Shown one piece after another: positions 1-31,924 of a stretch of DNA of 31,924 nt. The position numbers were made by a program, and so were the translations under genes. Origin of the DNA: an uncultured Candidatus Saccharimonas sp. GTDB taxonomy: Bacteria; Patescibacteriota; Saccharimonadia; Saccharimonadales; Saccharimonadaceae. How positions within the stretch are numbered: position 1 is the first letter of the stretch; every line of letters begins with the position of its first letter. Location of the stretch: the NCBI GenBank assembly GCA_964452965.1, contig CAYVRA010000001.1:1-31924 (forward strand). Reading direction: 5' to 3'. The notes under the pieces are model-generated. The model had not been told where the DNA came from, did no database searches, and saw nothing but the letters and a program-made list of their open reading frames with translations.

Positions 1-108
1 ATCGTCCCAATCCTTCTCGGACATTTTAATCATAAGCATATCCTTTGTAATACCCCAAAGTGGTCGGCTTTTAGCATTAATAATTTTGCCGCTAGGGGCA
101 GTGCTCAT
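1..108 (-). CDS. Possible ORF running off the left edge (MSTAPSGKIINAKSRPLWGITKDMLMIKMSEKDWDD...), with a segment resembling SDR/FabG
   Basis: Hand translation: the minus frame is open from 177 to the edge, with ATG at 108. GITKDMLMIKMSEKDWDD resembles the FabG segment [18 protein letters not shown]. Only 36 codons are visible. Confidence 0.3.
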   Translation of the reverse strand, partial: MSTAPSGKIINAKSRPLWGITKDMLMIKMSEKDWDD

Positions 109-219
109 CGCTGTAGTTATCTTGGAGTTTAAAAAGTTTTCACCTTTTTTCCCATGTTTATCATTATTGAGCCTTATCTATGCGATAGCAAGCTATATAA
201 CTTATCACGTAAGTGTAGT

Positions 220-278
220 TTTTCACTAATGATTCCGAATAGCGAGCGAGGCTTATTATGCCCGCTCGCTACTCATCA
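220..278. repeat. Copy 1 of a duplicated hairpin element (putative structured RNA)
   Basis: TTTTCACTAAT-N6-GAATAGCGAGCGAGGCTTATTATGCCCGCTCGCTACTCATCA. The stem-loop spans 237-274 and is nearly identical to 552-610. Confidence 0.85.
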
Positions 279-403
279 GATTATTACAGCGCACATTGCG
301 CTGAAATTTTACCTTCCGAAATTTTCTCGGGCGGTTTTAAATATAGATTTTTTACCACTTTAATGGCCATTTAAATATAAATAAAACAGCCCTAGCCTAA
401 ATT

Positions 404-499
404 ATGAAGAAGGAGAGATGGAAAATGAGAATGGCGACCTTTTCAATAGTGATGTTAATGATATTGATCATAGTGACTTTGCTACGAGCTTTTATCTAG
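404..499 (+). CDS. Small hydrophobic peptide MKKERWKMRMATFSIVMLMILIIVTLLRAFI (31 aa, or 24 aa from ATG 425); type I toxin-like
   Basis: Hand translation gives a basic N-terminus plus one uninterrupted hydrophobic stretch. AGGAG at 411-415 lies 9 nt before ATG 425. A terminator follows at 660-698. Confidence 0.45.
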   Translation: MKKERWKMRMATFSIVMLMILIIVTLLRAFI

Positions 500-551
500 A
501 ACCATTAAGCATTATACATCTATAGGTAGGATATATAGCTTACCACGTGAC

Positions 552-610
552 TTTTCACTAATTGCACTGAATGGCGAGCGAGGCTTATTATGCCCGCTCA
601 CCATTCATCA
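552..610. repeat. Copy 2 of the duplicated hairpin element
   Basis: TTTTCACTAAT-N6-GAATGGCGAGCGAGGCTTATTATGCCCGCTCACCATTCATCA, with the stem-loop at 569-606. Confidence 0.85.
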
Positions 611-659
611 TCTCAATGTACGCTATTGTAATAATCTGATTTTTATTTAGCATTTAATT

Positions 660-698
660 CCAACTTTTGCGAGGCCTGTCCTTGCAAATGGGTTTTTT
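660..698 (+). terminator. Intrinsic terminator on the plus strand
   Basis: The stem TTTGCGAGG/CCTTGCAAA (one G-U pair on plus) is followed by TGGG and a T6 tract. Confidence 0.55.
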
Positions 699-751
699 AT
701 GTTATGGTTACGTTTTAAACGCTAACCCTACGAAGCCTTGGCGAATTAGGG

Positions 752-2041
752 CTATTTTTTCGTGCTTAATTCGACTAATCGCTCGACGGCTTTCTCAGTC
801 AATAATTGATTAGCAACCTCTTGACGAATTTCAGGTTGTTCGAACTGCTTTAACGCTTCAGGCGATTTAGCATATTGCTGACGATATGTTTCAATACGAG
901 CATCCAGTTCAGCGCTAGTAGCCTCAATTTTTTCTAATTTGCTAAGTTCAGCTAACACCAAACCAGCTTGGACACGTTTAATCGCAGCATCTTTCACCTC
1001 AGTTTCAATCCATTTTTCTTCAGATTCAAAACCCTTATTTTCAAGATATTGCGCTAATGACGAACCACGATACATCAAATTATTTGTAAAATCTTTTTTA
1101 ATCGATTCAGTTTGATCAGCAATTAAAATCTCGGGTACCGGCACATGACTCAATTTAATCAACTGACTAACTAAGCTATCTTTTAGCTTATCGCTTAACT
1201 CACGCTCTTTTTGAGTGGTTAGTTCGCGCTTAATATCAGCTCTTAAGTCAGCAGCAGTCTTGAATGGGCCAGCCTTGGCAGCCAGCTCATCAGTCAACTC
1301 GGGCGTCGCAACTTCTTTTACAGCCACTAACGTGGTTGTAAATGTAACTTTAGCACCCTTTAATTCAGCCGAGCCGTAATCAGCAGGGAAAGTTAAGTCA
1401 AGGTCAAAAGCATCACCAGCCTTATGGCCAACAACGCCTTCTTCGAAGCCAGGAATAAATTGGCCAGATCCAAGAGTTAATGGGTAATCGTTACCGGTGC
1501 CACCGTCAAACGCCACGCCATCTTTTTTGCCAATAAAATTAATTACGGTTTCGTCGCCCATCTTTGCGGCACGATCTACGTCTTTCTTTTCGGCAAAGCC
1601 CTTACAAACTCTTTCGATAATCTCATCGACTTCAGATTCGGCAATATTTATTTTTTCAACAACTGCTTTTAGTTTTTTATAGTTACCTAATTTTACCATT
1701 GGCAAAATATCAACTTCAGCCGTAAATTCTAGCATTTCGCCTGGAACCATTTTTTTAACCTCAACCGCTGGACGATCTAAAGCTCGTAACTCTTTTTCGA
1801 CAAAGGCTTCAGCCACAGCTTTACTAATAGCATTATTTAAAGTCTCTTCATGCAACGTCGCTGGATCGATATTCTTAGCAGCTACGGCAACTGGGGTTTT
1901 GCCTTTTCTAAACCCCGGAACCTTTACTTCGCGTGCTAATTTATTAGTAGCGACTTGCTCAGCAATTGCTAATTCTTCGGCGTTAACTGAGATTGTTAAT
2001 TCAACCCGAGTATCGGATAAGTTTTTGACAGATATTTTCAT
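752..2041 (-). CDS. tig: Trigger factor
   Basis: Ribosome-binding signature VPGFRKGK, FKBP-type PPIase domain (F.GG...DY.L.LGSG.FIPGFEE), 429 aa. Confidence 0.97.
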   Translation of the reverse strand: MKISVKNLSDTRVELTISVNAEELAIAEQVATNKLAREVKVPGFRKGKTPVAVAAKNIDPATLHEETLNNAISKAVAEAFVEKELRALDRPAVEVKKMVPGEMLEFTAEVDILPMVKLGNYKKLKAVVEKINIAESEVDEIIERVCKGFAEKKDVDRAAKMGDETVINFIGKKDGVAFDGGTGNDYPLTLGSGQFIPGFEEGVVGHKAGDAFDLDLTFPADYGSAELKGAKVTFTTTLVAVKEVATPELTDELAAKAGPFKTAADLRADIKRELTTQKERELSDKLKDSLVSQLIKLSHVPVPEILIADQTESIKKDFTNNLMYRGSSLAQYLENKGFESEEKWIETEVKDAAIKRVQAGLVLAELSKLEKIEATSAELDARIETYRQQYAKSPEALKQFEQPEIRQEVANQLLTEKAVERLVELSTKK

Positions 2042-2042
2042 A

Positions 2043-3335
2043 TTACTCCTTAATTAATTTCGTAAGCTCTGTAAAGTTTACCTTGTATTCTTCACTTTTG
2101 GCAATGTTTTTTATTGTATAAATACCAGACTTAACCTCGTCTTCACCTATAAACAAGATATATGGAATGCCCTTTTTAAGAGCAGTTTTTAATTGTTTAT
2201 CAAATTTCTTTTCAGACAAGTTTAGCTCGGTATTTATGCCAGCATCACGCATTTCGGATGCCAATTTAAGCGCCTCGCGTGACGCATCACCCAGCGTGAC
2301 TACATAAACATCTGTTGACGACTGAAGTTTTGGCAATAAATTATGAGTTTGTAAAAAGTTTTCCATGGTCGTGCCACCAGGCGCTACGCCAACAGCCGAA
2401 ACTGGCTCGACGCCGAATAATCCAACCAAGCCGTCATAGCGACCGCCACCAAATAACGCCCGATTATTATCTGGATGGTTGTCAAACACCTCAAAAACCA
2501 TGCCGGTGTAATAATCAAGCCCGCGCATTAATGTAATGTCAAAAGTTAAACTTGTAATGTCAGCTTTTTCTAAAATCGTAAATAGCTGTTGGATTTCATG
2601 AACGGCCGAGCTAGTTAAAATTTCATTTGGCAAATCAGCCATTGTTTTAGCGGATAATAATAATTTAATCTTTAAAAGACCAGATTCGGCGTTATCGCCA
2701 AAAATCTCTTTGGCTTGATCAATAAAATCATCTTCGGAAATTTTATTTCGTCGATCAAATAATTTAGCCATTAATTGCGCGCCACTGGCGTCCAATTCTA
2801 GATATTGAGCCATCATAAAATTTATTAACTTGCGATTATTTATTTTAATCGTGTAATCTTCGGATTTAGCACCAAATTTCTTCATAATTTTATCAGATAG
2901 CATAATAATCTCAGCCTCGGCCGCAACGCTATCATCGCCAAATATATCAACATTTAATTGCCAAAATTCTCGCTCACGACCACGCTGAGGGCGTTCGTAA
3001 CGCATAAAATTGGCGATTGAGTATAAACGAGCAGGATAAGCTAGTTCTTGGCGTTTTGCGGCCACCATTCGGCAAATACTTGGCGTCATCTCGGGTCGAA
3101 CCGCTACAGTTCGACCGCCACGATCAGTAAATATATATGTTTGCTCGTTGACTAATTCATTACCGCTTTTGGCGGCATATAATTCAAGCGGCTCTAATAC
3201 TGGCGAACCGTACTCTTCATAACCGAATGATTCCGACACACTTTTCCAGATAGAAAAGATATAATTTTGTATTCGTTTATCTTCAGGATAAAAATCCCGT
3301 GTACCTTTGTATGGTTGTGATGATAAGCTTTTCAT
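2043..3335 (-). CDS. hisS: Histidine--tRNA ligase
   Basis: KGTRDFYP, RPEMT, RYERPQRGREREFWQ, RGLDYYTG and GGGRYD motifs, plus a C-terminal anticodon-binding domain. Confidence 0.97.
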   Translation of the reverse strand: MKSLSSQPYKGTRDFYPEDKRIQNYIFSIWKSVSESFGYEEYGSPVLEPLELYAAKSGNELVNEQTYIFTDRGGRTVAVRPEMTPSICRMVAAKRQELAYPARLYSIANFMRYERPQRGREREFWQLNVDIFGDDSVAAEAEIIMLSDKIMKKFGAKSEDYTIKINNRKLINFMMAQYLELDASGAQLMAKLFDRRNKISEDDFIDQAKEIFGDNAESGLLKIKLLLSAKTMADLPNEILTSSAVHEIQQLFTILEKADITSLTFDITLMRGLDYYTGMVFEVFDNHPDNNRALFGGGRYDGLVGLFGVEPVSAVGVAPGGTTMENFLQTHNLLPKLQSSTDVYVVTLGDASREALKLASEMRDAGINTELNLSEKKFDKQLKTALKKGIPYILFIGEDEVKSGIYTIKNIAKSEEYKVNFTELTKLIKE

Positions 3336-3390
3336 TAATACAATTTTTACATTTTTATCTGTTTATTGCAACATTAGTAAATCTTAAAAT

Positions 3391-3418
3391 AAAAAGGCCT
3401 TCTCTAAGGAGAAGGCCT
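3391..3418 (-). terminator. Intrinsic terminator of the 223-aa gene
   Basis: Perfect 10-bp stem AGGCCTTCTC/GAGAAGGCCT followed by a T tract on the minus strand. Confidence 0.75.
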
Positions 3419-3446
3419 GACCTAAGTGGTCGATTAATAGAAAATT

Positions 3447-4118
3447 TTAATACTCTCCAGCCCGTAAGTTCCTAAAAACCGGCCTAATAGCCCGACTGCT
3501 CATATTAACCCCGCGTACGCCTTCTATAAACACATAAGGTTTACAAGAAATATTACAGGTTGAAAGCATTATTTGTCTAGCATCAGCGCCATGCCCAAAT
3601 GTAAATGCCGGCACTAGTATACTCCCGACCAAACTTAAGAGATCTGGATATAAGACTATAGCATTAAAAATCTCAGTCCCCGCCCAGTATGATCCTTCTT
3701 TTAGGTCGTTCGACTCATTTAATAAATCCAGCACCGCGAAGCGAACGCCGCGAAGATAAGGTGCTGTATCTATAATAAAATCATCTTCATCCTTTTTGAG
3801 ATGGTCTCGCATACAACCATGGCTAAATTCTTCATCGTAAACTTGCCTCACTAGGTTAAGATGTCCATCGATATTCCGCCTGTAGTGCATAAATCCGCTG
3901 TCTTTAGACTTGGAGTGCGAATCAACATAGATCACAGGTATACATAGCTCCCCTTCCTTCAGTACGAGATTGTTTGGAATTAAGGTATTACACACATCAT
4001 CTGTCGATATACCCCAGTAATCCATAGCTCGAATAATCTTCTCTGTTTTTAACAAAAGTTGCCTTAGTGATTGGCTAGCTACTATTTCTTTAAACAACGA
4101 TAAATCTGTCATTATCAA
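3447..4118 (-). CDS. Hypothetical protein (223 aa)
   Basis: Long ORF with SD-like GAGGTGA upstream and its own terminator. No family recognised. Confidence 0.75.
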   Translation of the reverse strand: MIMTDLSLFKEIVASQSLRQLLLKTEKIIRAMDYWGISTDDVCNTLIPNNLVLKEGELCIPVIYVDSHSKSKDSGFMHYRRNIDGHLNLVRQVYDEEFSHGCMRDHLKKDEDDFIIDTAPYLRGVRFAVLDLLNESNDLKEGSYWAGTEIFNAIVLYPDLLSLVGSILVPAFTFGHGADARQIMLSTCNISCKPYVFIEGVRGVNMSSRAIRPVFRNLRAGEY

Positions 4119-4276
4119 GACTCACCTCTTTCAAATATTTTCGCCGATTTTCTTTTATTAAGAACGGCGCTCCGACCACCATCAGGGCGCCGTCCTTAAA
4201 GTAAGTATTAAAATGTTAAAGTTCTATTATGGCGATAGTATTACATAAAATAGATAATCGTGCAATAACTCAGATT

Positions 4277-4882
4277 TTAAATTTTGCCGTTTTGCTGCAA
4301 CCAGACATACATTACAATGCCAGCCGCAACACCGACGTTAACCGATCTTGTCGAGCCAAATTGCTCAATCATTACTGTTTTTACTGCGGCATTTTTCATA
4401 TCTTCACTCAGGCCTGGCCCTTCACCGCCAAAGACTAATACTGATTTAGCCGGTAAAATAGTCTTTGATAAAGATAAGGCGCCATCAACAATATCAATAG
4501 CGATAATCTCACGTTTTTCAGAGTTCATAGCCGCCACAAAATCATCAACCGTTGCATGATGTAAAATATTCATATATCTATCCGTTACCATTGCCCCACG
4601 GCGATTCCAGTGGCGCTTGCCAATAATATGCACAGTTTCGACATTAAAAGCATTAGCCGCCCGAACAATGGTGCCAATATTTAAATCATGTTGCCAGTTT
4701 TCAATAGCGACATGCAATGAAGCCCGACTTTTATCCAGATCCGCTTTTATAGCCTCGACAGTCCAATATCGATATTTATCCAAGACATTCCGCCTGTCGC
4801 CATCAGATAATAAATCAATATCATAATTAGTATTAATCGGCCACGGTTTTTTATGTGGCCCAACGCCAATATTGTCATTCAT
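4277..4882 (-). CDS. SpoU/TrmH-family RNA methyltransferase
   Basis: SPOUT motifs NIGTIVRAANAF, LVFGGEGPGLS and MIEQFGSTRSVNVGVAAGI. Confidence 0.92.
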   Translation of the reverse strand: MNDNIGVGPHKKPWPINTNYDIDLLSDGDRRNVLDKYRYWTVEAIKADLDKSRASLHVAIENWQHDLNIGTIVRAANAFNVETVHIIGKRHWNRRGAMVTDRYMNILHHATVDDFVAAMNSEKREIIAIDIVDGALSLSKTILPAKSVLVFGGEGPGLSEDMKNAAVKTVMIEQFGSTRSVNVGVAAGIVMYVWLQQNGKI

Positions 4883-4900
4883 ACACCGATTATAACTTAT

Positions 4901-4937
4901 AAAAAAATAATAGCCCCCAGTTAATACTAGGGGCTAT
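4901..4937 (-). terminator. Intrinsic terminator of the 190-aa gene
   Basis: Stem ATAGCCCCTAG/CTGGGGGCTAT followed by TATTTTTTT on the minus strand. Confidence 0.75.
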
Positions 4938-4957
4938 GCTGAACTTGATCAAATAGC

Positions 4958-5530
4958 TTAAATCGGTGAGTCATTAACATAGACAGTATCATCAACTAAC
5001 CTTATAGTAATACTGGCAATAATCTTGCCTGGCTCTAATGGGTCTTCAATGACAACGTTAATTGGTTGATCTTTTGCCATTAAACAAATCTTAGGGTTTA
5101 GCGCTAAAAACCAAATTGACGTGCAATGTAGTTTTGGCCCGCTAAAATCTAGAGCGTAACTTGGCTGGCTAAACTTTTTAAAATCCAGCCTAACAGGATC
5201 TAACCTCCGCAATCTATTTTCCATAGTAACTAAATTGGTCAGCCTGTTTATAAGTCCGTATTCGAATTTAAACTTTAATTTAAGTTCATCGTTTACAAAG
5301 CCGCCGAGCCAATCAATAGCCTCAAATACGTTATATGTCATATCATGTCCTATCCATATATCTACCCCGACCAAGTAATCATCATCATGGGAAAACGTCT
5401 CAAGATTCTTTGCTAACTGGAAAATTTGGAGGTCTTTTAAATTCCACCCCCTATAATAAGCCCTTTCTTTAATCCTGGCCGCTAGTTTATCTAGTGGCGT
5501 CAATAAATTAAAAATATCATTTTCTATCAT
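4958..5530 (-). CDS. Hypothetical protein (190 aa)
   Basis: Long ORF with a G-rich SD, its own promoter and its own terminator. No family recognised. Confidence 0.75.
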   Translation of the reverse strand: MIENDIFNLLTPLDKLAARIKERAYYRGWNLKDLQIFQLAKNLETFSHDDDYLVGVDIWIGHDMTYNVFEAIDWLGGFVNDELKLKFKFEYGLINRLTNLVTMENRLRRLDPVRLDFKKFSQPSYALDFSGPKLHCTSIWFLALNPKICLMAKDQPINVVIEDPLEPGKIIASITIRLVDDTVYVNDSPI

Positions 5531-5757
5531 GACTTACCCCCCCTGCCGTAGCTATCAGTAAACTGATGCTCAAACCTTTGTTTGAATTACGGCACCACAT
5601 ATTCACATCCATAAATACAAGGCGCCGAATTCAAAAGCTATTTGATTTTTAAGGTTCAATCTACCGTCTGGTAGTTTAATTGCGCACAAACTGGCATAAA
5701 ACAACCCTGAATACGTCCAGGGATTTAGTTTAGCTAATCAGCACAACCTATTTCTGA

Positions 5758-5786
5758 ATAATACTACAAATAGCACAATATGTCAA
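5758..5786 (-). promoter_or_regulatory. Sigma70-type promoter TTGACA-17-TATTAT
   Basis: Consensus -35 at 5781-5786, a 17-nt spacer and -10 at 5758-5763, about 220 nt upstream of the ATG at 5530. Confidence 0.65.
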
Positions 5787-5916
5787 GCAGGATTAAAGGC
5801 CTCACGTATTAAATACGTGACACTAGGGTTTTAAACAAGGCCTAGAATATAAACTTTAGTGATTCATTTTAAAGTTCTAGTTTATATCTATGACACTAAA
5901 AGATAGCCAGTACAAT

Positions 5917-5945
5917 AAATAAGAGACCCTGACGGCCTCTTATTT
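5917..5945 (-). terminator. Terminator of the 162-aa pilin-like gene
   Basis: Inverted repeat AAATAAGAG...CTCTTATTT lying 16 nt past the stop codon. Confidence 0.6.
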
Positions 5946-5961
5946 AAATTAAAGTTGTAAG

Positions 5962-6450
5962 CTAACAACTATATTGTGCGTTAATTGCGACAATTTGAGC
6001 CTGAAGTGACGTAATTTGAGTGTTTATAGTTGCCATTTCTGCCTGGATACCAGCCACATCACTAACCGCACCAGATGTAATTTTTTGTTGCATACTAGCC
6101 GTTAATGTAACTATCTGAGCTTGAAGTGAAGCCATTTGAGTATTTACAGTTGCCATAGCGGCAGCTTTATCAGCTACGCATGTAGCAGCAGTAGCTGGAG
6201 CTACAGTGGAAACCTCTTCCGCTGGAGTTGCTGTTGGATTTTCGACTGCATCAATACCACGTTCTCTTGCAGCATTAACAGCATCAATACCTTCCTGTAA
6301 TACTTTATCGGCAGCGGCCTTATCTGCAGCTTGTTTATCTGAAGCTGATTTCCAATAAACGAACCCCAGGCCGCCTATTACGACCACAACTACGGCCGCA
6401 ATGATTATTATTAGATGTGCCATTCCTGATTGAGATTGTTTTCTGTTCAC
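5962..6450 (-). CDS. Pilin-like or membrane-anchored surface protein with a C-terminal Cys-closed helical hairpin
   Basis: GTG start. Class III-like leader MNRKQSQSG|MAHLIIII followed by a hydrophobic helix (no Glu5). Heptad repeats lie between two Cys residues. Confidence 0.75.
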   Translation of the reverse strand: MNRKQSQSGMAHLIIIIAAVVVVVIGGLGFVYWKSASDKQAADKAAADKVLQEGIDAVNAARERGIDAVENPTATPAEEVSTVAPATAATCVADKAAAMATVNTQMASLQAQIVTLTASMQQKITSGAVSDVAGIQAEMATINTQITSLQAQIVAINAQYSC

Positions 6451-6485
6451 GAGATACCCTTTCGTAAAATTTACTATTGGGAATA

Positions 6486-6514
6486 ATTATATAGCCCCCC
6501 CCCGAAAAGCACAA
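6486..6514 (-). promoter_or_regulatory. Promoter TTGTGC-17-TATAAT with a poly-G tract in the spacer
   Basis: -10 at 6486-6491 and -35 at 6509-6514. A C homopolymer of about 9 nt on the plus strand starts at 6495. Confidence 0.6.
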
Positions 6515-6530
6515 GCTTTATTTAAGCAAG

Positions 6531-6559
6531 TTGACCTAGAGGGCGAAAAAAGATAGCAT
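6531..6559 (+). promoter_or_regulatory. Promoter TTGACC-17-TAGCAT, 7 nt before ATG 6567
   Basis: Hexamers at 6531-6536 and 6554-6559. Confidence 0.6.
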
Positions 6560-6566
6560 AAGTAGT

Positions 6567-7410
6567 ATGAAAAAATACTCACAAAAAAATAAGAGCAGCT
6601 CAAAAAACAAATAAATTCATAAATTTTATAAAAAATAAGAATAACAGACCTGTCGTATTTATATCGGCAGCTATATCGTTAATTGTAATTTCGCTTCCCA
6701 TTAGCATGTACGCCACAGGCAATTTAAGGCTCGTAAATGGTCACTTATATTCAGGTAAAGAGGCTCAATTAATTACTAACATAGAAAAGATAACTGGCAA
6801 GGCAGTAGATGATCAAACTAAAATAAATGCAGCCATAGACACGTTAAATAGTGGCGCCAGCGTAGAAAGTGCCGCTCAAACTTCGTCAAGCAATAATACA
6901 AGCGCAACATCAACAGCCAATGCCTCCTCTGCTACTGCAAATGCGGCAAATGCAGCCCAAGCCGCTGCCGAGGCTGCCGCTGTAGCTGCCGCAAATCCAA
7001 ATGACCCTGCAGCCGCCGCCACTGCCAAGGCTGCCGCCGACGTAGCAAAATCAGCTGCCGATGCCGCTGCCGCGGCTAACGCCAAAGCGGCCGCTGATGC
7101 AGCCGCAGCCCAGGCTGCCACCGATGCTGCAAATGCAGCAGCCGCTCTGGCATGCACAAATCAAAATAGCGCTCGAACAGCCGCACTTGCGCCAGTACAA
7201 CAACAAATAAATAGTATAACTCAGGAAATACAAACAGCAAACGCACAGCGATATGCATTACTGCAAGCGTCAATAGCGAATCAAACTCCATTAGACCAAG
7301 CAACATATGATGCATATGCTGCACAAACAACCACATGGAGCAACCAAGTAACTAACCTTACGGCACAATATAATGCGCTGAGCACACAGTACCCAGCTTG
7401 TAATAGTTAA
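6567..7410 (+). CDS. Ala-rich membrane-anchored surface protein (about 280 aa if a 1-nt A-tract frameshift is corrected; 234 aa from ATG 6706)
   Basis: The frame of the 6706 ORF stays open back to 6571 and encodes a basic tail plus a hydrophobic helix (PVVFISAAISLIVISLPISM). The promoter-adjacent ATG at 6567 is 1 nt out of frame. Confidence 0.7.
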
Positions 7411-7426
7411 AATAAGTTTCTAAAAT

Positions 7427-7457
7427 AAATAGCCCTCATTAGCCAGAGGGTTATTTT
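7427..7457 (+). terminator. Intrinsic terminator
   Basis: Stem AAATAGCCCTC/GAGGGTTATTT plus T tract after the stop at 7410. Confidence 0.65.
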
Positions 7458-7498
7458 ATACTTTAAAAATATGTAACAATTTGTTACAATATCTCTAC

Positions 7499-7582
7499 GC
7501 GCGAGTGGTGGAATGGTAGACACGCTAGCCTTAGGAGCTAGTGCCGCAAGGTGTGAAGGTTCAAGTCCTTTCTCGCGTACCA
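7499..7582 (+). tRNA. tRNA-Leu(TAG)
   Basis: Acceptor stem GCGCGAG/CTCGCGT, D loop GGAATGGTAGAC, anticodon arm CTAGC-CTTAGGA-GCTAG, long variable arm, TTCAAGT T loop and encoded CCA. Confidence 0.96.
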
Positions 7583-7603
7583 AACTTAATTATTATAAAT
7601 AAG

Positions 7604-7633
7604 AAATAAGAGGCTATCCGGCCTCTTATTTTT
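7604..7633 (+). terminator. Terminator after tRNA-Leu(TAG)
   Basis: AAATAAGAGGC-TATCCG-GCCTCTTATTTTT. Confidence 0.7.
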
Positions 7634-7807
7634 GTCTACTCAAAAATAGGCTTATGCTTTAGGTTATTAAGATAACTAACTTATAATACACCCAGGCAAG
7701 AACCTACCTTTTTGATCGATTTTTAATTTAGTAAATATTATAATTTTAACCATTATCTTCCCGCTTGTGCTATCATAAAGATAGTAAATTTGGGGGAATT
7801 TTGACTA

Positions 7808-9421
7808 ATGAATAAAATTGCACAGTATCTAAACGAACATATTCTAGGTGAAGTAAGTAGCAATAAATCTATACTGGATCAATTCTCACGCGATGGTAGC
7901 GTGCTTAGCGTAAAACCCGAATTAGTTATCAGCCCCAGGACAACTAACGATATCCGCAAAATCGCCCGATTCACCTGGCAATTAGCCGAAAAAGGCCATG
8001 TCATGCCAATTACAGTTCGAGGTAGCGGATCGGATAAAACTGGCGCCGCTATTGGCAAAGGTATTATCGTCAGCACCTTAGCTCATTTAAATAATATTAT
8101 TTTTGTAAACTTGCAAAAAAAAGAACAATTTATACATGTTCAGCCAGGCATAAACATTAGAACATTAAATGAAGTTTTAAAATCTCATGGATTAATTGTT
8201 CCTGGCGACTTCACATCCGAAGCTTACAGCACCTTAGGCGGCGCGGTCGCCAATAATTACAGTTCGGTCGGCAATATGCTAACACGAATGGAAGTTGTTT
8301 TAGCTAATGGCGACCTAATTGAAACTAGCCGAATCAGTAAACATGAATTAAGCAAGAAAAAAGGGCTACAAACATTCGAGGGAGAACTTTATCGCACAAT
8401 CGACGGCGTTATTGAAGATAACGAAAAACTGCTAGCCAGCAAAAACAGCGACCTGCCAAATAATACCGGTTATTTTGGAATTACAAAAGTCAAACAACGC
8501 GACGGATCATTTGACCTAACGCCATTAATTATCGGCAGCCAAGGCACACTTGGAATTATCTCTGAAATCGTTATTAAAGCTAATTTTCATAACAACCAAG
8601 AATCCGTTTTGGTGGCCACATTTGAAAACAGCCAAACTTCTAGGACCGCGGCCGACAGTCTACTGCAGCTGCAACCAAAGCAACTGGACATAATTGACGG
8701 AAAAATCTTTGAAAAAGCCAACGAAATTGGCAAACACTATGTATTCACTGATGATGTTAGCGAAGTTAATTCAGTTTTATATATAAGCTTCGGCGATTTT
8801 AGCGAAGGCGCTAGACGACACAAGATGAAAAAAGTAGCTAAAATTATAGCAAAACTAGATATAAATGCAAAAATATTCACCAGTAATGACCACGCTATTG
8901 AAGATCTTTACGCAGTTCGTGAGGTCAGTTCGGTTGTGCTACAATCCGAAACTGACGGCGAATCTATGCCACCACTGATCGACGGTATTATCACCCCATC
9001 CGACAAACGAGAAGAATTAATCGCCTCGTTAAAAGATTTGGCCGATAAAAACCATATCGACTTGCCTATGCAAATTAATTGGCTAACTGGCATAATTAAC
9101 ACGCGCACCGGATTGCAATTGCATAATATTACCGATAGACAAAAATTATTCAAACTAATAAATGATTGCGCTGAGTTGATCGCAAAACTAGATGGTAATA
9201 TAACAGCTGATTCGGGCGAGGGACGTCTAAAAGCCCCCGCAATTTATTCTCAAACAGATACCGAGATGCTTGAAATTTACAAACAAATTCGCGAAGCTTT
9301 TGACCCATTCGGCACATTAAATCCAGGCGTGAAACAACCAGCTGAGCTAAAAACTTTAATAGCCACCCTAAATCCAAACTATAGCCTAGCTGACATAGCC
9401 AAATACGCACCACGAATTTAA
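7808..9421 (+). CDS. FAD-binding oxidoreductase (FAD_binding_4 / GlcD / D-2-hydroxyacid dehydrogenase-like)
   Basis: RGSGSDKTG, STLGGAVANN, GSQGTLGII and the C-terminal FDPFGTLNPG motif. Confidence 0.85.
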   Translation: MNKIAQYLNEHILGEVSSNKSILDQFSRDGSVLSVKPELVISPRTTNDIRKIARFTWQLAEKGHVMPITVRGSGSDKTGAAIGKGIIVSTLAHLNNIIFVNLQKKEQFIHVQPGINIRTLNEVLKSHGLIVPGDFTSEAYSTLGGAVANNYSSVGNMLTRMEVVLANGDLIETSRISKHELSKKKGLQTFEGELYRTIDGVIEDNEKLLASKNSDLPNNTGYFGITKVKQRDGSFDLTPLIIGSQGTLGIISEIVIKANFHNNQESVLVATFENSQTSRTAADSLLQLQPKQLDIIDGKIFEKANEIGKHYVFTDDVSEVNSVLYISFGDFSEGARRHKMKKVAKIIAKLDINAKIFTSNDHAIEDLYAVREVSSVVLQSETDGESMPPLIDGIITPSDKREELIASLKDLADKNHIDLPMQINWLTGIINTRTGLQLHNITDRQKLFKLINDCAELIAKLDGNITADSGEGRLKAPAIYSQTDTEMLEIYKQIREAFDPFGTLNPGVKQPAELKTLIATLNPNYSLADIAKYAPRI

Positions 9422-9492
9422 AGTAGATTATAAATCTTAGATCATAGAATAATCTCAACACAATATCTTAATTGTAATATAATAATATCAAT

Positions 9493-9578
9493 GCGCGCGT
9501 GGTGGAATGGTAGACACGCCAGCTTCAGGTGCTGGTGCTAGCAGTAGTGTGGAGGTTCAAATCCTCTCGCGCGTACCA
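9493..9578 (+). tRNA. tRNA-Leu(CAG)
   Basis: Acceptor stem GCGCGCG/CGCGCGT, anticodon arm CCAGC-TTCAGGT-GCTGG, long variable arm, TTCAAAT T loop and encoded CCA. Confidence 0.96.
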
Positions 9579-9610
9579 AAAAAATGATAGCCGTAATGCT
9601 GTCATTTTTT
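9579..9610 (+). terminator. Terminator after tRNA-Leu(CAG)
   Basis: AAAAATGATAGC-CGTAAT-GCTGTCATTTTTT. Confidence 0.7.
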
Positions 9611-9664
9611 GTTGTTTTTTGACCTGTCCTTCATCGCTAAAAAGTAAAACATAGCGTAGCGTAG

Positions 9665-9693
9665 TTGACAATTCATAACATTTATGCTATTAT
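9665..9693 (+). promoter_or_regulatory. Sigma70-type promoter TTGACA-17-TATTAT
   Basis: Consensus hexamers upstream of the ORF at 9752. Confidence 0.65.
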
Positions 9694-9751
9694 TAAATCC
9701 TATCTGAATATAGCGTATTTAGGTAAGAAAATTGAAAAGGTCGTGTATTAA

Positions 9752-10180
9752 ATGAAGTACGTAATTGAGTACAAGCCAGATCCAGATTATGCGATAATCC
9801 ATCTATCAAAAAGGATTATCGGAGAGAAAAAAGTTTCAATTGGCGGCGGCCTCGAAGTGCTATATGGCAAAAATGCAAAACAACATGCTTTTGCACAAAA
9901 AATAGCGCATATCGATGGAGTTACGGAACTTGACATTGATGGATACAAAATATCCATAAGAAAAGGCAAAGTGTTCGACTGGCCGGAAATTTTACCAAAA
10001 ACAATAGACATCCTGGCCGAATTTGCCGACGGTGAAAGCATGATCGAAAAAATCATACCAAAAGAGGATAAAAGACCGAAAATTATTCAAGATCTTTCTA
10101 AAATATTTAGTCAGTCACCGTCATTTGAAGATGATGATGAAGATGATGAAGATTATAATAATGAGGAAGATGAAGAATAA
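9752..10180 (+). CDS. Small protein resembling the Nfu/NifU N-terminal scaffold domain, with an acidic tail
   Basis: IDGVTELDIDGYKISIRKGKVFDWPEILPKTIDIL resembles the Nfu_N pattern (I.GV..vf.....itv.K....dW..l.p.i...i). The C-terminus is D/E-rich. Confidence 0.6.
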   Translation: MKYVIEYKPDPDYAIIHLSKRIIGEKKVSIGGGLEVLYGKNAKQHAFAQKIAHIDGVTELDIDGYKISIRKGKVFDWPEILPKTIDILAEFADGESMIEKIIPKEDKRPKIIQDLSKIFSQSPSFEDDDEDDEDYNNEEDEE

Positions 10181-10205
10181 AACACTAAAGATCGCTGACA
10201 AAGTC

Positions 10206-10243
10206 AGCCCCCCCCTAATAAGATATTAGGGGGTTATTTTTTT
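10206..10243 (+). terminator. Intrinsic terminator
   Basis: C-rich and G-rich arms (CCCCCTAATA/TATTAGGGGG) followed by TTATTTTTTT. Confidence 0.7.
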
Positions 10244-10259
10244 GATATAATATTTTTAT

Positions 10260-10928
10260 ATGACCTTAAAAATTATCACATCTAATAAATTAGACGGCTC
10301 AATGAAATCTAGCCATGGTTTAAATTTTGCAGAAAATAACAAAAAGCGCATAGAATTACTTGAAAAAAATCACATAAATCCAGATGACACTACACTAGTC
10401 AGACTTAGCTATGACGGCGAAGATTACAAGCGCTATTTTACTATCAACGATAACCTCAAAGGCGACGGAATAACCATAGAGTCAACCATAAAAGCTGACG
10501 CCCTTGTCGTAACCGAACCAAATCACGCGCTATTTCTCCCCCTGGCCGATTGCATTGGCGCGGTCATATACGACCCTATTTTAAATATCCTAATGGTTTC
10601 CCATCTTGGCAGACACAATCTGGAACAATATGGCGGCACGGAATCTATAAATTATCTAGTTAAAAATCACAACGTAGATCCAAAAAGATTAACCGTATGG
10701 CTTAGTCCATCGGCCGGCAAAGATTCATATCCCGTTTTTAAATTTAATAATCGAAGCCTAAATGAAGTCGCAGTCGAGCAATTAATAAGAGCTGGCATAC
10801 TATCTAAAAATATAACAGTATCACCTATCGATACGACTAAAGACAAAGATTATTACTCCCATAGCCAATTTCTAAAAGACAAACGAGGAAACGACGGTCG
10901 ATTTGCTATAGCCGCATATTTTTCTTAA
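10260..10928 (+). CDS. pgeF: YfiH/PgeF family (laccase-domain, polyphenol-oxidase-like) protein
   Basis: ADALV, LADC.GAVIYDP, HLGR, LSPSAG and YYSH motifs. Confidence 0.8.
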   Translation: MTLKIITSNKLDGSMKSSHGLNFAENNKKRIELLEKNHINPDDTTLVRLSYDGEDYKRYFTINDNLKGDGITIESTIKADALVVTEPNHALFLPLADCIGAVIYDPILNILMVSHLGRHNLEQYGGTESINYLVKNHNVDPKRLTVWLSPSAGKDSYPVFKFNNRSLNEVAVEQLIRAGILSKNITVSPIDTTKDKDYYSHSQFLKDKRGNDGRFAIAAYFS

Positions 10929-10935
10929 ATCAAAT

Positions 10936-10980
10936 AAAATAGCCCCGACTTACCCACGCTGGTTGCGTAGGTGCCGGGGC
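10936..10980 (-). terminator. Terminator of pyrF-pyrE
   Basis: GCCCCGGCACCTACGC...GTGGGTAAGTCGGGGC followed by TATTTT on the minus strand. Confidence 0.6.
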
Positions 10981-11005
10981 CGTAAAGCGTTTTAGAAAGA
11001 AGTGA

Positions 11006-11701
11006 TTAACAGGTCGGATAGTCTGGCCGGCCTTCAATCCATTCGTGGCCATGTCCTGGCCTAAGTTTCATAGGAACTTGCACCTCGCACAACGGACAAG
11101 AACCCGCTTCGTAGACATTAAATCCATCAACATCCAGCAATGAGCAAAGCCATGGGACATCTACAGTTTCAGCGATCACTTCTTGATCTCGCCGAGCCAC
11201 TACGACAACGCCTTCGACTTTTCCGCCGGTTTTTTCGATAAGCTGTTTAACCAACCTTACACTTTTTGCAGTCGTCAGTAAATCGTCGATGATATAGCAT
11301 CTCGCGCCATCTATTATTTCGGCAAAGTTCAACTTCGGGTTCCATTCTGCAAAATCGTCACCTTCCGGATTTTTTTTCATATCGCACCAGGTAAAATTCT
11401 CAAAATCTCCTGCAATGGCAGCAAATTCCGCAAGTGTTCGCCCTAATGTTTCAGGACCAACCAGAACAACGCGTTTTTCATAGTCACCATCAGATAATGT
11501 GTTTTCGATGTCGTTTTCACGCCCATCAATTGCAGCTGCTATCATTTTACCTATTTCATTTAACACATTAACATGACCAGCAAGAACTCTGAGGTTAATA
11601 TAACCATCTGAGTGTTTGCCGCTCGTTAGAACAAGATGACTGCCTGTAATAGCAGCGTTAAATTCTTGCAATTGCTCTTTTAGCCATGCTTGATCTTTCA
11701 T
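11006..11701 (-). CDS. pyrE: Orotate phosphoribosyltransferase
   Basis: H.VLTSGKHSDGY, PRPP-binding IIDDLLTTAKS and C-terminal YEAGSCPLC; coupled to pyrF. Confidence 0.88.
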   Translation of the reverse strand: MKDQAWLKEQLQEFNAAITGSHLVLTSGKHSDGYINLRVLAGHVNVLNEIGKMIAAAIDGRENDIENTLSDGDYEKRVVLVGPETLGRTLAEFAAIAGDFENFTWCDMKKNPEGDDFAEWNPKLNFAEIIDGARCYIIDDLLTTAKSVRLVKQLIEKTGGKVEGVVVVARRDQEVIAETVDVPWLCSLLDVDGFNVYEAGSCPLCEVQVPMKLRPGHGHEWIEGRPDYPTC

Positions 11702-12516
11702 ACTAACCCACCTCCATTAACATTTTCCCAAATTCGCCCAAGATTGCCATAAAAGTCATTATTCTTACTAAGATCACGACCAATAACGAGCCTGGTTGCA
11801 CAATTTTTAAATGCAGCATAAGGCGTATTAACATTTGCTTGGTCATCACTGCCACTTGCAGGTAATCTAATTGCTGGGGTATTAATACCTAAAGCATTGT
11901 TAATTTCATGAACATTCAATGATTCTTCCGAAGAACATACCACATCTGTACAGCCGCAATCAAATGCAAGTTTAGCATAATCCAAGACAACTTCCATCCT
12001 GGATTTGCCATATTCCATTAAAACAGCGCTTTCTCTCTTAGGGGTAAGTAGAGTTACAGCACAAGAATTTGTACCTGCATCTTTACACAACTTAGAAAAA
12101 TCATGTAATAGGTCTAACGGATCTTCTGTTGGATTAGGGTTAAAATAACCTGGAGCCATACGCGTATCGCTACTGCCGGCCATAACATTTAACATCCATG
12201 GCTGACAATCAAGATACAGTTTTGTAATTTCAAGTATCTTAGACGGTATCTCAGCGAATTTCGTGTCAGCAAAAACTGCAACACCCAATCCTTGAACTTC
12301 TTTGATTATTTCTCGACCATACTTCTCAAAAAATAATCTATCCAACTTAACAGCAACCTCATCTTTTGGAAAATCACCATTAATTACTTCACGCAACACC
12401 TCTAATGTTACGTCTGCAGACCAAATAAACTTGCCTTGAAAATTTTCAAACAACCTAAACACGTCCTTTCTTCTTTCTAAATTGTAAAATACCCGTATTT
12501 TACGGGTCCTTCTCAT
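11698..12516 (-). CDS. pyrF: Orotidine-5'-phosphate decarboxylase (divergent)
   Basis: SAD, AVK, FADTKFAEIP (DxKxxD-like), VTLLT, GCTDVVCS, TPAIR, DDQ...TP and LVIGR; ATGA overlap with pyrE. Confidence 0.85.
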   Translation of the reverse strand: MRRTRKIRVFYNLERRKDVFRLFENFQGKFIWSADVTLEVLREVINGDFPKDEVAVKLDRLFFEKYGREIIKEVQGLGVAVFADTKFAEIPSKILEITKLYLDCQPWMLNVMAGSSDTRMAPGYFNPNPTEDPLDLLHDFSKLCKDAGTNSCAVTLLTPKRESAVLMEYGKSRMEVVLDYAKLAFDCGCTDVVCSSEESLNVHEINNALGINTPAIRLPASGSDDQANVNTPYAAFKNCATRLVIGRDLSKNNDFYGNLGRIWENVNGGGLV

Positions 12517-12562
12517 TCTCCTATGAGATTAACAATATTATAACACTTTTTAGACAGTAATC

Positions 12563-12592
12563 AAAAATAGCGGCCAAAACCGCTATTTTTTT
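12563..12592. terminator. Bidirectional terminator at the rsmD 3' end
   Basis: AAAAATAGCGG-CCAAAA-CCGCTATTTTT. Confidence 0.6.
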
Positions 12593-13122
12593 CGGTAGAA
12601 CGCAAGGGACGCTGTTCCGTAGCTACGATTGTCCACCACAACAATTCCATTGACGGGCGGCACCTCACCTTTACCTGGGTAAGATAATACCATAAGCCCA
12701 TTTGGTTTTAACAGCCCTCCTAGCCGGGCCACTGTGGATAACTGCAAATTATTATAGGGTGGGTCGGCAAAAATAATGTCGTAAAAATTACCTTGATTTT
12801 TATCAATCCAGGTGCTAACACCCATAGAATATGTTGTTGTTTTGTCATCAACGCCCAAAGCCTGTATATTCTCTGTTAAAATCCGTCCCGCTACCCTGTC
12901 ACGTTCAATAAACACAACAGATTTAGCACCACGGCTTAAAGCCTCTAAGCCTAATGATCCAGTACCAGCAAAAGTGTCTAAAACTTCAGCATCCTCAAAT
13001 TCACCACCAATAATACTGAATAATGAACCGCGGATACGATCGCCCATCGGATGAGTGATACGGCCATCGGGCGCCTGAATTGTGCGACCACCAAATTTTC
13101 CAGCTATAATTCGTAGATTCAT
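12583..13122 (-). CDS. rsmD: 16S rRNA (guanine966-N2)-methyltransferase
   Basis: LRIIAGKFGGR, LDTFAGTGSLGLEALSRGA and DIIFADPPY. Confidence 0.93.
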   Translation of the reverse strand: MNLRIIAGKFGGRTIQAPDGRITHPMGDRIRGSLFSIIGGEFEDAEVLDTFAGTGSLGLEALSRGAKSVVFIERDRVAGRILTENIQALGVDDKTTTYSMGVSTWIDKNQGNFYDIIFADPPYNNLQLSTVARLGGLLKPNGLMVLSYPGKGEVPPVNGIVVVDNRSYGTASLAFYRKK

Positions 13123-13129
13123 TTTATTC

Positions 13130-15160
13130 CTAATTTAGCGTAGTTAACCTTTGATAATATTGAACTTGATCAGCCAACTGCTTATATTCTAACAGATTAC
13201 TACCAGACTCAACAAAAGCCTTGGCCTGCATCGATGCACGACAAATTAGTTTAGTATCAGCTAGCGTAGCAATTTGCAGATTTAATGCACCATGCTGGGC
13301 TTTGCCATAAATCTCACCAGAGCCACGAAGTTTTAAGTCGACCTCGGCCAAATAAAAACCATCGTTGCTTTTTTCGATTTCTTTTAGCCGCTGAGTCGGT
13401 TTAGCACTAGTACTAGTAACTAGGTAGCAATAGCTTTGATGAACACTACGGCCAACTCGTCCTCGCAATTGATGAAGTTGAGACAGGCCAAATCGATCGG
13501 CATTTTCAATCATAATCACAGTCGCATTTGGCACATCAACGCCAACCTCAACAACCGTTGTGCTGACCAAGATATCGAATTCATTGGCCGCAAATTTTTG
13601 CATAACTTCACTTTTTTCGGCTGGTTTTAGCTTGCCGTGAAGCAACCCAATTTTACGGTGTTTAAAGATTGAGTTTTGTAATTTTACATGTTCAGCCTTG
13701 ACACTTTTTATCTCATTCTCAGGATTATCGTCAATCAGGCTGCAAATAACATAAGCTTGTCGACCGATAGCCAGCTGTTCGTCAATCTCGGCATATAACT
13801 GCGCCCGGCTGTTTGGCGACCAAATCTTGGTTTTTATCGGCAAACGACCCGCCGGCAGTTCATTCAAAATACTAATATCTAGTTCGCCATAAACCGTCAA
13901 TGCAAGGCTTCGTGGTATTGGAGTTGCCGTCATCGCCAACATATGCGGCATATATTGTGATTTTTTAAGCAATTCCTGCCGCTGGTTGACTCCAAAACGG
14001 TGCTGCTCGTCAATTACTACAAAACCAAGTTTGTGAAATTTGACTGATTCTTGAATCAGGGCATGCGTGCCGACTACAACCTGAACCGTGCCGTCTTGAA
14101 TATGATTATAAAGCTCTTTTCTAGCCGTGCCTTTAACGCTACCTGTTAATAAACCGACACTTAAACCAAAAGGTTGTAGTAACTTAACTAAAGTTTCAGC
14201 GTGTTGCGACGCCAGTATTTCGGTTGGCGCCATAATCGCCGTCTGCAAACCAATATGCGCAACCTGGCAAGCAACCAACCCGGCCACAACGGTTTTACCA
14301 GACCCAACATCACCTTGAAGCAACCGATTCATTGGAGTTTTTTGTTCTAAATCTTGGATTATTTCCCAGGCAGCAATTCTTTGTGAATTGGTCAATTTAA
14401 ACGGTAGTTTTTTCACAAAATCGCCCACAATACTTTTATTAAACGGTATTTGCCAGCCAATTAATTTTGCGTTTTCTTGGCGATTCAATTGGCTAGCTAG
14501 TAATAATTGAAATAATTCCTCAAAGGCCAGGCGTTCACGAGCTTTTTCGATATCATTAATATCTTCTGGGAAGTGCATCGTCAGGATTGCCTGACTGCGA
14601 GATATTAGCTTCTCATCTTTAATAACCTTAACCGGCAAAGTCTCGGACAGCATCGAAATTAACGGACGAAGTTCGTTTAAAATCTTACGCACGATTGGTG
14701 TTTTTAAACCTTTAATCGAACGATAAATTGGTAGAATTCGATCAGTTTGGACTGGCATATCTTTCACCAGTTCGGCACTAGGATTGGTTAATTGGTAGCG
14801 ATTGTAACTAAACTCAAATTCACCCGAAAAAAAGAACTCTTCGCCAGATTTTAATTGAGTCTCGCGATACGGTTGATTAAACCAAACCGCTTGAATTTTG
14901 CCAGTATCATCAAATAAAGTTGCTGTCGTAATGCGCAAACCCCGACGAACAGGTCTGGTTGAAATTTTTTCACAACGCGCCCTGATCGTCATCTTGCCGG
15001 GATGTATGTTAATAATCGACGTAACCTGCGAAAAATCCTCATATGCTCTAGGTAAAAAATCAATCAAGTCGCCGACTGTATCAATTCCAGCCAAAGTGAA
15101 TTGAGCCCCGATTTTTTCGCCAACACCTTTTATTCTCGCCAATGGCGACAGTAGATTCAT
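13130..15160 (-). CDS. recG: ATP-dependent DNA helicase RecG
   Basis: Wedge domain, LQGDVGSGKT, DEQHRFG, MTATPIPR and QLHQLRGRVGR. Confidence 0.97.
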   Translation of the reverse strand: MNLLSPLARIKGVGEKIGAQFTLAGIDTVGDLIDFLPRAYEDFSQVTSIINIHPGKMTIRARCEKISTRPVRRGLRITTATLFDDTGKIQAVWFNQPYRETQLKSGEEFFFSGEFEFSYNRYQLTNPSAELVKDMPVQTDRILPIYRSIKGLKTPIVRKILNELRPLISMLSETLPVKVIKDEKLISRSQAILTMHFPEDINDIEKARERLAFEELFQLLLASQLNRQENAKLIGWQIPFNKSIVGDFVKKLPFKLTNSQRIAAWEIIQDLEQKTPMNRLLQGDVGSGKTVVAGLVACQVAHIGLQTAIMAPTEILASQHAETLVKLLQPFGLSVGLLTGSVKGTARKELYNHIQDGTVQVVVGTHALIQESVKFHKLGFVVIDEQHRFGVNQRQELLKKSQYMPHMLAMTATPIPRSLALTVYGELDISILNELPAGRLPIKTKIWSPNSRAQLYAEIDEQLAIGRQAYVICSLIDDNPENEIKSVKAEHVKLQNSIFKHRKIGLLHGKLKPAEKSEVMQKFAANEFDILVSTTVVEVGVDVPNATVIMIENADRFGLSQLHQLRGRVGRSVHQSYCYLVTSTSAKPTQRLKEIEKSNDGFYLAEVDLKLRGSGEIYGKAQHGALNLQIATLADTKLICRASMQAKAFVESGSNLLEYKQLADQVQYYQRLTTLN

Positions 15161-15183
15161 AAGTATATTCTAACAGTAAACGA

Positions 15184-16398
15184 TTAACGAACTAAAACGA
15201 AACTGTTTTTACCTTTTTTAATCAAGATTGTCATACCAATAATCATATTATCAGTAACTTTTTTACCATTAATAGATATCGCATTATTCATAATTAATCG
15301 TCTAGCTTCACCATTACTGCTAGCCACACCCGACTCGGTTAAAGCTTCTACAACAGAATTACCAATCTTAACTGACGGTATCTCCTTGGCTAATAAATCT
15401 AAATCACTATTACTCAAAGATGAAACTTCAGAATCGCCAAACAAGGCAGCCGTTACGCGAACAACACTATCGGCACGATCTTGACCGTGAACCAATTTTG
15501 TAACTTCGTATGCTAAAGTTTTTTGGGCTAACCTGGCCGATGGATTATCTTTAGTTTTTATTTCTAAATCGTCAATCGTGGCTTTATCTAGTAATGTATA
15601 GATTTTAAGATAATCGATTACGCCCTCATCATCAGTGTTTAGCCAAAATTGATAAAATTTATAAACGCTAGTTTTATTCTCGTCCAGCCAAACAGCACCA
15701 TCTTCGGATTTACCAAATTTAACACCCGTAGCTTTGTTCATAATAAGAGGCATGGAATAAATATTAGCCTCGGCAGATTCCATTCGACGAATCAAATCAA
15801 CTCCAGCTAAGCAGTTACCCCATTGATCAGCTCCGCAAAGCTGCAAAGATACACCATATTCACGAAACAAATGAACAAAATCATAACCCTGAATTAGAGC
15901 ATAACTAAACTCAGCATAACTAATCCCAGCACCGCTATCACCCAGGCGAGACTTAACAAACTCACGACCCATCATTTGATTGATTGGCACATTTTTTCCA
16001 ACATCCCGTAGAAAATCAAGATAGTTTATATTTTTAAACCAATCATAGTTATCAACTAGAGTGAAGTTCTTACCAGCAAATAAGGTGGAATATTGGCTGG
16101 CGATACCGGCCTTATTTTTAGCTATTTCCTCAAGCGTCTTTAGATTGCGCTCATTAGCTTTGCCATCCGGATCGCCAATTAAACCAGTTGCTCCACCAAC
16201 CAACAGATACGCCTTATGACCATAATCTATAAAATGACGATTCATCATAGCAGCCGCTAAATTACCGACCGTCATACTATCAGAACTAGGGTCTACGCCA
16301 AAATAAAATGAAATTGGCTCACCGTCAAGTATTGATATATCACTATATGTCGTCTGGTTTACAAATCCACGCCAAGCTAGTTCTTCGGAAAGTTTCAT
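15184..16398 (-). CDS. tyrS: Tyrosine--tRNA ligase
   Basis: GVDPSSDSMTVGN (HIGH equivalent), QGYDF, GADQWGN, KFGKS and a C-terminal S4 domain. Confidence 0.97.
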   Translation of the reverse strand: MKLSEELAWRGFVNQTTYSDISILDGEPISFYFGVDPSSDSMTVGNLAAAMMNRHFIDYGHKAYLLVGGATGLIGDPDGKANERNLKTLEEIAKNKAGIASQYSTLFAGKNFTLVDNYDWFKNINYLDFLRDVGKNVPINQMMGREFVKSRLGDSGAGISYAEFSYALIQGYDFVHLFREYGVSLQLCGADQWGNCLAGVDLIRRMESAEANIYSMPLIMNKATGVKFGKSEDGAVWLDENKTSVYKFYQFWLNTDDEGVIDYLKIYTLLDKATIDDLEIKTKDNPSARLAQKTLAYEVTKLVHGQDRADSVVRVTAALFGDSEVSSLSNSDLDLLAKEIPSVKIGNSVVEALTESGVASSNGEARRLIMNNAISINGKKVTDNMIIGMTILIKKGKNSFVLVR

Positions 16399-16513
16399 TC
16401 TATCTCCATTGCTATTAATTCATCTGTTAGTATATCAAAGTATTGCAGGTTATGTATATGAATAATTATATAGATTATTCATGTTTAGTGTATAATTGTA
16501 AGCATTAATACTT

Positions 16514-19192
16514 ATGGGAGCGCGTTTTAAAGTGAAAAAATTTCTAGATAAAATCAAGAAAAAAAGCAAATCACAAAAACTAAGCGTTTATTCTAATCTT
16601 TCAAAGTCACGCAAAGCCAAGAAAGAAGCTAAACAGGTAAAAAAATCACAATATTTTGCTTCTTTACCTAAAAACCCGTTTAAAAGATTTACATATTTTT
16701 TAAAACCTAAAAATTTTGCGCATTATTGGTTTAGTAAACGCGGCTTAGTTATGTTTGGTAAAATTACTGGAATCGGATTGTTATTATTATGCTTGTTAAT
16801 TGGCGGGCTTTTTGTCTATTTCCGACAAGATTTAAATGCTATTAGCCCTGGTGAAATTAACAAACGCGTCCAAAGCACAGTAAATGTATACTTAGATCGT
16901 AACGGTCAAGTTTTATGGGAGGACAAAGGTAGCGGCGACTATAAACTAGTTGTCGACAGCGACCAAATTAGTCAATACCTAAAATATGCAACCGTCTCGA
17001 TTGAAGATAAGGATTTCTATAAACACGCGGGTGTCAGTTTATCTGGCTTGACTAGAGCATTTTTTAACAACCTTGGTGGCGGCAGCATTCAAGGCGGCTC
17101 AACACTGACCCAACAATTAGTTAAACAAGTTTATTTTGCTGATGAAGCCCAGCAGCGCGGCTTAAATGGTATACCAAGAAAGATCAAAGAATTAGTCTTG
17201 TCAATTGAAGTTGAGAGAATGTACAACAAAGACCAGATTTTAACGCTCTACTTAAACGAATCACCTTATGGCGGCCGACGAAATGGCGTAGAATCTGGCG
17301 CTCAAACATATTTTGGTAAATCAGCCAAAGATTTAAATATAGCCGAAGCTGCGCTATTAGCTGCTATACCTCAAAATCCATCTGTGTTTAATCCTTATAA
17401 CATTGCCGGGCATGATTCGCTTTTAGACAGACAACACACAGCAATAGATAATATGGCTGATCTAGGTTATATTACCAAAGACCAAGCCGATGAGGCTAAA
17501 AAGTACCCAATTATCGATAACCTGCTACCAGAGTCTGACCAATTTAAGAACGTAAAGGCACCTCATTTTGTCCAAATGGTTAAAACTCAACTAGAAGATT
17601 CTCTAGGCAAAACTGTCGTTGGTAAGGGCGGGCTAACTATTACAACCACTCTAGACCTAAGAATACAAACAAAACTAGAAGAAGCCATGGATGATATGTT
17701 CGCATCCTCTATGCCAGATTATGCTGGCTTTAGTGACGGCGCCGGTACTGTTGAAGATACAAAGACTGGTCAAATAGTAGCGTTACTCGGAAGCCGAGAC
17801 TATAATTATCCGGGCTTTGGTCAAGATAATGCAGCAATCTCAAGCATTCAACCAGGATCAACGGTAAAACCATTTGTATACGCTGAACTGTTCCAACAAA
17901 GGCCAAAAGGTCAACAAAATTATGGTAGCGGCAGTATATTAAGTGATGTGAATATTGACTCATTATATGGAGCCGTATTCCGAAACGCAGACCAACAATT
18001 TAGGGGTGATATAACTATAAGATCCAGCCTGGCTACATCTCGAAATATACCAGCGGCTAAAGCTATGTACATATCCGGAGTTAAAGCGACATTGGATACT
18101 ATTCATAGCCTTGGCGGTACAAGTTACTGTACTCAGGGCGACGAAGTAAATGTTGGCTTAGCAGCTTCAATTGGTGGATGTGGCATAAAACAAGTCGATC
18201 TTGTAAACGCCTATGCCTCATTGTCGCGACAAGGTGTATATAAGCCACAGTCAACAGTCCTAGAAGTAAAGGATAATGTCTCGAACCAAATCTTACAAAA
18301 ATGGGCAGATGTAGCCGGTGACCAAATTATTGATCCACAATCAGCTTATATAGTTACCGATATTTTAACCGACAAAATCGCCAGAATACCACTAGACGGG
18401 GTCCACCCAATCGGCATGGATATACCTGATGTCCAAACTGCTTCAAAAACCGGTACATCAGACCGAGGTGGATTGGCAAGAGACATTTGGATGGCCGGAT
18501 ATAGCCCGGTATTAGCAATGGCGGTATGGCTAGGAAACCCAGACGGTACAATACTTCAACGTGGATATTCAATAATCCCAGGCCCAATCATAGCTAAGGT
18601 TATGGAATACGCCCACAAAGAGGTATACGCACCAGCCGGCCTATGGAAATCAGGCGACTGGTACACCCAACCATCGGGCATTCAAAGAGTAGGTAGCGAA
18701 TTATACCCTTCATGGTGGTCAAAAGCTCAAAGTCAGACTACGGTTAAAATGACATTTGATACAGTATCAAAAAAGAAGGCGACCGATTTGACTCCGATTG
18801 ATGCTAGAGTAGAGCTTGATGTCACAAAAATGATAGACCCAATAACCAAAAAGGATGTCTTTATCGCTCCAGACGGTTTTGACAGCACAAAAGATGATGA
18901 TGTGCATCTTAGCACGGGCGCACCAACGATATCTCTAGCCGTAACCACTAGTACAGATAACATTTCTACAATCACAGCTACAATCATACCTGGTAACTTC
19001 ACAATTAAAGGCGTTGAGATTAAAGTTGGAGATATGGTACCAACACTAATATCTAACTATACTTATACATACACAACCACGGCCGCAAATACGACACCAC
19101 AAACCGTATCAGCAAAACTATCAGATAGCGGCTTTTATAACCCATCTGCAACCGCGACTATCCCCGCTTTTGCATCGTCAACAACGCCCTAA
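16514..19192 (+). CDS. Class A penicillin-binding protein (transglycosylase-transpeptidase)
   Basis: N-terminal TM helix; GT51 motifs EDKDF, GGSTLTQQ and RKIKE; transpeptidase SxxK (STVK), SxN (SRN) and KTG. Confidence 0.95.
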   Translation: MGARFKVKKFLDKIKKKSKSQKLSVYSNLSKSRKAKKEAKQVKKSQYFASLPKNPFKRFTYFLKPKNFAHYWFSKRGLVMFGKITGIGLLLLCLLIGGLFVYFRQDLNAISPGEINKRVQSTVNVYLDRNGQVLWEDKGSGDYKLVVDSDQISQYLKYATVSIEDKDFYKHAGVSLSGLTRAFFNNLGGGSIQGGSTLTQQLVKQVYFADEAQQRGLNGIPRKIKELVLSIEVERMYNKDQILTLYLNESPYGGRRNGVESGAQTYFGKSAKDLNIAEAALLAAIPQNPSVFNPYNIAGHDSLLDRQHTAIDNMADLGYITKDQADEAKKYPIIDNLLPESDQFKNVKAPHFVQMVKTQLEDSLGKTVVGKGGLTITTTLDLRIQTKLEEAMDDMFASSMPDYAGFSDGAGTVEDTKTGQIVALLGSRDYNYPGFGQDNAAISSIQPGSTVKPFVYAELFQQRPKGQQNYGSGSILSDVNIDSLYGAVFRNADQQFRGDITIRSSLATSRNIPAAKAMYISGVKATLDTIHSLGGTSYCTQGDEVNVGLAASIGGCGIKQVDLVNAYASLSRQGVYKPQSTVLEVKDNVSNQILQKWADVAGDQIIDPQSAYIVTDILTDKIARIPLDGVHPIGMDIPDVQTASKTGTSDRGGLARDIWMAGYSPVLAMAVWLGNPDGTILQRGYSIIPGPIIAKVMEYAHKEVYAPAGLWKSGDWYTQPSGIQRVGSELYPSWWSKAQSQTTVKMTFDTVSKKKATDLTPIDARVELDVTKMIDPITKKDVFIAPDGFDSTKDDDVHLSTGAPTISLAVTTSTDNISTITATIIPGNFTIKGVEIKVGDMVPTLISNYTYTYTTTAANTTPQTVSAKLSDSGFYNPSATATIPAFASSTTP

Positions 19193-19236
19193 AAAACCAT
19201 AGAATAGCTACGCCTAATTTTGCTTATTAGTATTTA

Positions 19237-20076
19237 CTATTGCTTATTTGCTAAATTGACTAAGTTATCTTCAACCTTTGATGATTTGCTTTTGTATTGT
19301 TTTTTGTAATTAAATTTAGGCTTGGATTGACTATCACGCTGATCGTTATTCTGTCGTCGATTATCAGTTTTGTTCGACTTATCTGGATTAACAATCTTTG
19401 CAAACATCATCTTACCAGCTGCGGTCTGTAAACTGCGAATAAATTCAACCTCGACAGTTTGACCGATTTTACTATTAGCGCGCTCGACAACAACCATTGT
19501 GCCATCAGATAAATGACCAACAGCCTGATGAGAGTCCTGACCCTTTTGAGTTAGCTCGATTAATGTTTTTTCGCCAGGCAAATAAGCCATACGGAGGCTC
19601 ATCGCTAAATCATTTACATTCAAAACAGAAATACCTTCAACCCGAGCTACTTTATTTAGATTATAATCTATCGTGCAAATCGAGCCATTATATCTTTTAG
19701 CTAGTGTCAATAATTGCTCATCAACACCATTTTTTGCCCGCGAACCATCTTGAAATATCTCAGTTTTCACCAGTATTATATCCTGCAGGATAGAAACAAC
19801 ATCAAGTCCATGCCTAGCCCTTGAGCGTTTTTCGGCATCGGCATTATCAGCTAAAAATTGCAACTCACCGATAACGCTGCGCGGAATCACCAATTTGCCG
19901 CTGATAAAACCTGATTGCGCCACGGCTATAATACGACCGTCGATTAAAACCGACGTATCGACAAAAATCGGCTTTATCTCTTTACGACGAGCAAGCCTTT
20001 TTGTGTTTACTAACGCTAGATATGTGACTTGAGCTAATATCACAACCAGTAAAATAATAATAAAAATGTTTTCCAT
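19237..20076 (-). CDS. PIN/TRAM domain membrane protein (YacL-like)
   Basis: TM helix, PIN motifs VDTSVLIDGR and T.DYNLNKVA, and TRAM motif G.L.DGTMVVVE. Confidence 0.9.
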   Translation of the reverse strand: MENIFIIILLVVILAQVTYLALVNTKRLARRKEIKPIFVDTSVLIDGRIIAVAQSGFISGKLVIPRSVIGELQFLADNADAEKRSRARHGLDVVSILQDIILVKTEIFQDGSRAKNGVDEQLLTLAKRYNGSICTIDYNLNKVARVEGISVLNVNDLAMSLRMAYLPGEKTLIELTQKGQDSHQAVGHLSDGTMVVVERANSKIGQTVEVEFIRSLQTAAGKMMFAKIVNPDKSNKTDNRRQNNDQRDSQSKPKFNYKKQYKSKSSKVEDNLVNLANKQ

Positions 20077-20114
20077 ATTTTTTCCTTTTTCCTCGCAAAA
20101 ATGCGAATTAAGAT

Positions 20115-21470
20115 TTATTTTTGTAAATAATCAATTAAAGCAGTGCGCAAATCACCAACCTCTTTAATAAATGAGTTCTTTGAAGCTCCAGCGGGCGCAA
20201 TTGCCAGTTTAAAACCTAATTTTTTAGCCTCGGCCACTCGTCGATCAGCCGAATAGGCCGATCTAATCTCGCCACCCAAACCAACTTCGCCAAAAACAAC
20301 TACACCATCATCGATCCGCCTAGATGCTGCCGCGCTAGCTATTGCCATACAAACCGCCAAATCGGCCGCTTGATCATTTAATTTCAACCCACCGACGACA
20401 TTAATATAAATATCCTTATCTGATAAATTCAGTTTTGTCCTTTTTTCCAAAACCGCGACTAGTAAATTCAACCGGTTTAAATCAAAGCCGCTGGCGGTTC
20501 GCTTTGGATAACCAAAACTAGTCGAATTAACCAATGCCTGAATTTCTACCAGTAGCGGCCTAGTGCCTTCAATTGTAGCTAAAACCACCGATCCATCAGA
20601 ATTTTGCCTTTCAGCCAGCAAGGCAGCAGAAGGATTTTCAACTAGTTTCAAACCGTCTTGATTCATTTCAAAAATAGCCGCCTCATTAGTTGAACCAAAC
20701 CGATTTTTAGCCGCTCGAACAATCTTAAAGCCGCCGTATCTATCACCCTCAAACTGCAGAACAACATCGACCAAATGTTCAAGCACCTTAGGCCCAGCAA
20801 TACTACCCTCTTTTGTGACATGACCGACCAAAATCACCGCCGCACCAGATTGTTTAGCGGCCCTGATAATCACATTACTACTATTAGTGATTTGACTAAC
20901 CGTTCCAGGGGCGGACGCAATTTCGTCAAGCGATAATGTCTGAATCGAGTCAATTATAACTAATTTATAGCCGCCCGAACGAATAGTTGCGGCAATATCA
21001 TCAGCACTAGTACTAGACACAAAACTAAGTTGCTCATGCTTATCCGCACCTAGGCGCTTGGCGCGTAGCTTAACTTGGCCAGCCGATTCCTCGCCGCTGG
21101 CATACAGTACAGCCGCACTGCGCGCGATATGGGCCGAGACCTGAAGAAGTAATGTACTTTTACCTATACCCGGCTGTCCGGCCATTAAAACAACGCTGCC
21201 AGGTAAAACGCCCCCGCCTAAAACATCGTCTAAATCCTTAAACCCTGTCAAAAGTCTTTGGCTGTCCTCTTTTGCGTCGATTGAGCCTATGGTCTGAGCT
21301 ATAAGGACCCTACCTGAAGTGCTACTTCTAGAAACGGCAGATTTGCCGCTATCGACAGCTAACTGCTCGACCATCGTATTCCACTGCCCGCAATTATCGC
21401 ACCTACCCGACCACTTAGAATAGGACGCCCCGCAATTTTGACAAACAAATTGAGTTTTTGATTTTACCAT
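20115..21470 (-). CDS. radA: DNA repair protein RadA/Sms
   Basis: C4 zinc finger, Walker A GQPGIGKST, KNRFG motif and a Lon-like C-terminal domain. Confidence 0.97.
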   Translation of the reverse strand: MVKSKTQFVCQNCGASYSKWSGRCDNCGQWNTMVEQLAVDSGKSAVSRSSTSGRVLIAQTIGSIDAKEDSQRLLTGFKDLDDVLGGGVLPGSVVLMAGQPGIGKSTLLLQVSAHIARSAAVLYASGEESAGQVKLRAKRLGADKHEQLSFVSSTSADDIAATIRSGGYKLVIIDSIQTLSLDEIASAPGTVSQITNSSNVIIRAAKQSGAAVILVGHVTKEGSIAGPKVLEHLVDVVLQFEGDRYGGFKIVRAAKNRFGSTNEAAIFEMNQDGLKLVENPSAALLAERQNSDGSVVLATIEGTRPLLVEIQALVNSTSFGYPKRTASGFDLNRLNLLVAVLEKRTKLNLSDKDIYINVVGGLKLNDQAADLAVCMAIASAAASRRIDDGVVVFGEVGLGGEIRSAYSADRRVAEAKKLGFKLAIAPAGASKNSFIKEVGDLRTALIDYLQK

Positions 21471-21486
21471 TTATATATATTATAGC

Positions 21487-22488
21487 TTATATTGATGGGG
21501 TTGGAGCCAAGTTGCTGTCGATGCTCTTATATAAATCCTGTGATTGTGTAGCTAGCGAATTATATTCACCAAGAATTACATTATATTGATTTATTTCGTT
21601 ATTTAGATATACCCTTCTTGAATCAATCAAATCTATACTATTCACCAGTTGCTCTCTTTGACTATCAAACTGCTCTTGAGACAAGAAAACATTATTTCTT
21701 GCATCTTCATTGAATAATTGAATATCGCTATTTAGCTTATTAATGTTTGAATTATATTGATTGGTCTTATCGGTAATATCAGTTGCAATTATATCCATTT
21801 TTGACTTTAAATCACTAGCTTTATCCCTTACGGTCTTAAATACAGTTATGTATTTTTGATTTAGACTGACAACTTTTTGTCGATTAGAAAAATATTTATC
21901 ATAATATACCTCAAGCTCTGGATTTATTGAGGCAACTTCTGTGCCTATAATTGAAAAAAGTTCATTATCACGCTGCCCAACTTCCGAGCGATCATAAAAG
22001 GCCATTTTTTCCTTAAAATCACCGTCAGGAATTAATCTTGTATACTCTAACTCTAATAGTAAATTTATTTTTGATTTTTCAGACTCGCCTAGTCTTGAAT
22101 AAATAGCGTGTAATGCCTCGTGAGCGGCAGTAACCTCGCGAACTCCGTCTAATTTTGGATCAGTCACATTATAAATATAAATTAGGCCATTATTGTAACA
22201 GCCTAAAATAGAAGTCGTAACCTCAGCTCGTTGACAATTATTATTAAAATCTTGCGCATTTTCTATTTTTGGCTGGCCAGCAAGATAAAAGAACTTTCCA
22301 TTATCGTTCATTCCGGCCCGATCGACCAAATCCAAAACACTAGCTGCTGGAACAAACCGCCAAACCGTAACTCTATCAATAATATATTGCTTGTTTAAAT
22401 AGGCTAAAGTCGCCAAAAAAACAAACGCCACTAAAACAATAGATTTTACGACTAATTTAAATATCTTACGGCCTTTTCTTAACGGCAT
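21487..22488 (-). CDS. Membrane-anchored protein with an HExxH zincin-like motif and a C-terminal coiled coil
   Basis: N-terminal hydrophobic helix, AAHEALHA, a downstream ELFS and a heptad-rich tail. Confidence 0.75.
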   Translation of the reverse strand: MPLRKGRKIFKLVVKSIVLVAFVFLATLAYLNKQYIIDRVTVWRFVPAASVLDLVDRAGMNDNGKFFYLAGQPKIENAQDFNNNCQRAEVTTSILGCYNNGLIYIYNVTDPKLDGVREVTAAHEALHAIYSRLGESEKSKINLLLELEYTRLIPDGDFKEKMAFYDRSEVGQRDNELFSIIGTEVASINPELEVYYDKYFSNRQKVVSLNQKYITVFKTVRDKASDLKSKMDIIATDITDKTNQYNSNINKLNSDIQLFNEDARNNVFLSQEQFDSQREQLVNSIDLIDSRRVYLNNEINQYNVILGEYNSLATQSQDLYKSIDSNLAPTPSI

Positions 22489-22516
22489 CCGACCCCCTAT
22501 TTGTTTATATTATAAA

Positions 22517-23638
22517 CTATTCGGCGATTTCTTGAACGGCTTCAAGCAAGCTATCTTCAATATTTTTGCTGCTTTTAGGTGCAACTTTAACGACTGGCTT
22601 GGCTTGCTCGATATCAAGCTCATAACCAGTTAATCGGCTAGCTAGACGTACATTTTGTCCAGCACGACCAATAGCAATCGACTGTTGGGATTAATCAACC
22701 GAAACAGTTGCTCGTTTTGCCTTCTCGTCAATTGTTACTTTTGCAACTTCAGCTGGGCTTAGGGCATTTTTGATAAATTGGCTAATGTCTTTATCGTAAG
22801 AAACAATATCAATTTTTTCTTGATCACCAATTTCATTCATGACTGCTTGTACTCGTGTGCCGTGCCCACCAACGAATGTGCCAACTGGATCGATACCAGG
22901 AACGGTACTTGCAACTGCAATTTTAGTTCGGCGACCAGCTTCACGAGCGATAGCTTTAATTTCAACTGCGCCAGTTTCAATTTCTGGAACTTCTTGACGG
23001 AAAAGATACTCAACAAATTTTTCATTGCCGCGACTCAAAATTAATTGTTGACCACGACTATCGCGTTCGATTTCTTTAATAAAAACCTTAATCCGACTAC
23101 CGACATTATAAAATTCACCTTGAATTTGTTCGCTTTGTGGAATAATACCAGTAGCCTTACCAAGGTCGACACGAATAACGCGAGGTTCGATTCGTTGCAC
23201 GATACCATTTACGACTGTGCCAATTTTATCCTCGTACTCTTCCAGGACAACTTCGCGCTCAGCCTCACGTAGTCGTTGCAAAACAACCTGCTTAGCAGTC
23301 TGGGCAGCCACACGGCCAAAAGTAGTAACGGCATGTTTTTCTTCGATAATATCACCTAATTTAGCATCTTTTTTAACTTTTTTAGCATCAGACAAACTGA
23401 TTTCAACGGCTGGAAGGCCGACATCTTCAACAACTTCACGCGACACAAAAACATTAGCCGTGCCGTCATTGACGTTTAACTCACTGCGGACTTCTTGCTC
23501 GCGATCACCATTATCTCGGCGCCAAGCGGCGGCGATAGCTTGTTCGATAACCGCTAAAACAGTCTCTTCTGGTAGATTTTTTTCCTCTGCAATGGTCCTA
23601 ACCGCTAAAGTTAATTGTTTAATATTTAGTTCTTCCAT
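22517..23638 (-). CDS. nusA: Transcription termination/antitermination factor NusA, with an in-frame TAA at 22691-22693
   Basis: NTD, S1 and KH1 motifs (FGRVAAQTAKQV, LSR, REAGRRTKIAV). The KH2 sequence SIAIGRAGQNVRLASRLTGYELDI continues in frame after the TAA to TAG at 22517. Confidence 0.95.
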
Positions 23639-23959
23639 ATTTTTCTCCTTTGTTTTCTTATTTAAAAAAGCCGACCTGCCGGCCGACGATATGCAATGTA
23701 CGATTTAACAATTTAATTATATATCACAATCATGGACTTGGCAACATCTGGCCGGGGCATTTAGATAAAATATTATTAATTGCGTCTTTTCCAGACTGAA
23801 TTACCTAAAGACTATAATTTTGCTTGACGGCAATTTGTCGTGGCACATACTGGCAATGAAAAGACTTGTTAGACGGCAACTAAACTAACGCATCGCTATC
23901 ACTTTTTTCCATATTTGCCTTGACGCCAACCGCCAAAAGCCCCAATGAATCATTAATCG

Positions 23960-24670
23960 CTAGAACTCATTTTCTCCATAACTGTGCAGTAATTCTACAT
24001 AAGGTATACCCTTGATGCCTATCTCCATTTCTTGATAGAAACTTTTGTATGTATCTTTTTCGTTTTTCATATCATCAAACGAGCGCCATTCATTATGACC
24101 ACCCTCAAAATCATCAATAAGTTTTCCGCTAGTCTTTTGGCACAACATAATATGAAAAATTTTGTCTTCCACTATCTCACCATTAGTATCATGCATAACA
24201 CGCTCATGAAATATCCCACGATGTTCAAATTTACCATTCAGGCCAGTTTCCTCTTCTAGTTCGCGGCTAGCAGCATCAACAATTGACTCGCCCCAGCGAA
24301 CCTTACCAGTAGGCGCACCCCAAAAACCATAATATGGATGTTTGCGACGTTGCTGCAGCAAATACTCTTTTGTGCCGCCAACTTCCCGCTCAATCACCAA
24401 CATAACAACAACTTTTGGCTGTCTTTCTATCACGCCAGCATCTGTATCTAGTTTATTGGCGTATTCTTTGCCAATAATAGTAAGCTTATAGTCACCTTTT
24501 TGTGTTTTATCTACATAACCAATTTCAACAAGTCTTCCTATATGAAATTTAAAGTGGTCACTATCTAAACCGCTATTCTTTTGAACGTCTGCGAATCTAG
24601 CCGATTTGACAAACAATAAATCGCGCAGTATTAATGTTTGAACTTCATGAATCTTAGCCTCATATGTCAT
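23960..24670 (-). CDS. Nudix hydrolase with an N-terminal winged-HTH
   Basis: Nudix box GKVRWGESIVDAASRELEEETGL. The N-terminal FHIGRLVEIGYV...Y.LT..G pattern is wHTH-like. Confidence 0.88.
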   Translation of the reverse strand: MTYEAKIHEVQTLILRDLLFVKSARFADVQKNSGLDSDHFKFHIGRLVEIGYVDKTQKGDYKLTIIGKEYANKLDTDAGVIERQPKVVVMLVIEREVGGTKEYLLQQRRKHPYYGFWGAPTGKVRWGESIVDAASRELEEETGLNGKFEHRGIFHERVMHDTNGEIVEDKIFHIMLCQKTSGKLIDDFEGGHNEWRSFDDMKNEKDTYKSFYQEMEIGIKGIPYVELLHSYGENEF

Positions 24671-24708
24671 ATTATTAACTCCTTGCTATTAAGATTAGCC
24701 CGAACGTC

Positions 24709-24748
24709 TTTTTTAGTCTAGGGAAGTGAGCTTCCCTAGACTAAAAAA
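24709..24748. repeat. Perfect 18-bp inverted repeat with a 4-nt loop
   Basis: TTTTTTAGTCTAGGGAAG-TGAG-CTTCCCTAGACTAAAAAA. Confidence 0.9.
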
Positions 24749-24820
24749 ACACTCAATTTGGTATAATACAATTTAGATTATTTAATAAAATAAATATTTA
24801 TTAACATTTGGGAGAATTAA

Positions 24821-26734
24821 ATGACAGTTTTTGATAAAAGTGTGCGCCCACAAGATGATTTTTTTGGCTATGTAAATAATAATTGGCTAAAGAATAACCC
24901 GATACCGGCCGATGAAAGTGCCTGGGGAACTTTTTACGCCTTGCGAGATAAATCGTCTATGGCAGTAAAGGCTATAATTAGCGAGATAAACGCTAAACCT
25001 CAAGATTTATTAACAAATGACCAAAAACTCATCAAGCAGTTCTTTAAAACAGCTCTAAAATATAATAAATTAAAAGATAATCATCTGAATACTGTTAATA
25101 ATGAGCTACAAAAAATAGATGAGTTAACCGACAAAAGCCAACTTGCAAAATACATTGGAGAATCACACCGCAAAGGCTTTGGTATGTTTTGGAGCAACTA
25201 TATTGGTGTTGACGACAAGAACAGCCAGACTCAAGTATTTTGTTTTTTTCAGGGTGGCCTAACTTTGCCAAATTGTGATTATTATCTAGATAAAAAGCCA
25301 GAAATAGCCAAAATTAGAGATGAATATAGGAACTATTTTAATGCAGCGACTAATTTAATATCCAAAGATAAGATTAATTGGGATAATATCTGGGATATCG
25401 AATTAAGGCTAGCAAAATCCTCTTGGACAAACGTTCAACTGCGAGATGTTGAAAAAAATTATAATCATTTTAAAGTTGATGAATTAATTGCACAATTTCC
25501 CAAATTTAATTGGATGAAATATTTTAAATCCCAAAACTGGAGCAACCCCAGCGACAACATAGTGATTGGCCAACCATCGTTTATGAATGACTGCTTAGAT
25601 ATAATCGAGACTTCGACAATGAATAAGATTAAGGATTATTTGCGTTGGTCAATAATCGACAATTTAATCAATTGGATTGATAATAGCTCTACCAAAACAG
25701 CCTTTAACTTTTACGGCAGAGTGCTTGGTGGCAAGGCCAATAATAGCCCTATATGGAAAAGAGCCGTGAAACAGGCTGACCAATTAATAATCGGCGAAAT
25801 CATAGGTAAAGAATACGCTATAAAGCTTTTTCCAAAATCATCCAAAAAAGAAGTTCTACAGATCGTAAATGATATCAAAAAAGCCTATCACAATAGAATA
25901 AAAACTAGTAAATGGATGGCAGAAAATACCAAGCAAAAAGCCCACATTAAACTTGATAATATCAGACCACTTATAGGCTATCCATCAATCTGGAAAGATT
26001 TATCAAAATTAAATTTTTGTGATGATAATCATCTGCAAAATATATTAGCAGCCAGACAATTAAAATCGGATTTTGAAATGTTAAAAATCGGTGCCAAACC
26101 ACCTGCCGAAGACTGGCAAATGAATGCACACACAGTAAACGCTTATTATGATCCAAACCAATCAGTAATATGTTTTCCGGCAGCAATATTGCAACCACCC
26201 TTATATAATCAAAAGGCCAGTTATGCAACCAATCTGGGCGGAATTGGCGCTGTGGTAGCGCATGAGCTAACCCATGGTTTTGATGACCAAGGCTCACAAT
26301 TTGACGAGAGCGGCAATGTGAAGCAATGGATTAGTGATGCAGAGTTAAAGAAATTTAAGCGACTATCTAGACCAATAATAATACAGGCTAATAATTATGA
26401 AGCGCTACCTGGAATGTTTTTAAAAGGAAAACTAGTGATCGGCGAAGTCATTGCCGATATCGGCGGCATAGAGCTAGCCATAGAAGCCCTGGGATTAAAA
26501 GGTCAAAAAAATAAAAAAAATCTACAACAACTATTTACCAATGCAGCCGTATTTGAATGTGGCAATATTCGCGATGAAGCGGCTATCGAAAGAATCAAGA
26601 TTGATCCACATCCACCAGCAAAGTTCCGAATCAATTGCACGATGAGCCACGTAAACGAATTTTATAACACATATAATATAGGCCCGGACGATAAGATGTA
26701 TCTACCACCAGAAAAACGGTCTCATATTTGGTAA
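24821..26734 (+). CDS. M13 family metallopeptidase (PepO/neprilysin-like)
   Basis: PQDDFFGYVN, VNAYY, PAAILQPP, AHELTHGFDDQG, GEVIAD and HPP..FR. Confidence 0.95.
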   Translation: MTVFDKSVRPQDDFFGYVNNNWLKNNPIPADESAWGTFYALRDKSSMAVKAIISEINAKPQDLLTNDQKLIKQFFKTALKYNKLKDNHLNTVNNELQKIDELTDKSQLAKYIGESHRKGFGMFWSNYIGVDDKNSQTQVFCFFQGGLTLPNCDYYLDKKPEIAKIRDEYRNYFNAATNLISKDKINWDNIWDIELRLAKSSWTNVQLRDVEKNYNHFKVDELIAQFPKFNWMKYFKSQNWSNPSDNIVIGQPSFMNDCLDIIETSTMNKIKDYLRWSIIDNLINWIDNSSTKTAFNFYGRVLGGKANNSPIWKRAVKQADQLIIGEIIGKEYAIKLFPKSSKKEVLQIVNDIKKAYHNRIKTSKWMAENTKQKAHIKLDNIRPLIGYPSIWKDLSKLNFCDDNHLQNILAARQLKSDFEMLKIGAKPPAEDWQMNAHTVNAYYDPNQSVICFPAAILQPPLYNQKASYATNLGGIGAVVAHELTHGFDDQGSQFDESGNVKQWISDAELKKFKRLSRPIIIQANNYEALPGMFLKGKLVIGEVIADIGGIELAIEALGLKGQKNKKNLQQLFTNAAVFECGNIRDEAAIERIKIDPHPPAKFRINCTMSHVNEFYNTYNIGPDDKMYLPPEKRSHIW

Positions 26735-26735
26735 T

Positions 26736-27062
26736 CTAAACTTCAATAAAATCATCAATTTTTAGCGGCTGGCCGCCAACAGATACGACCGCTAGGCGCA
26801 AATTCGTATTAGATATTTTATTACTTAAGGCATAAAAATTAGCCGCAAATTTCATCTGGTTTAATTTTTTATTAGTTATCGCATCAAGTCCGCCGCCCTG
26901 ATTAGCGTTTTTGCGATATTTAACCTCTGTAAAATAAATTACGTTCTTAAGTTTTGAAACTATATCAATTTCGCGATATCTAGTCTTCCAGCTTCGATTT
27001 AGCATTTCGTGTTTTTGTTTAATTAAATAATTAGCCACTACAGCTTCGGCATTATCACATAT
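26736..27062 (-). CDS. yraN: YraN/UPF0102-family nuclease-fold domain, in frame with rnhB and possibly decaying
   Basis: DNAEAVVANYL, EIDIV, F.EVKYR and ITNKK motifs. The first possible start is GTG at 27038, but the homologous-looking sequence begins right after the rnhB stop. Confidence 0.75.
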   Translation of the reverse strand: MCDNAEAVVANYLIKQKHEMLNRSWKTRYREIDIVSKLKNVIYFTEVKYRKNANQGGGLDAITNKKLNQMKFAANFYALSNKISNTNLRLAVVSVGGQPLKIDDFIEV

Positions 27063-27644
27063 TTACTTGGTCGTAATTGGCTTTTGGTATTTTTTAAGTG
27101 GGGCAAAAGACAATCGATGCAGCGGCGTGACGCCTAATTTATCAATTGCCGCGCTATGAATGGCTGTGCCATAACCGACATGACTTTCAAATCTGTAACC
27201 TGGATGTTTTTCATCTTGTTCGGCCATAAAATTATCACGAGCCACTTTTGCAACAATTGAAGCTGCCGAAACACTTGGAATTAACAGATCGGCCTTTTTC
27301 ATAGTTGTTACAAATTTACCCTTATTAGTATCTTTTAAAAAATTAACTGTGCCATCAATAATAATTTCATGATATGGCGATTTTATCTGCTCAACTGCTA
27401 ATTTTGTAGCCGAAACTAGCGCTGCTGACAAGCCAATTTTGTCTATTTCGGACGCCTCAACCCAGCCTAAACCAATACCAGCGGCTTTTTCGCGAATTTC
27501 AATATCCAATTTTTCGCGCTGTTTTTTGGTAAGCTTTTTACTATCAGTCAAACCTTCAATATTAGCACCACCCAAAACAACCGCCCCTACCACCAACGGC
27601 CCCGCCCAAGATCCGCGTCCAACTTCATCAATCCCAAGTATCAT
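27063..27644 (-). CDS. rnhB: Ribonuclease HII
   Basis: GIDEVGRG, DSKKL, IIIDG, KAD...SVSAASIVAKV.RD, GYGT and HRLSF. Confidence 0.96.
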   Translation of the reverse strand: MILGIDEVGRGSWAGPLVVGAVVLGGANIEGLTDSKKLTKKQREKLDIEIREKAAGIGLGWVEASEIDKIGLSAALVSATKLAVEQIKSPYHEIIIDGTVNFLKDTNKGKFVTTMKKADLLIPSVSAASIVAKVARDNFMAEQDEKHPGYRFESHVGYGTAIHSAAIDKLGVTPLHRLSFAPLKKYQKPITTK

Positions 27645-27658
27645 TATCCTATCATAAC

Positions 27659-27680
27659 AAAAATCACCCTTTCGGGTGAT
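27659..27680 (-). terminator. Terminator after rplS
   Basis: ATCACCC-GAAA-GGGTGAT-TTTT on the minus strand. Confidence 0.75.
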
Positions 27681-27700
27681 CTATGATAATAAATTAAATA

Positions 27701-28234
27701 TTATTGTTGTTCAGCATGCCTGGCTTCGACTTCGGCTTGTTTAGCCAAAAGTTCAGCTTCGGCAGCGGCTTTTTCGGCAGCTTTTGCTTCAGCCTCAAGG
27801 TGTTTTTCTTCTTTAATACGAGCTTCTTCGGCTTCTGCAACTTCAGCGGCTTCGTCGCTAACATCATTAACAGCTTCACGATCAAAGTTTTGATTCTTTA
27901 AACGAGCACCCTTACCGCTACGATCACGTAAGAAACTTAGGAAGTTACGGCGAACTTTACTTCGGCGTACAATTTCAATCTTTTCAACCAATGGGCTGTG
28001 AATCAAAAAGCTTTTTTCAACACCAACACCGCTAGCGACTTTACGGACAGTAATGCGTGAAGTGTGAGAATTTTTACGATCAGTACGAATAACAGTACCT
28101 TCAAAAATCTGAATACGTTCTTTGGCACCTTCTTTAATTTTTTGGTAAACTTTAACAACATCACCACTGCGAGCAGCGACAACACTAGGTTTTTTCTGGG
28201 CTTCGTTAACTTTTTTGATCAATTCAAAACTCAT
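27701..28234 (-). CDS. rplS: 50S ribosomal protein bL19 with a long Ala/Glu/Lys-rich C-terminal tail
   Basis: GDVVKV...I.EG.KERIQIFEG.VI, TVRK...GVGVEK.F and KVRR. Confidence 0.96.
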   Translation of the reverse strand: MSFELIKKVNEAQKKPSVVAARSGDVVKVYQKIKEGAKERIQIFEGTVIRTDRKNSHTSRITVRKVASGVGVEKSFLIHSPLVEKIEIVRRSKVRRNFLSFLRDRSGKGARLKNQNFDREAVNDVSDEAAEVAEAEEARIKEEKHLEAEAKAAEKAAAEAELLAKQAEVEARHAEQQ

Positions 28235-28317
28235 TTTATACTCACTTTTTACAATTTAATAAATACAATCAGCTACTGACTATAACATATCATCTGATAA
28301 ATTAAAAGGGTTAAACG

Positions 28318-29940
28318 TTAAATTGCCTGATTAATTTCATCCAGCGTAGTCTCGCCACGAAGCGCCGCCAATACACCTTGCTCCATTAATGTAATCATAC
28401 CACCCTTTCGAGCCGCCTGCTCAATTATCTCCGCATGAAAACTAGCCTCATCACCACGCAAGAAGGCCTGTATGGCCTCGCTAACTACCATCTGCTCCAT
28501 TATGACAATTCGCCCCTTAAATCCAAACGGCGAAGCCTCACTGGGTACTGATTTGTATAATTTAAAGTTATCTAGATCTGGTTTTGCGATATGTAATGGA
28601 AGGTCTTTTAGTGCATTCTTTACCCATTGCTTGGTTGCTTCGTCTGGCTCATATTCTTGTTTTGTTGCATCATCTAGGCGCCGAACAAGCCTTTGCGCAA
28701 TAACTATACGGATTGCCGAACTAAAGATTGGATTGACGCCAATAAGATCAATCATGCGACTAAAAGCAGCAGAAGTTGAATTGGCATGGAAACTAGATAA
28801 AACCAAGTGTCCAGTTATTGATGCTTGAATAGAAGTCTTGGCAGTATCAGCGTCGCGAATCTCACCAATCATCACTACATCTGGGTCAAGACGCAAAACC
28901 GAACGCAGGCCATCGGCAAAACTTTGACCACCGGTTGTGTCAATTGGAATTTGAGTAATACCTGTAATTCCGTATTCTATTGGGTCTTCTAGGGTAATAA
29001 TTTTTCGTTCAGTTGAGTTGAGGGCATTAATAATACTATAAAGCGTAGTTGATTTACCGCTACCAGTCGGGCCAACCATCAGCACCATTCCGCGCGGGTG
29101 CTTTATAACCTCCTCCAGCTCGGCTCTTTCAGTTGGGGCAATTCCCAACCTGTCCAGATTTAACATCGATTCGTCAAAGTTGAATAAACGCAAAACAGCA
29201 TCTTGGCCATACATCGTTGGCATCGTCTCAACACGAATATTTAGTAAGTGTGTCGCGCCACCTTTTGTAATCTCTTTTTGAATATGACCAGATTGTGAAT
29301 CTTTGGCCGCGGTTGAAATATTAGCTCTTGAGGCCAAAGCGCCCAAAATCACCCTATATCTGTCATTATCAAGATCAGCCACGGGATGAAGAACACCATC
29401 AATTCGCATTCGAACTCGCATATGAGTTCGCTGATTCTCGATATGAATATCACTAGCCCCCAACATGTCGGCTTGATCAATTAAATAATCAAAAACCTCA
29501 TCGCTACCAACCGAGTTTAAGGTTTTGCTGACTTCAGCAATAGTGTCACTATCGCCCTCTTTAGCGATTGTAATATTGTCATGAACAACCCTAACGACCG
29601 GATCGTATCTGTCCATTAATTGGCGATAACCACTGTTACTGATCAGGGAAAATTTAGCAGTTTTACCAGTATCGCTGTATTGTTTTACTAAATCGCGAAT
29701 AAAAGATTGTGGTGTTTGAGTAGTAGCGGCAAATTGCCAAGTTTGGTTTTCTTGATTAACCACCAAAGGCACCAAACGATTCTGGTGCATCGTCGGAATA
29801 TCAAGCACATCCTTAACTAGTGGGATAGTCTGTTCAAACTGTCGCGCATCGATATAAGTCAGCCCTAAAATCGAAGCCCTTTGCATCGTAGACTGTTCGT
29901 CTTGCTCGCGACGATTTTGCTGAATCTTATCTTCGTCCAT
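28318..29940 (-). CDS. GspE/PilB-family secretion / type IV pilus assembly ATPase
   Basis: ASDIHIE, Walker A GPTGSGKST, TLEDPIEY, LRLDPDVVMIGEIRD, TGHLVLSSFHAN and AQRLVRR. Confidence 0.93.
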   Translation of the reverse strand: MDEDKIQQNRREQDEQSTMQRASILGLTYIDARQFEQTIPLVKDVLDIPTMHQNRLVPLVVNQENQTWQFAATTQTPQSFIRDLVKQYSDTGKTAKFSLISNSGYRQLMDRYDPVVRVVHDNITIAKEGDSDTIAEVSKTLNSVGSDEVFDYLIDQADMLGASDIHIENQRTHMRVRMRIDGVLHPVADLDNDRYRVILGALASRANISTAAKDSQSGHIQKEITKGGATHLLNIRVETMPTMYGQDAVLRLFNFDESMLNLDRLGIAPTERAELEEVIKHPRGMVLMVGPTGSGKSTTLYSIINALNSTERKIITLEDPIEYGITGITQIPIDTTGGQSFADGLRSVLRLDPDVVMIGEIRDADTAKTSIQASITGHLVLSSFHANSTSAAFSRMIDLIGVNPIFSSAIRIVIAQRLVRRLDDATKQEYEPDEATKQWVKNALKDLPLHIAKPDLDNFKLYKSVPSEASPFGFKGRIVIMEQMVVSEAIQAFLRGDEASFHAEIIEQAARKGGMITLMEQGVLAALRGETTLDEINQAI

Positions 29941-30043
29941 TAACTATAACTATAACAAACTGCTTGTGTTTTTTATAGAGCCGAAAAAATATAAGAAAGG
30001 AGCTATTATAAATAGCCCCTTCGCATACTGGACTCTTTGTTAT

Positions 30044-30649
30044 TTAAATTGCCTCAAGCGACAACACTACTTCCTCTATAACCTTGGTGATTGACAATTC
30101 GGCAATATTTAATGGGTCTGTAGATGACTTAACGCAACTCACCTGAGGGGTCGTATAATGATAATAAAACTCACCAACTTTTTTAGTAACCGGACCGTGC
30201 ACTACAAGATTAGCTTGTTGATACGCGTAATACTGTTCGATAGTTTGGTCAGAAGGAGCCATTTTGTCATTAGCTGTGAGCCGCGATATAAAACCACCAC
30301 AATCAGTAGTAGTGCTGTTATTTGGAAAACTGTCAGAGTAAATCTTAACAGAATCAGAACCATATGCATAATTGTCCATAATAAGATAGGTCACTACCTC
30401 ATCGTTAGTATATTTTCCCTTAACCCCCCATTCAGCGATTGATATGGTTTTTTTACCATCATCCGCAACAGGCACTGGTGTATTATCCACCACCTTTTCA
30501 ATTACAGCTGGCGCTGGGGTATTATCTGCTGCTTTTGGTTGCATAAAGTTTCGCCAATAAGCAAAGCTCAATCCACCCAGAACTGCTATTACCAAAATTA
30601 TAATTAGTGTTAAATGAGAACTTCCTTTTTGAGATTGTTTTCTATTCAC
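30044..30649 (-). CDS. Pilin-like or membrane-anchored surface protein
   Basis: GTG start, leader MNRKQSQKG|SSHL plus a hydrophobic helix, and two Cys in the soluble part. It lies immediately upstream of the PilB-like gene on the same strand. Confidence 0.75.
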   Translation of the reverse strand: MNRKQSQKGSSHLTLIIILVIAVLGGLSFAYWRNFMQPKAADNTPAPAVIEKVVDNTPVPVADDGKKTISIAEWGVKGKYTNDEVVTYLIMDNYAYGSDSVKIYSDSFPNNSTTTDCGGFISRLTANDKMAPSDQTIEQYYAYQQANLVVHGPVTKKVGEFYYHYTTPQVSCVKSSTDPLNIAELSITKVIEEVVLSLEAI

Positions 30650-30690
30650 GAGATGCCCTTTCGCAAGGTTTTCATTAGTTGTTAGTTATG

Positions 30691-30720
30691 ATTATACAGT
30701 TCGGCTCTGGATAAGCGCAA
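30691..30720 (-). promoter_or_regulatory. Promoter TTGCGC-18-TATAAT
   Basis: Hexamers at 30715-30720 and 30691-30696, similar to the promoter of the 5962-6450 gene. Confidence 0.5.
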
Positions 30721-30784
30721 GCGAGATTTAAGGTTAATGATTATTAAATGCAATAAGTTTAAATTAAAGTGTTAAAATAAGCTA

Positions 30785-31270
30785 ATGCCAGAAATTATCG
30801 TAATCGCTCACAATATCCGCTCAACTCACAACATTGGGTCTATTTTTCGCACTTGTGAAGGTTTTGGAGTATCAAAAATCATAGTTAGTGGCTACAGCCC
30901 GTACCCAAAATTACCAGTCGACGACCGATTACCTCACTTATCTGAGAAACTAACAGGTCAAATTCATAAAACTGCCCTTGGCGCCGAAACGATGGTACCT
31001 TTTGAATACCAAGAAACACCAGATTTTGATAATCTAAAAAAGCAAGGTTTTACGATTGTCGGCTTAGAGCAAAACGAGCGTAGTATATCCTTAAAAGATT
31101 ATAAAAGACCAGATAAAATCGTCCTATTACTTGGCGAAGAGGTCTTCGGTATAACTAATGAAATGATTAATCAATGCGATGACTTAATCGAAATCCCAAT
31201 GTTTGGCAAAAAAGAATCGTTTAATGTCAGCGTTGCAGCCGGAATCGCACTTTACGCTCTGACTATTTGA
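30785..31270 (+). CDS. SpoU/TrmH-family RNA methyltransferase
   Basis: HNIRSTHNIGSIFRT, KTALGAE, LLLGEEVFG and IEIPMFGKKESFNVSVAAGI. Confidence 0.92.
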   Translation: MPEIIVIAHNIRSTHNIGSIFRTCEGFGVSKIIVSGYSPYPKLPVDDRLPHLSEKLTGQIHKTALGAETMVPFEYQETPDFDNLKKQGFTIVGLEQNERSISLKDYKRPDKIVLLLGEEVFGITNEMINQCDDLIEIPMFGKKESFNVSVAAGIALYALTI

Positions 31271-31924
31271 GAACTACACTGGCTTCTCCCAGGATTTTGC
31301 CTAATTTTTCAACCAAAATATTACTTATATCAACCCTGAATGGTAATTTTATGGCAGATTTTTTATCTTCACCTAGCACCAAAACAACATCAGATAGGCC
31401 GATATAATCACCACACACCTGTTTTAACGAAACAAGTGCATCGCGATCATCCGGATCTTTAATATGAATATATAATTTTCGATCATCTTTTTGCTCTATT
31501 TTTATAGGCGCTGAAACAGATGGCGCCGATGCAGCCTTTGCCGGTTGATGCTTTCTAAACGTTTTAACGCCGCCCGCGCTTACCTTTGGTTTGTCCATTT
31601 TTCGGCCAGTGCTTTCATAGTTATCTAATTCACCATCACTTACAAACTGAATTTCATCAGCAATAATTTTAGCCTCTGTACCTAAATTACCATCACGATC
31701 TCTAGCGCTAATCTTACCACTAGCCCTAATAACAGCATCCTGCACTAATTTTGCGCCAACTTGTTCAAATAAATTAGGAAATACAATAACCTCGCCATCA
31801 CCAGTTTTATCCTCTAGACCGACAAATGCCATTTTGGACCCGCTTTTTGTGATAATAGTCCTGACGGTTGAAATCAAACCGCCAACGGTAGCTTTTTTCC
31901 CATCAACATCTGGTTTTATCTGAG
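31263..31924 (-). CDS. dnaE: DNA polymerase III alpha subunit, C-terminal part (5'-truncated by the window)
   Basis: OB-fold VGGLISTVRTIITKSG.KMAFV.LED..G..EVIVFP and a C-terminal tau-binding-type domain. The frame is open to the window edge. Confidence 0.9.
   Translation of the reverse strand, partial: QIKPDVDGKKATVGGLISTVRTIITKSGSKMAFVGLEDKTGDGEVIVFPNLFEQVGAKLVQDAVIRASGKISARDRDGNLGTEAKIIADEIQFVSDGELDNYESTGRKMDKPKVSAGGVKTFRKHQPAKAASAPSVSAPIKIEQKDDRKLYIHIKDPDDRDALVSLKQVCGDYIGLSDVVLVLGEDKKSAIKLPFRVDISNILVEKLGKILGEASVVLK

Follow-up and report, generated by a model that had tools for sequence, protein, structure and literature searches.

The window analyzed here is the entire 31,924-nt contig C1 from the assembly of an uncultured Candidatus Saccharimonas sp. 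(702 kb in 77 contigs, 39% GC, 82.5% completeness), whose histidyl-tRNA synthetase clusters with those of Candidatus Saccharimonadota. Its left end carries, on the plus strand, the 3′ part (75 codons, positions 2–229, from the ORF list) of a gene for a small hydrophobic membrane protein, referred to as gene X, which is cut by the contig start. The encoded C-terminus reads ...SYITYHVSVVFH and is followed by a stop codon at 227–229; no homologues were retrieved when the 75-aa fragment was searched in 60 genomes of the genus. Downstream lie hairpin 1 (237–274), an A-type bounding motif (275–304, plus strand), two short overlapping ORFs, hairpin 2 (569–606), and a B-type bounding motif (608–640, minus strand) that is inverted relative to A. 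The terminator scan placed an intrinsic terminator (stem and T run; 666–698, plus strand) just past the B motif and a second one (734–759, plus strand) overlapping the stop codon region of the convergent tig gene (752–2041, minus strand), such that two plus-strand terminators stand back to back between the B motif and tig. The first of the short ORFs is hydrophobic (404–499, plus strand; 24–31 aa depending on whether ATG 404, 425, or 431 is used; stop at 497–499) and displays a Shine–Dalgarno (SD) sequence, AAGGAG, at 410–415, 9 nt before ATG 425, from which the peptide MRMATFSIVMLMILIIVTLLRAFI would be translated. The second, acidic and 35 aa long (418–525, plus strand), overlaps it in another frame, and this frame continues into a remnant of gene X.

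Comparisons employed a set of 62 genomes of the genus, a wider control of 300 genomes from elsewhere in the order (12 of them representing other genera in the family), and, for cassette statistics, 31 A/B motif pairs of the genus. Public runs containing window DNA are freshwater and wastewater metagenomes, with no RNA run among them. DNA upstream of the window start was sought using the exact trigger-factor protein, which returned only a 4.7-kb Logan contig ending at window position 415.

A Duplicated Gene End

The first-pass annotation of this DNA had described two 59-nt elements 332 nt apart, and these are confirmed as a direct repeat (220–278 and 552–610) with 85% identity. The weaker similarity that had been noted to their left is real and extends further than claimed, to approximately 157 and 491. 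Across the full repeat (~157–278 versus ~491–610), the local alignment score is 114, compared with 40 ± 6.5 for shuffled sequences, and overall identity is 72%. While the earlier description was accurate, it missed that the 3′ coding end of a gene, including its stop codon, lies inside the repeat. As delineated by local and global alignment, copy 1 (157–278, plus strand) takes in ~24 C-terminal codons of gene X with the stop codon and, after a 7-nt gap, hairpin 1. Alignment and translation show that copy 2 (491–610, plus strand) consists of a decayed remnant of the gene X C-terminus followed by hairpin 2.

In the frame of the acidic ORF, the remnant reads ...LSIIHL, a stop, VGYIAYHVTFH, and a second stop at 559–561, where the matching end of copy 1 reads ...LSLIYAIASYITYHVSVVFH and a stop; alignment with copy 1 places indels of 4, 1, 1, and 6 nt in copy 2. 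The sequence TTTTCACTAAT, common to both copies, contains the last codons of gene X and the stop codon. Conservation is uneven along the repeat, with 42 of 68 columns identical in the coding remnant, 11 of 11 in TTTTCACTAAT, 1 of 6 in the spacer, and 34 of 38 in the hairpin, and the distance from stop codon to hairpin start is 8 nt in both copies. The repeat is a duplicated gene end plus its downstream stem-loop, with the second copy decayed. Because it includes the 3′ coding end and stop codon of gene X, the hairpin falls in a plus-strand 3′ UTR; because the coding end is covered in frame in copy 2, the two copies can be read as paralogous 3′ ends of the gene cassettes described below.

Hairpin Fold and Strand Preference

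When folded on the plus strand, hairpin 1 closes a 7-nt loop with 15 pairs, broken by a single bulge and a single A–C mismatch (239/272). Hairpin 2 has the same core, a lower stem of TGG/CCA rather than TAG/CTA, and a C575–A600 mismatch on plus. The invariant core reported in the first-pass annotation is a 24-nt identity, GAGCGAGGCTTATTATGCCCGCTC, which occurs exactly twice in the window (two matches arose in 0 of 100 shuffles) and nowhere else in the 702-kb genome. For 76-nt segments containing the hairpins, folding z-scores range from −4.6 to −6.2 on both strands, and an equally stable fold was found in 0 of 200 shuffles. For the 38-nt hairpins themselves, the energies of copy 1 and copy 2 are −22.3 and −22.8 kcal/mol on the plus strand, compared with −25.6 and −25.7 kcal/mol on the minus strand. 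All 16 pairs on the minus strand are kept between the copies, one of them through a compensatory change (A–U to G–C), in agreement with the observation that the differing lower stems stay paired. Three pairs differ on one side only, and each of these changes yields an A–C mismatch on plus and a G–U pair on minus, an asymmetry that had been noted for one mismatch per copy. A proposed minus-strand extension of copy 1 (CUGAUGA/UCAUUAG) is partly present in the minimum free energy structure but absent from the centroid and from copy 2.

The two copies share a 26-nt identical run, which has a probability of ~0.006 at the overall identity of 72% and points either to constraint on the hairpin or to a conversion patch. 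Taken with the compensatory pair and the poorly conserved spacer, some constraint on the hairpin structure, conserved above its flanks, is plausible. The further proposal that selection acts on a structure read from the minus strand is unsupported: the preference rests on two or three transitions (chance P of 0.125–0.25, not significant), and the equivalent stem-loops of the 31 related cassettes are without strand bias, 13 favoring sense and 17 antisense. As only two copies of the hairpin exist, covariation statistics cannot apply.

A minus-strand RNA would carry the hairpin as its 5′ stem-loop and could act as an antisense RNA, for example of the type I antitoxin kind, against gene X or the 24-aa peptide. 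The unbroken standard pairing on minus, with G–U at each one-sided change, and the gain of ~3 kcal/mol in fold are in line with such an RNA. So is the A motif read in reverse complement, TGTAATAAT: it looks like an extended −10 element placed, on the minus strand, 6–8 nt upstream of hairpin 1. At copy 2, however, the motif points the other way, so no equivalent promoter faces hairpin 2, and the sole minus-strand promoter-like site near that copy has its −10 inside the hairpin loop. A plus-strand stop codon located within the repeat at a fixed distance from the hairpin also argues against an antisense RNA, as do the nonsignificant transition count and the unbiased cassettes. Comparison with type I toxin–antitoxin systems is similarly mixed. 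Shared features are the 24–31-aa hydrophobic ORF, which has a good SD and is flanked by structured elements, and the slightly more stable folding of the hairpins on the opposite strand. Unlike in those systems, the antisense side offers only promoter-like sequence matches, and at other loci large secreted proteins and an enzyme are enclosed by the same bounding motif. We regard an antisense RNA as quite unlikely.

Search for a Wider Hairpin Family

The first-pass annotation had put the hairpin forward as a candidate new RNA motif, and searches at several levels found no family to which it could belong. Rfam models run over positions 1–1000 with a permissive E-value gave best scores of 10–19 bits, compared with thresholds of 40–440, and none overlapped the hairpins meaningfully; Rfam at gathering thresholds over the related cassette loci gave no match. 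A covariance model built from both copies (R1) retrieved no homologue beyond those two copies from the 62 genomes of the genus. Its weak matches, with E values of ~4e-4 to 8e-4 per genome, were rejected because they fall within a conserved ORF of 331 aa and have three of the pairs broken. The exact core 20-mer has five matches in public genomes and metagenomes, all in unrelated bacterial coding DNA (47–69% GC) and attributable to chance. The presence of GCTCACCA in copy 2 hinted at the remains of a tRNA or tmRNA, an idea likewise discarded when ARAGORN identified only two distant tRNA-Leu genes.

The hairpin pair is in no known RNA family and defines no new one. No Rfam family matches at the hairpins, attC boxes are absent, and the element has only two copies. 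REP/BIME elements number tens to hundreds per genome, unlike the window element, with its two copies in 702 kb and none in 61 relatives.

An Inverted Motif Bounding Gene Cassettes

Each hairpin copy adjoins a motif of ~22 nt (TCAGATTATTACA plus GTGCAYGTC), and the two motif copies of the window, recognized as an inverted repeat and in the motif list, are inverted relative to each other. In the A-type motif, the core TCAGATTATTACA is followed directly by GCGCACATTG, and a local hairpin spans 287–303. In the B-type motif, read on the minus strand, the core TCAGATTATTACA (639→627) is separated by the insert ATA from GCGTACATTG (623→614). The window version combines the core with the second module GCGYACATTG. 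The core is found at eight places in this genome, mostly as convergent pairs, including C22:3408/3875 (3408–3887) and C57:1353/2796 (1353–2808) in the motif list. Across the genus, the exact 13-mer core gives 81 matches in 36 of 62 genomes, compared with 2 for the reversed control, and these matches almost always form pairs, plus then minus, 0.35–4.4 kb apart. Further loci with the motif in the genus are L004, L013–L019, L021, and L027–L043. The composite of core and second module is absent from the 300 other genomes of the order save for one chance-like match; judged from these genomes, the motif seems to be restricted to one genus.

Alignment of the 31 pairs revealed a uniform architecture. 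The A copy, with consensus TTAACAAR-TCAGATTATTACA-GTGCAYGTC, is free of inserts and adjoins the gene start in 31/31 cassettes, and the gene direction is A to B in all of them. The B copy is inverted and holds 2–23 extra nt between its modules, with some of these inserts forming small hairpins. In 25 of 31 cassettes, A is preceded at a distance of 50–66 nt by the end of a strong, conserved promoter of the form TTGACA-N17-TGnTAnnnT. The A motif is thus predicted to be transcribed and to lie in the 5′ UTR, and the idea that the A motif is itself the promoter was rejected given the canonical one upstream. The promoter is followed by a leader of ~50 nt with a hairpin of variable sequence, and the spacing of 50–66 nt to the A motif is nearly constant even at nonorthologous cassettes; such promoter-leader units lie ~110 nt upstream of each A in L013–L017, L019, L021, and L027–L042, and at C22:11418–11507 in the genome of the window. 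At the distal end, a stem-loop stands just before the B′ motif in 30 of 31 cassettes, and beyond B′ comes either an intrinsic terminator or the next gene. Hairpin 2 occupies exactly this pre-B position.

The enclosed cargo is diverse and mostly orphan, comprising small membrane proteins, Pro/Thr-rich secreted proteins, and one polysaccharide deacetylase. A Pfam search of ten cargo proteins gave a single match, to the deacetylase, which also carries a carbohydrate-binding (CBM) domain. The position of the motif is kept at orthologous loci across species. Where cassettes are arrayed, B-(21–24 nt)-A junctions form imperfect palindromes of ~70 nt (L033 596–644, L031 1236–1282, and L021 625–673). 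No literature was found on the motif sequences or on inverted repeats or RNase III in Saccharibacteria, and this genus-wide cassette bounded by an inverted repeat seems to be undescribed.

Several neighboring features were also recorded. The second module of A (GTGCAYGTC) and the next ~10–15 nt form a local hairpin after most A motifs, with a U-rich tail in 11 of 31 cassettes; this hairpin could serve as an attenuator or as a structure alternating with A:B′ pairing. At the syntenic cassette for a Pro/Thr-rich protein, a gene for an LPXTG-type surface protein lies 40–60 nt past B with no terminator between (C57:90–1319 in the genome of the window; orthologues in L013–L017 and L036–L042), and a divergent tRNA-Glu gene lies on the other side.

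Proposed Role of the Hairpin as a Cassette 3′ Stem-Loop

Because 30 of 31 cassettes have a stem-loop before B′, the hairpin can be read as the 3′ stem-loop of a cassette that was duplicated with the gene end. On the sense (plus) mRNA, its role would be that of a barrier to exonucleases or of a structural element. We consider this the most likely reading and give it about an even chance of being correct. An internal 3′ stem-loop would stall 3′ exonucleases or help to shape the 3′ end of the mRNA, and it would adjoin a long-range helix in which the A motif of the 5′ UTR pairs with the B′ motif at the 3′ side.

Bacterial 3′ UTR stem-loops, including Rho-independent terminators and REP-type stabilizers, offer the closest parallel: the window element is also a GC-rich stem-loop a few nucleotides past a stop codon, is conserved above its flanks, and sits where a block to 3′ exonucleases would act. 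Like a Rho-independent terminator, it has a GC-rich stem-loop (−22 to −26 kcal/mol), but the U tract is lacking. The hairpins are followed by ATCAGATT and ATCATCTC on plus and by GGAATCAT and AGTGCAAT on minus, and neither the terminator scan nor the sequence reveals a U tract directly after either hairpin on either strand; the canonical terminator is found further downstream, at 666–698. The sense-mRNA reading thus does not amount to classical termination. Other observations count against it as well. Both hairpins contain an A–C mismatch on plus and are ~3 kcal/mol weaker there, and copy 1 is not followed by a B motif, unlike the usual B-(21–24 nt)-A junctions of cassette arrays.

Origin of the Duplication

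The missing B motif may find its explanation in how the repeat arose. A 76-nt stretch (276–351) is repeated exactly at a second locus (100% identity), giving two assembly paths. Contig C22, which contains rpoB, ends in 55 nt (C22:11508–11562) identical to window 276–330, the overlap length of the assembler, and this end supplies a strong promoter and leader before the A motif. In Logan contigs of the source run, the C22 end leads through 276–351 into different DNA that is absent from the binned genome and is homologous to window 357–384 (score 28, compared with 13.6 ± 2.7 for shuffles). The order within the window is backed by independent contig pieces covering 90–281, 201–351, 311–461, 367–517, 415–1500, and 526–678, and the assembly branch point falls exactly at the junction of hairpin 1 and A.

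Judging from the assembly graph, the simplest path that uses every branch once would join C22 in tandem to the window start, giving the order C22 promoter and leader, A, gene X, hairpin 1, A, remnant, hairpin 2, B, terminator. The ancestral unit would have consisted of an A motif, 5′ UTR, gene X, stem-loop, and B motif; the segment from A motif to stem-loop would then have been duplicated in tandem, with the downstream copy losing most of its coding part. The duplication junction, CTCA-TCA-GATT, contains the microhomology TCA, and the absence of a B motif after hairpin 1 would follow from an A-to-hairpin duplication with this junction. Given 100% identity over 276–351 and 72% over the 3′ repeat, selection or gene conversion is needed beyond simple duplication.

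The same data bear on whether copy 2 is a functionless, neutral relic whose hairpin looks conserved only through chance, a recent patch of gene conversion, or the correction of quasi-palindromes by intrastrand template switching. It sits in what is left of a decayed pseudogene, interrupted by an in-frame stop and by indels, the element has two copies only and no relatives in the genome, the genus set, or public collections, and the exact 76-nt identity between loci indicates that sequence exchange occurs here. These points are offset by the improbable 26-nt identical run, by an adjoining spacer that retains only 1/6 identity, and by the fact that a stem-loop at the pre-B′ position is the rule among cassettes. 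A purely neutral origin consequently appears unlikely.

Proposed Pairing between Cassette Ends

The A and B motifs of a cassette co-vary. Among 14 distinct combinations, 12 matched deviations from consensus were counted, compared with a mean of 4.1 and a maximum of 11 across 10,000 re-pairings. The clearest single case is the L021 cassette from relative genome G003, which carries TCAAATCATTACA...GTGCACATC at both ends, while its neighbor, 24 nt away, carries the consensus; the adjoining B and A at this junction disagree at four positions, in contrast to the matching ends of a single cassette. The A/B pair of the window likewise shares GCGYACATT. Cognate A:B′ RNA duplexes would contain 22–23 bp with a 2–3-nt bulge and a mean energy of −30 kcal/mol (−25.0 kcal/mol in the window). 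They outperform re-paired duplexes, with a P value that is generous given that orthologous loci are not independent. Differences between A and B that involve G–U are compatible with the sense strand in 24 instances and with the antisense strand in 10, although 13 of the 24 derive from one position at orthologous loci.

Co-variation within genomes favors a folded nucleic-acid helix over a protein site on duplex DNA. The tolerance of variable inserts on one arm only and the location of both ends on one predicted transcript favor a folded helix as well. Pairing at the RNA level, in the form of an mRNA panhandle, would account for these features.

A site acting at the DNA level, with the hairpins, alone or together with the inverted motif, serving cassette gain, inversion, or excision in the manner of attC sites, MITE ends, or invertible switches, would also explain why inverted repeats of 22–30 nt bracket variable orphan cargo, why arrays have palindromic B-(21–24 nt)-A junctions, and why the hairpin has a bulged base. 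The assembly branch point at the hairpin 1/A junction is another feature in its favor. Integron cassettes and attC sites provide one comparison, sharing short variable cargo ORFs, imperfect intercassette palindromes, and unpaired bases on one arm. The window stems, however, start with GAATAG or GAATGG and end with CTACTC or CCATTC, lacking the AAC...GTT boxes, the R″/R′ core sites, and the RYYYAAC/GTTRRRY consensus of attC. Furthermore, the co-varying arms flank an ORF (A with B of one cassette) rather than forming the two arms of one junction, and most cassettes have their own promoter. No integron integrase was detected near the window, and the single tyrosine recombinase (PF00589) of the 82.5% complete genome is on contig C12.

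MITEs, IS ends, and invertons offer a second comparison, as they also present conserved inverted repeats around segments, here of 0.35–4.4 kb. The present case differs in that the hairpin elements are direct repeats, in that A and B are inverted but flanked by no target-site duplications, and in that the motif stays at orthologous loci across species with no transposase or invertase nearby. Pfam revealed no transposase domain in the ten cargo proteins. No second orientation, as expected of an invertible switch, was observed: 31/31 cassettes are uniform relative to the promoter, and contigs of four runs, at low depth, contain no inverted joints. The variable inserts of 2–23 nt between the halves of B are also more readily reconciled with a folded helix than with a protein binding at a fixed site in duplex DNA. 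Overall, a DNA-level site appears very unlikely.

Implications

The hairpins are real, yet as the outcome of a local duplication they are ordinary; what matters is their setting. A conserved inverted repeat found only in one genus brackets fast-evolving orphan genes; its polarity is fixed, the promoter and leader are conserved, and its ends co-vary. A broader model, which we offer tentatively and consider possible though not probable, is that of a genus-specific "closed cassette" in a freshwater, Saccharibacteria-like genus. Each unit would comprise a strong promoter, a structured leader, and a 5′ motif of 22–30 nt whose inverted copy in the 3′ UTR would pair with it across the entire gene, with stem-loops just inside both ends. 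The resulting panhandle could be an RNase III-type processing or stabilizing device for orphan surface and membrane proteins, with new cassettes generated by duplication.

In bacterial rRNA operons, RNase III processing stems enclose the 16S and 23S rRNAs. The cassettes resemble this arrangement in having complementary flanks of ~22 bp around a whole gene, placed between promoter and terminator, with ends that co-vary and complementarity of at least 20 bp (22–23 bp), and an rnc gene for RNase III is encoded in the genome of the window. They differ in enclosing protein-coding genes (orphan, membrane, secreted), for which cleavage is hypothetical, and in that one conserved sequence is reused at 1–3 loci per genome in what seems to be a single genus. 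If the cassette ends do pair in the mRNA, they would represent a rare case of systematic long-range pairing between the 5′ and 3′ ends of bacterial protein-coding genes and would provide a route into gene expression and mRNA turnover in the ultrasmall, uncultured Patescibacteria.
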